DNA of 64,000 nucleotides, taken from positions 832,001 through 896,000 of the forward strand of contig CAVXKA010000002.1 of NCBI GenBank assembly GCA_963762255.1, given 5' to 3'. Both the position numbers and the translations under genes were made by a program. The notes under the pieces are model-generated. The model was not told the DNA's origin. It made no database searches and saw nothing but the letters and a program-made list of their open reading frames with translations. The stretch comes from Candidatus Eiseniibacteriota bacterium. Its GTDB lineage: Bacteria > Eisenbacteria > RBG-16-71-46 > JABDJR01. Of this stretch, positions 1 to 64,000 are shown piece by piece. How positions within the stretch are numbered: the stretch's first letter is position 1; each line of letters begins with the position of its first letter.

Positions 1-673
1 CCGTCTGGAGCGGCAGGCCGTACACGAGGTCGATGTTGATGTCGGTGATGCCGCGTTTGCGCGAGTACTCGCACAGCGCGCGGGTTTGCTCGAGCGTCTG
101 CTCGCGCCCGATGGCGCCCTGCACCTCCGGGGTGAAGTCCTGCACCCCCATGCTCAGCCGGTTGAACCCCAACTCGGCCATGACGTCTACCTGCTCGAGC
201 GTGGTCACCCGGGGATCCGCCTCGAGAGCGACCTCGGCGTCGGGGAGGAGTTCGAAGTGGTCGGTGATCGCGCCGAAGACCTCGCGCATCTGGTCCGGGG
301 TGAGATGGGTGGGCGTGCCCCCGCCCCAATGGAGCTGGAGTACTTTTCGGCGCGCGGGCAGGGCCGCCGCCACCATGGAGAGTTCCTTCTTGAGGTGCTC
401 GATGTAGTCGCGCACCACGTCCTCGCGCCGCGTGATCACGACGTAGCAGCCGCAGAAGTGGCAGCGGTGCTCGCAGAAGGGAATGTGGACGTAGAGGGAG
501 AGGGGATCTTCGCTTCGGCGATTGGCCGAGGCAAGACGCTCGTTGTATTCCTCGGGGCCGAAGGCGTCGCTGAATTCGGGGGCGGTGGGATAGCTGGTAT
601 AGCGAGGCCCCGGACGGTCGTATCGGGCGAGAAGTTCGCCGGTCACCTTGAGGGTCGTGGAGGCGTCAGCCAT
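1..673 (-). CDS. hemN: Oxygen-independent coproporphyrinogen III oxidase (radical SAM), 5' part only, runs off the left edge
   Basis: Not in the ORF track. Manual translation from ATG at 673 gives MADASTTLKVTGELLARYDRPGPRYTSYPTAPEF...LYVHIPFCEHRCHFCGC...LHWGGGTPT, which are HemN signature motifs. Starts 1 nt after the hemE stop. Confidence 0.93.
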   Translation of the reverse strand, partial: MADASTTLKVTGELLARYDRPGPRYTSYPTAPEFSDAFGPEEYNERLASANRRSEDPLSLYVHIPFCEHRCHFCGCYVVITRREDVVRDYIEHLKKELSMVAAALPARRKVLQLHWGGGTPTHLTPDQMREVFGAITDHFELLPDAEVALEADPRVTTLEQVDVMAELGFNRLSMGVQDFTPEVQGAIGREQTLEQTRALCEYSRKRGITDINIDLVYGLPLQT

Positions 674-674
674 G

Positions 675-1778
675 TCATCCTTCCTTGGCCGCGGAGGCCG
701 CGCCACGAATGCGCCGGCCCTCCTCGTGGACGAATCTCACCAGTTCCGCCACCGCCTCCACCGGAACCTGGGGCGTGATGCCGTGCCCGAGGTTGAATAC
801 ATGAGGACTGTCCCCCGCATCCGTGAGAATCTCCCGCGCCTCATCCCGGATCACATCGAGTGGAGCCATGAGCACGGCGGGATCGAGGTTCCCTTGCAGT
901 GGGCGCAACCCGCCGAGGCGCCGGCGCGCGTCCGCCACCCGAACCCGCCAATCGAGACCGATCACATCGGCTCCGCTCTCATCCATCAACTCCAGGAGTT
1001 TGCCGGTTCCATTGCCGTAGAGGATGAACGGCACTCCCTCGGTGTGGACCCGCTCCACGATGCCCTGCACGTGAGGGAGGACATGCCGCTCGTAGTCGCG
1101 CGGCGAGAGGAGACCCGACCAGGTGTCGAAAAGCTGAACCGCCTGCGCGCCGGCCTCGACCTGCGCCTTGAGGTAGTCCGACACGACCAGTCCCAGCTTC
1201 TCCATCAGTGCGTGGAAGAGCGCCGGCTCCTGGTGCATGAGGCCCTTGAGCCGCGCGAAGTCCTTCGAACCGGCGCCCTCGACCATGTAGGCCGCGAGCG
1301 TGAACGGGGCGCCGGCAAATCCGATCAGCGCCACCGACGGCGGGAGCGCCCGCCGGAGCCCGCGCACCGTCTCCATGACGAACCCGAGCGATTCGAGCGG
1401 GTCGGGCCGGCCGAGCCTGCGGATGTCGTCCGCCGTCCGCACCGGATTCGCGATCACCGGGGCGGGGTTGAACTCCAGCTCGACGCCCATCGGCTCCACC
1501 GGGATCAGGATGTCGGAGAACAGAATCGCCGCGTCGAAACCGAACCGACGGATCGGCTGGAGGGTCACTTCGATGGCGAGGTCCGGGGTCTTGCAGAGCG
1601 TGAGAAAATCAACCTTCTCGCGAACCTGGCGATATTCCGGAAGATAGCGGCCGGCCTGACGCATGAGCCAGATCGGGGTGGTCTCCGTACGCTCACCGTG
1701 GCAGGCCCTCAGGAAGAGAGGGTCCGGCCCGATGCCGGGCTGGGCGGTCGAAGTTTGTCCTGGTTCGTGGGTGCTCAT
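675..1778 (-). CDS. hemE: Uroporphyrinogen decarboxylase
   Basis: PIWLMRQAGRYLPEY, AAILFSDIL, LIGFAGAPFTLAAY, FNLGHGI motifs. Confidence 0.97.
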   Translation of the reverse strand: MSTHEPGQTSTAQPGIGPDPLFLRACHGERTETTPIWLMRQAGRYLPEYRQVREKVDFLTLCKTPDLAIEVTLQPIRRFGFDAAILFSDILIPVEPMGVELEFNPAPVIANPVRTADDIRRLGRPDPLESLGFVMETVRGLRRALPPSVALIGFAGAPFTLAAYMVEGAGSKDFARLKGLMHQEPALFHALMEKLGLVVSDYLKAQVEAGAQAVQLFDTWSGLLSPRDYERHVLPHVQGIVERVHTEGVPFILYGNGTGKLLELMDESGADVIGLDWRVRVADARRRLGGLRPLQGNLDPAVLMAPLDVIRDEAREILTDAGDSPHVFNLGHGITPQVPVEAVAELVRFVHEEGRRIRGAASAAKEG

Positions 1779-1929
1779 ACCGTGTATGCCTTCAAAAGTA
1801 CGGCGGTCATTCTACCCGCGGCCGGGGCCTCGGTGCCATCCAAACTGAGAATGATACATATCGTATCAAGATTCCAAGTGGCCGAGACGCAAAGAGTTGG
1901 ACAACGTACGATGGAGACCGGGCCTCTCG

Positions 1930-2349
1930 TCAGGCCTTGGTTTCCGAATTCCATCCGCCGTCGAACGCGTCGGGGAGGAGGTCGCGCGGAGAGCCCCACG
2001 ACTTCTGGATGCCGTCGGCATCGCCGAAGAGAACGCGGGCGTTCGGGGCCAGCTCCAGAATCACCTGGCGGCATGCTCCACATGGGGAGTCGACTTCAGG
2101 ATGGTCCGAGGTGATCACGAGCGTGCGGATATCGTGGGTCCCGTGCGCGACGGCGTTGAACAGGGCGATCCGCTCCGCGCAGACCGTGAGCCCCAGGCTC
2201 GCGTTCTCGATGTTGCACCCCGGATAGATCTGGCCGTCGGCGCCGACAGCGATGGCCCCTACCCGGATATTGGAGTACGGGCTCCGCGCCATTTCCATCG
2301 CCTTCCTGGCGAAACGAAGCAGGTCTAGATCGCCGTTCTGTTGGTTCAT
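1930..2349 (-). CDS. cdd: Cytidine deaminase
   Basis: SPYS..VGA, GCNIENAS..TVCAER, SPCGACRQ zinc motif. Confidence 0.95.
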   Translation of the reverse strand: MNQQNGDLDLLRFARKAMEMARSPYSNIRVGAIAVGADGQIYPGCNIENASLGLTVCAERIALFNAVAHGTHDIRTLVITSDHPEVDSPCGACRQVILELAPNARVLFGDADGIQKSWGSPRDLLPDAFDGGWNSETKA

Positions 2350-2461
2350 GTCCCTTCTCCTCGGCTCGGACGGGGCGGTAATTCTAGACCAGCGCCCGGT
2401 CGGTTAGTAGCGATACCTCGCGGACCGTCCGCCTCGCCCGACTATGGTATCGTCCGGCCCC

Positions 2462-3307
2462 ATGGTCACACCCGCCGAGAACTCCGCGAAGCAGGAACGG
2501 CTCCTCTCCATCTCCTCTCCCCTCGAAAGGGTGCTGGCACTGGCTCGCATGCTGCGCCAACCCGACGGCTGTCCCTGGGACCAGGAACAGACGGTCGAGA
2601 CGCTCACTCCGTACCTCCAGGAGGAGACCTTCGAGGTCGTGGAGGCGGTAGCCGGGCGCGATCGGTCGGCGTTCCGAGAGGAACTGGGCGATCTTCTCTT
2701 CCTCGTCCTGTTCCTGGGGGCGGTGGCTGAGGACTCGGGGTGGGGCACCATCGAGGAAGTCGGCGCCGGAGTGGTCGAGAAGCTCATCCGCCGCCATCCG
2801 CACGTGTTCGGGGAAGGGCCCGAGATCGGGAGCGAGGGGGCTCTTCGCCAGTGGGAAGAGATCAAGCGCGACGAGCGGGCCGAGGGCGCTCCCGCTGCGT
2901 CGGTACCTTCGGCGCTGGGAGACCGGCCGAGCGGTCTACCCGCCTTGACCACCGCCTTCCGCATCTCGGAAAAGGCGGGGGCGGTGGGTTTCCAGTGGGC
3001 CGATATCCGCGGCGCTCTCGCCAAGCTGGACGAGGAGGTCGGAGAGTTTCGTGAGGAACTCGACGCCGAGGCCCGGCCTCACGCTCTGGAGAAGGAGATC
3101 GGCGACATCCTGTACTCCGTGGTCAACGTCGCACGGTATCTGCGCATCGATCCCGAACGGGCGTTGCGCGGCACGACGGCCAAGTTCCAGCGCCGATTCC
3201 GGTACATCGAAGGCCGCCTCCACGAGCGCGGATTGAGTCCGGAGCGCGTGTCACTCGACGAGCTGTCCGTGCTCTGGAATGAGGCCAAGGCCAAGGGGAT
3301 CGACTAG
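2462..3307 (+). CDS. mazG: Nucleoside triphosphate pyrophosphohydrolase MazG (two MazG domains)
   Basis: DGCPWDQEQT, EETFEV, EELGDLL, KLIRRHPHVF, EIGDIL, KFQRRF. Start taken at ATG 2462. Confidence 0.95.
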   Translation: MVTPAENSAKQERLLSISSPLERVLALARMLRQPDGCPWDQEQTVETLTPYLQEETFEVVEAVAGRDRSAFREELGDLLFLVLFLGAVAEDSGWGTIEEVGAGVVEKLIRRHPHVFGEGPEIGSEGALRQWEEIKRDERAEGAPAASVPSALGDRPSGLPALTTAFRISEKAGAVGFQWADIRGALAKLDEEVGEFREELDAEARPHALEKEIGDILYSVVNVARYLRIDPERALRGTTAKFQRRFRYIEGRLHERGLSPERVSLDELSVLWNEAKAKGID

Positions 3308-3900
3308 AAGACGCGCCCCGTCGTCCCCGAAGACGAGCTGTTCTTCCCCACCCGCTTCGTGGACATGAAGATCATCTCGGCGCGCTCCTTGCCGATATTA
3401 CGGAACCCATGCTGGCTGTTCGCCGGATAGTGGACGGAGTCGCCGGTCTCGAGCCGAAACACCCGATCCCCCACCGCGACTTCGACCAGGCCGGAGACCA
3501 CGTAGATCCCCTCTTCGCCCGAGTGAGCAGGGTAAGAGATGTCCTTGAGCTCGCCCGGATCAAGGTAGATGAGGTAGGCATTGAGGCGCCCGCCCGGTAT
3601 CCCGGGGGTCAAGTACTCAGCGTGAACCTTCACCGCTTCCTCGGGGAGTGTCTGCCGCTCGTTGCGCCGTACGACAGCGATCTCGCTGAGCTGTTCCTCC
3701 TCCAGGAAATAGGAGGTCTCCTTGCCAAGGGCCTTGGCGATCTTGACCAGCGCCCCGATCGTGGGCGATGTCTTCCCGCGTTCGATCTCCGAGATATGAG
3801 TCGCCGAGAAGCCGGAGACACGCTCCAGATCCTTCAGGGTGAAGGCCCTTTGCTTGCGGACGAGCCGTATCCGATTCCCGAGATCTTCCTTGGTGATCAT
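3304..3900 (-). CDS. XRE-family HTH + cupin transcriptional regulator
   Basis: LGNRIRLVR..TLKDL..SATHISEIERGKTSPTI HTH; cupin HSGEEGIYVVSG..GDSVHY..HGFRN. Confidence 0.9.
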   Translation of the reverse strand: MITKEDLGNRIRLVRKQRAFTLKDLERVSGFSATHISEIERGKTSPTIGALVKIAKALGKETSYFLEEEQLSEIAVVRRNERQTLPEEAVKVHAEYLTPGIPGGRLNAYLIYLDPGELKDISYPAHSGEEGIYVVSGLVEVAVGDRVFRLETGDSVHYPANSQHGFRNIGKERAEMIFMSTKRVGKNSSSSGTTGRVF

Positions 3901-3922
3901 TCCCGATCCTTCCCGGCCACCC

Positions 3923-4480
3923 CTAGAGGGTGAACCGCGGCCAATCGGCCCAGAATACCCGGCAAACCCGCTCGCCGAGGTTCAGCAGCTTGGTAGGCAT
4001 GGAGGCCTTGAAATGGACGCTGTCCCCCTTGCGGAGCACGAACTTCTCGTCCCCGAGTTCGATCTGGAGGACGCCGTCCAGGATGTAGAGGAACTTGTCC
4101 CCCGGGCGCGGCGGTCGAACCAGCGGGTCCTTCATCTCCGGCTCCAACTCGAGCAGGAGGAGGGAGAGTTCCGCGAAGGGGCGCTCGGTGGTCAGGATTT
4201 CCCAGCGAGCCCCGGACTTCGGGCCGACGATGAACTCTCGCTCCCCTTTGCGCGTGAAGGAGACCTGGTCCCCCACCGGCAGATCCACGAGGAACGAGGG
4301 ATTCACCTCGAGGGCCTCGGCGATCTTGGCCAGGGCCCCCACCGTCGGGGAGGTCTTGCCACGCTCGATCTCCGAGACGTGGGTGGCCGAAACCCCCACT
4401 TTCGACTCGATGTCCTTTAGAGTAAGTGCTTGTGCTAGGCGAAGTTGCTTGATTCTGCGGCCAAGCTCGGTGTTGTTCAT
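3923..4480 (-). CDS. XRE-family HTH + cupin transcriptional regulator (paralog of the adjacent gene)
   Basis: MNNTELGRRIKQLR..SATHVSEIERGKTSPTV; C-terminal cupin GDKFLYILDG..GDSVHF. Confidence 0.9.
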   Translation of the reverse strand: MNNTELGRRIKQLRLAQALTLKDIESKVGVSATHVSEIERGKTSPTVGALAKIAEALEVNPSFLVDLPVGDQVSFTRKGEREFIVGPKSGARWEILTTERPFAELSLLLLELEPEMKDPLVRPPRPGDKFLYILDGVLQIELGDEKFVLRKGDSVHFKASMPTKLLNLGERVCRVFWADWPRFTL

Positions 4481-4666
4481 TGCCCGCTCCTCGCTGGCAC
4501 TGAGGGTCGTCAAAGAGTCTCGTTCGGCTGGCAAGGTTCTCTGAATCATGCGCTGAGCCTAGTCCCACATGAAGAAAGCGGTCAACACTAAATCGGAAAA
4601 TCACGCTATAGACATAATGGATGACGATATTCCACAGAATGGACGGGTCATCACCCGGAATGCCGG

Positions 4667-4692
4667 AAGAGCCCGTATTTGCGGGCTCTTTT
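4667..4692 (+). terminator. Intrinsic terminator-like hairpin in the divergent intergenic region
   Basis: AAGAGCCCGTA-TT-TGCGGGCTCTT with a short T run. Confidence 0.45.
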
Positions 4693-4726
4693 CATTGGAC
4701 CGGTCCCACCGACGGGCTTGGCAGGG

Positions 4727-4755
4727 TTGATCCCCGAGCGGTGAGAGGGTATGCT
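4727..4755 (+). promoter_or_regulatory. Putative sigma70 promoter of the 3D-domain gene
   Basis: TTGATC-17 nt-TATGCT. Confidence 0.5.
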
Positions 4756-4873
4756 CCTGCCAATCAGTCATCCGCTGGTGCTCCTGTTGGAGCCCCGATC
4801 TCCTCTCAGTTATCGATCCCGCGCTCGGTATTCGCAGGCTCGGGATTCGTCTTCCGATAGGGATAACGCACAC

Positions 4874-5476
4874 ATGGCTTGTATCGACAAGCAACAGTCG
4901 GGTTGGCGCCCTCGGGCGGTACGACTCGCCTCGCTGGCCCTGGTGAGCGCCGGGCTCCTGATGCTCGGCTCCGCCTGGCCCGGAGCGGTGGCGGAACGCG
5001 TCGTCATGCCCCTGGCCGTGCCGATCGAGCTTTCCACGTTGGGTATTCACCCCCCCGTGAAGGAGGCCCCTCGGCGGACCCCACGACATATCTTCCGAAT
5101 CCCGGTGACGGTCACCGGCTACAGCAGCACATGCGGCCAGACCGACGAGACCCCGTTCATCACGGCCTCCAACACCGAGGTCCGGCACGGGATCGTGGCT
5201 CTCTCCAGGGATCTCCTGCGGGAGTTCACCCCGGGGGCTCCGTTCGGCTTCGGCGACATGGTGGAGATCGAGGGGGCGGGGATCTACCGGGTGGAGGACA
5301 CGATGGCGCTTCGGCATCGCAAGAAGGCCGACATCTGGTTCACTTCCACCGCCGCGGCGACGCGCTGGGGCAGGCGGCACCTCGTCCTGGCCTCCCTGAA
5401 CGCGGCAAGCGAGCGAGAGGAGAAGCGCCTGCACGAGCAGTTCGCGCCCGGCTTCGAGGCCGAGTTCACGGACTAG
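4874..5476 (+). CDS. Secreted/membrane-anchored 3D-domain (cell wall lytic transglycosylase-like) protein
   Basis: N-terminal hydrophobic helix; VTVTGYSS..QTDETPFITAS..IVALSRD..YRVEDTM..ADIWF typical of 3D domains. Confidence 0.8.
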   Translation: MACIDKQQSGWRPRAVRLASLALVSAGLLMLGSAWPGAVAERVVMPLAVPIELSTLGIHPPVKEAPRRTPRHIFRIPVTVTGYSSTCGQTDETPFITASNTEVRHGIVALSRDLLREFTPGAPFGFGDMVEIEGAGIYRVEDTMALRHRKKADIWFTSTAAATRWGRRHLVLASLNAASEREEKRLHEQFAPGFEAEFTD

Positions 5477-5539
5477 GCGGTCCGGCCGGACCCCGCGCAC
5501 TCCCATCGCACCATGAGGTTGCGGAGCGGAGCACTCACC

Positions 5540-6453
5540 TCAGCCCTCTCCCTCGCAGAGACTCTGGTGGATCCGCGTGTACGAATCGTAACGATGGGGC
5601 GCCACGAGGCCCTCGGCGAGGCCCCGCCGCACCGCACAATCCGGCTCCGTGAGATGCCGGCAATCCGGGAATCGGCAGCCGGGGGCCAGATCCCGCAGTT
5701 CCGGGAAATGGTCGGCCAGCTCCGAGGGATCGAGGCCGGTCAGGTCCAGCACGCGAAGCCCCGGGCTGTCCACCAGATGGCCCCCGCCCGGGAGATCCAG
5801 CATCTGAACCCAGGTCGTGGTGTGGGTTCCCTTGCCGGTTTGGATGCTGAGTTCGCCCACCCGCAAGCCGGCTTCCGGGACCAGCCGGTTGATCAGGCTG
5901 CTCTTCCCCGCACCGGACGGCCCGAGAAAGACGGCGGTCTTGCCGGCGAGGCGCCCCTGAAGTTCCGCCATTCCCTCTCCCGTCAGGGCGGACACGTGAA
6001 CGATGGGCACCCCAACCGGGGGTAGATCGCGAGCTCCTCGCTGGCGCACAACCCCGGGGCGAGATCGGTCTTGTTCATGCATGCGATCGCCGGCACCGAG
6101 TTGAACGAAGCGAGGACCAGGTACCGATCGAGGGTCGCGGGTTTCCACGCCGGCTCGGCGGCGGCGAGCACCACCGCCGCGAAGTCGATGTTGGCGGCGA
6201 GGAGCTGGCGCTTCCCGGCTCGCCCAAGCGCTATCCGAGAGAGCGCGTTGCGGCGCGGCAGGATCTCCTCGATGACGGCCTGGGAGGAGGAGAGATCGAG
6301 AATGACTTCGTCCCCCACTGCCACCGGATCCACCACCCCACGGCTGCGGAAGCGGAGCTTCTTGGGGATGATCGCGGGAAACTCCGCCTCGGCCGTGCGA
6401 ACGATGAAGCTGTGACTCTGCGCGCGGATGACCAGGCCCCGGGTGCGATGCAT
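5540..6453 (-). CDS. rsgA: Small ribosomal subunit biogenesis GTPase RsgA, split by a 1-nt frameshift near 6010-6013
   Basis: N half (5983..6453): VAVGDEV, LPRRNAL, AANID, LDRYLV, NKTDL. C half in the 5540..7063 frame: VSALTGEG, GPSGAGKSSLIN, GTHTTT, DSPG, CRFPDCRHLTEPDCAV. Adding one G to the minus-strand GGGG run joins them. Confidence 0.9.
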
Positions 6454-7581
6454 CTAGTACCTGGCCAGGGTCGGGTCGATCGTCTCGGCCCAGGCGAGGA
6501 TCCCTCCCGCCAGATTGCGCGCACGGGGGAAGCCGGCGCCGAGGAGAAGGCGCACGGCGGTGGCGCTGCGCACGCCGGACCGGCAGAAGACGACGATGTC
6601 CAGACCTCGGTCGAGCTCCCCGACGCGATCCGCCAACTCGCCCAACGGAATGTGCCGCGCGCCGGGAAGCCGCGCGATCTCGAGCTCGAACGGCTCGCGC
6701 ACGTCCAAGAGCGTGCATGCACCGAGTCGGCCGGCCAGCTCCCGGGGCGTGATCTCGGGAACCTCGACGGCGCCGGAGGAGCAGAACGCATCGTAGTCGA
6801 TGAGCCCGCCGAGGGTGGGGTGGTCGCCGCAGGCCGGGCACCGGGGGTCCTTGCCGAACCTCACCTCGCGAAACCGCGTGGCGAGGGCGTCGAAGAGGAC
6901 CAGCCTGCCGATGAGCGGCTGCCCGATACCCAGGATGAGTTTCAAGGCCTCGTTGGTCTGGATCGTCCCGATGATGCCGGGGAGAATGCCGAGGACCCCG
7001 GCTTCTGCGCAGCTCGGCACCGAGCCCGGCGGCGGCGGCTCCGGGAACAGGCATCGGTAGCACGGACCCCGAGCGGCGTCGAAGACCGAGGCCTGACCCT
7101 CGAAGCGGAAGACGCTGCCGTAGACGTTGGGTTTCCCCAGCAGAACGCAGGCATCGTTGACGAGATAGCGCGTGGGGAAGTTGTCGGTGCCGTCGACGAC
7201 GAGATCGTAGTCGCGGAGAATAGCGAGCGCGTTCGCGGAATGAAGCCGGACGTCGTGGGAGTCGACGCGGACATGGGGATTGATCGCGGCGATCTTCTCG
7301 CGGGCCGAGTCGAGCTTGGCCCGCCCGACGTCGGGGGTGCCGTGAATGACCTGGCGCTGCAGGTTCGTGTCGTCGACCGTGTCGAAGTCCACGAGCCCCA
7401 AGCGGCCGACCCCGGCCGCGGCCAGGTACAGCGCGGCGGGCGAACCGAGCCCCCCCATTCCCACGAGCAGGACGCTGGCTGCCTTCAGCTTCTCCTGCCC
7501 CTCGATCCCGACCTCGGGGATGATCAGGTGGCGGCTGTACCGGCGGAGTTCCTCGCTCGAGAAGGTCATATGGCCGGACAT
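6454..7581 (-). CDS. moeB: MoeB/ThiF-family adenylyltransferase with C-terminal rhodanese (MoeZ-like)
   Basis: RYSRH, GMGGLGS, DFDTVDDTNLQRQ, DGTDNF, PCYRCLFPEPP..SCAEAG, rhodanese VFCRSGVRS. Alternative start 7569. Confidence 0.93.
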   Translation of the reverse strand: MSGHMTFSSEELRRYSRHLIIPEVGIEGQEKLKAASVLLVGMGGLGSPAALYLAAAGVGRLGLVDFDTVDDTNLQRQVIHGTPDVGRAKLDSAREKIAAINPHVRVDSHDVRLHSANALAILRDYDLVVDGTDNFPTRYLVNDACVLLGKPNVYGSVFRFEGQASVFDAARGPCYRCLFPEPPPPGSVPSCAEAGVLGILPGIIGTIQTNEALKLILGIGQPLIGRLVLFDALATRFREVRFGKDPRCPACGDHPTLGGLIDYDAFCSSGAVEVPEITPRELAGRLGACTLLDVREPFELEIARLPGARHIPLGELADRVGELDRGLDIVVFCRSGVRSATAVRLLLGAGFPRARNLAGGILAWAETIDPTLARY

Positions 7582-7582
7582 T

Positions 7583-8014
7583 CTACCCGTCGAGCGGTTC
7601 CGGGGCGAAGCGCCGACTGCCGGCGTCCAGTGCCCATGACCGAACGCCCGCGGCCCGCCCCTGGATCACGGAGACGATGAGGTAGGAAACCCCCGGGAGG
7701 GCGCCGGCGCGGTCGGCCTCCGAGGGCACCGGCTCGGCGCCCGGGTGGGAGTGGTAGAAGCCGGTCACGGCGAGGCCTCGGCGGGCGGCGTCGCACTCGG
7801 CCTTGAAGTAGTGCTCGGGAGCGACGAGATAACGTCCCGTCGGCGAGCCCGTCTCCGCGTTGTCGGCCGGGGTGACGCTCACGATCTCTCTCTCCCCTTC
7901 GTGGTCGAATCCGATGAGGAATCCGCAGCATTCCCGGGGATAGGCCTCCTCAGCATGGCGACGCACGGCATCGAGAAGGCGGGGGGCGAGGCGCAGGGTC
8001 ACGGCCGGGCTCAT
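7583..8014 (-). CDS. JAB/Mov34/MPN+ metalloprotease (Mec+/M67 family)
   Basis: YPRECCGFLIG, GFYHSHP, PSEAD JAMM motif. Confidence 0.92.
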   Translation of the reverse strand: MSPAVTLRLAPRLLDAVRRHAEEAYPRECCGFLIGFDHEGEREIVSVTPADNAETGSPTGRYLVAPEHYFKAECDAARRGLAVTGFYHSHPGAEPVPSEADRAGALPGVSYLIVSVIQGRAAGVRSWALDAGSRRFAPEPLDG

Positions 8015-8033
8015 CTGCCCGGCGGCCTTGGCA

Positions 8034-9302
8034 TCACGGGAGGAGCACGACCTTCTGGGTCACGTGATCGTGAGGCGTCCGCACCGTGACGAGGTAAAGC
8101 CCCGCGGCCGCGCGGGTGCCGCCGGCATCCATGCCGTCCCATGCTACGACCTGCGCGCCCGAAACGAGACTGGAGTCCAGGAGCACGGCCACCCGACGCC
8201 CGGAGAGATCATGAACCACGCACTGAGCCGGCCCCGGCTCGGAGAGCGTGAAGCGCACCTCCGCTCTGCGCGTCATGGGATTGGGGGCTACCCGCAGCGC
8301 AAGACGCGATCGGACGGTTTCGTCTTCCACGCCGGTATCGGCCCGAAAGATCTCGTCCATGCTCGATCCGGTGGCAAGGGGAGTCGCGAACCCCATAAGC
8401 TCACCGATGGTCGGCACGATATCGGGAATCGCGCGCGACACGGTGGAGAGCGCACCGACTCGGATGTCCGGCCCGACGGCCAGGAACTGGATCCGGCGGC
8501 ATCCGGCGCAACTGTCTCCATGGCCCGTGAAGTCGGTGGTGTGACGTCCGTGATCGTTGGTGACGATCATGGTCGTCTTCCCGGCATAGGCGGGATTGGT
8601 CTGAAGCGTCTGCCAGAGCCGGCCGACGATGTCGTCCGCGTTGGCGATGGCCTGCGTGTAGGCACCCCAATCCCCCGAATGCGCCGCATGGTCCACGTCA
8701 GCGAGATAGAGCAGCATGAATCGGGGCGCCTGGGTGGACAGGACGATTTGCGCCTGGGCCCAGACGTCGTCGTCGGTCGAGCCCACCGCGTGGTAGGTGG
8801 GCCAGTAAGTAGGACCATAGCTCGGATGGAAGCTCCCCTTCCACGAGCAGAGGTACTTGAGCACGTAGATGCAGTCGCTGGCCGGGCGCCCCAGACCCTT
8901 CCGGTAGTACTCGAAGAGGCTGGGCATGGTGGAGTAGTAGTTGCTCCAACCCCCGCAGTCGGGATCCGAGAAGCTCACCATCGTGGTCCAGCCGCCGCAC
9001 CAGATCGCGGGGACCGCTCTCGCGGTGTAGGTGTACCCGTCGTTGAGGAAGGTCTCGACGAGGGTCCCCTGCTGCGTCAGGACGTTCATCTCCGGGACGT
9101 AGGTCCGCGCGGGATCGCCCATCCCCTCCGAGTAGCGAAGCCCGTCGATAACGACCAGGACGACTCGCTCGGTTTGATAGGCGGCGGCGGGGTGGGCGGC
9201 AAGGACGAGAGCGAGGGTGGCTGCGGCAAGGACAAACATCCGCAACACGCTCCGCGGTGGGCGGAACGCATTCAGGCGCGGGGGAACGGACGGAGCGAAC
9301 AC
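8034..9302 (-). CDS. Secreted alkaline-phosphatase/sulfatase-superfamily protein with C-terminal FlgD-Ig-like domain
   Basis: Signal peptide; VVLVVIDGLR, ADVDHAAH, IVTNDHGRH; C-terminus VAPNP..HDLSGRRV..WDGMD..GLYLV..KVVLLP. Confidence 0.8.
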   Translation of the reverse strand: MFAPSVPPRLNAFRPPRSVLRMFVLAAATLALVLAAHPAAAYQTERVVLVVIDGLRYSEGMGDPARTYVPEMNVLTQQGTLVETFLNDGYTYTARAVPAIWCGGWTTMVSFSDPDCGGWSNYYSTMPSLFEYYRKGLGRPASDCIYVLKYLCSWKGSFHPSYGPTYWPTYHAVGSTDDDVWAQAQIVLSTQAPRFMLLYLADVDHAAHSGDWGAYTQAIANADDIVGRLWQTLQTNPAYAGKTTMIVTNDHGRHTTDFTGHGDSCAGCRRIQFLAVGPDIRVGALSTVSRAIPDIVPTIGELMGFATPLATGSSMDEIFRADTGVEDETVRSRLALRVAPNPMTRRAEVRFTLSEPGPAQCVVHDLSGRRVAVLLDSSLVSGAQVVAWDGMDAGGTRAAAGLYLVTVRTPHDHVTQKVVLLP

Positions 9303-9374
9303 CCGGAGATTATACCTCAGGAGGAGGCGCCCGGTGCACTGTCTCGGCGAGGCTCGAGTCTTCGAAGCGCGCGT

Positions 9375-10439
9375 TCAGCTTCGAGCCGAGACGACGCGAA
9401 TCCGGCCGGGCTCTCCCGCACGCAATCGGCCGACGATGGCCGCGGCAGGCGTCCCCCGGGCCTTGAGCGCGGCGACCAAGGCGCCGGCCTTCTCCTGCGG
9501 CAGAGACAGCAGAAGCCCTCCGGATGTCTGGGCATCGGCCAAGATCACCCGGCTCACTTCATCGACATCGTCGCCGAACGTCGTGTGCGGCTGTGCGAAA
9601 GCGAGATTCTTGGTCGATCCACCGGGAACAACGTTGGCTTCGGCGAGTTGACGGACGCGCTGGTGAAGGAGCACCGGCACCGCTTCGGCCTCGATCTCGG
9701 CCTCGACCCCGGAGGCGACCGCCATTTCGTAGAGGTGTCCCAAGAGCCCGTACCCGGTGACGTCGGTGGACCCGTTCACCCCCACCTCGCGAGCGGCCTC
9801 CATCGCGCTCCGGTTGAGAGCGGCCATCTGCGCGACTGCTGCCGCGGTCTCTTCTCGAGTGATCAGGTCGCGCTTGAGGGCGGTGGTGAGGATCCCGATG
9901 CCGAGCGGCTTGGTGAGAACGAGAGCGTCGCCGGGCTTCCCGCCGCTGTTGAGCCACATGCGCCGGGGATGGACGCGCCCAGTCACCGCCAACCCGAACT
10001 TCGGCTCCTTGTCGTCGATGGAGTGGCCGCCGACGACGGCCACCTTCGCTTCGATGCACTTGTCCGCGGCCCCGCGCAGGATGTCATGCAGGATCCCCAT
10101 GTCCAGACCGTTCGCGGGGAACCCAACGATGTTGAGAGCCACGAACGGCTCCGCCCCCATCGCGTAGACGTCGCTCAGTGCATTGGCCGCGGCCACCGCT
10201 CCGAAGTCGTAGGGATCGTCGACGACCGGCGTGAAGAAGTCCACGGTCTGCACGAGCGCGAGGTCGTCGCTGACACGATAGACCCCCGCGTCGTCGGACG
10301 TGTCGTTCCCGACGAGGACATTCGGGTCGTCAAACTTGGGAAGCCCGTCCAGAACCTGGGCGAGCGCGCCTTGCGCGATCTTGCAGGCTCAGCCGGCGCC
10401 GTGGGACAGCGCGGTAAGCCTGATCTTGGTTTCGTCCAT
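9375..10439 (-). CDS. selD: Selenide, water dikinase (selenophosphate synthetase), selenoprotein with UGA=Sec at codon 17
   Basis: Manual extension: MDETKIRLTALSHGAG-TGA(10389-10391)-ACKIAQGAL..DDAGVY..LVQTVDFFTPVVDDPYDFG..AANALSDVYAMG..GGHS..DVTGYGLLGH..DAQTSGGLL. Confidence 0.95.
10345..10368 (-). promoter_or_regulatory. Putative bacterial SECIS hairpin downstream of the selD UGA
   Basis: CTCGCCCAG-GTT-CTGGACGGG: CCAG/CTGG stem with a G-containing loop about 33 nt after UGA. Confidence 0.55.
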
Positions 10440-10472
10440 ACCGCAGAGACTAGGGGGGCATCTCGCCCGCGG

Positions 10473-10817
10473 TCAATGGATCGCAGGTGGATGTTTCGAA
10501 CGGGCGCGCCACAGCAGTCCGTGCACGGAACACCACGCGAGATCGGCCGCCCCCAGGCCGAGAAAGAGCACGAGCGGCTGGGGACGGTGAAGGAGTGCCA
10601 GACAGATGAGGATCGCCCCCCCTCCACCGCGCGCCCAGAGCACCGCGGCCTTGAACGGACCGGGATCCCCGGCGGTAGCCGCGGCGAGGTAGAGAGCGGG
10701 GAGCAGGAGAAGCGGCAGCACCGAGAGACGGAAGAAGAACAGGGCGTCGGCGGGCAAGGGGGCCCCGAGTCGCGCGAGTGCATCGTCCCCGACAAACAGG
10801 ATGAAGACCGCCAGCAC
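10473..10817 (-). CDS. Small integral membrane protein of unknown function (true start probably further upstream, frame open to about 10910)
   Basis: About four hydrophobic segments; lies in the operon between the M48 gene and selD. Confidence 0.6.
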   Translation of the reverse strand: MLAVFILFVGDDALARLGAPLPADALFFFRLSVLPLLLLPALYLAAATAGDPGPFKAAVLWARGGGGAILICLALLHRPQPLVLFLGLGAADLAWCSVHGLLWRARSKHPPAIH

Positions 10818-10906
10818 GACGTCATACGCGGCACCGGCGATCAGGCTTCGGCGCAGCCCGACCTGCGGATCTTTACCCTGGGACGTGCGGGCGTTTCCGT
10901 GCGCGG

Positions 10907-11737
10907 TCAGCGTTTGACGCTCACTTGCGCGACCCGGCTCTTGAAATCCCCGAAACCGGTGTCCGTGGTGGTCAGCGATTTCGGCGGCAAGACCGCGATG
11001 AGGCCCTGGACATCCTTGATGCGCTCTTCGGTGAGGGGGTGGCTCGAGAAGAACTGCTCGATGGCGCCCGGCTTCGCCGTCTGCATGGTCACGAGCACCT
11101 GAAAGAAATCCACGATGCCCTGAGGGTTCACTCCGGCTTCATAGACGAAGTGCACGCCGAGTTCGTCGGCTTCGCGTTCGGCGTCGCGGCTGAACTTCAT
11201 GATGGTGCCGTTGGCGAGAACGCCGGCGAGAATTTCCTGGTATATCGCCGGGTCCTGACCGAGGGCGAGCCCGGCGATCAGCGAGATGCCGTACTGCTTG
11301 GTCAAGTTCTCCGTGCCGTGGCGGGCCAGGCCATGCGAGACCTCGTGCGCCACCACCCCCATCAGTTCGGGGTACGTCCTGGCCTCGGCGATGAGGCCGG
11401 AGTAGAAGTAGACGTGTCCCCCAGGGATGTTGAACGCGTTCACCTGCGGGTCGTCGATGACGTCGAAGGTCCAGGGTAAAGAGGCCACGTCCGACTCGTC
11501 GCGCGCGGCGGCAAGGATCTTCTCCCCTATCCTGGTGATGTAGGCCTTCACCGCCGAGTCGGTGACGAGGGTCGTCTCTTTGGCGACATCGGCGGCGAGC
11601 TGGTTCCCCAGCTCCCACTCTTCCTCCGTCGAGACCAGGTTGACGTCCCCCTTGTTGACGCCGGTGGTGGCGCAACCGAGCCCGAGGACCACCAGAGTCA
11701 GGATCATCGGCAGGAACAGAGCCCGTTTCCGTCGCAT
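10907..11737 (-). CDS. M48-family zinc metalloprotease lipoprotein (BepA/LoiP-like)
   Basis: Lipobox LGLGC; VNAFNIPGG, VAHEVSH, FSRDAEREAD, SSHP. Confidence 0.9.
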   Translation of the reverse strand: MRRKRALFLPMILTLVVLGLGCATTGVNKGDVNLVSTEEEWELGNQLAADVAKETTLVTDSAVKAYITRIGEKILAAARDESDVASLPWTFDVIDDPQVNAFNIPGGHVYFYSGLIAEARTYPELMGVVAHEVSHGLARHGTENLTKQYGISLIAGLALGQDPAIYQEILAGVLANGTIMKFSRDAEREADELGVHFVYEAGVNPQGIVDFFQVLVTMQTAKPGAIEQFFSSHPLTEERIKDVQGLIAVLPPKSLTTTDTGFGDFKSRVAQVSVKR

Positions 11738-11738
11738 C

Positions 11739-12443
11739 TCAGGTCATCCTCCTCGCGGTTTCGTAGAGTTTCACGACGGTCTCCAGGGCCGCGTCGGGAC
11801 CGACCAGCTCCAGATTCAGCACGACGTGGTACGCGGTGGGATCGTCGATATCGTGATGCAGGTAGCGATGAATGAACTCGGCCCGGTCGTGATCCGCGCG
11901 AAGCACGTGAATCTCGGCTTCGGCCCGGGACAGACCGTGGCGGCGCCTGGTTTCCTCCACTCGCCAGCCCAGCCCGGCCACGAAGCGCACGTGGAACCCC
12001 GGCTGGTCGGCGAGGAGGAAGTTGGCGCCGCGTCCGACAACGACCGCCGAGCCAACGTGCGCGATGCTGACGAGGATCTTCCCCAGCGAACGCGCGAAAT
12101 CTTCACCGCTCATGATCCGGCTGTGCAGGACGCCGGCGACCCACTGCTCGACGCCGCTGCGAGTCCGCTCGTCCAACGCCTCGAGAAGTTCGCGTTGGAC
12201 TCCGGTCTCGGAGGAGACGACATCGATCACTTCCCTGTCGAAGAGCTGAAAGCCGAGCCGCTCGGAGATCCGGCCCGCCAGAGCGGTGCCGCCGCTTCCG
12301 GACTGTCGGGAGACCGTGATGATCGGGCGTTTGGGCTCGGCGGCTGCGGCGCCTCCGTCCCGCTCCCGTTCCTGTACGGCAAGTTGCTCGTGGACCCAAC
12401 GCCGGACTTGCTTCTCGATCAGACGTCCTTTGTCTTCGGTCAT
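11739..12443 (-). CDS. Cytidylate kinase-like family protein
   Basis: IITVSRQSGSGG, LFDRE, VVVGRGANF, DRAEFIHRY..DIDDP..YHVVLN; SD GGAGG before ATG 12443. Confidence 0.85.
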   Translation of the reverse strand: MTEDKGRLIEKQVRRWVHEQLAVQERERDGGAAAAEPKRPIITVSRQSGSGGTALAGRISERLGFQLFDREVIDVVSSETGVQRELLEALDERTRSGVEQWVAGVLHSRIMSGEDFARSLGKILVSIAHVGSAVVVGRGANFLLADQPGFHVRFVAGLGWRVEETRRRHGLSRAEAEIHVLRADHDRAEFIHRYLHHDIDDPTAYHVVLNLELVGPDAALETVVKLYETARRMT

Positions 12444-12620
12444 GGCGCCTCCCTTCCCTTCACGGGGCATTCTACCGCGAATCGACGCACCGAGAAGCCC
12501 CCGAGCCGCGGCACGAGAACTTCCCGGGGCGGCGGCATGACCCGACGTTGTATAGTGGGCGCTTCGTCCGGCGCAGGCCGGGCTCACGAACATGCACCCC
12601 CTGTCGGGAGGCTCCGTCTT

Positions 12621-13730
12621 ATGGGCAAGAACCCCTTGTTGCTCCTGGCCGAACACGGTCAGAGCGTCTGGCTCGACAATCTCACGCGCGGCATGATCCA
12701 CGATGGACGGCTGAAGGGCCTCATCGATGAGGACGGCGTGTCCGGGATCACGTCGAACCCCGCCATCTTCCACAAGTCCATGACCACGGGAAGCGACTAC
12801 GACGCGCAGATTCGCACCCTTGGAGCCAGGGGACTCTCCGCGGTCGAGATCTATGAGGCCATGGCGATCCAGGACGTCCAGGACGCGCTCGATCTGCTGC
12901 GCCCGGTGTTCGACCGCGCCAACGGGACCGATGGCTTCGTGAGCCTCGAGGTGTCCCCGCATCTCGCGCGCAACACGGAAGGAACCGTCGCCGAGGCGCG
13001 GCGGCTCTGGAGCAGAGTCGCCCGCCCCAACCTCTTGGTGAAGATCCCCGGAACCCCGGAGGGCGTCCCTGCGATCCGGCAGTGCCTGAGCGAAGGCATC
13101 AACATCAACGTGACGCTGCTCTTCTCTCTGGATGCCCACCGCGCGGTGATGCACGCGCATCTGGACGCGCTGGACGCCCGCTTGGGCCGCGGCGAGCCCG
13201 TGGCCACCGTAGCCTCCGTGGCAAGCTTCTTCCTGAGCCGGATCGACACCAAGGTGGACAAACTGCTCGACGGGATGACCGACCCCCGCGCCAAGACGAT
13301 CCGCGGCATGACGGCGGTGGCGAGCGCCAAGCTCGCGTACGCACTCTGGAAGGAGACCTACTCGGGGCCGCGATGGGAGAAGCTCCGCGCGGCGGGAGCG
13401 CGGGTGCAGAAGCCGCTGTGGGCCAGCACCTCCACCAAGGACAAGGCCTATCCCGACGTGAAGTACGTGGAGCCCTTGATCGGGCCTTTCACCGTGAACA
13501 CGCTCCCCGACGAGACGGTCGACGCGTTCCGCGACCACGGTCGTGTGGCGGATACGGTGGAGTTGGATCTCGATCGCGAGCGCCGCGCGCTGGCCGATCT
13601 CGAGTCCCTGGGTATCTCGCTCAAGCGAGTGACCGACGAACTCGTGGAAGAGGGCATCGAAAAGTTCAACCAGCCGTTCGACGCACTCCTGGCCGCGCTG
13701 GAAGTGAAGCGGAAGGCACTGGCCACCTAG
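12621..13730 (+). CDS. tal: Transaldolase
   Basis: GQSVWLDNL, GITSNPAIF, FVSLEVSP, NLLVKIPGT, NVTLLFS, SFFLSRID, LWASTSTK, TVNTLP. Confidence 0.96.
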   Translation: MGKNPLLLLAEHGQSVWLDNLTRGMIHDGRLKGLIDEDGVSGITSNPAIFHKSMTTGSDYDAQIRTLGARGLSAVEIYEAMAIQDVQDALDLLRPVFDRANGTDGFVSLEVSPHLARNTEGTVAEARRLWSRVARPNLLVKIPGTPEGVPAIRQCLSEGININVTLLFSLDAHRAVMHAHLDALDARLGRGEPVATVASVASFFLSRIDTKVDKLLDGMTDPRAKTIRGMTAVASAKLAYALWKETYSGPRWEKLRAAGARVQKPLWASTSTKDKAYPDVKYVEPLIGPFTVNTLPDETVDAFRDHGRVADTVELDLDRERRALADLESLGISLKRVTDELVEEGIEKFNQPFDALLAALEVKRKALAT

Positions 13731-13742
13731 CCCCCCAAGTGT

Positions 13743-14918
13743 TCAGCCTTGCACTCGCACGCGCGGGATGCGGCCCCCGATGCGGGCCACGATCTCGTAG
13801 GGGATGGTGCCGCACCACGAGGCCAGATCTTCCGCTCGGATCACCTCATCCCCCTGACGGCCGATCAGGACCACCTCGTCCTCGAGAGCGGCGTCGGGGT
13901 GGTGGGTGACATCCACCATCGTGACGTTCATGCACACGCGACCGCGCACCGGGGCACGGCGCCCTCCGATCAGCACGTGGCCGACATTGCTGAGGCCGCG
14001 GTCGTAACCATCGGCGTACCCGATGGGCAGGACGGCGATGCGCGAGTCGGCCGGCGCTTTCCAGGAGCAGCCGTACCCGACAAAGCCCCCCGCCGGCACC
14101 GATTTCACCTGCGCAATCCGGGTCTTCCATGCCAGTACCGGCCGGAGATCCATCTGCGCCCCGTCGACATGTCGCGACGAGACATGCGTCTCCTTGCTCG
14201 GCCAAATGCCATAGGAGGAGATCCCCACTCGCGCCATCGAGAAATGCGATTCGGGGAACAGAATCGTGGCGGCCGAGCATGCGGCGTGGGGCACCGGGAC
14301 TTCGAAGCCTGCCTCGCGCACCTGCGTGAGCGCGTACCGGAAGCGGTCGAGTTGCTCCTGCGCGTAGCCGTGATCGGTGGTGTCCTCGATGTTGGCGAAA
14401 TGGGTGGTGAGCCCCTCAAGCCGCAGCCCGGGCAGCGAGCGGACAAGCTCGAGATAGTCGGGCAATTCCGACGCAGGGATTCCGTACCGGTGGGTGCCGG
14501 TCTCCACCTTGAGGTGCACGCGGATCTCGCGTCCGCGCTCCGAGGCCACGCGGGAGAGAGCGTTCAGACTCTCCATGTTGAAGATGACCGGGCTTCCCTC
14601 TGCGTCGACGACCGCGTCCCAAGCGGACAGCGGCACGTAACCCAGGATCACGACCGGGAGCTTCACCCCCGCCGCCCGAACCCTCACCAGTTCGTCCACC
14701 GAGATCACGGCCAGACGGTGCACGATGCCGGAGGCCGCGTCCTCCGCCGCCACCAATTCCAGACCGTGGCCGTAGGCGTCGGACTTCACCACATGGGCTA
14801 ACTCGACGCCGGGACCCAGGCGACGGCGGAAGGCGTGGAGATTGCCCAGCAAGGCGGCGGTGTCGACTTCGACCCAGGTGAGCGCAGTCCGCGCGATGCG
14901 CTGGCGGGTGGGGTTCAT
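13743..14918 (-). CDS. alr: Alanine racemase
   Basis: VVKSDAYGHG PLP-lysine motif, HLKVETG, THFA, PIGYADG, GRVCMN, GTIPYEI. Confidence 0.96.
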   Translation of the reverse strand: MNPTRQRIARTALTWVEVDTAALLGNLHAFRRRLGPGVELAHVVKSDAYGHGLELVAAEDAASGIVHRLAVISVDELVRVRAAGVKLPVVILGYVPLSAWDAVVDAEGSPVIFNMESLNALSRVASERGREIRVHLKVETGTHRYGIPASELPDYLELVRSLPGLRLEGLTTHFANIEDTTDHGYAQEQLDRFRYALTQVREAGFEVPVPHAACSAATILFPESHFSMARVGISSYGIWPSKETHVSSRHVDGAQMDLRPVLAWKTRIAQVKSVPAGGFVGYGCSWKAPADSRIAVLPIGYADGYDRGLSNVGHVLIGGRRAPVRGRVCMNVTMVDVTHHPDAALEDEVVLIGRQGDEVIRAEDLASWCGTIPYEIVARIGGRIPRVRVQG

Positions 14919-14938
14919 CGCAGCGGGTCGCCCATGCG

Positions 14939-15346
14939 TCAGTAGCGCGGAAGGCTCGGGTCAACCTGCTGGGTCCACCGGTCGATGCCGCCGGCCAGGC
15001 TCTTGACCTGTTCGTAGCCGTGGTCCCAGAGGATCAGGGCCGCCTCCATGCTGCGTATGCCGTGATGGCAGAAGAGGACGACATCGTCCATCGGATCGAG
15101 TTCCTCGTCCGCTCGGTACTCCAGCTCGTTCAGAGGGATGAGAATCGCCCCGGGCAACGAGGCGATGTTCGCCTCCCATGGCTCGCGCACGTCGACGAGC
15201 ACAATCGGCTCGCCGAGGTCGAGCCGACGGCGAAGATCGAGGGGAGTGATTTCCCAGGCGTCGACTTTATCGGTGTTCAAGCGATGAGGTCCCTTCCACT
15301 CGGGGGGCCAGACGGGCCCTAGGCTGTCAGAAGGGTCGGGAAGCAT
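14939..15346 (-). CDS. Stand-alone rhodanese (sulfurtransferase) domain protein
   Basis: LVDVREPWE, FCHHGIRS, SLAGGIDRW..VDPSLPRY. Confidence 0.9.
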   Translation of the reverse strand: MLPDPSDSLGPVWPPEWKGPHRLNTDKVDAWEITPLDLRRRLDLGEPIVLVDVREPWEANIASLPGAILIPLNELEYRADEELDPMDDVVLFCHHGIRSMEAALILWDHGYEQVKSLAGGIDRWTQQVDPSLPRY

Positions 15347-15473
15347 GAGGTGATTCCTTTCCGAGCCGGCGGTTCGAGGGCCGGCCGAAACCGAACGGGT
15401 ACGCGCGCAATGATACCGCGTCGGCGCGTCTCGAGGTCCCTCAGTTTCCGGCGCGGCGAAAAGGGCAAACGGG

Positions 15474-16043
15474 TCAGCTCTCCAGAATCGCCGCGGCCGC
15501 CGCCCAGAGCCCCGCATCTGCCGCAGCGGCCCCCCCCTCGATGAGACTCTGCCGCTCGAAAAAGGCCAGACGCACCGCCATCCCCAGCAGAATCGCCGCC
15601 TTGACGCTGACGTTGCCGGTGGGGAGTTCGCCGGACTGCATCCCCCGTTTCAGCTCGCGCAACACGAGATCCCGCGGCTTCGGGTGCGGGACAAGCCAAC
15701 GCGCGTAGTCCGAGTGGAAGACCTGAAAGAGGAACGCGTACTCGGCCGGGTGACGGCGGGAGTGCCCGAGAAGCCCCTGCAGAACCCCGATGACCCGCTC
15801 CGTAGGATCCTTCACCGCCTCGGCGCCTGCCTCCATCTCCGCCAGCATCCCCGCGTGCGCCTCCTCGAAGAGACGGTGAGCAAGCTCTTCCTTTCCGTCC
15901 CAGTACTTGTAGATCGCTGCCTGGGAGCAACGGGCACGCTGGGCGATCTCCTGAGTCGTGGTCCCGGCAATTCCCTTGCGAGCCATGAGTTCCAGCGCGG
16001 CAACCCGGATTCGATCGCGAGCGCCATCCGCCTTGGGCATCAT
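15474..16043 (-). CDS. TetR/AcrR-family transcriptional regulator
   Basis: RIRVAALELMARKG..TTTQEIA..SQAAIYKYWDGKEEL; SD AGGAGG; TTGACA upstream. Confidence 0.9.
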   Translation of the reverse strand: MMPKADGARDRIRVAALELMARKGIAGTTTQEIAQRARCSQAAIYKYWDGKEELAHRLFEEAHAGMLAEMEAGAEAVKDPTERVIGVLQGLLGHSRRHPAEYAFLFQVFHSDYARWLVPHPKPRDLVLRELKRGMQSGELPTGNVSVKAAILLGMAVRLAFFERQSLIEGGAAAADAGLWAAAAAILES

Positions 16044-16231
16044 CCCTCCTTTGGTCGTGGGTGAATCTTTACTTACCAAATCTCAACGAGCTTGTCAACG
16101 GTCCACACGGGGAGTAGCCTCCCTCGTCTGGTGCCCGTCGACCTTTGCGGCACCTTTCCCCGACTTCCCCCCGTCCAGCCGCTCCCCCGCGGCGTTCGGG
16201 CGATCTGGCCTCTCAGCTAAGGAGTTGCACG

Positions 16232-17635
16232 GTGGCGGATGGACGATCGTACGACCTGGTGGTGATCGGAGCAGGCCCAGGCGGGTACGTGGCCGCGGTG
16301 CGCGCGGCGCAGCTCGGGCTCAAGACCGCGGTCGTGGAGCGGGACAGGGCGCTTGGCGGTACCTGCCTCCTTCGCGGATGCATCCCGACCAAGTTCCTGC
16401 TCCAGGCCGCTTCCCTCTTCGATGAGTTCCGCTCGATGGAGCGCTATGGGCTCAAGGCCGAAGGGCTCACGCTTGACTGGAAGAAGACGCAGGTCGAGAA
16501 GACGAAGACAGTGCGCCGACTGACCGCGGCGATCGGCGCCCTCATGAAGAAGGGGCGGATCGATGTCGTGGAAGGGCATGGCCGCTTGCGGGGGGCGGGC
16601 AAGGTCGAGGTGGAACTCAACGCCGGCGGCACCGAGACCCTCACCGCGCGGTTCGTTCTCATCGCCACAGGTTCCTACCCCAAGATGCTGCCGTTCCTCA
16701 CTCGGGACGGGAAGCGCATCATCACCTCCGACGAGGCACTCGAGCTTGCGGAGATTCCCAAGTCATTGATCGTGGTCGGCTCGGGCGCGGTGGGGAGCGA
16801 GTTCGCTTCCATCTATCGCTCGTTCGGCACCGAGGTGACGCTCCTCGAAGCGCTCCCCCGATTGATCCCCAACGAAGACGCCGATATGAGCGCTGAGTTG
16901 ACCAAGGCATTCAGGAAGCGCGGCATCGACGCGCGCGCGGGCGTGGCGATGGAGAGCGGCGAGGTCACCGAGACGGGGGTGAGAGTGCGCCTGGGGGGCG
17001 AGAAGACCGAGACCCTGGAAGCCGAGCTGCTGCTTGTAGCAGTCGGGCGCGGGCCGGTATCCAAGGATGTCGGCATCGAGACGACGTCGATCCAACTCGA
17101 CAAGGGCGGCTTCATCCCCATCGATGCCTTCATGCGCACGAGCGAGCCCGGCGTCTACGCGATCGGCGACGTGGTGCCGACCGCAGGCCTCGCGCATCTG
17201 GCCTCCAAGGAAGGGATCCTCGCCGTGGAGCACATGGCGGGCAAGAGCGTGAGGCCGATTCGCTACGAGACCGTGCCGAACGCGATCTACTGCGAGCCCG
17301 AGGTGGCCTCGGTGGGGCTCACCGAGGAGAAGGCGAGAGAGACGGGCCGCGAGGTGATGGTCGGCAAGTTCCCCTTCTCGCACTCCTCCAAGGCGATGAT
17401 CGCAGGGCATCAGGACGGCCTGGTCAAGATCGTCAGCGACGCCCGGTACGACGAAGTGCTGGGCGTGCACATCATCGGACCCAAGGCGACCGAGCTCATC
17501 GCGGAGGCGGTGGTGGGGATGACGCTGGAGACGACGACCGAGGAGCTCTTCCGGGCCATCCACCCGCACCCCACGCTCTCGGAAGCGGTAATGGAGGCGG
17601 CGGAGAATCTGCATGGCGAGAGCATCCACATCTAG
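16232..17635 (+). CDS. lpdA: Dihydrolipoyl dehydrogenase (E3)
   Basis: GAGPGGYVAA, GGTCLLRGCIPTK, IATGS, GSGAVGSE, HPHPTLSE; GTG start after AAGGAG. Confidence 0.96.
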   Translation: MADGRSYDLVVIGAGPGGYVAAVRAAQLGLKTAVVERDRALGGTCLLRGCIPTKFLLQAASLFDEFRSMERYGLKAEGLTLDWKKTQVEKTKTVRRLTAAIGALMKKGRIDVVEGHGRLRGAGKVEVELNAGGTETLTARFVLIATGSYPKMLPFLTRDGKRIITSDEALELAEIPKSLIVVGSGAVGSEFASIYRSFGTEVTLLEALPRLIPNEDADMSAELTKAFRKRGIDARAGVAMESGEVTETGVRVRLGGEKTETLEAELLLVAVGRGPVSKDVGIETTSIQLDKGGFIPIDAFMRTSEPGVYAIGDVVPTAGLAHLASKEGILAVEHMAGKSVRPIRYETVPNAIYCEPEVASVGLTEEKARETGREVMVGKFPFSHSSKAMIAGHQDGLVKIVSDARYDEVLGVHIIGPKATELIAEAVVGMTLETTTEELFRAIHPHPTLSEAVMEAAENLHGESIHI

Positions 17636-18656
17636 GGGCCCCTCGGAGTCGCTCTCCCGCGAACGGCGGATCGAGCTCTATCGCTGGATGCTGCTCACGC
17701 GGCGCCTCGAGGAGCGCCTGGTCAACCTCTACCGCCAGAACCAGATCGTGGGCGGTCTCTACCGTAGCCTCGGTCAGGAGGCGGAGACGATCGGCGCGGT
17801 CTTCGCGCTCGAGAAGCAAGATATCGTGGGACCGCTGATCCGCAACCTGGGCGCAGTCCTGGTGAAGGGCTATCGCCCTCGCGACGTGGCCATGCAGTAC
17901 ATGGCCCGCGCCGGAGGACCGACGCGGGGCAAGGATCTCAACACCCATTTCGGCACCGTCCCCGAGCCTGGTGTGGTGGCGCCGGTGAGCATGCTCGGCG
18001 ACACCGTCCCGGTCATGGCGGGCATCGCGCTGGCGGCCAAGCTCCGCCGCGAGGATCGCGTTGCGTTGGCTTTCGTCGGAGACGGTGCGACGTCTACCGG
18101 CGCGTTTTATGAAGGGGTGAACCTGGCCGCGGTGTGGCGGCTCCCGTTGGTCGTGGTGGCCGAGCACAACGGCTACGCGTATTCCACGCCGACCTCGCGA
18201 CAGATGGCGGTGGCTCGCATTGCCGACAAGGCAGCGGGGCTGGGACTTCCCGGGGTGACGGTGGATGGAAACGACGTGCTCGCGGTGTTCGACGCGGTGC
18301 GCACGGCGCGCGCCCGCGCGGTCGGCGGCGAAGGCCCCACGCTCATCGAGGTCGTCACCTATCGCCGCAAGGGGCACGCCGAGCACGACACGCAGAAATA
18401 CGTGCCGGAGGGCGAAATCGAGACGTGGGAGAAGGACGACCCGATCGCTCGCTACGAGCGCTCTCTCGCGGATAGCGGTCATGCACACGAGGAGGATCTG
18501 GCCGCCGTGCAGCGCGAAGTGGCCGCGTATCTCGAGGAGGAGATCGATGCCGCGCTCGCATCCCCCATGCCCGATCCCGGTGTGGCGGTGGAAGGCGTGT
18601 ATGCGCCTCCCTTCCTGACGCCGGATACCCTCGCTCCGTATCGGGAGGGCGCGTGA
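17613..18656 (+). CDS. 2-oxoacid (pyruvate or branched-chain) dehydrogenase E1 alpha subunit
   Basis: GQEA, TPP motif GDGATSTGAFYEGVNLA..HNGYA, TYRRKGHAEHD. Confidence 0.92.
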   Translation: MARASTSRGPSESLSRERRIELYRWMLLTRRLEERLVNLYRQNQIVGGLYRSLGQEAETIGAVFALEKQDIVGPLIRNLGAVLVKGYRPRDVAMQYMARAGGPTRGKDLNTHFGTVPEPGVVAPVSMLGDTVPVMAGIALAAKLRREDRVALAFVGDGATSTGAFYEGVNLAAVWRLPLVVVAEHNGYAYSTPTSRQMAVARIADKAAGLGLPGVTVDGNDVLAVFDAVRTARARAVGGEGPTLIEVVTYRRKGHAEHDTQKYVPEGEIETWEKDDPIARYERSLADSGHAHEEDLAAVQREVAAYLEEEIDAALASPMPDPGVAVEGVYAPPFLTPDTLAPYREGA

Positions 18657-19651
18657 GCACCGTGCCCGCCACTGGCGCGACGGAGATCACGTATCTCGAG
18701 GCGATCCGTCAGGCGCTCTTCGAGGAGATGGCGCGCGACGAGCGGGTGCTGCTGATCGGCGAGGACGTGGCCACCTATGGCGGTGCGTTCGGGGTGACGA
18801 GCGGTCTGAGCGAGCGCTTCGGCGCGGACCGCGTCCTCGACACCCCGATCAGCGAGACCGGCTTCACCGGCGCCGCTTGCGGGGCAGCGCTCATGGGCTT
18901 TCGGCCGGTGGTCGAGTTCCAGTTCATCGACTTCATCGCCTGCGCCTTCGACATGATCGTCAACTTCGCGGCGCCGCAGCGATACCGCACCGGGATGGCC
19001 TTGCCGCTGGTCTTTCGCGGACCGTGCGGAGGCGGTGTGCGAGGCGGCCCCTTTCACAGCCAGAACCCCGAGGCCTTCTTCTTCAACACGCCGGGGCTCA
19101 AGATCGTGGCTCCGGCGACCGCTCATGACGCCAAGGGACTCCTCAAGGCGGCCATCCGCGACGACGATCCCGTGATCTTTCTCGAGCACAAGTTCCTGTA
19201 CCGGCGCATCAAGGAGGTCCTCCCCGACGAGGACATCGTGGTACCGATCGGCAAAGGCATCGTCCGACGTCCGGGTACGGATCTCACCATCCTCACCTAC
19301 GGTGGGATGATGCACCGTTCGCTGGAGGCCGCGAACACGCTCGAAGGCGAAGGGATCTCGGCGGAGGTCATCGACCTGCGCAGCCTCCTTCCCTTCGACG
19401 AGGAGATGATCCTCGCGTCCGCCCGCAAGACCGGAAAGGTGCTGATCGCGCACGAGGACACGCTGACCGGCGGAGTCGGCGCCGAGTTCGCCGCGCGCAT
19501 CGGCGAAAAGGCGTTCGAATACCTCGATGCGCCGGTGCTGCGGGTGGCGAGCCTCGACACGCCCGTCCCCTACAGCCCGCCGCTGGAGGATTTCTTCATG
19601 CCCAACACTCACACTATCGCCAGCGCCGCGCGTCGGCTTGCGGCGTACTGA
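18653..19651 (+). CDS. 2-oxoacid dehydrogenase E1 beta subunit
   Basis: GEDV..GGAF, DTPISE, EFQFIDF, FHSQNPE, DPVIFLEHK. Confidence 0.93.
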   Translation: MSTVPATGATEITYLEAIRQALFEEMARDERVLLIGEDVATYGGAFGVTSGLSERFGADRVLDTPISETGFTGAACGAALMGFRPVVEFQFIDFIACAFDMIVNFAAPQRYRTGMALPLVFRGPCGGGVRGGPFHSQNPEAFFFNTPGLKIVAPATAHDAKGLLKAAIRDDDPVIFLEHKFLYRRIKEVLPDEDIVVPIGKGIVRRPGTDLTILTYGGMMHRSLEAANTLEGEGISAEVIDLRSLLPFDEEMILASARKTGKVLIAHEDTLTGGVGAEFAARIGEKAFEYLDAPVLRVASLDTPVPYSPPLEDFFMPNTHTIASAARRLAAY

Positions 19652-19664
19652 CGGAGGCAGAGCC

Positions 19665-21050
19665 ATGGCCCAGGAAGTCATCATGCCCCAGATGGGCGAG
19701 TCGCTCGCCGAGGGGACCATCACCAAGTGGATCAAGAAAGTCGGGGACCGGGTGGAGCGCGACGAGCCCCTCTTCGAGATCTCGACCGACAAGGTGGACG
19801 CGGAAATTCCCGCGCCGGCGGCAGGTGTGCTGCTGGAGATCAGGTTCGGCGAGGGGCAGACGGTGCCGGTCAATACCGTGGTGGGGATGATCGGGGCGGC
19901 CGGCGAGGCGGCCCCGGGTCCCGCCGCGGCCGCGCCGGCGGCGAAACCGTCGCCCGCACCACCCCCGGCGGCGATCCCGCCTACTGCGCCGACTGCATCA
20001 CTCCCCGCCGTGGAGGCGCCTTCAGTCCTGTCTCAGCCCGCCGCTGGCGCACTCGCCGAGACGCCCCGCGGCGAGCAGACTCCAGAGGAACTGCGCCGGC
20101 TGCGGTCATCGCCGGTCGTGCGCAAGATCGCGGCCGAGCACGGGGTAGACATCGCGACCCTGCCGGGCACGGGCATCTCCGGACGGGTGACCAAGAAGGA
20201 CATCCTCGGCTTCATCGAACACGGCGGCGTCCCTGCCATGCCTGCGCCGGCGGTCGCGCCCGCCCCCACCCCCGCCGCCGCCGCGGCAGCAACGGCGACG
20301 GGCGCGGGGGGCCTCGGTGCGGCCATCCCCGACCTGCGCATCCCCGCCTACGCGGAGGGCGAGCCGGTCGTGATCGAGCCCATGAGCGTCATGCGCCGCA
20401 AGATCGCCGACCACATGCTCTACTCGCAGACCATCGCCGCGCACGTCACATCCTTCTTCGATGTAGATTTCGAGACGGTCGCGCGGGAGCGCAAGGCCCT
20501 CAAGTCCTCCTTCGCGGAGAAGGGGGTGAACCTGACCTACATGCCCTTCATCATCCGCGCGATCGTGGACGGCCTTCAGCGTCATCCGTACGTCAATGCT
20601 TCGGTCATGGGCGACAAGATCGTGCTCAAGAAGGAGATCAACATCGGGATCGCTGTCGCGCTGGAGGAGGGCAAGGGCCTCATCGTGCCGGTCATCCGAC
20701 ACGCCGACGAGATGAACCTGCTCGGGCTCGCCCGCGCGGTGAACGACCTCGGGGAGCGCGCCCGCACGAAACGGCTGTCACCGGACGATGTGCAGCGAGG
20801 CACCTTCTCGATCACCAACCCCGGCGTGTACGGCGGGCTCATGGGAACGCCGATCATCAACCAACCCCAGGTGGCGATCCTCGGGGTAGGCGCCATCGAG
20901 AAGCGGCCGGTGGTGATCAACGACGCGATCGCGATTCGCCATCGCGCGTACCTCTCGCTCTCCTACGACCACCGCCTCGTGGACGGCGCCATGGCCGAGA
21001 GCTTCATGGCCCACGTGAAGAAATTCCTGGAGGCGGGAAGTATCCAGTGA
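19665..21050 (+). CDS. Dihydrolipoamide acyltransferase E2 (one lipoyl domain)
   Basis: MPQMGES..ISTDKVDAEIPAP lipoyl domain, SPVVRKIA..GRVTKKD E3-binding domain, SYDHRLVDG catalytic motif. Confidence 0.94.
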   Translation: MAQEVIMPQMGESLAEGTITKWIKKVGDRVERDEPLFEISTDKVDAEIPAPAAGVLLEIRFGEGQTVPVNTVVGMIGAAGEAAPGPAAAAPAAKPSPAPPPAAIPPTAPTASLPAVEAPSVLSQPAAGALAETPRGEQTPEELRRLRSSPVVRKIAAEHGVDIATLPGTGISGRVTKKDILGFIEHGGVPAMPAPAVAPAPTPAAAAAATATGAGGLGAAIPDLRIPAYAEGEPVVIEPMSVMRRKIADHMLYSQTIAAHVTSFFDVDFETVARERKALKSSFAEKGVNLTYMPFIIRAIVDGLQRHPYVNASVMGDKIVLKKEINIGIAVALEEGKGLIVPVIRHADEMNLLGLARAVNDLGERARTKRLSPDDVQRGTFSITNPGVYGGLMGTPIINQPQVAILGVGAIEKRPVVINDAIAIRHRAYLSLSYDHRLVDGAMAESFMAHVKKFLEAGSIQ

Positions 21051-21706
21051 GCGATGGCCGGACGATCGAGGCTGCCTGGCTCGGCCGCGTGGCCTACGCG
21101 GACGGCTTGCGCATGCAGGAGGAGCGGGTGGATGCGGTGCGCGAGGGCCGCGCCGCCGAGGCGCTCTTCCTGCTCGAGCACGACCCGGTCATCACTCTCG
21201 GTCGCAACGCCCACCGCGAGAACGTTGTGGCCTCGGAAGAGGCCCTCCGCAATCTAGGCATCGCCGTGGCGGAATGCGGGCGAGGGGGCGACGTGACGTA
21301 TCATGGACCCGGGCAACTCGTCGGGTACCCGATCCTCAATCTGGCCCCGGATCGCAAGGACGTTTGGAAATACGTGCGCGGCCTCGAAGAGGCGATCATC
21401 CTCACGCTCTCGGAGTACGATATCGAAGCCGGACGTATCCATGGGCTCACCGGGGTGTGGGCGGATGGGAACAAGGTGGCGGCGATCGGCGTCCGGGTGG
21501 CGCGATGGATCACGAGCCATGGGTTCGCGTTGAACGTGGCTCCGAATCTGGGGCATTTCGCGACGATCGTCCCCTGCGGCATCCGCGACCACGGAGTGAC
21601 CAGCATGGAGCGGCTTCTACCGGCTCCGCCCCCTCTCGTGGAGGTGGCACAGCGCTTTGCACCGCATTTCGCCGCAATCTTCGGCCGCGACCTGGAATGG
21701 AGATGA
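21047..21706 (+). CDS. lipB: Octanoyltransferase
   Basis: LLEHDPVITLGR, RGGDVTYHGPGQLVGYP, KVAAIG, HGFALN, IVPCGI; GTG start overlaps the E2 stop. Confidence 0.95.
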   Translation: MSDGRTIEAAWLGRVAYADGLRMQEERVDAVREGRAAEALFLLEHDPVITLGRNAHRENVVASEEALRNLGIAVAECGRGGDVTYHGPGQLVGYPILNLAPDRKDVWKYVRGLEEAIILTLSEYDIEAGRIHGLTGVWADGNKVAAIGVRVARWITSHGFALNVAPNLGHFATIVPCGIRDHGVTSMERLLPAPPPLVEVAQRFAPHFAAIFGRDLEWR

Positions 21707-21707
21707 G

Positions 21708-22607
21708 ATGACCGTACCGAAATCCCCCACCGACCGCCGTCCGGAGTGGATCAAGATCCAACTGCGCAACACCGATGAGTTCCGTGAAGTGAAGTCGCTG
21801 GTCAAGGGACTCAAGCTCCACACCGTGTGCGAGGAGGCGCGCTGCCCCAACGTCTTCGAGTGCTGGGGACGCGAGAAGACCGCGACCTTCATGGTGATGG
21901 GCGGTATCTGCACGCGTCACTGCACCTTCTGCAACGTCGAGAAGGGGCAGCCCGGCTACCTGGATCCGGAGGAGCCGGCCCATGTGGCGGAGGCGGTGAA
22001 GGTGCTGGGCCTTCGCCACGCAGTGATCACCCAGGTGAACCGCGACGATCTTCCAGACGGCGGGGCCGCGCACTTCGCTCGGACCATCTCCGAAATCCGC
22101 GCGCTATCGCCCGAATGCCGGGTCGAGGTGCTGATCAGCGATCTCCAGGGCGACTGGGACGCGCTGGAGACCCTTCTCGACGCGCGTCCCGACGTCCTCG
22201 CCCACAACATCGAATGCGTCAAGCCGCTCTACCGTCGCGTGCGGCCGTATGCCGTGTACGAGCGCACGCTGGAACTGCTGGAGCGGGCGGCCCGGGCTCG
22301 CGGCAAGCGCATCCGCGCCACCAAGTCGGGAATCATGGTGGGCCTCGGCGAGACCGTCGACGAGATCATGGACCTGATGCGCGATCTCCGTCGCGCGGAC
22401 GTGGACATCTTCACCGTGGGGCAGTATCTGCAGCCCACGAAGAAGCACCACCCCATCCTCAAGTACTACACGCCGGAGGAGTTCGAGCGGCTCCGCGAGC
22501 TGGGGATGGAGGCGGGATTCAAGTACGTGGAGTCGGGACCGCTGGTGCGGTCGTCCTACCACGCGGGGCGGGCGACGGCAGCCATGGATGTCCTGCTCGC
22601 CGACTAG
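21708..22607 (+). CDS. lipA: Lipoyl synthase
   Basis: TVCEEARCPNVFECW, CTRHCTFC, KSGIMVGLGE, GQYLQP, PLVRSSY. Confidence 0.97.
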   Translation: MTVPKSPTDRRPEWIKIQLRNTDEFREVKSLVKGLKLHTVCEEARCPNVFECWGREKTATFMVMGGICTRHCTFCNVEKGQPGYLDPEEPAHVAEAVKVLGLRHAVITQVNRDDLPDGGAAHFARTISEIRALSPECRVEVLISDLQGDWDALETLLDARPDVLAHNIECVKPLYRRVRPYAVYERTLELLERAARARGKRIRATKSGIMVGLGETVDEIMDLMRDLRRADVDIFTVGQYLQPTKKHHPILKYYTPEEFERLRELGMEAGFKYVESGPLVRSSYHAGRATAAMDVLLAD

Positions 22608-22629
22608 CGCCTCATTGGATGACGACGCA

Positions 22630-25200
22630 CTAGGGCAGCGGCGGTTCCTCGCCCCATCCGCGCGGCAGGTATTCGGGCGGGACCAGCATGAGCGGTCGTC
22701 CGGGCGCGTTCACCATCCCGCGCAAGTAGACCTCTTCATAGGGAACGACTGTGTCGATTCGCGCCGCGTCGCCGCCCGCCGACGCTAGCGACCGCGCCAA
22801 AGTGCGGATCCCTGGAATCTGCGGAAGAAGCTGCGGCAGCGAGAAGAGCTTTCGCGGCGGATACTCGGTGATGACGACCTCGTCATTCGGATCCAGTCCG
22901 GCCAGCGCTTTGGCCTCCTGAATGGCCGCGTCGAGCCCCCCGAAGCGATCGGCGAGACCGCGCTCCATGGCGTCGCCCCCCATCCAAACCCGGCCTTCGG
23001 CGATCTCGCGCACGCGCTCCTCGGTGAGGCCGCGCCCTTCGGCCACTCCCATCACGAACGCGTCGTACTCTTCGAGGATGAGGCGCTTGACCATCTCGCG
23101 CTCCTCGTCGGTGACCGCGCGCTCCGGAACCACGCCGTCGATGAGCGGGATGCGGATGCCGGTGAAGAGGTCCGCGTGCTTGCCGCGCTGCACCCCGTCG
23201 GCGGTGAATCCGAACTTCTCGCTGAAGCCCTCGTCCCAGATCCAGCCGGCGATGATGCCGATGGAACCGGTGATGGTGAGCGGTGTGGTGAGCACCTTGC
23301 TCCCGTTCATGCTGATCCAGTACCCGCCGGAGGCGGCCACGTCTCCCTGGCTCACCACGACCGGTTTTCCCTTCTCCCTGAGCTTGCGGGTTCCCTCCGC
23401 CACGAGGTCGCTGGGCAGTGGATCGCCGCCCGGTGAGTCCGCGCGCAGCACCACGGCGCGCACGTCTCGGTCACGGATGAGACCGCGCATGTACTTTCCG
23501 GTCGCGCGGCCTCGGATCCCCGAGTCCATCGCACACTCGCCCACCGCGTAGACGACCGCGATCTCCGGCGGCTGACCCCAGCGCTCGTCGGAGAACGAGC
23601 GCCGATCGGAAGCGCCGGGCAGACCGCCCACCCGCAGGCTGCCTTCCTTGCCCAGCCGCTCGGTGAGGTCGGGCCATCGGCCGAGACGATCCACGAGGCC
23701 GAGTGCCAGCGCGCGCTTCGCGAGCAGGAACACCTCGTCGTTCACAACGGCATCGAACGCTTCCGCGGAGAGCCCGCGCCCTTCGCACACCCCTTCCCGC
23801 CACGTCTCGTAGATCACGTCCACCAGGCGGCCGAGCTGCTCCCTGTCCGCCTCCGACATGTCGGCACGCGAGAAGGTCTGGAACGCGGTCTTGTGGGAGA
23901 GGAACCGCCATTCCTCCGCTCCGAGTCCCAGCTTCTCCAGCGCGCCTCGGAGATAGGTGCGGTGCACGGCGAGACCGGGGAGCATGAGATCGCCCTGCGG
24001 GTCGAGCGTGATGTCGTCGGCGACCGAGGCCAGGTAGAGCCCGCTCATGTCGAGGCGGTCGGCGTAGACATGGATGCGCTTGCCGGCCGCGCGAAGCTCC
24101 TCCAGCTTCCCGCGTAGCTCCCATACGAGCGAGGGGCGTCCGCGGAAACTCGACAGGTTGATCGCGACGCCGGCCGCACCCGGCTCGTCGCGGATCGCGT
24201 CGAGGGTGCGCGCGAGATCGATCCAGGCAATGTGCCTGTCGTCGAACCAGCGGTCCTTCTGGTACGTCAGCACCTTGTTCTCGAGATCGAGCGGAACGAC
24301 GGTGTTCGCGGCGAACCGCTTGCGTAGTTCCCTACCCACAGGGATCCCCCGATACGGGGGTTGCACTCGCACGAGGTAACTCGTGGACTCGTGGTCGAAG
24401 TCCTCGCTTCGACGTCCGATCGCGTGGACGCCCGCTCCGTCAAAGGTCACGCCGAGGCCGACGTGGTACCGCACGTCCTCATCGTCGGCGTCCCTTACCT
24501 TGAAGGTCATGTCCACGCCGCGGACGGGACGCACCTCGATGCCCCCACCCCATGCCTCGGCTCCACCGGTCGGCCGGCGCAGCGTGTAGTCGGCGAATAG
24601 CGTGACGAGCGGCGTGCCGAGCGGGCGGACACCGACATCGATAATCCCTTCGCGGAAACCGTCGTCGCCGGTGAAGAACCCCGACAGCCCGACGCTCGTG
24701 CGCCGGTCCGGCCGGACGAGGGCGCCGAGCACGAGACCGCCGTCGACATCGAAGCGCTCGAGATCGCCGCCGTGCCATCGCCACGCCGCGCCGACGTGGG
24801 CGCGACGGTCGCCCGCGGCGAATCCTAGCTGGTAGGTGCGCAGGCGCGACTCGGGTCCCGAGCCTCTGTCATAGCCGCGACTGTCCATCGCGAAGCCGAG
24901 CGGCCCGCCGAGCGACAGCCCCCAACTGGCGCGATCGCCTTCACCGGCCTTGTGCGGAGTCAGCCAGGCCGCGAGCTCCCCCCGTCCCATGGCCCACGCC
25001 GCGGGATTGTAGAAAGCTCCCGGCGCTCCGGCGGTTACGCCGGGACTCTGGGGGAGGAAGTCGGAGGTCTCGGGGTAGCTGAAGCCCGAGTCCCCAGCGA
25101 AGACGAGACCGGCAACGCTCATGGCCCATGGGATGACCAGCGCGGGAATCAATCGACGCGACGACACGATCCTCGGATGGCGGCGAAGTCGAAGATGCAT
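22630..25200 (-). CDS. sppA: Signal peptide peptidase SppA (S49, long form) with a large N-terminal beta-rich extension
   Basis: LYLASVAD, RADSPGG, VAASGGYWIS, TITGSIGI, IAEGRVWMG; start uncertain. Confidence 0.88.
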   Translation of the reverse strand: MHLRLRRHPRIVSSRRLIPALVIPWAMSVAGLVFAGDSGFSYPETSDFLPQSPGVTAGAPGAFYNPAAWAMGRGELAAWLTPHKAGEGDRASWGLSLGGPLGFAMDSRGYDRGSGPESRLRTYQLGFAAGDRRAHVGAAWRWHGGDLERFDVDGGLVLGALVRPDRRTSVGLSGFFTGDDGFREGIIDVGVRPLGTPLVTLFADYTLRRPTGGAEAWGGGIEVRPVRGVDMTFKVRDADDEDVRYHVGLGVTFDGAGVHAIGRRSEDFDHESTSYLVRVQPPYRGIPVGRELRKRFAANTVVPLDLENKVLTYQKDRWFDDRHIAWIDLARTLDAIRDEPGAAGVAINLSSFRGRPSLVWELRGKLEELRAAGKRIHVYADRLDMSGLYLASVADDITLDPQGDLMLPGLAVHRTYLRGALEKLGLGAEEWRFLSHKTAFQTFSRADMSEADREQLGRLVDVIYETWREGVCEGRGLSAEAFDAVVNDEVFLLAKRALALGLVDRLGRWPDLTERLGKEGSLRVGGLPGASDRRSFSDERWGQPPEIAVVYAVGECAMDSGIRGRATGKYMRGLIRDRDVRAVVLRADSPGGDPLPSDLVAEGTRKLREKGKPVVVSQGDVAASGGYWISMNGSKVLTTPLTITGSIGIIAGWIWDEGFSEKFGFTADGVQRGKHADLFTGIRIPLIDGVVPERAVTDEEREMVKRLILEEYDAFVMGVAEGRGLTEERVREIAEGRVWMGGDAMERGLADRFGGLDAAIQEAKALAGLDPNDEVVITEYPPRKLFSLPQLLPQIPGIRTLARSLASAGGDAARIDTVVPYEEVYLRGMVNAPGRPLMLVPPEYLPRGWGEEPPLP

Positions 25201-25298
25201 GAACACCCCCCACGGCGTGACACGGCCCGGACAGCATCGGGCATGGTCGCCTCTCCGCTCGGCCTCGTCAACACCCGGCGGAGACAAGCGTCGGGGCT

Positions 25299-26114
25299 CT
25301 ACTTCCCCGAAGCATCCATCTTGGGCATCTCCTTCTTTTTGTAGCCGGCCGGAACGTCGAAGACTCCCGCCGGCGGGGCGTCATGAGTGATCGACTCGAT
25401 GAGCGTCTCGTGCGCGACCTTGCCGTCCTCCATCCGCTCGCTGAGGATCGGCACTCCGTCGATTTCGCCCCCTTCCGACCATGGGTTCGCTGTGCCTTTC
25501 GCGAACTGCGAAAGTCGCGACGTCATCGACTCGAACATCTTGCCCATCTTCGTGAACACCGCCATGTCGGCCTCGGATACCTTGACCGCCCCCAGTGGTG
25601 CGGCCCAGATCCGGCTCTCGACCGTACCGCCCCGACTGACGTCGAAGCGCGCACACGAGAAGCCGCTGACCGACTTCGACTCGCCCGTCTTGGTGACCTT
25701 GCGCTCCCCCTGCTCCGGCCCTGCGTCCCCTTTCAACTTGGCCATCTGCTTCTCCATCATCTGGCGCTGCTCCGGAGGGAGATTCGCCATCGCCTCCTTC
25801 ATCCGGGAGTCCACCTGATCCAACTGCTTGGCCATCTGGTCCAAGGTGGCCTTGTCGATGATCGTGTACGACTTGTCCTTGTCGTCGATCATCCAGAGCG
25901 TCTGCTTCTCGGCATCGAAGATCATATGGGCCCCGGACGACTTGTCCTTGCCCTGCTGCCAAACGGTGGCGAGCTTGTCGGCGGTTGCGTACATCGTGCC
26001 GGTCGTCCGGTCCTTCTCCCCAGGCTTGCCGGTACTCATGACGATGGTCACGTCGGCCAGAGCCGGCGCGCTCCAGAACGCGGCGGTCAGGACAACGAAC
26101 AGTAGACGTTTCAT
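25299..26114 (-). CDS. Secreted DUF4412-like protein
   Basis: Signal peptide, IDDKDKSY, NLPPEQRQMM, KTGESKSVSGFSC, C-terminal FDVPAGYKK. Confidence 0.75.
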   Translation of the reverse strand: MKRLLFVVLTAAFWSAPALADVTIVMSTGKPGEKDRTTGTMYATADKLATVWQQGKDKSSGAHMIFDAEKQTLWMIDDKDKSYTIIDKATLDQMAKQLDQVDSRMKEAMANLPPEQRQMMEKQMAKLKGDAGPEQGERKVTKTGESKSVSGFSCARFDVSRGGTVESRIWAAPLGAVKVSEADMAVFTKMGKMFESMTSRLSQFAKGTANPWSEGGEIDGVPILSERMEDGKVAHETLIESITHDAPPAGVFDVPAGYKKKEMPKMDASGK

Positions 26115-26318
26115 GTGTGGGTTCCCCTCCTGCGAAAGAGCCGATTCCGACGCTGGATCGTACCAGGGGAGGGCCGGCGCGCCCAGACCCGCCGCGTCTT
26201 GACGCGTTCCTTACGGCCGACGCCCGGTCTTGACGCCCTCCTTACATCCAGGTGGCTAGGATGACCCATGGGGGATCGCGCCGACGCGTCGGCGATCCAC
26301 CCACAGGAGTCGTCCACG

Positions 26319-28189
26319 ATGCGAAGCCTTCGACAGAAGCTGCTCATCTCCTACGCCTTGCTGGTCCTCGGCACGCTGGGCATGGCCGGCTGGAGCATCT
26401 ACTACTTCGGAGTGCTCGGCCAGTCGGTCCGACTCATCCTGCTGAACAACTACCGCAGCGTGCTGGACGCCCAACAGATGAAGGAGGCCCTCGAGCGCCA
26501 GGACAGCGCCATGCTCTTCACCCTCGCCGGAGACACGTCGAGAGCGATGGAGCAGTACGAGACGAACCGGCGTCGCTTCGATTCGCATTTCGCCGACGCG
26601 GCGGCCAACATCACCGAGACCGGCGAGCCCGAAATCATCCACGACATCGACGTTCTCTCGGAACGATTCGCTCAGCGCGCCGACCAGTTTCTCAAGGGAA
26701 CGGGACTCTCCCCCGCGGCTCGTCGCCGGCTCTACTTCGATGAGCTCGATCCGACGTTCACGCGACTCAAAAACCGCTGCGACGACCTGTTGACGATCAA
26801 CCAGGAGGCGATGGTGCGGGCGCAGCACCGCGCGGAGCAGCAGGCGGCCGACGCCCGCCGCGCTGCGTTCCTGGTCGCGGCGGGCCTGCTTCTCGTCGGC
26901 GTGGTGTCCGCTGTCAACTTCTCCCGGGCCCTGGTGGCGCCGTTGCGCAGGCTCGCGGCAGCCGCCGAGCGGATCGGCGAGGGGGACCTCGATTCCCACA
27001 TCGAGGTCCGGACGCAGGACGAGGTGAGGACGCTGGCGACGGCCTTCAATATCATGGCCGATCGCTTGAAGGCGTATCGGGACCGCGAGGCCGCCCGCCT
27101 GCGCGTGGCGGAGAAGAAGTCAGATGCGGTGCTCAACAGCCTCTACGAGCCCGTCATCGTGACCGGATCGCAGGGGGAAGTGATCGGCTACAACCGTGCC
27201 GCTGGCGCCTTGGTCGACGCCCCGTTGGGGTGGATCGACCGACCGGTGGAAGCGGCCGGGATTCCGCCGATCGCGAACGCCGTGCGGGAGGCCATCGCTC
27301 GGGGCGCGCCCGTGGCTCCCGAGGGCGAGCGGGGGTTGGCCCGCATCGCAAGGGGCGGGGTCGAGACCTTCTATCACGTGCGAACGGCTCCCGTCGTCCT
27401 CGAAGCGGGCACCGTCGTCGGGACCGTCACCGTGCTCGAGGACGTGACCCAGCAGCGTCAGCTCGACCGTATGAAGGACGACTTCATCTCGGTGGCTTCC
27501 CACGAGCTACGTACGCCGCTGACCTCGATGCAGATGGCGGTGCACTTGCTCGCCGAGGGTTCGGCGGGGCCCTGTCGGCCCCCCAGGCGCGCCTCGTCGA
27601 AATCGCGGTGGCCGACGCGGAGCGGCTCGAACGGCTCACCCACGATCTTCTCGATCTGAACCGCCTGGAGGCGGGAACGGTCGTTCTGACTCCGCGTCCG
27701 ATCCTCGCGGGCGACATCATCACCATGGCGTTGAAGCCGCTCGAGCCGGTGGCCGCCGATCGACGGATCTCCATGACCGTCTCTGCAAGCCCCGAGCTTC
27801 CCGCGGTGATGGGAAGCAACGAGCACCTGGCGCGGGTCGTCACGAATCTGGTGCACAACGCCTTGCGCCACACTCCCGCCGGCGGGCGCGTGGATGTTTC
27901 CGCCCGCGTCGCAGACCGATGGATGGAGTTCACGGTAGAGGATACCGGCGAGGGCATTTCCGCCGAGCACCTGCCGCTGCTGTTTCAGCGTTTCGTGAAG
28001 ATCCCCGGTGCGACACCCGGTGGGGCGGGCCTCGGTCTGTCCATCGCGCGCAGGATCGTCGAGGCCCATGGCGGCACGATCGCCGTGGAATCCACGGTCG
28101 GGCGCGGCTCGAAGTTTCGTTTCACAGTCCCGCTCGCCGGCGCCGCCGCGAGCGGACCATCTCCGATCCCGGAGAAAGGAGCGGCGTGA
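26319..28189 (+). CDS. Membrane sensor histidine kinase (4-helix sensor, HAMP, PAS, HisKA, HATPase), frameshifted near 27566-27584
   Basis: First frame ends just after [10 protein letters not shown]; second frame has [31 protein letters not shown]. One extra base in GGGGCCC joins them. Confidence 0.88.
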
Positions 28190-28983
28190 TGTCCCCATCC
28201 CGAGTTCTCATCATTGACGACGAATCGAATATCCGCGAGACGATGCGCCTCGCGCTCGAAGCGGCGGGTCACACTGCCGAGACGGCGGCGGACGGCCCCG
28301 CGGGTCTGGAGCGCTTCGGCTCCGGAGCGGAGTGGGACCTGGTGCTGCTCGACCAGCGCATGCCGGGGATGGACGGCATCGAGGTGCTACGGCGCATCCG
28401 CGAGATCAAGCCGGATGCGGAGGTCATCATGGTGACGGCGTTCGCGACGGTCGATCTGGCCGTAGACGCAATGAAGGCGGGCGCGATGGACTTCCTTCGA
28501 AAGCCGTTCACACCGGACGTGCTTCGCCGAGCGGTGGCGGCGGGAATCGAGCGCAATCGCGTCGCCGCGGCCGCACCGGCTAAACCGTCGGCTCCATCCC
28601 CCGGCCTCCTCCGCACGGGCTTCCGCAGCCTCGACGGCTACCGCTTCTGGCCCGCGCCGGATGTCGCGTCATCGGGCATCACGGTAACCGGCGCGCTCCG
28701 ACGTGCGTTCGTGGTGGCCTCGCCCCAGGGGCTGACGGAGCGCTGCACGCTGGTCCTGTCCGGGCGCGCGGTCGAGGCCGTGCTCCGGATCGCCGGGGAA
28801 AGCAACGTGCCCGCCGGTCGCGTCTCGGACGCGGCGGCCTGGGCCGTACTCATGAGCCGCCTGTGGGAGCAACGGGGCATGCCTCCCACGTCGATCGAGG
28901 TCGCCGATCTTACGCGACAGCACATCGAGGTATTGAAGGGCCTGTTGAAATCCTCGCCGGAAGTCTGGGGGCGGACGGGATGA
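28186..28983 (+). CDS. Response regulator (receiver domain plus unrecognised C-terminal domain)
   Basis: [30 protein letters not shown]; start overlaps the kinase stop. Confidence 0.85.
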
Positions 28984-29033
28984 TCCCGGCCGCCGCCGTG
29001 GACGGCCGGGATTGAGGGGTTCAGAGATGCCGG

Positions 29034-30965
29034 TTACCCTCCGAGCATCACGACCTTGAGCGCGCTCGATCCGTCGCCCGTGGCGAGCCGCGCGTAGTAG
29101 ATCCCTCCGCCAAGCCGTGCGCCGCGATCGTCCCGGCCGTCCCAGGTCACGCCGGTGGCTCCGGCGCCGGCGTCGCCGTCGAAGAGCCTGCGCACCAGGC
29201 GTCCGGCGACGTCGTACACATCGAGTCGTGCGCGACCCGATCGAGGCAGCGAGAACACGATCCGCGTTGAGGCCGCGAACGGGTTTGGACTCGCCTGGCG
29301 CAGGCGGGCAACCTCGATGAGTTCGCCTCCGTCCGCGACCGCGGTGGGTTCGTTGAAGGAAACGTCCAGGAACGGGCGCGATGTTCCCATCGTGTTCGCG
29401 AGCGCGGGCATGCCGCTCGCCGGCGGCGCCGCTGCATCGCCGTCGCGGAAAGTCACGTAGTCGGCGCCGGTGCTGCTCCCCGTGTGCGGGAACGAGATAC
29501 GGAACTGGGTCAGACCCCGGTCGTTGATCGCGACGAGGCCGGCAGCGGTGAGATCCACACGCACTGCATAGTTGTTCGCCTTGGCCGACCCGATCACGAA
29601 GCCGGCGTCCGACGCGTCGGCAGCCGCGGTCGCATCGCTCGGCTCGAGCGCGGCCGCCCCGAAGCTCCCCCGCACGACGTCCACGAGAGGAGTCCCCAAG
29701 AGGCCGGAGGTGAACGGGTTCGTGCCGGTCGCCGCGTCGCGGATGAGGTAGAGGCTCGCCGAGGTCACAACGGCGCCGTCGGGAAGCGCCGAGGTATCGA
29801 AGGAGACGATGCCGCGCACGAGCGAGGGGCCGTCGTCCCCCACCCGGACGCCGTCGGCGCCGGTCACCGTCGCGTTCGTCCACCCGTCCTCGACTCCCCC
29901 ACGCGCGAAGAACGTGGCCATGGGCGCGCCACGGAACTCGGGGAAGAAGTGCGTCTGGGTCTCGTTGGTGATCTTGTATTGATAACCCTCGTAGTCGAGG
30001 TGAATCGGATCGGCGTCGATGCCGTTCGGCACCCGGAAGCAGGAGCGCAGCGACGGCCGAACCGGGTTCCCGCCCGGGAACGGCGCGAAGAGGGGCGGCA
30101 GTTGGCCGGGATACGGCAGCGTCTTGGCCGCGGCCACGCCGTCGCCGTAGAAGTAGTGCATGAGCCCCACCGCGTGATCGAAGAGGAGCCGCGGGTTCGC
30201 GTTCACCCATCCCGCGCGCTGCGTCTCCACTCGCACCATCATGTCGTTGAGTTCGACGTCGGTGATGAGGTCGTTGACGGGATCGCGGCTCAGGTCGCGG
30301 CGCTTGGGACACGCGTAGAGAAAGCACCAGAACCCCACGTTGAAGTTCGGGTAATCGTAGCTCGACAGGATCACCCGAATATCGGGGCGCACGGCGGTAA
30401 GGGCGTCGACGATGATCTCCGTGTCCGCGCGAATGCGGTCGAAGAGGGCGGCCTCGGAGCCCGCCACGTCGAGATCCATGTCCTTGTACCAGCCGCCGTC
30501 CGGCTTCCCGGCAAGGACGTCGTTGCCGTCGACGCTGAGCACCACGAGGTCGATCTCGGGGTTCGCCTGGAGCGCGGCCACCGTGTTGGCGATCCATGGA
30601 TAATTCGCTGTGTCCACCCACTGGCGCGCCTCGCTCCCCGAGATCGCGTACTCGGGACCGGTGTAGCCGGGCCCGGGATCGGATCCCAGTGAGAGGCTCA
30701 CCGCGCGCTTGTCCGCATGGCCGAAGCGATCGAAGACGTCGTTGTGGGAGCCGTCGTCCCACATGTACTGCGCCCAGCTATCCCCTGCGATGAGCACGCG
30801 GACATGCGTCGCCGCCGCGGGCAGGAGTGGAATGGGTGCGTTGGCAAGCGGGTTGGGCGGCGTCCTCTCTTCGAGGACGCGGAAGTCCTGGGCGGAGATC
30901 GGCCGCGTGAGGACAGAAGTCAGAAGCAGGGCGGCGAGACCGAGAGACCGGAGCGCGCGAAGCAT
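29034..30965 (-). CDS. Secreted SGNH/GDSL-type hydrolase with a beta-sandwich domain and C-terminal FlgD-Ig-like domain
   Basis: Signal peptide; IAGDSW (block I), DGNDV (block III), DPIH (block V); C-terminus SPNPF..YDVAGRLVR..WDGRDD..GIYYARL..KVVM. Confidence 0.75.
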   Translation of the reverse strand: MLRALRSLGLAALLLTSVLTRPISAQDFRVLEERTPPNPLANAPIPLLPAAATHVRVLIAGDSWAQYMWDDGSHNDVFDRFGHADKRAVSLSLGSDPGPGYTGPEYAISGSEARQWVDTANYPWIANTVAALQANPEIDLVVLSVDGNDVLAGKPDGGWYKDMDLDVAGSEAALFDRIRADTEIIVDALTAVRPDIRVILSSYDYPNFNVGFWCFLYACPKRRDLSRDPVNDLITDVELNDMMVRVETQRAGWVNANPRLLFDHAVGLMHYFYGDGVAAAKTLPYPGQLPPLFAPFPGGNPVRPSLRSCFRVPNGIDADPIHLDYEGYQYKITNETQTHFFPEFRGAPMATFFARGGVEDGWTNATVTGADGVRVGDDGPSLVRGIVSFDTSALPDGAVVTSASLYLIRDAATGTNPFTSGLLGTPLVDVVRGSFGAAALEPSDATAAADASDAGFVIGSAKANNYAVRVDLTAAGLVAINDRGLTQFRISFPHTGSSTGADYVTFRDGDAAAPPASGMPALANTMGTSRPFLDVSFNEPTAVADGGELIEVARLRQASPNPFAASTRIVFSLPRSGRARLDVYDVAGRLVRRLFDGDAGAGATGVTWDGRDDRGARLGGGIYYARLATGDGSSALKVVMLGG

Positions 30966-31004
30966 GTCGGATCCTCCGACGGGGTAGGTTAGGTGCGGAT
31001 CATT

Positions 31005-31343
31005 CTAGCAGGCGTGACCACGCGGCCTCCAGCGGTACCGATCGAGATCGATCGCGCCCAGCCGCGAGAACCGCACACCCTCCTTCTCGAGTAGCCGCCT
31101 CTGGATCAGCGCTCCATCGGTCTCCGCGGCAAGGCTGACCCTCCCCTGCACGTTGACCACCCGATGCCACGGCACGCCGGATCGCTCCGGAAGCGCGTGC
31201 AGCGCGTAGCCCACCTGCCGGGCATGGCCGCGGATCCCGGCGAGCGCCGCGATCTGCCCGTAGGTCGCCACGCGACCACGCGGAATCCGCTTCACCGTCT
31301 CGTAGATGCGCTTGCGCCGGGGGTGAATGGTTGGCGGCTTCAT
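31005..31343 (-). CDS. Alkyltransferase-like (MGMT-family, YbaZ/Atl) protein
   Basis: IPRGRVATYGQIA, ARQVGYAL, VPWHRVVN (Trp in place of the catalytic Cys), QRRLLEKEG. Confidence 0.9.
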   Translation of the reverse strand: MKPPTIHPRRKRIYETVKRIPRGRVATYGQIAALAGIRGHARQVGYALHALPERSGVPWHRVVNVQGRVSLAAETDGALIQRRLLEKEGVRFSRLGAIDLDRYRWRPRGHAC

Positions 31344-31618
31344 GTGGGAGGAGTCTACCCCAGCAGCGCGGGTGTCGGTGGGTGGCCGGACGGGGGACGT
31401 GTCGCACGGCCGTGTGATAGACAGCGGAGACTCCGCTGTCTTTCGACGCCTATCACGTGAGTGGCACCGGGCCTGCCGATCGGCTATCCTCCGCGCTATC
31501 GGTGGATGAAACGCCAACTGCCCGCATCTCCGGGCTGCACAGCCTGAACTCCGTATCCGTTAGGGTAGGTCCGTCGAATTCTCGTCTTAGCCCGCACGAC
31601 CACCAAGCGAGACGAACG

Positions 31619-33205
31619 ATGAATTCAGAAAGTCGCACTGTGCTTTCCCTCAGATACAGACTACCTCTTCTGGTACTCAGCATAATGGGCACTGTTACCA
31701 TTCTACTGGCTACGAGACCCTACGGCGCGGGACTCTCACCTGACTCCGTGGGATACATAGCCACTGCGAGACACATAGCAACCGGCGCTGGTGCCGTCAT
31801 GTATGATGGCACTCCGTTACTTGTTCAACCCCCGCTCTATCCAGCACTCTTGGCAACTATTGACTATGTTTTCGGGATAGACCCCCTTTCGAAAGCTCAC
31901 ATCGTCAATGCGGTTCTGTTTGGCCTCATCGTTTACTTGTCGGGATTACTGTTTCTCAGGCACTGGACTTTCGCCGACAGTGAAGCTAAGCATTTGAAGT
32001 CATCTGCTGCTTTTGCGCTACTTGGAGCAGCGTCTGTACTGGTTGCAGCTCCTCTAATACAAGTTTCGATAATGGCGTGGAGCGAGCCTCTTTTCATCTG
32101 TCTTGTGCTACTTTATCTAATTTTCTCCGCATCGTATTTGGCGAAGGCTGACACAACCTCTCTTTTGCTCTTATCATTGACAACAGCACTGGTGTGTCTT
32201 ACTCGATATATTGGAGTCATTTTTATCTTCACAGGCGTAGTTAGCATTCTACACTTTCGTCGGGATAGTCCGCGGATCAAGTTTAGACATTCGTTTCTCT
32301 TCATATCCGTCTCAACTATACCTATTGGCATGTGGATACTCCGAAACTACTATCTCTCAGGCACTTTGTTTGGCCCGCGCGCATCATCCATTTACACCTT
32401 ATCCCAGACTTTGCATTTCACATTCAACACTCTTCTGTCTTGGTATATTCCCAGGAGAATTTCTGAACACCGTTCAATCCTAATGCTTCTGAGTGCTGCA
32501 ATTTGCTTTCTTGCGGGCTTGAGCACTAGGAGAAATTGGTCAAAGCTGAGAACTTCTTTCCTGGACATTGGCCCGTTGCTACTACTCATCAGCGCTTACG
32601 TAGGGTTCTTGGTGGTTTCTTCAACCACCACTGCTTACGACGCAATCGGGAATAGACTGTTGTCCCCTGTTTTTGTGCCCATAACTCTAGTACTTCTGTT
32701 TCTTGCCTCAAAGATACTAACGGCACTTACAGAGCAGCGGTTGTCCCAGAAACGTGCAAATATCCTGCTGGCGGTCGCTATCGCTGTGTGGTTGGTATAT
32801 CCAGCCAGAGCAGCAGTGTCGTCAATCGCATACGCAACGAGCCAAGGTCAGGGATACCGCAGCGAGTCTTGGAGAAAGAGTCAAACAATCGAATACCTGT
32901 TACAGAATCGAACGCTAGAATCCGAGGGCGTGATTTATGCAAACGACCCAGATGCTCTCTATATCTTAGCGGACCTTACAGCCAGAACGAGTCCGACAAG
33001 GACGATGTACAACTCTCTCGAGATAGTCAATGATATTTCCAGTCTCAGCGGTTATTGGCCAGAAGAAGGCAAGTCGTGCCTTGTCTGGTTTGACAAGATT
33101 GACCGACGGTATCTGTTCACGGTTGATGAACTGCAGACCATTGCCAATGTGCAGCGAATCATTCACCTTGAGGATGGTGCAGTGTACTCTGTTACGAGAA
33201 GATAG
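31619..33205 (+). CDS. Polytopic GT-C fold glycosyltransferase-like membrane protein (ArnT/PMT-like), cassette 1, low GC
   Basis: SPDSVGY, QPPLYPALLA, WSEPLFI, LTRYIG, many TM helices; clearly more AT-rich than the flanks. Confidence 0.75.
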   Translation: MNSESRTVLSLRYRLPLLVLSIMGTVTILLATRPYGAGLSPDSVGYIATARHIATGAGAVMYDGTPLLVQPPLYPALLATIDYVFGIDPLSKAHIVNAVLFGLIVYLSGLLFLRHWTFADSEAKHLKSSAAFALLGAASVLVAAPLIQVSIMAWSEPLFICLVLLYLIFSASYLAKADTTSLLLLSLTTALVCLTRYIGVIFIFTGVVSILHFRRDSPRIKFRHSFLFISVSTIPIGMWILRNYYLSGTLFGPRASSIYTLSQTLHFTFNTLLSWYIPRRISEHRSILMLLSAAICFLAGLSTRRNWSKLRTSFLDIGPLLLLISAYVGFLVVSSTTTAYDAIGNRLLSPVFVPITLVLLFLASKILTALTEQRLSQKRANILLAVAIAVWLVYPARAAVSSIAYATSQGQGYRSESWRKSQTIEYLLQNRTLESEGVIYANDPDALYILADLTARTSPTRTMYNSLEIVNDISSLSGYWPEEGKSCLVWFDKIDRRYLFTVDELQTIANVQRIIHLEDGAVYSVTRR

Positions 33206-33225
33206 CGTCTTCAAGTCATTGTGCG

Positions 33226-33285
33226 GGCTAGCAACGGGTCGCAGCGGAGGGCGCTCCGCGCCGCCGCTGATGCCGAGCGTTAGCC
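33226..33285 (+). repeat. attC site (60 bp)
   Basis: GGCTAGC-AACGGGTCGCAGCGGAGGGCGCTCCGCGCCGCCGCTGATGCCGAGC-GTTAGCC: R'' nearly RYYYAAC, R' GTTRRRY-like, internal dyad. Confidence 0.85.
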
Positions 33286-33377
33286 TGAAGCATGAGCGAG
33301 AGACAGTGAGTCGCTATTCACCCGTCCGAGAGACTGGGGCCAGCTTGAGAAGTGGGCGCGAAGACCGAAGGAGTCTC

Positions 33378-34423
33378 ATGGTTGGACCGAGGAAGCTCTC
33401 CAGCGCAGCCGCCATCGCTGCCGTACTGGTAGTCATGACGCAACCGGGCGCGGCCGAGACATCACGAGTTGATGGCGAGGTGCGCGCGGCACTCCGCGCT
33501 GCGGTGGCAGCAGCGTCCGATCCCTCGGCCGGGGTACTGTTCGGAGTGCTGGACAGCCTGGGGGTCGAGCCGCGCGTGTGGGCGGAGGGCGCTGTGGACA
33601 CCGGCGACGAGCTTCGGCTCGGTTGTCCGACAGGGAAGCCCATCCTGGTCTACCTGGCTCTACGCGAGCGCGTTCCGTTGAGCGCCCGGATTGCACGCTG
33701 GTTCCCCGAGGGCGAGGGATTTACGCGGTCGCGCGACATCGAGGTGCAGCACCTGATGCTCAACTCGAGCGGCATCCGCGACTACGTGCCTATGTTGGCG
33801 CTGCACCCCGACTCGGCGGTCACGGTGGATGCGACGATCGACCGCGCGTATCGGGGCAAGGCGCTACTATTCGATCCAGGAAGCGGCTTCGAGTACTCAA
33901 ACACGAACTTCAACCTACTCGGTCGCTTGCTCGAAATCGAGACCGGCATGGGGCTCGATTCGCTTGTGCGCACTTCCTTCGCGCGGTCGCGCCCACGCTC
34001 CGCTACGACGACGGCCGCGGCCGTTATCCCCGGGGCTATGCCAGGCCGTGACCGTACCACTGGAGCTGCCCCGGGTACGGTGGAGGGCTTATCGGCACGG
34101 CTACCGATGCAATGCGCGCCTTCGCGTGGATCGCGACCCAGCCGGAGTTCAAGCGAATGACGCGCTGGTCGAAGCCAGACGGATCCCCCGAGCAGTCGAG
34201 TCCGGACCACCTGCTCGGGCTCGGGGTGTTCGGTCGTCGGGATCTTGCGGGGTGCGGAGAGGCGGCTTTCTACGATGGGGATGTTGGGCCATGTCAGATG
34301 ATCCTGGCCCGTGTCCGGGGCCGTGTCTTCTACATTGCCACGACGCATCGAATGGGGCTCGGGCCGCTGAACGAGCTGTTCTCCCGGCTTGTGGCTGGCG
34401 TCGCGAATGCAGGAATGGAGTAG
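33378..34423 (+). pseudogene. Beta-lactamase/serine hydrolase-family gene, cassette 2, with a frameshift (~33980) and an in-frame TGA (34049-34051)
   Basis: HLMLNSSGI, LLFDPGSGFEYSNTNFNLLGRLLE; continues in a second frame as LRYDDG..YARP*PYHWSCPGYGGGLIGTATDAMRAF. Confidence 0.75.
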
Positions 34424-34428
34424 CTCTT

Positions 34429-34466
34429 GGCCCACGCGGTCAGCCCCTGGTCACGCGCGTTGGGCC
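34429..34466 (+). repeat. Shortened/degenerate attC site
   Basis: GGCCCACGCG...CGCGCGTTGGGCC immediately after the cassette 2 stop; ends in GTTGGGC. Confidence 0.6.
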
Positions 34467-34488
34467 GACCAGTGAAATGGGCTGAAGA

Positions 34489-35103
34489 ATGATGCCGAGC
34501 TTGGGCGACCACGTGCTTGTTGCGCTGATCGCAGTGGCATACCCGCTCTTCTCTACGCTCGACTGGTATCGACGGTGTCGTAGTCAGCTGGAGAGGGGTG
34601 AAAGCCACGATCGACTTCGCTTCTATCGCCGGAGCATGATTGGGTTGTGGCTGCTGACGTCGGCGGTGCTCTCGTGGTGGCCGTGGTCGGGGCGGACAGC
34701 TCCGGCCATTGGCGTCGGAGTCCCAGGCGGTTGGGCCTTTTGGGTTGGGATCGTCGTCGTCGCCGCGCTTTCGGCTGCTCTTGGATATCAGGTGGCAGTG
34801 GTCCGCGGTTCGGCTGTAGCGCAGGCACAAGTTCGGAAGCAGTTCCGAGGTGTCCCGGCACTGATCGTGCCGCACGACAAGTTCGAGCGCCGGATGTGGA
34901 TTGGCCTGAGCCTCACGGCTGGTTTCTGTGAGGAGATCCTCTACCGCGGATTCCTGATGTGGTACGTGATGACCTGGCTTCCCGGAGCGGCCGCCGTGCT
35001 CGTCTCCGCGGCGGTGGATGTCACGAGCGGGCTCACAGGTAGTGCCGCCTTGGGGCAAGGCACGTCCGTCACCTGCGAGGGATCAGCCGGAGGAGGCCAG
35101 TAG
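34489..35103 (+). pseudogene. CPBP/Abi (type II CAAX) intramembrane protease, cassette 3, apparently internally deleted
   Basis: AGFCEEILYRG motif present; the later FxxxH and HxxxD/N motifs are missing, and the sequence jumps from VSAAV to DVTSG. Confidence 0.65.
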
Positions 35104-35123
35104 CCGGACCTCAAGCGGCGTCG

Positions 35124-35183
35124 GCCCAACAACCGGTTGCCGCGGATGGCGCTGCGCGCCGCTGCTGAACCTGAGCGCTGGTC
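35124..35183 (+). repeat. attC site (60 bp), R' mutated
   Basis: GCCCAAC-AACCGGTTGCCGCGGATGGCGCTGCGCGCCGCTGCTGAACCTGAGC-GCTGGTC; 45/60 identical to the attC at 33226 by hand alignment. Confidence 0.85.
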
Positions 35184-35204
35184 GGACCAAAGATCGGAGA
35201 CCTA

Positions 35205-35735
35205 ATGAAAGCGCAGCACGCCGCATTGCTGCTCATCGACGCGCAGGTGAACATGTTCGACCCGGCGTCCCCCGCGAGTGCGGCGGATGAGCTGCTATCG
35301 CGCCTGACAAGCCTGGTCGGCAGGTTCCGCACGGCTCAAGTGCCGGTCATCTTCGTCCGCAACTGCGGTGGAGCCGGTGACCCCGACGAGCGAGGACTGC
35401 CGGGGTGGGAGCTGGACCCCGCATTGGAAGTGACGGTGGGAGACCTTGTGCTGGACAAGACGACGGGAGACACTTTCGCGAGTACGCCGCTGGATGACGA
35501 ACTGAAGGCTCGCCGGGTTGCGCACTTGGTAGTGGCTGGCCTCCAGTCCGAGTACTGTGTGCGGGACACGGTCCTAGGCGCGCTGGCGCGAGGGTACGAG
35601 GTGACCCTCATCTCCGATGGGCACAGCACCTACGACGGGGGTGGTCGGTCAGCGTTGGAGAAGAGCACCGCGGTAAACGCTGAACTCGAACACCGCGTGA
35701 AGCTTGTCCGCGCCGATGAACTGCGGTTCCGGTGA
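35205..35735 (+). CDS. Isochorismatase-family cysteine hydrolase, cassette 4
   Basis: ALLLIDAQ, VLDK..DTF..TPL, VAGLQSEYCVRDT, DGHST. Confidence 0.9.
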   Translation: MKAQHAALLLIDAQVNMFDPASPASAADELLSRLTSLVGRFRTAQVPVIFVRNCGGAGDPDERGLPGWELDPALEVTVGDLVLDKTTGDTFASTPLDDELKARRVAHLVVAGLQSEYCVRDTVLGALARGYEVTLISDGHSTYDGGGRSALEKSTAVNAELEHRVKLVRADELRFR

Positions 35736-35742
35736 ACGCGCC

Positions 35743-35810
35743 GCCCAACAAGCAGTTGGACCCGGTCGGCCCCGCTTCGCGGTCCCGACCGGTCAACTGC
35801 GGCGCTGGAC
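35743..35810 (+). repeat. attC site (68 bp), R' mutated
   Basis: GCCCAAC..GCAGTTG(G)ACC(C)GGTCGG..CCGC-TTC-GCGG..CCGACC-GGT-CAACTGC..GCTGGAC; long hairpin with two extrahelical bases. Confidence 0.85.
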
Positions 35811-35831
35811 CTGCCGCAAGTGGAGAGAGCT

Positions 35832-35936
35832 ATGCGTCGTATCAGCGGTCTGCTCGCAGTCACCCTGCTCCTTTCGTCCTTTGCCTGCGGGCGGATGCTG
35901 CCCCCGGTGCAGGGAGGCGCAACGGGCATGGGGTGA
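35832..35936 (+). pseudogene. 34-codon lipoprotein-signal ORF, probable remnant of cassette 5
   Basis: SD GGAGAG; MRRISGLLAVTLLLSSFAC lipobox-like sequence followed by an early stop, right after the last attC. Confidence 0.45.
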
Positions 35937-36084
35937 GAAGGACGACAGTAGCCGACGTTGATTCTGGAGGGGGCCGGAACTCTGCTGAATCACTGAACTT
36001 CCCCGGGGCTCCCTGAGACTCCGGTCCTTGAGAGGCTGGGCAGAGAGCAAACCCACCCCACTCCCCCGCGCTACACTCCCCCCC

Positions 36085-36921
36085 ATGATCAGGATGCGCA
36101 TCGGCACCGAGGAGATTCGTCTGGAGCAGGAGGAGTGGGATCTCTGGCTTCAGGACGGTCGCATCCCCTCCGACGCCTGGCTCTGGCTGGAGGGAACCGG
36201 CTGGGTCCCCGTCGGCAGCATTCCCGCCTATCAACACGCGGGTCAGGGCGAACCGAAGCGGCCTGCCCGATTCCCCGAGGTCTTCTCGGTCGCGTTCCCT
36301 CGCCGCGGCGTGTCCGCCACCGAGGCGCTCCTCCTCGTGAACCTGCTCGTGGCCGGGGTGCTCACCGCCGCATTCGGAGAACGCTACCTCGCCGAGATCG
36401 AGGCCTGGGCGACCGGCGCTTGGTTTGCCGTGCGCGATCGCCACGCGATCTGGTGGTGGCTGCCGACCCTCTTCCTGCATGCCGGTCCCCGTCATCTCTT
36501 CGCCAACATGGTCTCGTTGCTGGCGACCGCGACCTCCGTGGAGTACCTGATGGGCCGGCGATGGGTCTATGCGGTCTACCTCATCACGGGAGTCGGCGGG
36601 ATGTGGCTCTCGTTCGCCGGGCACGGCCGCCCGCCGCTCAGCATCGGCGCTTCGGGCGCGATCTTCGGCCTCGGCGGGGCCACCGTCGCATTCGTGCTGC
36701 GCCGCCACCGCAGCTTCACCTACCGCCAGCGATGGAAGGCGCGCAGGGTCTACGCGCCGTTGTTCGTGTTCCTCATCCTCCCCTCGGTGCTCAACGCCGA
36801 CTACCTGGGGCATGTCGGCGGCCTCGTCACCGGGCTCGCGCTCGGCCTCTTCATCCCTCCGCACACGAGGCTCCATCTGACGGGCGGCGACGCGCCGACG
36901 GACGCGAACGACGCGCCGTAA
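36085..36921 (+). CDS. Rhomboid-family intramembrane serine protease with a small N-terminal soluble domain
   Basis: LFLHAGPRHLFANM, SIGASGAIFG, GHVGGLVTG. Confidence 0.92.
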   Translation: MIRMRIGTEEIRLEQEEWDLWLQDGRIPSDAWLWLEGTGWVPVGSIPAYQHAGQGEPKRPARFPEVFSVAFPRRGVSATEALLLVNLLVAGVLTAAFGERYLAEIEAWATGAWFAVRDRHAIWWWLPTLFLHAGPRHLFANMVSLLATATSVEYLMGRRWVYAVYLITGVGGMWLSFAGHGRPPLSIGASGAIFGLGGATVAFVLRRHRSFTYRQRWKARRVYAPLFVFLILPSVLNADYLGHVGGLVTGLALGLFIPPHTRLHLTGGDAPTDANDAP

Positions 36922-36953
36922 GACGGAGTCGAACGACCCGGCGCACAAATGAA

Positions 36954-36981
36954 GAGGGCCCCTCCCGAAGAAGGGGCCCTC
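36954..36981. terminator. Terminator hairpin between convergent genes
   Basis: GAGGGCCCCT-loop-AGGGGCCCTC; T-rich tail on the minus strand. Confidence 0.7.
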
Positions 36982-37005
36982 AGAGCGATCAGGAACCGGC
37001 AGCGT

Positions 37006-37746
37006 CTAGTTGTAGAGCGCCTTCACCTGGCCCCAGGTGGCTTCCACTGTCGGGACCGGGTTCCCAACGGTCACGCGGGTGCGGCCGGTGGCCGGGTTGA
37101 ACTCGAAGCGGACTTCGGAGTTCGGCACGACGGTCGTGAACTGCATGTTGGCCCCGCAGGGAGCGCCGGCGCCCTCGATGCCCACGTTGCAGATGTCCCA
37201 CGATCCGACGGCGCGGAACTTGCCCTCGTAAGAGCCGGGGGTGGCGATGACGACGACTTTCGTCCAGATGCCGCCGACCAGGCTCGCCGCCACGCCGCTG
37301 CCCCAGTTACCGATCTCGGGGGTTCCGCCGATCACCTCAAAATTGGTGCCGGGAGGAGCGTAGTGGTCGCTCCAGACGATGTTCTGATCGGGGAGCCAGC
37401 CGTCGCCGTGAGCGTTGGTGTCAAAGGTGAAGTGGACGGTCTCGGTGGGGTTCACGTGCACCCACAGGTTGCACGGACCGAAGTACGAGACGCTCCAGTC
37501 GGAGAGGGCTACCTTGAACTCCTGGCGACCGGTTTGATCGGCGACCACATCCGCGCCGAACACGCCGTCGCTGGCCGCGCCGTCGCCGTGGAGCCCGTCA
37601 TCGAACATCTCGTTCTGAGCCACGAAGGACCAGCCAGGGGTCATGTAGCCGCCCGGGACGTACCAGGGGCCGGCGACTGCGGCAACCGGGAGCGCCAGCG
37701 CCAGAACAGCAAGAGCAAGCAAAGCTAGCCGTTTCATCTTCCTCAT
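37006..37746 (-). CDS. Secreted protein with two CBM/Ig-like repeats and a C-terminal TWGQVKALYN tail
   Basis: Signal peptide; repeated (V/I)xG..GW..G(V/I)(F/W)..G..E.K units; Ca-binding-like MFDDGLHGDGAASDGVF. Confidence 0.75.
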   Translation of the reverse strand: MRKMKRLALLALAVLALALPVAAVAGPWYVPGGYMTPGWSFVAQNEMFDDGLHGDGAASDGVFGADVVADQTGRQEFKVALSDWSVSYFGPCNLWVHVNPTETVHFTFDTNAHGDGWLPDQNIVWSDHYAPPGTNFEVIGGTPEIGNWGSGVAASLVGGIWTKVVVIATPGSYEGKFRAVGSWDICNVGIEGAGAPCGANMQFTTVVPNSEVRFEFNPATGRTRVTVGNPVPTVEATWGQVKALYN

Positions 37747-37922
37747 TCCTCCTGGAGAACGCGTTGATGCCGCGGCCCATGGGGGGGCCGAGCAGATGCT
37801 GTACAGTTGCGAAGATTATAGCATTTTCGGCCGTTGGACCGGTCAACAAGATTGGGGGGGGCGACCGGCGGCGGCTCCGGGGGGCCAGCCGACGGCGTTT
37901 GCCGGGCCCCCTCGGCCCGGCC

Positions 37923-38765
37923 CTAGCCGGTGGATACCCCGGTCGAGTCGACGGCGCTCCAGTCGAGTTGACTCCCCCGTACGCTGTGCGGGATGAAGTA
38001 GACCGCCAGCATGATCGCCACCGCCAGGAGCACTGCCGCCCGCTCCCGGGCGGGCCGGCGACGGGCCCACAGCCAGGCCAGACCCCAGACCAGGACCACC
38101 GCCAGGGTCTTGTTGTCCGTCCAGTCCTCCCCGAACGGCCACCCCGTCCAGTAGGCCCCGAAGGAGAGCTTCTGGACGATAGGACCGAGCACCAGGCCTC
38201 CGGGGATCAGAAACGCAATCACCCAGGGGATGAACCGCGCGGGCCTGGCCTCACCCACCGCCGCGCCCAGCCCAGCCCGGATCGCGAAGAGGAGCGAGAC
38301 GAACATGCAGAGGATGTGAGGGACCAGCACAGCGGCCGGCACATCTCCGCGGTAGCGGATGACCGCGGCCCCGCCGGCCGGGAACGTGGCCTCACGGTCA
38401 CCCCGGCGCACGCGCACCGAGTACTCGAGCTTGGCGGCCGGGGGCTGGTGCGGAAGCTCGGCGGTCAGCTTCCCGTCGCGATGCTCCATCGCGAGATGGG
38501 TCCAGGCCTCCTTGGTGGGGTAACGTCGCCACTCGATCTCGCCGGTCACGTCGGCCGGCGCGGCCAACGACACGACGGCGCCACCCTCGCCGGGGTGCGA
38601 GCGCGGCAGTTCCCCGCGCACCTCGGCACCGTCCAGGCTCACGTCCACGGGGACCGGCCACGAGGGGCCGGTGCGCCGCTGATACCCCCCCACCACCACC
38701 GTCAGCACGAGCGCGCCTACGAGCAGCAGGCTCTTGGCCATCCACGTGTTGGTCTTCGACTCCAC
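37923..38765 (-). CDS. Conserved-looking membrane protein of unknown function (N-terminal TM, soluble domain, four C-terminal TMs)
   Basis: GTG start after GAGGAGG; YQRRTGPSWP, LPHQPPAAKLEY, GPIVQK.FGAYWTGWPFGEDWTDNKTL, YFIPHS. Confidence 0.7.
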   Translation of the reverse strand: MESKTNTWMAKSLLLVGALVLTVVVGGYQRRTGPSWPVPVDVSLDGAEVRGELPRSHPGEGGAVVSLAAPADVTGEIEWRRYPTKEAWTHLAMEHRDGKLTAELPHQPPAAKLEYSVRVRRGDREATFPAGGAAVIRYRGDVPAAVLVPHILCMFVSLLFAIRAGLGAAVGEARPARFIPWVIAFLIPGGLVLGPIVQKLSFGAYWTGWPFGEDWTDNKTLAVVLVWGLAWLWARRRPARERAAVLLAVAIMLAVYFIPHSVRGSQLDWSAVDSTGVSTG

Positions 38766-38829
38766 CCCGATCCTCCTCATCCTTGCGACCGCGCCGCGAC
38801 GGACGCGACAACCCCGTGAGCGTCCGACG

Positions 38830-41506
38830 TTACTTCCCTTCGGCGAGCATCGCGCGCTCCACCGCCGGGAGCGCGTGCACCTCATCGTAGCGGCCCCACT
38901 TGGGACGATAGACGAACTCGGGCGACGCGCCGGCGGCGATCCGCGCCCGGAGCGGCACCAGGAGTTCCGCGGCACGCACCGACTGTCCCGCGGCCTCCTG
39001 CGCGCGCGCCCCCACGATGCGCGCGAGATCGCACCATGGGCCGAGTTCCAGAGCCCGCGCGGCGGACACCGCTGCCGCCGGCGCGGCGCCCTCGGCGAGC
39101 TGCACCCAGCCGAGCAGCGCCCATACCGAGGGATCCTCATCGTCCAGAAGCATGGCGGCGTACATCTGCTCACGGGCGCGCGCGGTCTCCCCCGCGCGCA
39201 AGAGATCGCGAGCGTAGTCGACGCGCAACTCCACCACTCCCGTCCGAAGGCGCACGGCTTCTTCATAACGCGCCCACGCGTTCTGTCCAATCGTGATCGA
39301 GCGCCAGCGCAGCGGCCATTCCCCAGAGACCTTCGGGATTGTCGCGCTGGTATTCGAGAACGGCCGCGTAGGCGTCGCGCGACTCGACGGCGTCCCCGCG
39401 AATCCAGTGCAGGCGTCCCAATTCGAGATCGACCAGGTAGCGCTCGTCGGCGCGCACTTGAGGGCGAGCCTCGCCGAGCGCGGCGATCGCCGCATCGAGT
39501 CCCCGCCCCGCATGCCAGAGGGCGCTCGCATGACGCAGGGCGAGCGCGGCGCTGGCCGGACTAGCCGGCGCGGACTGCTCGGCCAGGACGAGCGCGTCAC
39601 CGGGGCCGCCGGCCACGTCCAGGGCGTAGATCAGCGACGCGGTCGCCGACTCCTCCGCCGGCGTTCGCGTGAGGGCGAGGCGGTAGGAGGCGATCGCCTG
39701 ATCGGCGTGCCCCCGGGTCAGCTCGTCGTCGCCTCGGTTCGTGTAGCCCACCGCGTAGCAACTGTCGAGATCGCTCGCGCTCATGAGCGCCTGCACCAGA
39801 CCGAGAAGAGCGGGGTCGCGGGTTTCGAGGCGCTCCAGCACGATGTCGCGAGTGTCGTAGGCGTCGCGGCGCGGCGACTCGAGCGCGTTGGCCCCCTCGG
39901 CGAAGTACTCCCACACGCTCCCCCCGGCGTAGCGAGAGAGGAACGCGTCGTGAGTGGTCTCATCGCGCTCCTTGGTGCGGCGATAGAGTTCCTGGATCTC
40001 CCGCTTGTGCGCGGCGGTGAGTACGCCGTGCACCTGGTGCGTCAGCTCGTGGAGCACCGTGTTGTAGCGGTCGAGAATGGTGCGTTCCACGTCCTCCACC
40101 CCGGTCACCGTGTTGTAGCCGCCGCATCCGCGCACGTCGTCCCAGAGGCGCGAGTCGTAGTTGATGCGCTGATCGCGCAGGAGTTCCTGGCCGGGGGTCT
40201 CGGAGAGGAGTTCGTAGAGCGGCTTGATGTAGTACGTGGAGCCCGACTCGACGAGCACCGGGATGTAGGTCTTCCACGGCGCGATCGAGAGGGCCACGCG
40301 CTTCTGATGGCGCGGGCTCAACGAGCGCCAGTTGACCACGAAGGTCTCGATCCCCGGCACGTCGGGCATCGGTGTGGCGGCCAGGTTCGCCTCGTACAGA
40401 GGGCGATGCACTTCGATGGCAAGCCGCTCCGCCTCCAGCGCCTTGGCCATGCCGTTGTGGGCGCGGCCGTACTCGGGGCAGGCGGCCAGAGCTTCACCGA
40501 AGCGCGCGCGGGCCTCGTCCAGCTTTCCCTCGCTGAAGTCGAGGGAGCCCAGACGCACCAGCACGTCGGCCCATGCCGGATGCGCGGCGCGCAGGGCGCC
40601 ATAGGCCTTGCGCGCCTTGTCGGCCTTGCCCGCGGCCAGGAGCGCATCCGCCTGTCGCAGCGCCTTCGTTCCGGCCGCGTCGGCGAACGCCGCCGGGTAG
40701 GCGGCGAAGAGCTGCGTGTAGTTTCTTCGCGCGTACCCGTTGCCGAGCATGTAGTGCGCGCGCTCGTGGTAGGGGCCGACCTCGATCGCCAGCTCGCAGG
40801 CCTCGATCGCCTCGTCGGTGCGGCCCAGCCTAATCAGGGTTTCCGCGAGAAGCTCCAGCAGATCCGCATCGGGCTCCGAGCGGGCCAACGCGTTCTCGAA
40901 ATACGCGAACGACGCGTCGAAATCGCGCAGCTCGTAGGCCGCCTTGCCGAGGCCCTGATAGGCGGCGGCGCTGTCGGCGGCGGTGCGCGCGGCGTCGAGT
41001 GCCTCCTGGTAGCGCGCGGTCGCCGCGGCGTGATCGAGGAGGAGCCCGGCCAGGCGGCCGGCCGCGATGCGGTCGGCCACCGTGAGGTCGTCGTTCCGGG
41101 CGCGCTCCCCGATCGCGCGGTCCACCGCGGCGAGATCGTCGACGGTGATCCACCAGCGGTACTCAATCGCCCGCGCCTCGGGAGAATCCGGCGCCGAGCG
41201 CGCGAGTTCCTCTACCAGCGGGCGGAGCGCTTCGTAGTCCGCGGTCGCGAAGAGGATGCGCGCGGCAAGAAGTTTCCCCTCCGGACCGGCCGTCGCCAAC
41301 TCGGGGGCCATGCGCGCCGCCTCGTCGTGCCTGCCCGCGACGAGTAGCAGCTGCGCGCGCTCCAGCGGGTCCCTCGCGTCGTGCAGCCGCGCCTCGGCGG
41401 CGCTCAGACGGACGCGCACCGGCTCGAGCAGCGGGCTCGCGGCGAAGGACACGGACGCGGTCACAAGGATCGAGACGCAGGCAAGCGCCTGCGCCGCTCG
41501 TCTCAT
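38830..41506 (-). CDS. Secreted TPR-repeat protein with an internal HEXXH zinc-protease domain, frameshifted near 39280
   Basis: Signal peptide, many TPR helices, VLHELTHQVH..FLSRYA..EYFAE; TPRs continue in the 38830..39600 frame (AWARYEEAVRL..). Confidence 0.78.
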
Positions 41507-41616
41507 CCAAGATACGTTCACGTTGAATCTCCCGGCTGCGCCGCGTGCGGTCGGGCGCGGCGATGATGGAGCGAGAGGTGGAGGAATTATACGCATGTGA
41601 CGGCGAAGCGCGCGCG

Positions 41617-43812
41617 TCAGCGAGGAGGGGTGAGCGGATGGCCGAGGGAGAGGGTCCAGAGGTCGCGGTCATGGGAAGCGCGACCGTAGGCAATCTGAAG
41701 CGGGCCGATGGGGAGGTCGAGCCGCATCGCCGCACCGTAGCCACCGCGGAATCCCGAGAGCTTCACGTCGTCCGCGCGCATCCACACCCAGCCGCCGTCG
41801 AGCATGAAGCGCAGGCTCATGACAGACCAGATCGGGATGTCATGGTGGATGCCTCCCGCGGCCACGTTGTTGCCGAGGAGTTCCTCCTCGTGGAAACCGA
41901 TCAGGCTTCCGGGGCCGCCGAGCCTGAACCACCGAGCCGCGGGCACCACGCAGTTGTGGAAGCCGATGCGAGCCCGCGCGCCGACGACCCCCCCCAGCGG
42001 CCCCGCAAGGCATCCGGAGGCGCGCAGGTCGTACCGGCGGAACGCGCGGTCCCCGCCCAGGATCCGCCACGCGGCCTCCACTTCGGCGGAAACGTCCACC
42101 TCTCGCGCTGCGCTCCCGCCCAGCCCCTCGCGCAAATAGACTCCCCGCATCACCAGTGAGGTGTAGTCCTCACGTTCCGCGGCGATGGCCTCTGGGGGAT
42201 AGGAGTCGGTGACCGTCCATTCGCGGCGGGGTGCGATCTCGATCAGCCCGTACCGCCCGAGCACGAAACCGGTCTGGAGGAAATCGATGCTTCCCCGGCG
42301 AAGGTGCACGGATCGTTGGCGGGTCCGGCCTTCGTAGCGGGGCAGGACGTCGTTTCTGTAGGTGGCCCGCGTCCGCTGGAAGAGCCTCACCGGCATGAGA
42401 TAGGGGGTCTCCGCCTGGACGGTGAAGACCTGGGTGTTCTCGTTGCCGAGAACCTCGACCAGCGCCGAACTCCCGGTGCGCCAGATGTTGGTATTGCGAA
42501 CCCGCAGGATCCCGCCCCATCCGCGCTCGGTGTCCACGCGCAATCCGGCCCCCGCCCCCCATGAAGGCCGCTCCGTGACGCTGACCACCAGCTCGACGCG
42601 ATCCACACCCATGGGAAGAATTTCGATACGGACCGCGCGGAAGCGGCCGTTGCTATCGAGATTGGCGAGGCTGCGGATCACGAGGTCCATGTTCCACGCT
42701 TGGCCCTCCTCGACCGCCATCTCCTCTTTGACGACCTTCGCCTCGTAGTTGCGGAGACCCTCGACGCGGATCTTGCCGATGCTCATCCCGTCGAGGGCGC
42801 GTCGGGCGCGTTCGCCGAACGCTCGGCGGGAGATCCCCCGCTCGGCCATGCGTTCGCGGGAAATGCCCGCCGAATCGAGAATGGCGAACACGCGCGGGAC
42901 CGCGGCGAGGCCGGCTCGGTAGCCCGCCGCAACGGCGGAGTCGGCGCGGTCGAAAGCGGTCGGGCTGATCGAACCGAGGTCGGGACAGATGACGAGCTGC
43001 GCGTACTCCATCCCTTGCGTGTTGGAGAACTGATTCATGACCTCGTAGGTGCGGCGGGCCACGGTGAATGGGCCGAGCGGGACGGTGCCCGCCTTGAAGG
43101 GCTTCGCGACATCCACCCCGATCAGCACGCGCGCGCCCTGTTCATGCGCCGTGGTGAGCGGGAAGTTGTCGAGAATCCCTCCATCCACGAGGAAGAGCGA
43201 GTCGACCTGCACGGGCTCGAAGACGAGGGGCACCGCCGTGGTCGCGACCAGGGCGCGTGCAAGGCTGCCGCGGTCGAGAGAAACCAGACGACCGGTGCGC
43301 AGATCGGTGACGACGGCGCGGAAGGGCACACCAAGCGCGCCGAAATCGCCGCCGGCTGCGAACTCCGCGGGCAGCGTCTGGCGCGCGTAGACCTGCTGCG
43401 GTCCGGCGGAGCCGGCGAGCGTCTGATCCAGCTCGAGCCCCCGCTCGCCGGAGAGGTAGAGCGTGAAGAGCCCCGGACGGTGGTCGCGCGCCTCGGTCAC
43501 CTCCCGGTATCGCCCGCTGTGGGCGCCGGAGAGGAGAACGTCCCAGTCGAGACTGCGGGTGAGGGATTCGAGCTCCTTGGGGGAGTATCCCGAGGCGTAG
43601 AGCCCGCCGATGACGGCGCCCATGCTGCAGCCGACGACCAGGTCGGGGGTAATGCCGGCTTCCTCGAAGGCAAGGAGCACACCGAGGTGAGCCAGCCCGC
43701 GGGCACCGCCGCCGCTCAGGACGAGGGCGAAATCGGGGGGCGGGTCCGTGCTTGGCGCGGCCGCGGTGAAGAGAAGAAGGACGATGAGGAGAGAACTGAT
43801 TCGAACCAGCAC
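41617..43812 (-). CDS. Patatin-like phospholipase with POTRA and Omp85/BamA-type barrel (PlpD-like)
   Basis: LSGGGARG, GCSMG, VDGG; POTRA IRVEGL..SLANL..GRF; barrel end LPIGPLQIAYG..LSLG. Confidence 0.87.
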   Translation of the reverse strand: MLVRISSLLIVLLLFTAAAPSTDPPPDFALVLSGGGARGLAHLGVLLAFEEAGITPDLVVGCSMGAVIGGLYASGYSPKELESLTRSLDWDVLLSGAHSGRYREVTEARDHRPGLFTLYLSGERGLELDQTLAGSAGPQQVYARQTLPAEFAAGGDFGALGVPFRAVVTDLRTGRLVSLDRGSLARALVATTAVPLVFEPVQVDSLFLVDGGILDNFPLTTAHEQGARVLIGVDVAKPFKAGTVPLGPFTVARRTYEVMNQFSNTQGMEYAQLVICPDLGSISPTAFDRADSAVAAGYRAGLAAVPRVFAILDSAGISRERMAERGISRRAFGERARRALDGMSIGKIRVEGLRNYEAKVVKEEMAVEEGQAWNMDLVIRSLANLDSNGRFRAVRIEILPMGVDRVELVVSVTERPSWGAGAGLRVDTERGWGGILRVRNTNIWRTGSSALVEVLGNENTQVFTVQAETPYLMPVRLFQRTRATYRNDVLPRYEGRTRQRSVHLRRGSIDFLQTGFVLGRYGLIEIAPRREWTVTDSYPPEAIAAEREDYTSLVMRGVYLREGLGGSAAREVDVSAEVEAAWRILGGDRAFRRYDLRASGCLAGPLGGVVGARARIGFHNCVVPAARWFRLGGPGSLIGFHEEELLGNNVAAGGIHHDIPIWSVMSLRFMLDGGWVWMRADDVKLSGFRGGYGAAMRLDLPIGPLQIAYGRASHDRDLWTLSLGHPLTPPR

Positions 43813-43930
43813 CGCGGGAAGCTTCAGCCCCGGCGGGCGCGGCGTCAACCGGTCAGGACCGGGCGCGCGGCGGGTCAGGCTTGGCGACAGGAGCGTGACG
43901 CCGGCCGACGCACCTGCGCGCGCGCGGCGG

Positions 43931-43969
43931 GAAAGAAAACGGGGCCGGAGGATCGTTCCTCCGGCCCCG
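43931..43969 (-). terminator. Strong intrinsic terminator
   Basis: CGGGGCCGGAGGA-ACGA-TCCTCCGGCCCCG followed by TTTTCTTT. Confidence 0.9.
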
Positions 43970-44275
43970 AAGCTGACCGCAATAGAGTCCCACGACCCTA
44001 TCGCGGGCACCTCGACATGGAACTACTCAACTGGCAGACACCTCCCCCGCCATCTCTAGGCGGCACCCCGTGGAATGCGCTTCTGGCGCGCGATGTCGGG
44101 CCGAGCCCGTCCGCGCGCCGCGCGCGTCCCTTCGACCGGAGTGTTCGGATGCGATCCTCGGCATGGCCGCGGATCCGGGCCTGCCGTCGGGGAGGAGGTT
44201 GGCCGCGAAAGCCCTCCGCTCCTCGGACCCGTTCCCGGGGTCCCTCGGTGGGGCCCACCCCGACGTCGTGGTAGC
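43933..44275 (-). ncRNA. Candidate structured RNA of about 340 nt, family not recognised
   Basis: Bounded by a sigma70-like promoter and a terminator, no credible protein ORF, several nested stems, internal SD plus 10-codon ORF. Confidence 0.55.
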
Positions 44276-44279
44276 CATA

Positions 44280-44308
44280 AGGCTATCACGAGGCGGGGGG
44301 GCAGTGAA
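44280..44308 (-). promoter_or_regulatory. Putative sigma70 promoter for the RNA candidate
   Basis: TTCACT-17 nt-TAGCCT with TG extended -10. Confidence 0.55.
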
Positions 44309-44473
44309 AATCTCATTGTTTGCGCACCGGCTCCACACGGTTTCGAGCCCCCGGACCCGGGATGGGCCCCTCATCGCCCCTCGTGCTAGACTCCGGTGCT
44401 TCGCAGCCGGGCAGAGACTCGTCATCCCGGCCCAAGCAGTTGACGCCGTACCCCCTTGCCATCACAAACCACC

Positions 44474-45478
44474 ATGCACTTTGAAGACCATCGCCGGGGC
44501 GCGCCCGGCACCCGCACACGGCTCTATCGCTATGCCCAGGTCGTCTCCGTGGCGATCGTGGTGCTGCTCCTCGCGGGGGCCATGGTGAAGAGCACGAACA
44601 CCGGCCTTTCGGTGCCCGACTGGCCGCTCTCGTTCGGGAAGGTCATGCCCGCGATGAGCCCGAGCGTCCCCTACTTCTACGAGCACGGGCACCGCATGAT
44701 CGCGACCCTGGTGGGCGCGCTCACCGTCGTTCTCGCCGCGTGGCTCTACGTGCGCGAGCCGAGGGCGTGGATGCGCCGGCTCGGGTGGGTCGCCCTCCTC
44801 ATGGTGATCCTGCAGGGGGTGCTGGGTGGAATGACCGTGCTGCTGAAGCTACCGGTCTGGACATCGGCCGCGCATGCCTGCCTCGCTCAGGGGTTCTTCC
44901 TTGTCGTGATCATGATCGCCCTGGCGCTTTCACCCGGATGGAACACGAAGTCGCGGTCGCCGGAGGCCTTCGACTCGCGCACCCCGGTCCTGGCGACCAT
45001 CGCCACCGCCGCCATCTTCGTGCAGTTGGTCCTCGGCGCGGTATTGCGGCACATGGAAGCCTGGCAGGTGATCCAGGACTGGCCGCTCTCCAACGGTCAC
45101 CTGATTCCTCCGGTCTTCACGCCCGAGATCGCCGTGCACTTCGCGCACCGCACCTGGGCCTATGTGGTCCTGATCGCAGCGATCGCCGCCGGCGTGAGCG
45201 CATTGCGAACCGCCGGCAAACGCTCCGACATCGCGAGCCCTGCCATCCTCATGCTGATCCTGGTCGTGGTTCAGATCATGCTAGGAGCGCTGACGATCTG
45301 GACCCACCGCCAGCCGCACGTGGCCAGCACGCACCTCGTGATCGGGGCGCTTCTTCTTGCGGTGAGCTTCATCCTCACCGCACGATCCTGGCGCTATCTG
45401 CGCACTCCGCGACCCGTGCTGCCGGAGGCGCTGAGGACCCGCGAAGGAGCGGTCGGCTACGGAGAGGGCGGCGCGTGA
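44474..45478 (+). CDS. ctaA: Heme A synthase (COX15/CtaA family)
   Basis: GLSVPDWPL, YEHGHRMIA, LQGVLGG.TV, AHACLAQ, HFAHR, STHLV. Confidence 0.9.
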   Translation: MHFEDHRRGAPGTRTRLYRYAQVVSVAIVVLLLAGAMVKSTNTGLSVPDWPLSFGKVMPAMSPSVPYFYEHGHRMIATLVGALTVVLAAWLYVREPRAWMRRLGWVALLMVILQGVLGGMTVLLKLPVWTSAAHACLAQGFFLVVIMIALALSPGWNTKSRSPEAFDSRTPVLATIATAAIFVQLVLGAVLRHMEAWQVIQDWPLSNGHLIPPVFTPEIAVHFAHRTWAYVVLIAAIAAGVSALRTAGKRSDIASPAILMLILVVVQIMLGALTIWTHRQPHVASTHLVIGALLLAVSFILTARSWRYLRTPRPVLPEALRTREGAVGYGEGGA

Positions 45479-46413
45479 AAGACGAGGCGGTTCTTCAGCG
45501 GACCGATATACAAGCCGCGGTGCGCACCGAGGGGCGAGTCGCGGGACGGACCGTGTCCCCCCTCTCCGACTACATCGAGCTGTCCAAGCCGCGCATCACG
45601 CTGCTCGTGGTGATCACGGCCGCGGTGGGCTACTTCATGGCGAGCGGCGGACGCCTCTGGCCGCTCGGGCTCGCGCACATCATGCTCGGGACCGGCCTCG
45701 TCTCCGCGGGGGCGAGCGTTCTGAACCAGGTGATGGAGCGCGACGCCGACGCGCGGATGCACCGCACGCGTAATCGCGCCATCCCCGCCGGGCGGGTGAG
45801 CGCGGGGGCGGGCCTTGCCTACGGCATGGTCATGGGCCTGGGAGGCGTGCTCTACATCGCCATCTTCCTCAACGCGCTGACCGCGCTGCTCGCGGCGGCC
45901 ACGCTCGCGAGCTACGTCTTCGTCTACACGCCGCTCAAGCGCGTGACGACCTTGAACACGCTGATCGGCGCGGTGCCGGGAGCGCTCCCCCCCGTCGGAG
46001 GCTGGGCGGCGGCGACCGGGACCCTCCCGCGCGAGGCGTGGGTTCTCTTCCTCATCGTCTTCCTGTGGCAGGTGCCGCACTTTCTGGCCATCGCGTGGCT
46101 TCTTCGCGAGGACTACGCGCGCGGCGGGTTTCGCATGCTCTCGGTGGAGGACCCCGAGGGGCGCAGCACCGGCCGCCACATCGCCCTGGGCGCCCTGGCG
46201 TTGGTGCCGGTGAGCCTCTCCCCCACGCTCCTCGGCATGACCGGATCGACCTACTTCTTCGGCGCGCTCGTGTTGACGCTGGCCTTCGCCGCGCTCGCTC
46301 TCTGGATGGCGCGACGGCCCGTCGACGTGCGCGCGCGATGGCTCTTTCTCGGCTCGATCGCCTATCTTCCCGCCCTTCTCGCGGTGATGATGATCGACAG
46401 GATGCCCCGCTGA
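45475..46413 (+). CDS. ctaB: Protoheme IX farnesyltransferase (heme O synthase)
   Basis: LSKPRI, LNQVMERDADARMHRTRNR, YTPLKR, GAVPGALPP..GW, WQVPHF..DY. Confidence 0.95.
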   Translation: MKDEAVLQRTDIQAAVRTEGRVAGRTVSPLSDYIELSKPRITLLVVITAAVGYFMASGGRLWPLGLAHIMLGTGLVSAGASVLNQVMERDADARMHRTRNRAIPAGRVSAGAGLAYGMVMGLGGVLYIAIFLNALTALLAAATLASYVFVYTPLKRVTTLNTLIGAVPGALPPVGGWAAATGTLPREAWVLFLIVFLWQVPHFLAIAWLLREDYARGGFRMLSVEDPEGRSTGRHIALGALALVPVSLSPTLLGMTGSTYFFGALVLTLAFAALALWMARRPVDVRARWLFLGSIAYLPALLAVMMIDRMPR

Positions 46414-46418
46414 GTCAC

Positions 46419-47444
46419 ATGAACACGGTACTCCCCGGAGCGCAGCCTTCCGTCGTGGTCGACGTCCGCGATCTCGGGCATCGGTATGGCGATCGCGAGG
46501 CGCTGCGCGGCGTGAGCTTCAGCGTTGCCGCGGGCGAGATCTTCGGCGTGCTGGGCCCCAACGGCGGCGGCAAGAGCACGCTCTTTCGCATCCTCTCGAC
46601 CATGGTCCCGCCCGGCGCGGGCTCTCTCTCGCTCTTTGGCAAGGATCCCGCGCGCGATCTGAACGGCGCGCGGCGCGCGTTAGGGGTGGTGTTCCAGTCG
46701 CCGAGCCTCGATCTCATGCTCACCGCGCGCGAGAACCTGCTCCATCAAGGACATCTTTACGGTCTGCGCGGGCGGGCACTGACCAAGCGGATGGAGTCGA
46801 TGCTCGACGCGGTGGGCTTGGCGGAGCGCGCCGCCGAGCGCGTCGACCGTTTCTCCGGCGGCATGCGGCGACGGCTCGAGATTGCCAAGGCGCTCCTCCA
46901 CGAACCGCGGTTGCTGATCCTGGACGAGCCTTCCACCGGCCTCGACCCCGGCGCCCGCCGCGATCTCTGGCAGCATCTGCACCGGTTGCGCGACATGGAC
47001 GGGGTGACGGTGCTCCTCACCACGCATCTCATGGACGAGGCCGAGCACTGCGACCGCCTGCTCATCCTGGATCGCGGCCTGCGGGTGGCGCTCGAGTCGC
47101 CGGCCGCGCTCAAGGAACAGGTCGGCGGCGACGTCGTCACCGTGGACGTCGAGAACCCGGAGGCGCTGGCCGCGGAGGCTGCCGCGCGCTTCGCGGTGAA
47201 GGCGACGGTGGTGGGCGGCCGCGTGCGCGTGGAGCGCGAGCGAGGACACGAGCTCGCGGCGGCGCTGGTGGAGGCCTTCCCCGGGCGCATACGCGCGGTA
47301 TCGATCGGGAAGCCCACGCTGGAAGACGTCTTCATCGATCTCACCGGTCGCAGGTTCGAGGAGGCCGACGCCGAAGGCGCAGCCGTGGCGCCGAGTCCCG
47401 CGCGCCGCCGCCGCGGCCGCCCCACGGTGGAGCCGCGGGCATGA
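46419..47444 (+). CDS. ABC transporter ATP-binding protein (ABC-2/DrrA-like)
   Basis: GPNGGGKST, FSGGMRRR, LILDEPSTGLD, TTHLM, PTLEDVF. Confidence 0.93.
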   Translation: MNTVLPGAQPSVVVDVRDLGHRYGDREALRGVSFSVAAGEIFGVLGPNGGGKSTLFRILSTMVPPGAGSLSLFGKDPARDLNGARRALGVVFQSPSLDLMLTARENLLHQGHLYGLRGRALTKRMESMLDAVGLAERAAERVDRFSGGMRRRLEIAKALLHEPRLLILDEPSTGLDPGARRDLWQHLHRLRDMDGVTVLLTTHLMDEAEHCDRLLILDRGLRVALESPAALKEQVGGDVVTVDVENPEALAAEAAARFAVKATVVGGRVRVERERGHELAAALVEAFPGRIRAVSIGKPTLEDVFIDLTGRRFEEADAEGAAVAPSPARRRRGRPTVEPRA

Positions 47445-48238
47445 ACGAGTTCCTGGCCGCCTACACGCTCTGGCGCCGCGAGGTCGTGCGGTTTCTGCGC
47501 CAGCCCAATCGCGTGTTTGGCGCGATCGGCTCGCCGATTCTCTTCTGGCTCATCCTCGGCTCGGGGGTGGGTCGCTCGTTCAGCGTGCCCGGGGCTGCGG
47601 CGGGGGCGGAGAACAGCCACTACCTCGTCTACGCGTTCCCCGGATCGCTGGTTCTGATCCTCCTCTTCACCGCGATCTTCTCCACGATCTCCATCATCGA
47701 GGATCGCAAGGAGGGCTTCCTTCAGTCGGTGCTGGTGGCGCCGGTGCCTCGGCGCGCGGTCGTGCTGGGAAAGATCCTCGGCGGGACCACGCTCGCCTTC
47801 ATGCAGGCCGCGCTCTTCCTCGCGCTGGGGGCCACGATCGGGATGTCGCTGCGGGTGGGACCGCTCCTGGGCACGCTGGCCATGCTCTGGTTGCTCGGCA
47901 TGGCGCTGACCGGATTGGGCTTCGTGATCGCCTGGCGGATGCAATCCGTGCAGGGCTTCCACGCGATCATGAACTTTCTCCTGATACCGCTCTGGCTTCT
48001 TTCCGGCGCGCTCTTCCCGCCGTCGGGAGCGTCGGTGTGGATGCAGTGGCTCATTCGATTGAACCCGCTCACCTATGGAATCGCGGTGGTGAGGCGGTTG
48101 CTCTTCCCCGGCGACCCGGCGCTTGCCGGGCTGCCCGGCATGGCGAGCGGCGTGATCGTGTCGCTCGGCTTCGCGCTCGCTATGTATGCCGCGTCGGCCT
48201 GGGTCGCGCGCGGCACCACCCGAGGGGATCTCCGCTGA
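47441..48238 (+). CDS. ABC-2 type permease
   Basis: REVVRFLRQ, IIEDRKEGFL..APV..GKILG, LSGALFP, NPLTY. Confidence 0.92.
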   Translation: MNEFLAAYTLWRREVVRFLRQPNRVFGAIGSPILFWLILGSGVGRSFSVPGAAAGAENSHYLVYAFPGSLVLILLFTAIFSTISIIEDRKEGFLQSVLVAPVPRRAVVLGKILGGTTLAFMQAALFLALGATIGMSLRVGPLLGTLAMLWLLGMALTGLGFVIAWRMQSVQGFHAIMNFLLIPLWLLSGALFPPSGASVWMQWLIRLNPLTYGIAVVRRLLFPGDPALAGLPGMASGVIVSLGFALAMYAASAWVARGTTRGDLR

Positions 48239-48257
48239 ACGGGAGGTAGAGACGGCC

Positions 48258-48896
48258 ATGGACGAGGGAACCCGGCAGGGGACGTCAGGACGGGAACGGC
48301 TGGTTTGGGGGATCCTGCTCGCCGCGCTCCTCGCCGTGGTTGCGATCGCAGCGGTGTCGATCGTGAAGACGCAGCGCACCGAGATCGAGCGCTTCGGCCC
48401 CGCGCCCGAGTTCACCTTCATCACCCAGCGCAGCACGCCGTTCTCGCGTGAAGATCTGGATGGAGAGGTGTGGCTCGCAGACTTCATGTTCACCACCTGT
48501 CAGGGGATCTGTCCCCTCCTCACCGAGCGAATGAAGGGATTCCAGGATCGTTTCGCCGGCCGCGCGGGATGGAAGATCGTTTCGTTCTCGGTGGATCCCG
48601 CCCATGATCGCCCCGACACCCTCGCCGCCTATGCCGCGCAGCACGGGGCGGATCCCGCCCGATGGACCTTTCTCACCGGGGACAAGCAGGAGATCTTCCG
48701 CACGATCACCGACGGGTTCCATCTCGTGGTGGAGGAAGGCGCGGCGACAAGCGTGGAGCCCATCATGCACAGCCCGCGCATCGTGCTGGTCGACGCGCGC
48801 GGCATGATTCGCGGCTACTACGACGCGCTCGACGAGGATTCGATGACGAAGCTCGCCGCGGATCTGGACCGGCTGCTCAAGCGCGGCGGCGCGTGA
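48258..48896 (+). CDS. SCO-family copper chaperone
   Basis: N-terminal TM, FTTCQGICP (CxxxC), FSVDPAHD, HSPRIVLVD. Confidence 0.93.
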   Translation: MDEGTRQGTSGRERLVWGILLAALLAVVAIAAVSIVKTQRTEIERFGPAPEFTFITQRSTPFSREDLDGEVWLADFMFTTCQGICPLLTERMKGFQDRFAGRAGWKIVSFSVDPAHDRPDTLAAYAAQHGADPARWTFLTGDKQEIFRTITDGFHLVVEEGAATSVEPIMHSPRIVLVDARGMIRGYYDALDEDSMTKLAADLDRLLKRGGA

Positions 48897-48921
48897 TGCC
48901 CGCCGAGGCGACAGCGCGCTG

Positions 48922-49341
48922 ATGCAGCTTCACGATCTCCCCACGCTGAACGCCGTCCTCAACGCGCTCAGCGCGACGTGGCTTGTCGCGGGTTACTCGT
49001 TCATCCGCCGGGGCCGCGTGGGCGCGCATCGCGCGTGCATGCTGGCCGCGGTCGCCACATCGCTCGCGTTTCTCGTTTCGTATCTCGTCTATCACGCTCA
49101 GACCGGATCGACGCGGTTCCAGTCTCAAGGCGCCGTGAGAGCGCTCTACTTCGTCATACTCGGCACGCACACCGTGCTGGCGGCGGCGATCGTGCCGCTC
49201 GTGATCGTGACGCTCACCCGCGCGCTGCGCGGTCGCTTCCCGCAGCACCGTCGGATCGCACGATGGACGTGGCCGATCTGGATGTACGTTTCCGTGACCG
49301 GCGTGATCATTTACTTGATGCTCTACCACCTGGATCGGTAG
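48922..49341 (+). CDS. DUF420 (CtaM-like) membrane protein
   Basis: LPTLNAVLN, HRACM, FLVSYLVYH, HTVLA, HRRIARWTWPIWMYVSVTG. Confidence 0.9.
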   Translation: MQLHDLPTLNAVLNALSATWLVAGYSFIRRGRVGAHRACMLAAVATSLAFLVSYLVYHAQTGSTRFQSQGAVRALYFVILGTHTVLAAAIVPLVIVTLTRALRGRFPQHRRIARWTWPIWMYVSVTGVIIYLMLYHLDR

Positions 49342-49372
49342 AGCGTCCGCCAGCCCCGCGGCGCCCGCGCGG

Positions 49373-50116
49373 CTACGGCGCGAACATGCGGCGGAGGCGG
49401 CCCCAGGTGAGCGATTGCACCGCGACGTGGTCGGGATCTGCCACCCGGAGGTTGTCGAGGTAGAAACGGCCTATCAAGTCCGAGTCCGCTCCGGTGCCGA
49501 GGAGGATCTGATCCACTCCCACGTCGCCGGCGGTGAAAGGCTCGGCGGCGGCGAGGTAGGATCCATCGAGTTGGAAATCGTAGGTGTGCGCGTCCAGGTC
49601 GATGTCGATCCGCAGGGTCAGGGTGACGCCGGTCGCGAAGGTCCCCACATTCCCCACCAGGCCGTCGGCGTCGTAGAGCCGCACCGCGCCGTCGGACCGG
49701 AACTCCGCGGTGACGAAGGTGAAGACGCTCGGGTTGGCCTGCCGGATATCCACCCGTAAAGGCACGGCCGTCCCACCGACCTCGTCCACCCACAGGTCTG
49801 CCGTGATCACGGCTCTGCCCGCGGCCATCCGCGTCTGGTTCACGAGAATGAACCAGGCAGTACACAAGTAGGTGTCGCTGCCGTCGACGAACTCGAGCGA
49901 GGGCGTGGCCATTGGGCCGCTGCGCACGTACCCGCCGGCGGTCGAATCAACATAGAGAGGCTCCCCGAACGCGGGACCTCTCATCCCGACGAGGGCATCG
50001 ACCGTCTCGCCATCGAAGTTGGCGTCGAGATAGACGATCTCGGCGACGCAGGGCGAGGCGAGCACGAGAAGCGCGACCAGAAACAGCGGCGCGAAAGAGA
50101 TGAAGCGGCCGTTCAT
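49373..50116 (-). CDS. Secreted beta-sandwich (LamG/lectin-like) protein with a C-terminal TWGRLRRMF tail
   Basis: Signal peptide; beta-rich; LRIDIDLDAHTYDF.LDG, FYLDNLRV; ends VQSLTWGRLRRMFAP. Confidence 0.7.
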   Translation of the reverse strand: MNGRFISFAPLFLVALLVLASPCVAEIVYLDANFDGETVDALVGMRGPAFGEPLYVDSTAGGYVRSGPMATPSLEFVDGSDTYLCTAWFILVNQTRMAAGRAVITADLWVDEVGGTAVPLRVDIRQANPSVFTFVTAEFRSDGAVRLYDADGLVGNVGTFATGVTLTLRIDIDLDAHTYDFQLDGSYLAAAEPFTAGDVGVDQILLGTGADSDLIGRFYLDNLRVADPDHVAVQSLTWGRLRRMFAP

Positions 50117-50289
50117 GAGGATTCCCTTCCGGGATACATCGGGTGGCTGCATGCTAGCAATCCGCAGGGGGCGAGTCCACGCGCGAATCGAGGCGGTTCG
50201 GGGGGCCGGCCCCAATCGACAGCGCTCCCGGAACGGGCTAGAATCCCTCGTCCGCTGGACCCTTGGACCCCGCAGCAAGGAGGATGACG

Positions 50290-51807
50290 ATGGGTGGCGC
50301 CGCGACTTCCGAACGCTTCAACCGTGTGATGACCCGGGCCGCCGAACTCTCCGATCTCGAAAGCGCAAACGCGCTCGTGGGATGGGATCAGGAGACCTTC
50401 ATGCCCGCCAAGGGCGTGGACGGGCGCGCCGACGTCTCCGCGACCATCGCCGGCCTTCAGCACGAGCGGCTCACCGACCCGCGCCTTCGCGAGGACCTGG
50501 AAGCGCTGTCGCGCGACGGCGACGGTCTCGACACGTATCAGCGCGGGCAGGTCATCGAGCTCAAGCGCCTGCACGATCGCGCGGCCAAAGTGCCGGCCGA
50601 TCTCGTGCGCGCGGTGGCGGAAGCGCAGTCGCGCGGATCGTCGATCTGGGCGGCGGCCAAGGCCAAGAAGGAGTTCGCCGCGTTCTCTCCCACATTGGCC
50701 GAGATCTTCAAGCTCAAGCGCGCGGTGGCTGACGCGGTCGGCTATCGCGAGGAACCCTACGAGGCGCTCCTCGATGAGTTCGAACCTGGGGCCAAGGTGA
50801 GCGAGGTCGCCAAGACGCTGCACGACGTGCGCGACTTCCTCATCCCGCTGGTGAAGGAGATCGCGGGCTCTTCGAAGAAGCCCAACACGAAGATCCTTGC
50901 CGGTCCGTACGACCTCGAGAAGCAGGATCTCTTCGGCCGCGAGGTCGTGACCGCCATGGGCTTCGATCTGGAGGCGGGGCGCCTCGACGTGTCCAACCAT
51001 CCCTTCACGAGCGGCATCCATAGCGGCGACACGCGGCTCACCACGCGGTACAAGCAGGACCTCTCCGTGGGGCTCTTCGGCACGATGCACGAGGCGGGGC
51101 ACGGGCTCTACGAGCAGAACCTGCCCGCGGCCACGCGCCGCACGCCGCTCGGCGTGTACACGTCGCTCGGCATCCACGAGTCGCAGTCGCGGCTCTGGGA
51201 GAACAACGTGGGGCGCGGGCGGCCGTTCTGGACGAAGCAGTACCCAAGGCTGCAGGAGCTCTTCCCCGAGCACCTGGCCGGCGTGTCGTTCGACGAGTAC
51301 TACCGCGCGATCAACGCGGTGGAGCCCTCCTTCATCCGCATCGAGGCCGACGAGGTCACCTACAACCTGCACATCGTGCTCCGCTTCGAACTGGAGCGCG
51401 ACGTGTTGACGGGCAAGGTCGCGGTGAAGGACCTCCCCGAGGCGTGGAACGCGCGCTTCCGCGACTATCTGGGACTCACGCCGCCCTCGCCGGACCTGGG
51501 CGTGATGCAGGACATCCACTGGGCGGTGGGGCTCGTCGGCTACTTCCCCACCTACACGCTCGGCACGCTCTACGCCGCGCAGTTCTTCGCAGGCGCGAAG
51601 AAGGCGATCCCCGATCTCGAAGAGCGCATCGCCAAGGGCGATCTCCTCACCCTACGCGACTGGCTGGTGGAGAACGTGCACCGGCACGGGCGCCGCTACG
51701 CCCCCGCGGCACTGGTGGAGAAGGCCACCGGGATGCCGGTCTCGGCCGAGCACTTCAACCGGTACCTGCGGTCGAAGTTCGCGCCGCTGTACGGGCTCGC
51801 GAACTAG
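50290..51807 (+). CDS. Carboxypeptidase M32 (Taq-type)
   Basis: GWDQETFMP, HPF, MHEAGHGLYEQ, HESQS, IRIEADE, QDIHW..GYFPTY. Confidence 0.95.
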   Translation: MGGAATSERFNRVMTRAAELSDLESANALVGWDQETFMPAKGVDGRADVSATIAGLQHERLTDPRLREDLEALSRDGDGLDTYQRGQVIELKRLHDRAAKVPADLVRAVAEAQSRGSSIWAAAKAKKEFAAFSPTLAEIFKLKRAVADAVGYREEPYEALLDEFEPGAKVSEVAKTLHDVRDFLIPLVKEIAGSSKKPNTKILAGPYDLEKQDLFGREVVTAMGFDLEAGRLDVSNHPFTSGIHSGDTRLTTRYKQDLSVGLFGTMHEAGHGLYEQNLPAATRRTPLGVYTSLGIHESQSRLWENNVGRGRPFWTKQYPRLQELFPEHLAGVSFDEYYRAINAVEPSFIRIEADEVTYNLHIVLRFELERDVLTGKVAVKDLPEAWNARFRDYLGLTPPSPDLGVMQDIHWAVGLVGYFPTYTLGTLYAAQFFAGAKKAIPDLEERIAKGDLLTLRDWLVENVHRHGRRYAPAALVEKATGMPVSAEHFNRYLRSKFAPLYGLAN

Positions 51808-51886
51808 GGGGGCGATCGAGCGTGCGCATGGGCGTGGACGTGAGCATGGCCGGCGTGCGCGGCACCGGCGTGGGCGGTCCGACCCG

Positions 51887-52306
51887 GTGAAGCAGCATCA
51901 GGAGATCCTGCGTCTGGACGCGTGCGGACGCGGGCTCCACGAGATCACGTCCGACGTCGCGGCCGTCGTGAAGCGCGCTGCGGTGACGACGGGCATGTGC
52001 CACGTGTTCGTCCGACACACTTCGGCCAGCCTCGTCATCCAGGAGAACGCGGATCCCAGCGCCCGGCACGATCTCGAGCGCTGGTTCGAGCGGATCGCCC
52101 CTGACGGTGATCCCGCGCACCGTCACACCGCGGAGGGCCCGGACGACATGCCGGCGCACGTGCGGGCCGCGCTCACTTCGACATCGGAGCAGATCCCGAT
52201 CGTGGAAGGGCGGCTGGGTCTGGGAACGTGGCAGGGGCTCTATCTCTTCGAGCACCGGTTGCGCGCCAGCTCGCGCAGCGTGATCGTGCACGTGTGGGGG
52301 GAGTAG
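51887..52306 (+). CDS. yjbQ: YjbQ/UPF0047 family protein
   Basis: HTSASLVIQENADP, EGPDDMPAHV, LGTWQGLYLFEHR. Confidence 0.92.
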   Translation: MKQHQEILRLDACGRGLHEITSDVAAVVKRAAVTTGMCHVFVRHTSASLVIQENADPSARHDLERWFERIAPDGDPAHRHTAEGPDDMPAHVRAALTSTSEQIPIVEGRLGLGTWQGLYLFEHRLRASSRSVIVHVWGE

Positions 52307-52327
52307 CGAGCGCGCGTTCGCTGCCGG

Positions 52328-52349
52328 GGATGCTCACCCGGGTGAGCAT
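52328..52349. repeat. REP-like palindrome, copy 1
   Basis: Perfect 20-bp palindrome ATGCTCACCCGGGTGAGCAT between convergent genes; 18 nt shared with 59159-59176. Confidence 0.6.
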
Positions 52350-52462
52350 TGCGCCTCGCGCACCGGGTTCGCGTGTCGCGGGTCGTCCTCGCCGAAGGGG
52401 CCCCCGCTTCGCGGCCCTTCGGACTGCGGTCGACCCACGAACCCGCTACCCGGTGCGCGGGA

Positions 52463-53563
52463 TCACCGCCCCCCCAGCCGCGCCAGCGCCCATGCGGCGT
52501 GCTCGCGCACAACCGGCGACGCATCCTCCAGCGCGCGCGTCAGTGCTTCGCCTGCGCCCTCCCCACCGACATTTCCCAATGCCACGCTCGCGTTCCGTGC
52601 GAGCCCCTCACGCTTCGTACGCATGACCGACGTCCCCGCGTAGCGACGGAGGAACTCCTCGTCGGTGAGTGCGACCAACTCGGTCAACAACGGTGCGACC
52701 GCCTCGGCGCGCGGCGCGAAATCGGCTTCATGCGCCCGCCGCGCGAAGCGATTCCACGGGCAGACCTCCAGACAGTCGTCGCAGCCGAAAACGTGGTCGC
52801 CCATGAGCGGGCGCAACTCGAGAGCGATCGAGCCGCGATGCTCGATGGTGAGGTACGAGATGCACAGCCGCGCGTCGAGCCGGTACGGCGCGGTGATGGC
52901 GTGCGTGGGACAGACGTCCACGCAGCGCGTGCAGGTGCCGCAGTGGTCGGCTTCAGCGGCGTCGGGGGCGAGCTCCACATCAAGGAGAACCTCACCAAGC
53001 AGCAGCCACGATCCCCACCCGCGACTCACCAGGTTGGTGTGCTTCCCTCGCCAACCGAGACCCGCGCGCTCGGCCCAAAGTTTTTCAAGGACCGGACCGG
53101 TATCGACGTAGGATCGCATCGCCACACCGGGGAAGCTCTCCGCAAGAGCCTGCTCGAGCCGCCGCAGCTTGCCCGCGAAGACCTTGTGGTAGTCGCGGCC
53201 GCGTGCGTAGCGGGCGATACGGCCGCGGGGCGCGTCAGAAGCGACCGGGCCGGAAGCCGCCACGCTCCCAAGAACGCGTTCGTCCTCGCCCGAGCCCTCG
53301 CCCTCTCCGTCCCGCACCCCATAATTGAGCCCCACGCAGAGAACAGACCGCGCCCCCGGCAACACGCGCGCCGGATCCAGTCGCCGTTCCGGCTCCCGCG
53401 CCATGTACGCCATCGTCCCGTGCCGTCCCTCGGCAAGCCACGCGCGCACGCGCTCGCCGTCGGGCGTGCCCGCGAGCGAGTCGATCGCAGCCACCCCCAC
53501 CGCGTCGAAACCGGCTTCGAGGGCGAGCCGCTTGGCCTGTGCGCTACGTTCCGCGGGTGTCAT
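52463..53563 (-). CDS. queG: tRNA epoxyqueuosine reductase
   Basis: ARYARGRDYH, VDTGPVLEK..AGLGW.GK, CGTCTRCVDVCPT, CISYLTIE, FGCDDCLEVCPWN, HEAT-like tail. Confidence 0.95.
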   Translation of the reverse strand: MTPAERSAQAKRLALEAGFDAVGVAAIDSLAGTPDGERVRAWLAEGRHGTMAYMAREPERRLDPARVLPGARSVLCVGLNYGVRDGEGEGSGEDERVLGSVAASGPVASDAPRGRIARYARGRDYHKVFAGKLRRLEQALAESFPGVAMRSYVDTGPVLEKLWAERAGLGWRGKHTNLVSRGWGSWLLLGEVLLDVELAPDAAEADHCGTCTRCVDVCPTHAITAPYRLDARLCISYLTIEHRGSIALELRPLMGDHVFGCDDCLEVCPWNRFARRAHEADFAPRAEAVAPLLTELVALTDEEFLRRYAGTSVMRTKREGLARNASVALGNVGGEGAGEALTRALEDASPVVREHAAWALARLGGR

Positions 53564-53644
53564 CGCGCCGCAGTATAGCAGCGGTGTTAGACTCGCCTTC
53601 GCATCCGGGTTACGATGACATCAACCCTCTCCCGGAGACCCGAC

Positions 53645-55273
53645 ATGAACCGCTTTGTCCTCGCCGGCACCGTCGCTTCCAAACCCGTGCGCTTCGAGCT
53701 CCGACCCGGGCGCTTTACCGTCGGTCGGGCCACCGCTTGCGATCTCACCCTGCCCGACAACACCGTGTCGCGACAACACGCCGAGATCGAGCTCGAGGAC
53801 GACGTGCTCAAGGTGCAGGATCTCGGCAGCACCAACGGCACCTTCGTGAACGGCGAACAAGTCACCGGGCACGCCGTCCTTCGCGCCGGCGGACGCCTTC
53901 GCTTCGGACAGGTGACGCTCATCTTGAGCGAGCGCGAAGTCACCGACTTCGGCGTGTTCGCCACCGAGGGCACCACACCCACCCTCACGACCACCGTCCG
54001 CGAGATCCGCGCGCAAGCGGCGCAAACCGGCGCGGAGAACCTGCTCACCGCCCTCCACGAGGCGGGTCAGATGCTCAGCAAGAGCCTGGCGCTCACGGAA
54101 GTCTACGACCAGGTTCTCGAACTGCTCCCCCGATTCATCAAGTCGAGCCGCATCCTCATCCTTTCGCACGAGATGAAGCAGGGACTCCCCGAGATCCTCG
54201 CCTCGCGCCCCCAGGGTCCCAAGTCCGCCGAGCCGGTCAAGATGAGCCGCACGATGTTGCACGAGGTGCTCACCGACGGCCGCGCGTTCGTCACCGCAGA
54301 CGCCGCCACCGACGCGCGCTTCAACGCCACCGAGAGCATCATTCAGGCCGGCGTGCTTGCAGCGATGGCGGCTCCGCTCTTCGACAACGACAAGATCCTG
54401 GGCGCGGTATATGTCGACTCGCGGATCCCCGGCATCACGTACTCGGCGGAGGACCTGCGCCTCCTGACGCTTCTCGCCAACATGATCGCGGTGAAGATCA
54501 CCAACAGCCGGCTGGAGGAAGCCGAGCGCGAGGCCGAGCGAATCAAGCACGAGGTGTCGATCGCCGCTCGCATCCAGCGCAATCTGCTCCCCCGAACCAT
54601 CCCACCCATCCGGGGGTTCCAGGTGTTCACGCATCAGACCCCCTGTCATGAAGTGGGGGGCGATCTCTTCGACGTACGCGCGCTCGAGGACGGCAGAATC
54701 TGGCTCGTGCTGGGCGATATCAGCGGCAAAGGGGTGGGAGCGGCGCTCCTCATGGCCACCGTGATGGCGGGGTTGCAGGTTCTGGAGGACGAGTGCCGCG
54801 ATCCGCTAGAGCTTGTGACCCGGCTGGAGAGTTACCTGGTCCAGCACGTGGAGCCGGGGCAGTACCTGACCCTCTTCGCGGGGATCCTGGATCCCTCGCG
54901 CGGCGTCCTCCACTACGTCAACGCGGGGCACTGCCCCCCGGCGCTGCTCGCGAGCACCGGATCGCGCGTGCTGGATGCCACCGGGGTGCCGGTCGCGCTC
55001 GTGCCGGGGCTGCCCCGCAACGCAGCCGAGACCGTTCTCGATCCAGGCAGCGTCCTCCTCGTATTCAGCGACGGCATCTCCGAGACCGAATGCGACGGCC
55101 GGCAGTATGAGGAAGGGCCGATGGAGAAGTTCTTCGAGCACGTGCGAACGCAGTGCGCGAAACTCGACGCGGCCTGCGTGGGGAAACTGCTTCTCGAGGA
55201 CGTCGAGTCGTTTCGCGGGGATGCTCCGGCCGTCGACGACCTCACCCTGGTCGTACTCAGGCGCGAGGGCTAG
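53645..55273 (+). CDS. FHA + GAF + SpoIIE/PP2C serine phosphatase
   Basis: VGR..VSRQHA..DLGSTNGT FHA; GAF AMAAPL..YVD; PP2C VGGDLFD, GDISGKG, NAGH, FSDG, DDLT. Confidence 0.92.
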   Translation: MNRFVLAGTVASKPVRFELRPGRFTVGRATACDLTLPDNTVSRQHAEIELEDDVLKVQDLGSTNGTFVNGEQVTGHAVLRAGGRLRFGQVTLILSEREVTDFGVFATEGTTPTLTTTVREIRAQAAQTGAENLLTALHEAGQMLSKSLALTEVYDQVLELLPRFIKSSRILILSHEMKQGLPEILASRPQGPKSAEPVKMSRTMLHEVLTDGRAFVTADAATDARFNATESIIQAGVLAAMAAPLFDNDKILGAVYVDSRIPGITYSAEDLRLLTLLANMIAVKITNSRLEEAEREAERIKHEVSIAARIQRNLLPRTIPPIRGFQVFTHQTPCHEVGGDLFDVRALEDGRIWLVLGDISGKGVGAALLMATVMAGLQVLEDECRDPLELVTRLESYLVQHVEPGQYLTLFAGILDPSRGVLHYVNAGHCPPALLASTGSRVLDATGVPVALVPGLPRNAAETVLDPGSVLLVFSDGISETECDGRQYEEGPMEKFFEHVRTQCAKLDAACVGKLLLEDVESFRGDAPAVDDLTLVVLRREG

Positions 55274-56580
55274 CGCACGCCGGCCCGCTCGGCGCTGGCG
55301 TTCGCTTCTTCGCTCATCGGCTCCACCGGCTCCGGCGAGCCGGGCGGATAGTGATCCGCGTCTCCCTTTACCGGGTGCGGCTTCAACTCGCGGGCGAAGA
55401 TCGGCTTGGCAAGCTGGCGTAGCGCTCCCAGCTTCAACTCGTACATCCGCCACTTCATGTCGCGCCTGGGAAGATAGCGCGCGTCGTCGGGGTTGACGAT
55501 CAGGCTCACCTCGATGTTGGGCGCCACACCGACCGGGATGCCGTTCTTCCGGCAGGAGTCCCACATGTACTCCATCACCGCGCGCATGTCGTCGTAGCCC
55601 GGCGACGGGTGGCGCTCCATCTCCGCGCCGATGGTCGGGCGGAAGATGCACACCGTCGGGAACGCCCCCACACCCGTGATGTAGTCGATGGCCTTCAGCG
55701 TGTCCTCGATGGGCTCCACCCCGGCAATGATCTCGCCCGAGACCTTCCCCTTGCCCATCTTCTTTGCGGTGTACTCGATCGCGTCGAAGAAGGTGCGCTG
55801 GCCGATCATGCGCTCCTTGCCCGGAAGCAGGTCGGCAAAGAACTTGGGGTTATGGAACTCGTAGCAGAACGAAAGGTGATCGGTCCCGCAGTCGACCAGC
55901 CAGTCGTACTTCCAGAAGTTGGGAGACGGCGTGACCTGCACGCCGGTCATCACGCCCACCTTCTCCTTCATGGCCTTCACGTACGGGGCGGCCATGTCGA
56001 GGCCTCGGTCCTTCCCCGCGTAGCCGCTGTTGAAGTGCACGAAGGTGACGCCGGACTCCGCCTTCGCCGCCTGCGCGACCTCGATCACGTCGCCGAGATC
56101 CTTCTGGGCCTCTTCGTTGACGCCCACATTCAATCCCGTCGTGCAGAACTTGCACGCGAGGTTGGGCTCGTGATACCAGAACGAACAGGAGTTGGAGATG
56201 TAGATGCCGAGGTAGGTTCCTTGCAGGACTCCCACCTTACGCATCTCGGTGCCCTTCGAGGTGTGGGCCCCGTACCACTTGGGCTCGGGAGGAATGCCGA
56301 CCTCGTATTCCGCTTCGCTGCGCTCATCGCGCACGATGTACCCGCCGCCCCGTTTGGTGAGCAGGTAGGGCGAGTCGATGACGAAGTCCTCTTCGACCGG
56401 CACGTTCATCCAGATGGTCTTGAGCTCGCCGGGGATGGTGATCTCGAGACCGCTGCCGAGCCCGGCGCGCGTGCGCGAGAGAAGCCGCGCATCCTGCTCC
56501 AGGGTGCAGGCGGGATCCAGGCGAAAGCCTTTGCAGAAGAGGTCGATCTCGAGTTCGCAGGGGTTCAGGCGGTCGGCCAT
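55270..56580 (-). CDS. Radical SAM protein with an atypically spaced cysteine motif
   Basis: SCSFWYHEPNLACKFC (Cx10CxxC), N-terminal RTRAGLGSG, IIAGVEP, FRPTIG. Confidence 0.82.
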   Translation of the reverse strand: MADRLNPCELEIDLFCKGFRLDPACTLEQDARLLSRTRAGLGSGLEITIPGELKTIWMNVPVEEDFVIDSPYLLTKRGGGYIVRDERSEAEYEVGIPPEPKWYGAHTSKGTEMRKVGVLQGTYLGIYISNSCSFWYHEPNLACKFCTTGLNVGVNEEAQKDLGDVIEVAQAAKAESGVTFVHFNSGYAGKDRGLDMAAPYVKAMKEKVGVMTGVQVTPSPNFWKYDWLVDCGTDHLSFCYEFHNPKFFADLLPGKERMIGQRTFFDAIEYTAKKMGKGKVSGEIIAGVEPIEDTLKAIDYITGVGAFPTVCIFRPTIGAEMERHPSPGYDDMRAVMEYMWDSCRKNGIPVGVAPNIEVSLIVNPDDARYLPRRDMKWRMYELKLGALRQLAKPIFARELKPHPVKGDADHYPPGSPEPVEPMSEEANASAERAGVR

Positions 56581-56596
56581 GGGAGATCTCCGATGC

Positions 56597-57025
56597 TCAA
56601 TCCGGGATGGTAAAGGTGAAAGCCCGGCGCAGCCGGTGTGGCACCACGCCCGGGTCAAACCCGTGCGAGGCGAAGGCGAGCCAGCCGTCCAGATCCTCGG
56701 GGGGCGGGCTCACCGCGGGCAGCAGACAGACGCCGTAGGAAAACCTGTCGAGGCTGAACGGGATCTGGCTCCGCTTGAAGAAGAACACCGCCGCCTGCCC
56801 CTTCATCGGGCCGTCGGGAACGGCGAAGATCTTGACGATGGACCGGTTCGGGCGGCCCTCGACCGGGTGCAGCGCCGCCAGCTCGAAACCCGTGGCCTCG
56901 AGCCGGAAGCTGAACTCGTCGGGGTGCGCGGCCACCCGGTCCAGGAACGGGCCGGAGGCTGGGATTTCCGCCCGACAGCGTGAGAGGCGTTCGGCCACCG
57001 CAGGCTCTTGTGCGTTGTTGATCAT
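56597..57025 (-). CDS. Hypothetical protein co-transcribed with the radical SAM gene
   Basis: SD AGGAG, TACAAT upstream, globular aromatic-rich composition, 16 nt gap to the next gene. Confidence 0.7.
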   Translation of the reverse strand: MINNAQEPAVAERLSRCRAEIPASGPFLDRVAAHPDEFSFRLEATGFELAALHPVEGRPNRSIVKIFAVPDGPMKGQAAVFFFKRSQIPFSLDRFSYGVCLLPAVSPPPEDLDGWLAFASHGFDPGVVPHRLRRAFTFTIPD

Positions 57026-57189
57026 GGACTCTGGTTCTCCTGACCCGGATGATTGTATCCGAAATGCCCCGGCTGCGGGGATCGTCTCTCCATTCGGAAT
57101 CTTGATAGGCCGTTTCGACTAAACTATCCCCTTCATCCCGGGGTCGGTCGTTCCGGCTCCACCACCCCCAACTCGATGCGAGGACTCTC

Positions 57190-59094
57190 GTGAACGCGCA
57201 ACGTTTGCTGCTCCGTCTCCCCCGCCGACTCGGTCCCGCCCGTGACCTGCTCCTGTCCAGCATGGCCGCGGCGGTCCTGCTGGTCGGTGGGGCCGTGTTC
57301 CCGCCCCAGACATCGGCACAGGCGCCAGCGGTTTCCAGCCCGGCCATCTCCGCCGACAGCCTCATCTCCGGCGTCCGCTGGCTCGCCGACGACGCCCGCG
57401 AGGGGCGCATGACCGGCAGTCCCGGAGCGGACGCCGCCGCGGCCTGGATCGCGTCGCGGTTCGCCTCGGCGGGGCTCTCGCCGGCCGGCGACGACGGCAC
57501 CTTCATGCAGCGCTACGACGCCACGATCGGCGTGCGACTCGGCGAGGGAACCGCGCTCGCCTTCGACGGGATCGACGGGCTGGGTCAGTTGAAGGTGGAG
57601 CGAGATTTCGTCCCATTCGGCTTCAGCGAGAACGGCACGGTGGAGGCGCCCCTCGTCTTCGCGGGCTACGGCATCACCGCCAAGGATCTCAATTACGACG
57701 ACTACGCCGGCCTCGACGTGAAGGGGAAGGCGGTCCTGGTGCTGCGCCACGAGCCGCAGCAGAACGACACGTCGAGCGTCTTCGCCGGGACCTCGTGGAC
57801 CGATCACGCCATCTTCCGCAACAAGGCGGTGAACGCGCGCGACCACGGCGCGGTGGCTCTCATCATCTTCACGCCGCCCAAGAGTGCCGGGTACGAGGAG
57901 GACAAGCTCACGCCGCTCTCCGGCGCCGAGGGGATCGGAGGCGGAAGCCTCCCCGCCCTGCACGCGAAGAAGGAGGTCGGCGAGGCGCTGCTGCGCAAGC
58001 TCGGTGTGGACGTCGCGAAATGGGTCGAGGACGTGGATGGCGATCTGAAGCCTCGCTCGGCGGCGTTCCCCGCCGAGGTCACGGCGCGGCTGACGGTAGC
58101 GGTCGAGAAGGACCGGCGGCCCACGGCGAACGTCGTCGGTCTCCTGCGCGGCACCGATCCCTCCGCGGGCGCGGTCATCCTGGGCGCGCACTACGACCAC
58201 CTCGGGCGCGGCAACTCCAGCTCGCTCGCCCCCGACCAGCTCGGTCAGGTGCACAACGGCGCCGACGACAACGCATCGGGCACGTCGATGCTGGTGGAGT
58301 TGGCGCGCGTGTTCGCATCGGAGCCGCGCCTACGCCGCACGCTGGTCTTCGCCGCGTTCTCGGGCGAGGAGCTGGGGATTCTGGGCTCGTCGTATCTCGC
58401 CTCACACCCGCCGGTCGCACTCGACTCGGTACAGGTCATGATCAACATGGACATGGTGGGGCGGCCGCACGACAACAAGATCACCGTGGGCGGGGTGGGT
58501 TCGTCTCCTGGGTTCACCGACGAGGTGAGGCGTGCGGGCGAAGCGGTCGGGCTCGGCGTTTCGACGAGCAAGAGCGGCTACGGCGCGAGCGACCACACCG
58601 TGTTCTACGCGAAGAGCGTGCCGGTGCTCTTCTTCTTCAGCGGTCTCCATGAGGACTACCACAAGCCGAGCGACGACTGGGAAAAGATCGATCGCGAGGG
58701 AATCACCGAGGTCGCGCGTATGGTGCACACCGTAGCGCGGGATCTCGCCGAGCGCGAGGATCGCATCGCGTTCGTGAAGGTGGCGGAGGACAGCGCGGGC
58801 GCGCAGGGGCACGGCGCGGGCGGAGGATACGGAGCGTACCTCGGCACCATCCCCGACTTCGGCGACTACGAGGGCGGCGCGAAGCTATCCGGCGTGAAGG
58901 CGGGGAGCCCGGCGGACAAGGCCGGCATCCAGGGCGGCGACGTGATCGTCAACTTCGGCGGCCGGGAGGTGAAGGACCTCCACGGATACACCTATGCGCT
59001 GCGCGAGCACAAGCCGGGCGACAAGGTGACGATCGTGCTCCTGCGCGGCGAGGAGAAGATTACGGTCGAGGCGACGCTGGGGAGGCGGGAGTAG
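57190..59094 (+). CDS. Secreted M28 aminopeptidase with PA and PDZ domains
   Basis: EGRMTGS, VFAGYGI..DDYAG, GAHYDHLG, NGADDNASG, SGEELG, NMDMVG, SDH, DYHKPSD, YLGTIPD, PDZ. Confidence 0.93.
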   Translation: MNAQRLLLRLPRRLGPARDLLLSSMAAAVLLVGGAVFPPQTSAQAPAVSSPAISADSLISGVRWLADDAREGRMTGSPGADAAAAWIASRFASAGLSPAGDDGTFMQRYDATIGVRLGEGTALAFDGIDGLGQLKVERDFVPFGFSENGTVEAPLVFAGYGITAKDLNYDDYAGLDVKGKAVLVLRHEPQQNDTSSVFAGTSWTDHAIFRNKAVNARDHGAVALIIFTPPKSAGYEEDKLTPLSGAEGIGGGSLPALHAKKEVGEALLRKLGVDVAKWVEDVDGDLKPRSAAFPAEVTARLTVAVEKDRRPTANVVGLLRGTDPSAGAVILGAHYDHLGRGNSSSLAPDQLGQVHNGADDNASGTSMLVELARVFASEPRLRRTLVFAAFSGEELGILGSSYLASHPPVALDSVQVMINMDMVGRPHDNKITVGGVGSSPGFTDEVRRAGEAVGLGVSTSKSGYGASDHTVFYAKSVPVLFFFSGLHEDYHKPSDDWEKIDREGITEVARMVHTVARDLAEREDRIAFVKVAEDSAGAQGHGAGGGYGAYLGTIPDFGDYEGGAKLSGVKAGSPADKAGIQGGDVIVNFGGREVKDLHGYTYALREHKPGDKVTIVLLRGEEKITVEATLGRRE

Positions 59095-59158
59095 GGCGAG
59101 AGCGGGCCGCGGGCGGGGATGACGCCCGGGTGGACTTCAGCGAGTGTGGCCAAGCCAC

Positions 59159-59180
59159 GGATGCTCACCCGGGTGATCAC
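59159..59180. repeat. REP-like palindrome, copy 2
   Basis: GGATGCTCACCCGGGTGATCAC between convergent genes. Confidence 0.55.
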
Positions 59181-59329
59181 GGTCGAATCGCAAAGTCCAG
59201 CCGGCTGTACGCGCACGCGCGCGGGCGCGGGGCCCGGCGCCGCTAAGGAGCGAGTCGCGGACGCTCCAGCGGAGCGTTCGCGCGAGCGCGCCCGAGGAGG
59301 GCGCGGGGCGAGACGGCGAGAGCCGCGCA

Positions 59330-61675
59330 TCAGCGCACCTCGAACTCCACGAGGTCCCTTCCCCGCACGCCGGTGATCTCCAAGCGATGCAGACCGCGTC
59401 TCGGCATCCACAGCAGTTGTCCCTGCCCCCGGCCGTCAGGCGCGGCGGCCGCCGCAAGGTCCTCCCCGTCCAGGCGCCAGCGCGCGTCCTGCCCCACACC
59501 CACGGCACGGAACCGGATGGCTTCGCTCTCTGCAAGTTCCGGAGCCAGGTAGTAGATGCTCCTGTTCGCGGGTGACGTTATGCGCGGAGCGCCCTCCGAG
59601 GCGCCGGCCACCACCAGCCCCGCGTCCATCGCCCACGCGAGGTACTCGTCGGGCCACTCCACGACGCGGCGTTCGCGCTCGAAGCGGTGGAGCGCGCACG
59701 CCCCGCGCGCGGCCCACGCTTCGTCCGCGAACCACTCCAGCACCGTGCCTGTGCACGCGTCGCCGGGGCGCCCGCCGGAAAGCGCGCATACGGGATGCTG
59801 CCGCCAGCCGGCCGGAGGATCGGCGGACCAGGGGCGGCTCCCCACGTCGTGCACGTGGAGCATGATCTCGCGGAACACGGGCCCCGCACCGCGCACGCCG
59901 GCCGCGCCGCGCGCGGGAGTGCCGTCGAAGTTGCCGGTCCAGACCCCCACGACATGATCGCGGTCGAACCCCACGCACCACGCGTCGCGATAGCCCGTCG
60001 AGGTTCCGGTCTTCACAACGACCGGGAACGGCAGATCGATCGCGGAAGCGCTCCCGAACCCGGGCACGCGCGCGGCGTCGTCGGCGAGGATGTCCTGGAC
60101 CAGAAACGCCGAGGTCTCCTCGCACCACCGCGCGCCGCCGGCGCGGGCGAGCGGCAGCGCCCTCCCCCGCGCGTCTGCCGCCTCCAGCAGGAACGACGGC
60201 GGCCGCGTCAGACCGCCGCGCGCGAGCCCGGCGTACGCGTTGGTGAGATCGAGCAGCGTCACCTCCCCCACGCCGAGCGTCAGACCCAGCCCGTAGTGCT
60301 CCGCACCCAGAGAGAACGCGTCGAGCCCCGCAGCGCGCAGACCCTCCAGGACCCGCGACGTGCCCATCTGCTCCTGCAACCGCACCGCGGGCACGTTGAA
60401 GGAACTCGCGAGCGCAACCCGCATGCGCACCGGGCCGCGGAAGCGCCCGTCGTAATTGCGGGGCGATAGCGAGGCGCCCTCGACATCCACAGCTTCCATC
60501 GGCGTGTCCGCGAGAAGGTCCGCGGCCGAGCGCCCGCGATCGAAGGCCATCGCGTAGAGGAACGGCTTGAGCGCGGAACCCGGTTGCCGGGGGGCGAGCG
60601 CCGCGTTCACCTGGCCTTCGGCGGGGTCGGCCCAATCGGTGGAGCCGACCATCGCCAGCACCTCGCCGGATGGGATCGCCTGCACCACGACGCCGATCTG
60701 AGTGGCGCCCCCGTCCTCCGCGAGGCGCGCCTGCGCCGCGCGCACCACGGCTTCGATCTCACCCTGCAAGCGCGCGTCGAGCGTAGTGGTGAGCCGCGTC
60801 GCGCTCCGTGCGGACAGAGGGCGTTCAGCCAAGACCCAATCCGCGAAGTGCGGGGCTCGATGCGCCCCGACGGCTCGGCGCAGGTCGAGCGGCGCGTGAC
60901 GTGCGACGGCTGCTTCCTCCGCGGTCAGCGCGCCGCGACGCTCCATCGCGGTCAGAATGTGGTCACGGCGGCGCCGCAACGCCTCGGCTCCGCCCGCCGC
61001 GATGAACCGACCCGGCGCCTTGGGGAGGCCTGCCAGGGTGGCCGCCTGAGCGGGGCCAAGGCGGTCCGGAGCCACCTCGAAGTAGCTTTCGCTAGCCGCT
61101 CTAACCCCTTGAATCATGGGGCCATAGGGCGCGCGATTCAGGTACTGCTCGAGGATCTCGTCCTTGGACAGCGCCAGCTCCAATCGCACCGCCCGCACCG
61201 CCTCGCGGAGCTTTCCCGCCGGCGTGCGAGGCTCGGGCCAGAGGAGCCCGGCCAACTGCTGGGTGAGGGTCGATCCGCCTCCGGTGATCTCGCCCGCGCG
61301 CAGGTTCCGCCACGCGGCGCGCGCCACGCCCGCCGGATCCACGCCGGGGTGCGCGCGAAAGCGACGATCCTCCGCGGCCAGGGTCGCTTCAACCAGGAGC
61401 GGCGAGATCCGCGCGAGCGGGGTCCACATCGCGCGCGTCTCGGCGCCCCCCAAGGTCGTGCGCAACGGCGTCCCGTCGCGGGCGAGCACTTGCGCCGAGG
61501 CCACATCTCCGTAGTCGAGCGCGCTGCGATCGAAGGGCACTCGCGCCGCCCACACGAAGGCCCAGGCGAACGCGAGCGCGAGAGCCGCGAAGAGGGCCGC
61601 GCGCCTCGCCGGCCGTCCGCGCGTTCTCACCGACCGTCCGCGCATCCTCACCGCCCGCCTTCCGACTTCGCGCAC
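59330..61675 (-). CDS. pbpC: Penicillin-binding protein 1C (start uncertain; in-frame GTG also at 61630)
   Basis: AEDRRF..HPGVD, GGSTLTQQL, YLNRAPYG, GSALKPF, SFNVP, KTGTS; downstream of alpha-2-macroglobulin. Confidence 0.92.
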   Translation of the reverse strand: MREVGRRAVRMRGRSVRTRGRPARRAALFAALALAFAWAFVWAARVPFDRSALDYGDVASAQVLARDGTPLRTTLGGAETRAMWTPLARISPLLVEATLAAEDRRFRAHPGVDPAGVARAAWRNLRAGEITGGGSTLTQQLAGLLWPEPRTPAGKLREAVRAVRLELALSKDEILEQYLNRAPYGPMIQGVRAASESYFEVAPDRLGPAQAATLAGLPKAPGRFIAAGGAEALRRRRDHILTAMERRGALTAEEAAVARHAPLDLRRAVGAHRAPHFADWVLAERPLSARSATRLTTTLDARLQGEIEAVVRAAQARLAEDGGATQIGVVVQAIPSGEVLAMVGSTDWADPAEGQVNAALAPRQPGSALKPFLYAMAFDRGRSAADLLADTPMEAVDVEGASLSPRNYDGRFRGPVRMRVALASSFNVPAVRLQEQMGTSRVLEGLRAAGLDAFSLGAEHYGLGLTLGVGEVTLLDLTNAYAGLARGGLTRPPSFLLEAADARGRALPLARAGGARWCEETSAFLVQDILADDAARVPGFGSASAIDLPFPVVVKTGTSTGYRDAWCVGFDRDHVVGVWTGNFDGTPARGAAGVRGAGPVFREIMLHVHDVGSRPWSADPPAGWRQHPVCALSGGRPGDACTGTVLEWFADEAWAARGACALHRFERERRVVEWPDEYLAWAMDAGLVVAGASEGAPRITSPANRSIYYLAPELAESEAIRFRAVGVGQDARWRLDGEDLAAAAAPDGRGQGQLLWMPRRGLHRLEITGVRGRDLVEFEVR

Positions 61676-61695
61676 CGTCCGCGCGTTCTCACCGA
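61613..61695. repeat. Three copies of a 21-nt direct repeat at the A2M/pbpC junction
   Basis: CCGTCCGCGCGTTCTCACCGA at 61613 and 61675; variant CCGTCCGCGCATCCTCACCGC at 61634. Confidence 0.7.
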
Positions 61696-64000
61696 CCGCC
61701 TTCCGCCTTCGCTTGCCGCGTGACGAACGCGGGCGACGCGCTCGACGCGTTCAACTCCGGTGAGTACATCGCCTCAATGGTGGCCGGCGGGTGCCCGAAC
61801 GTGCCGACCGCACGAACCCGCGCCAGGTAGCGCACCTCGTACACGCCGGGCAGAACGTGATCGGCGTAGAGGCGCATCTCCCGATCGCGGATCTCGCTGA
61901 AGTCGACGGGTAGCGGTTCGTATCGGCCCGCGTGCCGGTCGAGCTTGCGCGCTTCGAGCACCGATTCCACCACGAAGTCCGTGTGCACGGCTTCCAGACC
62001 GGCGGGGAGCGGGTCGCGGATCGCGAGGTACCACGATTCGCGGGGAGCCACGATTTCGAGCGTGACCGCAACGAGATCGCCGAGCCCCGGCGCGCCGCCC
62101 CCGTTCAACCTCTCCACCTTCCGCAGCAGCGTGAAGCCCCCCTCCGTCGCCGCGCGATCGAGCGCGCCTTCCTCCCAGCGCAGCACCGCGCCGTAGAAGA
62201 CGCTGCTGCGGCGACTGCCCCCCTTGCGCTCGATCCTGAGCTTGACCGCCTTCCCCGGCGCGACCGACGCGGGCAGCGCCACGCTGCTCTCGGCGATCTC
62301 CAGCGTGCCGGCCTCGAACGCGCGGCTCATGAGCGGCTCGCGGGTTCCCTGCAACAGGACGTTCGCGTCGAAGGCCTCGGTGCTCGTGCCCTCCACGCGC
62401 GTCCGGTACTCGGTGAGCGCGAGCATCGCCAGCGCGTTGTCCTGCGTGCTCCCCCAATCGCCGTGCAGGCGCAGGCTCAGCAGGCCATAGGCCAACCGAG
62501 GCACCAGCGCATCCTCGGGGCGCGCCCGCACCGCGAGAAGGAGCGCGAGGGCCGTGCCGCGCACCCCGGTGCGCATCGGTTCCGCCACCGCCGAGCCCTG
62601 ATCCGCGGCGACCAACGCCCCCGCCGCGGTCACCTGGATGCGGTTCTTGACCTCGGCCAGCACCTGCGCAACGACGTCCGGGCGGCGACCCAGACGATGC
62701 AACGCCAACGCCAGGAACACGCGATCTTCGGGAGTCATGTACTGGATACCGTCCGCGAACGCGTCGACCTCGATCCCTTCGAGCACGGAGCGAGAGAGAA
62801 GTCCCTCGAACTCGACGGCCGCAAAGAGGAACATCCCGAGCGGGCGCCGGCCCGCCGAGCCGCTCTCTTCCCCCGACTCGGCCCCGCCGCGCAGCCACCG
62901 CTCGGTGACCTGGGCGGCGTGCTCCAGAAGCTCCTCGGGCACGTCCGCGCCGGCGCGCTTGGCCTGGGCCAGCGCGTAGGCCGCGTAGGAGGTCATCCAC
63001 GCCGGGGCCTCGGCGCCCCCCTGCGGCCAGAACGTGAAGGATCCCCACGGGAGTGTGAGCGCGCTCATCTGCCGGACCCCCGCGTTCAGCTTCGAGTCCA
63101 ACGTGAGACTATCCACCCAAACGGCGTTCGTGCTTTGAGATAGCTGCTTGTAGAGCGCGATAGCCAGAAGCCGGCTCGCGGTCTGCTCCAGGCAGCCGTG
63201 GGGATAGTCGAGGACGTTTCGGAAGGCCTGCTCCACCCCCGAGATCACGCTCGGGGAGAGCCGCATGTCGAGCGTGGCCGACCCTGGAATCGCGGCGGCG
63301 GGAAGCTGGATGATCTCGGGCTGCGTTCCGGAAGTGCGCCCGGCCGCGGCGGCGGTGCGGACGAGGCGCGGCTCGATCAACGGTACGCGCACCTCCACCG
63401 CGTCCTCGGCCCCTTCGAAGAGGGCGCGGAAACGCACGCGGGCCTCTCCCGCCACCGTCGCGCGCACCGGGAAGGCCACGCGCTGGGTTCGACCGGGATC
63501 GAGGCGCAGGGCTCGCGTAAGAGGCGCCGCGAGCAGATCGCTCTCCATGCTCACCGTCCCCTGGATCGCGCGGTCCCCGCGATTGGTGACGAGCACGGCG
63601 GCCTCGAACGCGTCCCCCACCCCGGCGAAGCGCGGAAGCGCGGGGTCCAGGGTCAGCGGTTTGGTCACCCGCAGGCTCCCCTCGCCGGCGCCGAATCGAT
63701 CCACGCCCGCGGCCGCCACGGCGACGATTCGAAAGCGCGTGAGGTTGTCGGGAAGCTTCACGTCCACCCGCGCGCGGCCGCTCGCGTCGGTGAACACGGC
63801 CGGACTCCAGTGCGCGACGGTGGCGAACTCGGAACGGTATCCGGAGCCGCTCGCGCCGTCGCCGCCGGCCTCGCCCTTCTCGTCCTCGAGTTGCTGCTCC
63901 GAACCGAGCCTGAGGCTCAATCGCGTGTCGTCGGTGCGCACGCCGAGGCCGCGCGGTGCGTAGAAGAACGCGAACGGATCGGGGATGGGCGTGCCGATGA
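61689..64000 (-). CDS. Bacterial alpha-2-macroglobulin, 3' part only (5' end lies beyond the right edge)
   Basis: KLPDNLTRFR, LPRF..GD, thioester motif YPHGCLEQ, WGSTQDN, DPLPAGLE, EAMYSP. Confidence 0.93.
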   Translation of the reverse strand, partial: IGTPIPDPFAFFYAPRGLGVRTDDTRLSLRLGSEQQLEDEKGEAGGDGASGSGYRSEFATVAHWSPAVFTDASGRARVDVKLPDNLTRFRIVAVAAAGVDRFGAGEGSLRVTKPLTLDPALPRFAGVGDAFEAAVLVTNRGDRAIQGTVSMESDLLAAPLTRALRLDPGRTQRVAFPVRATVAGEARVRFRALFEGAEDAVEVRVPLIEPRLVRTAAAAGRTSGTQPEIIQLPAAAIPGSATLDMRLSPSVISGVEQAFRNVLDYPHGCLEQTASRLLAIALYKQLSQSTNAVWVDSLTLDSKLNAGVRQMSALTLPWGSFTFWPQGGAEAPAWMTSYAAYALAQAKRAGADVPEELLEHAAQVTERWLRGGAESGEESGSAGRRPLGMFLFAAVEFEGLLSRSVLEGIEVDAFADGIQYMTPEDRVFLALALHRLGRRPDVVAQVLAEVKNRIQVTAAGALVAADQGSAVAEPMRTGVRGTALALLLAVRARPEDALVPRLAYGLLSLRLHGDWGSTQDNALAMLALTEYRTRVEGTSTEAFDANVLLQGTREPLMSRAFEAGTLEIAESSVALPASVAPGKAVKLRIERKGGSRRSSVFYGAVLRWEEGALDRAATEGGFTLLRKVERLNGGGAPGLGDLVAVTLEIVAPRESWYLAIRDPLPAGLEAVHTDFVVESVLEARKLDRHAGRYEPLPVDFSEIRDREMRLYADHVLPGVYEVRYLARVRAVGTFGHPPATIEAMYSPELNASSASPAFVTRQAKAEGGR

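Follow-up and report, generated by a model that had tools for sequence, protein, structure and literature searches.

Among dual-function small RNAs, which double as messengers for a small protein, are SgrS/SgrT, RNAIII/delta-haemolysin, SR1/SR1P and Spot 42/SpfP; the peptides of such RNAs are conserved and range from 15 to 43 residues. A stand-alone leader-peptide RNA is represented by rnTrpL/peTrpL of Sinorhizobium, alongside the classical attenuators trpL and hisL. In the mgtA leader with mgtL, and in riboswitch-controlled small RNAs, a sensing RNA and a micro-ORF are combined to control a fixed downstream gene. A short reading frame whose end lies within a helix is also found in tmRNA. The locus described here shares features with each of these systems and departs from all of them. 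It was found in a window of 64,000 nucleotides (the whole stretch of DNA analysed) from an uncultured soil/sediment bacterium of Candidatus Eisenbacteria. This group has no cultured member; among the matches listed by a full-text search on the phylum name, the literature was ecological or genomic and included no report of a regulatory RNA.

The minus-strand stretch from about position 44273 to 43933 of the window encodes a genuine small RNA, about 340 nt long, that is both conserved and transcribed. It constitutes an independent transcription unit, with a conserved extended -10 promoter, helices supported by covariation and a 13-bp terminator, and it defines a well-supported new RNA family, conserved, covarying and found in small metatranscriptomes of several habitats. 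The RNA is built in two parts (Table 1): a fast-evolving, helix-rich 5' domain is followed by an almost invariant 3' module that resembles a complete translation unit. The module comprises, in this order, the closing helix and a 5-bp hairpin, GGGGGAGG, a start codon, AGU-AGY, a frame of 10-14 codons, a UAG within a hairpin and the terminator. We lean towards the view that this abundant, independently transcribed RNA is the first member of an undescribed family and serves as a stand-alone mini-mRNA or riboregulator.

Table 1. Features of the RNA and of its immediate surroundings, in window coordinates, listed in the direction of transcription
Feature	Position	Strand	Remarks
Extended -10 promoter	44280..44288	-	TG 44288-44287, one base, TAGCCT 44285-44280; read in sequence
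Small RNA	43933..44273	-	5' end inferred from -10 position; 3' end from terminator U tract
5' three-way junction	44186..44264	-	P1 GUCGGGG (44264-44258)/CCCCGAC (44192-44186) enclosing three hairpins
Protospacer	44170..44205	-	36/36 identical to spacer G000:C1:144888-144923 of own array
Long-range helix, 5' strand GGCAGGCCC	44177..44185	-	Partner GG.GUCUGCC 44042-44033; predicted
Helix closing long GC-rich hairpin of variable length	44064..44143	-	CACUCCG (44143-44137)/CGGGGUG (44070-44064); helices 7-10
5-bp hairpin CCGCC-loop-GGCGG	44047..44063	-	Directly 5' of Shine-Dalgarno sequence
Shine-Dalgarno sequence GGGGGAGGU	44040..44048	-	Read in sequence
Micro-ORF UUG AGU AGU UCC AUG UCG AGG UGC CCG CGA UAG	43998..44030	-	MSSSMSRCPR + stop
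Stop-codon hairpin, 13 bp, CCGCGAUAGGGUC/GACUCUAUUGCGG	43977..44006	-	Two G-U pairs; read in sequence
Intrinsic terminator	43931..43969	-	13-bp stem 43969-43940, then UUUUCUUUC; terminator scan, helix 14
Promoter-like TTGACG ... GAAGCT	43820..43848	-	TTGACG 43848-43843, GAAGCT 43825-43820; outside RNA

Homologues and the transcription unit

Homologues are present in all eight examined genomes of one Candidatus Eisenbacteria family and in one metagenome contig; one genome of a second family probably carries a homologue too, whereas searches of the remaining phylum genomes (206 searched in all) turned up none. The DNA of G001 is 81% identical over window positions 44300-43940, and in a second genus 4 of 4 genomes share the conserved DNA. 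Model R3 identified the core once in each of the eight family genomes, with scores of 57-79 bits. The weak R2 matches in G002 and G003 are placed as in the window, on the upstream side of ctaA at a distance of about 350-380 nt and in divergent orientation. The RNA occupies the same chromosomal position beside ctaA in four genera, as a single copy per genome. When the 206 phylum genomes were searched with a 21-mer, allowing up to 2 mismatches, three extra matches were obtained, all in coding sequence and one of them in an ORF read as metK-like. Exact-pattern scans returned only the five genomes already known among genome contigs, and one contig among metagenome contigs. Running R2 over 151 genomes and R3 over two 40-genome samples added only G020; a match in G029 falls in coding sequence read as aspartokinase-like and was rejected as a homologue. 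A motif search in five loci for an operator shared by the RNA promoter and ctaA yielded only G/C-rich 9-mers and no palindrome.

The RNA is matched perfectly by a spacer in the host's own CRISPR array, the only one of 56 spacers with a match in the genome outside the arrays. The array is of type III and adjoins an RT-Cas1 gene; according to passages of PMC6821258, RT-Cas1 type III systems acquire spacers preferentially from highly transcribed genes. A 36-nt identity of this kind might be taken as a sign that the sequence is foreign or mobile, a phage or plasmid remnant targeted by CRISPR and not a host RNA gene. The conserved position beside ctaA and the single copy in each genome make this hardly credible, as does the finding that IMG/VR viral contigs contain no match to the core pattern or to a 24-nt part of the protospacer. 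The perfect spacer beside RT-Cas1 bears on whether such systems sample abundant host RNAs outside the laboratory, and on how a complementary self-target is accommodated by a type III system.

An earlier reading of this DNA, made from the sequence alone, had proposed a possibly undescribed structured RNA, transcribed independently from its own promoter to its own terminator; this proposal is borne out by the conservation, the covariation, the confinement of RNA-library contigs to the RNA and the lack of an Rfam match. The details of the promoter fared unevenly. Its -10 element, TAGCCT, stood: it is accompanied by TG, and the resulting TGnTAnnnT motif upstream of the RNA is kept in 10 of 10 homologues. 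The -35 element assigned to it 17 bp away, TTCACT at 44308-44303, is not conserved, and the proposed pair is weak by consensus since a promoter scan of the RNA region found 0 sites at its consensus thresholds. As for the 13-bp terminator with a U tract, a terminator scan found exactly this site (a 13-pair stem plus T tract; one site against 0.3 +/- 0.7 in shuffled sequences), and the homologues in G003, G002 and G020 are predicted to have terminator hairpins too.

The discrete transcript anticipated from the sequence has its counterpart in RNA libraries, where contigs span 43957-44260, 44059-44254, 44103-44252 and 44020-44132 of the window. The first three are whole contigs inside the RNA, from three libraries of three studies, and none enters the flanks; RNA-library depth is nil at 43808-43939 and 44292-44599. 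The evidence consists of Logan contigs, from which RNA ends and strand are not resolvable. RNA runs make up 7 of the 20 runs with this stretch, all of which had been selected for containing it; run X21 (raw reads, possibly DNA) yielded only 10 partial low-identity reads. With a conserved promoter, a terminator and contigs lying within 43957-44260, the RNA is an independent small transcript in the sense that applies to dual-function small RNAs.

The RNA corresponds to no family in Rfam 15. Over the 64-kb window, no match reached the gathering threshold (T-box and known riboswitches included), and a search of 43700-44500 at E values up to 10 gave five chance-level hits only, the best of which (asX1, 26 bits against a threshold of 70) covers the terminator alone. 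The reported absence of tmRNA, RNase P and SRP hallmarks was confirmed. None of the three RNAs (RF00023, RF00010 and RF00169) matches in the window, where ARAGORN likewise found 0 genes, and each is encoded elsewhere in the genome: tmRNA at C3:695063-695424 (173 bits), RNase P RNA at C3:36244-36629 (307 bits) and SRP RNA on C3. 6S RNA (RF00013) was dismissed in the same way, with no match in the window and two in the genome, at C2:243811 and C1:103435.

A protein-coding reading was also rejected. No Pfam match was obtained for the minus-strand ORFs of 86-132 aa, and tblastn with the ORFs of both strands found the same-genus locus only, in four different frames, with nothing below E = 0.002 in five other loci. 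Indels between genera in the RNA region measure 1, 2 and 4 nt. No frame is conserved across genera, in agreement with the initial impression that the 340 nt hold no credible protein ORF.

The count of about 12 GGA motifs was accurate; they number 12 against 7.2 +/- 2.2 in 1000 mononucleotide shuffles, a modest excess. The suggestion that the RNA is a CsrA sponge had to be abandoned because no csrA was found: the family (PF02599) has 0 matches in the host genome (G000, 93.6% complete), and the control search matched 3 of 14 reference genomes. Hfq-binding ARN repeats were considered and discarded, there being no Hfq family match in the genome.

Secondary structure

The RNA folds with a predicted energy of -192.4 kcal/mol, compared with -166.8 +/- 6.4 for shuffled sequences (z = -4.0; 0 of 100 shuffles as good), and homologue folds beat their shuffles as well (z = -4.0, -5.1, -5.0 and -3.0, the value of the window RNA included). 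In the consensus structure, 94.6% of cells are paired and 23 pairs are changed on both sides. Shuffles give 12.7 +/- 2.3 such pairs, with 0 of 500 attaining 23, and slid controls give 2-6. RNAalifold recovered the stems that had been picked out by inspection, most of them with compensatory changes. Helices 1-4, which form the 5' junction, contribute 5 pairs changed on both sides, with 91-100% of cells paired; for the 5' domain, model R1 found no match in G002, G003, G008 and G009.

In the 3' half, the MAFFT alignment of ten sequences (A8) misplaces G002 and G020 by 3 columns. For this reason no pairs were counted on A8, and compensatory changes in G002, G003 and G020 were read by eye. The helix that closes the long GC-rich hairpin has the counterpart CGUCUCG/CGGGGCG in G003, an A-U to G-C change, and at the base of the inner helix G002 has GAUGCG/CGCAUC, a C-G to U-A change. 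The CCGCC/GGCGG hairpin does not vary in 8 of 10 homologues; a U-G pair occurs in G002, and in G020 the stem reads CCGGC/GCCGG, with a C-G to G-C change. The 13-bp hairpin said to hold the micro-ORF stop, with its two G-U pairs, was found as described and covaries (helix 13; 7 of 11 pairs changed on both sides, 96% of cells paired). The 3' strand of the long-range helix (helix 5) is the 3' end of the Shine-Dalgarno (SD) sequence plus the spacer up to the start codon. This predicted helix is invariant among the seven close homologues, which therefore offer no covariation, and it is not evident in G002 or G003.

The SD sequence and the micro-ORF

Comparison of the homologues upheld the micro-ORF with a strong SD that had been noticed in the 3' part. 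The ten homologues all carry GGGGGAGG unchanged; in the same ten, the start position is occupied only by AUG, GUG or UUG, and nine have an in-frame micro-ORF of 10, 11, 13 or 14 codons that always ends in UAG. The SD-to-start spacer measures 7-10 nt among homologues, within the range used by the host genome, where GGAG/GAGG is enriched 5- to 6-fold at -14 to -9 before first in-frame ATGs. Among close homologues, the sole indel within the micro-ORF is one of 3 nt. Two departures were seen. The assembled G020 sequence places the UAG out of frame with the AUG; an assembly error is possible there, since a run of 10 G precedes. Contig X8, from an RNA library with a depth of about 5, has UAU for UAG, and the other hairpin arm carries no compensating change. 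Apart from the SD, the signal for an ORF appears to come from few independent lineages and to amount to roughly three 1-in-3 chances of staying in frame. Taken as a whole, the pattern suggests that translation of the micro-ORF probably takes place and has a regulatory role.

Two or three Ser AGU/AGY codons stand directly after the start in five g1/G005-type sequences, in G002 and in G003; they follow one Asn codon in G006 and G004, and G020 has CGU AGU. AGU-AGY is invariant as nucleotides, which fits an RNA motif as well as codons. It could then be argued that the RNA is purely non-coding and that the SD-like GGGGGAGGU, the NUG and the AGUAGU are structural motifs or binding sites, no peptide being made. 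The sites could bind a protein, or the 30S subunit/16S rRNA 3' end as a decoy, and AGUA could form a loop-E-like motif with the conserved CCGAAC. The AGU-AGY sequence is indeed kept although AGU accounts for only 3.5% of Ser codons in the genome; beyond M-S/N-S-S there is little conservation of the peptide, whose final codons covary as a stem. In partition-function folds, SD and spacer are mostly paired in 9 of 9 sequences (SD unpaired probability 0.07-0.54), and both the out-of-frame G020 sequence and the UAU of contig X8 point in the same direction. Weighing against such an RNA are a start position restricted to AUG, GUG or UUG in every homologue, a frame of 10-14 codons closed by an in-frame UAG in nine of ten despite differing lengths, and an SD-to-start spacing within the genome's range; nor was a partner protein found among the families searched in the genome (Hfq and CsrA). 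On this balance we regard a purely non-coding RNA as rather unlikely, though it deserves serious consideration.

The conserved SD, start and frame would equally suit an mRNA for a functional micropeptide of 10-14 residues, its long structured 5' part being a regulatory or stabilising untranslated region. The peptides begin with M-S/N-S-S and usually contain one Cys (8 of 9 in-frame peptides) and several Arg, and in a count by eye on alignment A3, synonymous changes make up about half of the substitutions between members of close pairs. Conservation, however, is limited to the first 3-4 residues, the peptides range in length from 10 to 14, their C-terminal residues are freely altered by covariation of the hairpin, the G003 peptide has no Cys, and no neighbouring gene suggests a peptide-modifying or peptide-using system. 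A functional micropeptide therefore seems improbable.

If the RNA is the stand-alone mini-mRNA or riboregulator that we favour, ribosomes would load at the SD and translate the micro-ORF, and selection would keep the act of translation, not the peptide. Translating ribosomes would open the stop-codon hairpin and, in the close homologues, also the long-range helix in which the SD-to-start spacer is buried; as a result, the RNA may switch between a closed and an open form, or change in stability. The closed/open switch is conjectural, as the SD helix shows no variation in close homologues and has no evident equivalent in G002 and G003. One may go further and imagine a new translation-sensing riboregulator, on which ribosomes initiate at the SD and either pause on AGU-AGY or terminate at the hairpin UAG. 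The RNA would in this way read seryl-tRNA supply or release-factor activity, flipping the abundant 340-nt molecule between two structures of different activity; it would have been recorded by RT-Cas1 and would now be the target of a complementary type III crRNA. We give this combined scenario only a small chance of being correct. If true, it would provide a natural example of a CRISPR system that has acquired a spacer directed at a regulatory RNA of its host and now either tolerates or exploits it.

Downstream genes and comparison with known systems

In the window the RNA is followed by a patatin-POTRA-Omp85 gene (identified through Pfam) with a probable GTG start at 43812. The promoter of its own that had been ascribed to this gene is present as the TTGACG/GAAGCT motif, which is conserved in G001, G004, G005 and G007 (alignment A1; the G006 row stops short). 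The sequence-only reading had also raised the possibility of a leader-peptide attenuator, and a cis-acting leader of the patatin-like gene, attenuator or riboswitch, ending at a regulated terminator, would account for several features: in two genera (six genomes: G000, G001 and G004-G007), the gene lies on the same strand, about 120 nt beyond the end of the RNA, and the succession of short ORF and terminator resembles that of an attenuator. A run of candidate regulatory codons, the Ser AGU/AGY codons after the start, is present as well; a constant operon tied to the regulatory amino acid is not. The downstream context takes four forms, patatin at six loci, a CN hydrolase gene in G002, an M6 peptidase gene in G003 and a convergent gene in the metagenome contig, and because of this variation the RNA is not a dedicated leader. 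The conserved promoter-like motif, moreover, separates the terminator from the patatin gene, the micro-ORF stop lies about 30 nt before the terminator stem, and the RNA-library contigs stop at 43957. Inspection of the window sequence by eye revealed neither a segment complementary to the 5' arm of the terminator nor an alternative antiterminator pairing. The reading as a patatin leader is largely refuted by the varying downstream genes, and we consider it highly improbable.

Since the most conserved part of the RNA is a complete miniature translation unit, it offers a concrete case for the purpose of very short, poorly conserved ORFs in abundant small RNAs. Like RNAs of the SgrS/SgrT type, it is an independent small transcript running from a promoter of its own to its own terminator, and within its structured body lies a short ORF that has a separate ribosome-binding site; the frame here, however, has 10-14 codons of which the first 3-4 are conserved, and there is no sequence or Rfam relation. 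It resembles tmRNA in its abundance, in a size of about 350 nt and in enclosing a short reading frame, but it contains no tRNA-like domain (ARAGORN and Rfam alike), and its frame is equipped with an SD and a start codon. The resemblance to rnTrpL, trpL and hisL lies in a very short ORF with repeated codons (here the rare Ser AGU/AGY), hairpins, an intrinsic terminator and release as a small RNA. In contrast to these systems, about 215-260 nt of structured RNA precede the ORF (about 175 nt in G020), and no terminator/antiterminator alternative and no constant downstream operon were seen. Finally, the 5' domain of the RNA is not conserved in G002 and G003; with the mgtA leader and mgtL the RNA has in common a large structured segment ahead of a tiny ORF, and whether that ORF is being translated could determine the conformation of the molecule.

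Elements and transcription of the small RNA

The small RNA sits within a 644-nt intergenic gap of the window. Every element listed in the sequence-only reading was found where it had been placed when the minus strand was read directly, and the strand is fixed, as that reading had argued, by G-U pairs and the U tract. The 13-bp terminator was borne out by a terminator scan (1 site, against 0.3 +/- 0.7 in shuffles), and its hairpin is present in 10/10 homologues. The proposed promoter stood in part: an extended -10 (TGnTAnnnT) is kept in all ten homologues, but the -35 is not conserved, and the proposed -35/-10 pair is a weak consensus match since a consensus promoter scan returned 0 sites.

Features of the small RNA locus and related elements (window positions unless a contig is named; peptides by genome or contig)
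Feature	Position	Strand	Basis or content
Patatin-POTRA-Omp85 gene	41620-43812, probable GTG start 43812	minus	Pfam; 731 aa
ctaA/COX15 gene	start 44456	plus	Pfam
TAGCCT (-10), TG before	44285-44280	minus	read in sequence
GGGGGAGGU	44048-44040	minus	read in sequence
Micro-ORF UUG...UAG, 11 triplets	44030-43998	minus	read in sequence
Stop-codon hairpin	44006-43977	minus	read in sequence
Terminator, 13 pairs + U tract	43969-43940	minus	terminator scan
Type III CRISPR-Cas locus	G000:C1:141838-145178 and 150995-151917 (L010, L040, L041)		
Micro-ORF peptide, G000 (source genome)			MSSSMSRCPR
Micro-ORF peptide, G001			MSSSMSRCSR
Micro-ORF peptide, G005, G007			MSSSPCGDRPR
Micro-ORF peptide, L039			MSSSPCGSRPR
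Micro-ORF peptide, G006			MNSSTCLRRPL
Micro-ORF peptide, G004			MNSSMCLRSPF
Micro-ORF peptide, G002			MSSCSNQRGGDTR
Micro-ORF peptide, G003			MSSSQMRRTGRSRG

Part of the 350 nt was contained in 20 sequencing runs from 16 studies, seven of which are RNA libraries. Three RNA libraries from three studies, picked because they contain this stretch, were compared with positions 43500-44800. All three yielded whole contigs inside the small RNA: one of 325 nt (43957-44260, the remainder adapter), one of 196 nt (44059-44254), one of 150 nt (44103-44252, 0 differences) and two shorter ones. Depth was nil at 43808-43939 and 44292-44599, and the neighbouring genes gave only low-identity pieces of about 35-50 nt, beyond which the contigs were unlike the window. 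The 5' contig ends (44252-44260) fall short of the -10-based start prediction (about 44273) by 13-21 nt, in contigs that show neither strand nor true ends and from libraries that may contain DNA.

The claim that this RNA lies outside known families held: Rfam 15 gave no match at gathering in the entire window and only chance-level matches on 43700-44500 with E up to 10, and ARAGORN found nothing. The genome encodes RNase P RNA, tmRNA, SRP RNA and two 6S matches at other sites, which rules out a diverged copy of any of these. The 6S matches (C2:243811-243989 and C1:103435-103588) score 87 and 50 bits, above the Rfam threshold, so that two 6S RNAs may be present in the genome. A protein-coding reading is likewise out, in agreement with the earlier failure to see a credible ORF. 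Three minus-strand ORFs of 86-132 aa had no Pfam match; tblastn with three ORFs per strand matched only the same-genus locus, from ORFs in four different frames, and gave nothing below E = 0.002 in five loci of other genera, though the DNA is about 70% identical; and the between-genus indels are of 1, 2 and 4 nt. The small RNA is a real feature and, by sequence, a new RNA family.

Homologues and gene neighbourhood

Relatives of the window's assembly are labelled Candidatus Eisenbacteria MAGs. Conservation among them, which had been put forward as a check, was found by BLAST: G001, of the same genus, is 81% identical over 44300-43940, nearly the exact limits originally drawn, and in a second genus the region is present in 4/4 genomes at 70% identity. 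One further copy (L039) came from scanning metagenome contigs with an exact pattern. The family's two remaining genera, represented by G003 and G002, were matched weakly (E 0.2-0.4) by R2, a covariance model built on the 3' part; both matches are divergent from ctaA and about 350-380 nt upstream of it, as in the window, and on reading they have the same core. R3, a core model built from nine sequences, matched 8/8 family genomes once each (57-79 bits), as well as G020, from another family, at 30.5 bits (E about 0.002), making the latter a probable distant member. No homologue was found in the order-mates G008 and G009, nor in the rest of the 206 phylum genomes covered by pattern or, with stricter filters, in 151 of them by R2; two patterns tried against IMG/VR had no match. 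Three 21-mer near-matches and one R3 match outside the family were dismissed as chance matches in coding sequence.

The downstream gene varies: it encodes a patatin at six loci, a CN hydrolase in G002 and an M6 peptidase in G003, and is convergent in L039. Moreover, a promoter-like TTGACG...GAAGCT (43820-43848), already suspected of serving the patatin gene, separates the terminator from that gene and is conserved in G001, G004, G005 and G007, the G006 row ending short of it. On both counts the small RNA is, as far as these loci indicate, a stand-alone unit rather than a dedicated leader; a cis leader of the downstream gene, and with it the suggested leader-peptide attenuator, is largely excluded. 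Just 7 nt separate the end of the promoter-like motif from the probable GTG, and the patatin gene's mRNA may therefore be leaderless. The protein combines patatin-like phospholipase, POTRA and Omp85 domains, suggesting an outer-membrane-anchored or exported lipase.

Upstream, ctaA is the divergent neighbour wherever the contig includes that side (G000, G001, G002, G003, G004, G006 and L039). In G004 and L039, ctaA and the small RNA are separated by an extra ORF (about 380-396 aa; L036 1960-3150 and L039 1982-3121) for which Pfam gave no match. The linkage may be plain inheritance, since the family is small and the ctaA query used found no match in G020. Conserved gene order and single copy exclude a foreign element. 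The G002 locus (L042, contig C631) has one in-frame TAA in its ctaA match (1152-2105) and a CN-hydrolase ORF (2668-3249) that stops early by comparison with the domain model; in this MAG, 88% complete, assembly errors or pseudogenes may account for both.

Structure and the micro-ORF

At -192.4 kcal/mol, the fold of the 345-nt stretch is more stable than those of shuffles (-166.8 +/- 6.4; z = -4.0). For seven close sequences RNAalifold gave 97 pairs in 14 helices, with standard pairs in 94.6% of cells. The covariation anticipated for a genuine RNA is there: 23 pairs are changed on both sides, compared with 12.7 +/- 2.3 in column shuffles (0/500 reach 23) and with 2-6 after sliding partners by 1-3 columns. 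It is strongest in the stop-codon hairpin (7/11 pairs), helix 6 (44174-44152; 4/8) and P1. Three helices invariant among the seven gain support from changes read by eye in distant members: CACUCCG/CGGGGUG becomes CGUCUCG/CGGGGCG in G003, GACGCG/CGCGUC becomes GAUGCG/CGCAUC in G002, and CCGCC/GGCGG becomes CCGGC/GCCGG in G020. A further invariant helix is a prediction of long-range pairing between GGCAGGCCC (44185-44177) and the end of the Shine-Dalgarno (SD) sequence with its spacer (44042-44033); G002 and G003 show no clear sign of it. Nor was the 5' three-way junction found in these two, and the universal part, in the sequences compared, is the 3' module.

Within it, GGGGGAGG is identical in 10/10 homologues, and a start codon follows GGAGG by 8-11 nt (UUG twice, AUG five times, GUG twice, and AUG in G020). 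SD sequences are in use in this genome: ahead of first in-frame ATGs, GGAG/GAGG shows a 5- to 6-fold enrichment at -14 to -9. Among Ser codons AGU is rare (3.5%), and among stops UAG is common (about 39% by crude count). We judge the probability that the micro-ORF is translated to be a little over one half. In favour are the invariant SD, start-codon changes confined to three start codons, a sole indel within the ORF among close homologues of 3 nt, and in-frame UAGs at differing distances in G002 and G003; all nine listed in-frame ORFs have their UAG within the hairpin. The rival is an RNA that is never translated, its SD-like and AGUAGU motifs serving to bind some other partner. Against translation, the peptide is barely conserved, the final codons covary as a stem, AGU-AGY is kept as nucleotides, one low-depth contig has UAU in place of UAG, and partition-function folds leave the SD and spacer mostly paired. 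In addition, the G020 frame is off as assembled, downstream of a 10-G run; with one G fewer, the frame would run for 11 codons and close at the hairpin UAG. That run (L070 1484-1493, contig C15) lies inside the putative micro-ORF.

The evidence best supports a stand-alone small RNA in which the conserved working end amounts to a miniature translation unit. Ribosome loading and passage would remodel the RNA, translation itself being the regulatory act. We favour this over a peptide-coding mini-mRNA, because the peptide is not conserved while the SD, start, first codons and stop-in-hairpin are kept. The proposed CsrA sponge fails because no csrA was found in the genome; a search for hfq also found none.

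A CRISPR spacer matching the small RNA

A 36-nt perfect BLAST match on contig C1 proved to be a spacer of a 46-repeat CRISPR array, its protospacer (window 44205-44170) being identical at 36/36 positions. It is the fourth from the array end that has intact repeats and the only one among 56 spacers to match the genome outside the arrays. Its gene content makes the locus a type III system. An RT-Cas1 fusion (RVT_1 + Cas1, 713 aa) adjoins the intact-repeat end, followed by Cas6 and a CARF protein; on the other side of the array lie a Cas10-like protein with GGDD and several RAMP proteins, fused ones included. On the other strand the repeat ends in a CCCC...GGGG stem and then ATTGAGAC. This end is common to the second array, the opposite end differing between arrays, and degenerate repeats mark the array's far end; from these features and the repeat architecture of type III systems, we infer a crRNA that would pair with the small RNA. 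The 8-nt tag, as we read it, has no match in the 3' flank of the target.

In kind, the RNA described here belongs to the bacterial small RNAs that enclose a short ORF. It is of interest mainly as a clean, expressed and covariation-supported example from an uncultured phylum, and for the RT-Cas1 self-spacer, which raises the question of its tolerance by the cell. For such CRISPR systems, published work describes spacer uptake skewed towards genes with high transcription, and crRNAs that can pair with transcripts are slightly favoured (PMC6821258); set beside this bias, the self-spacer lends independent, indirect support to the small RNA being abundant in its organism.
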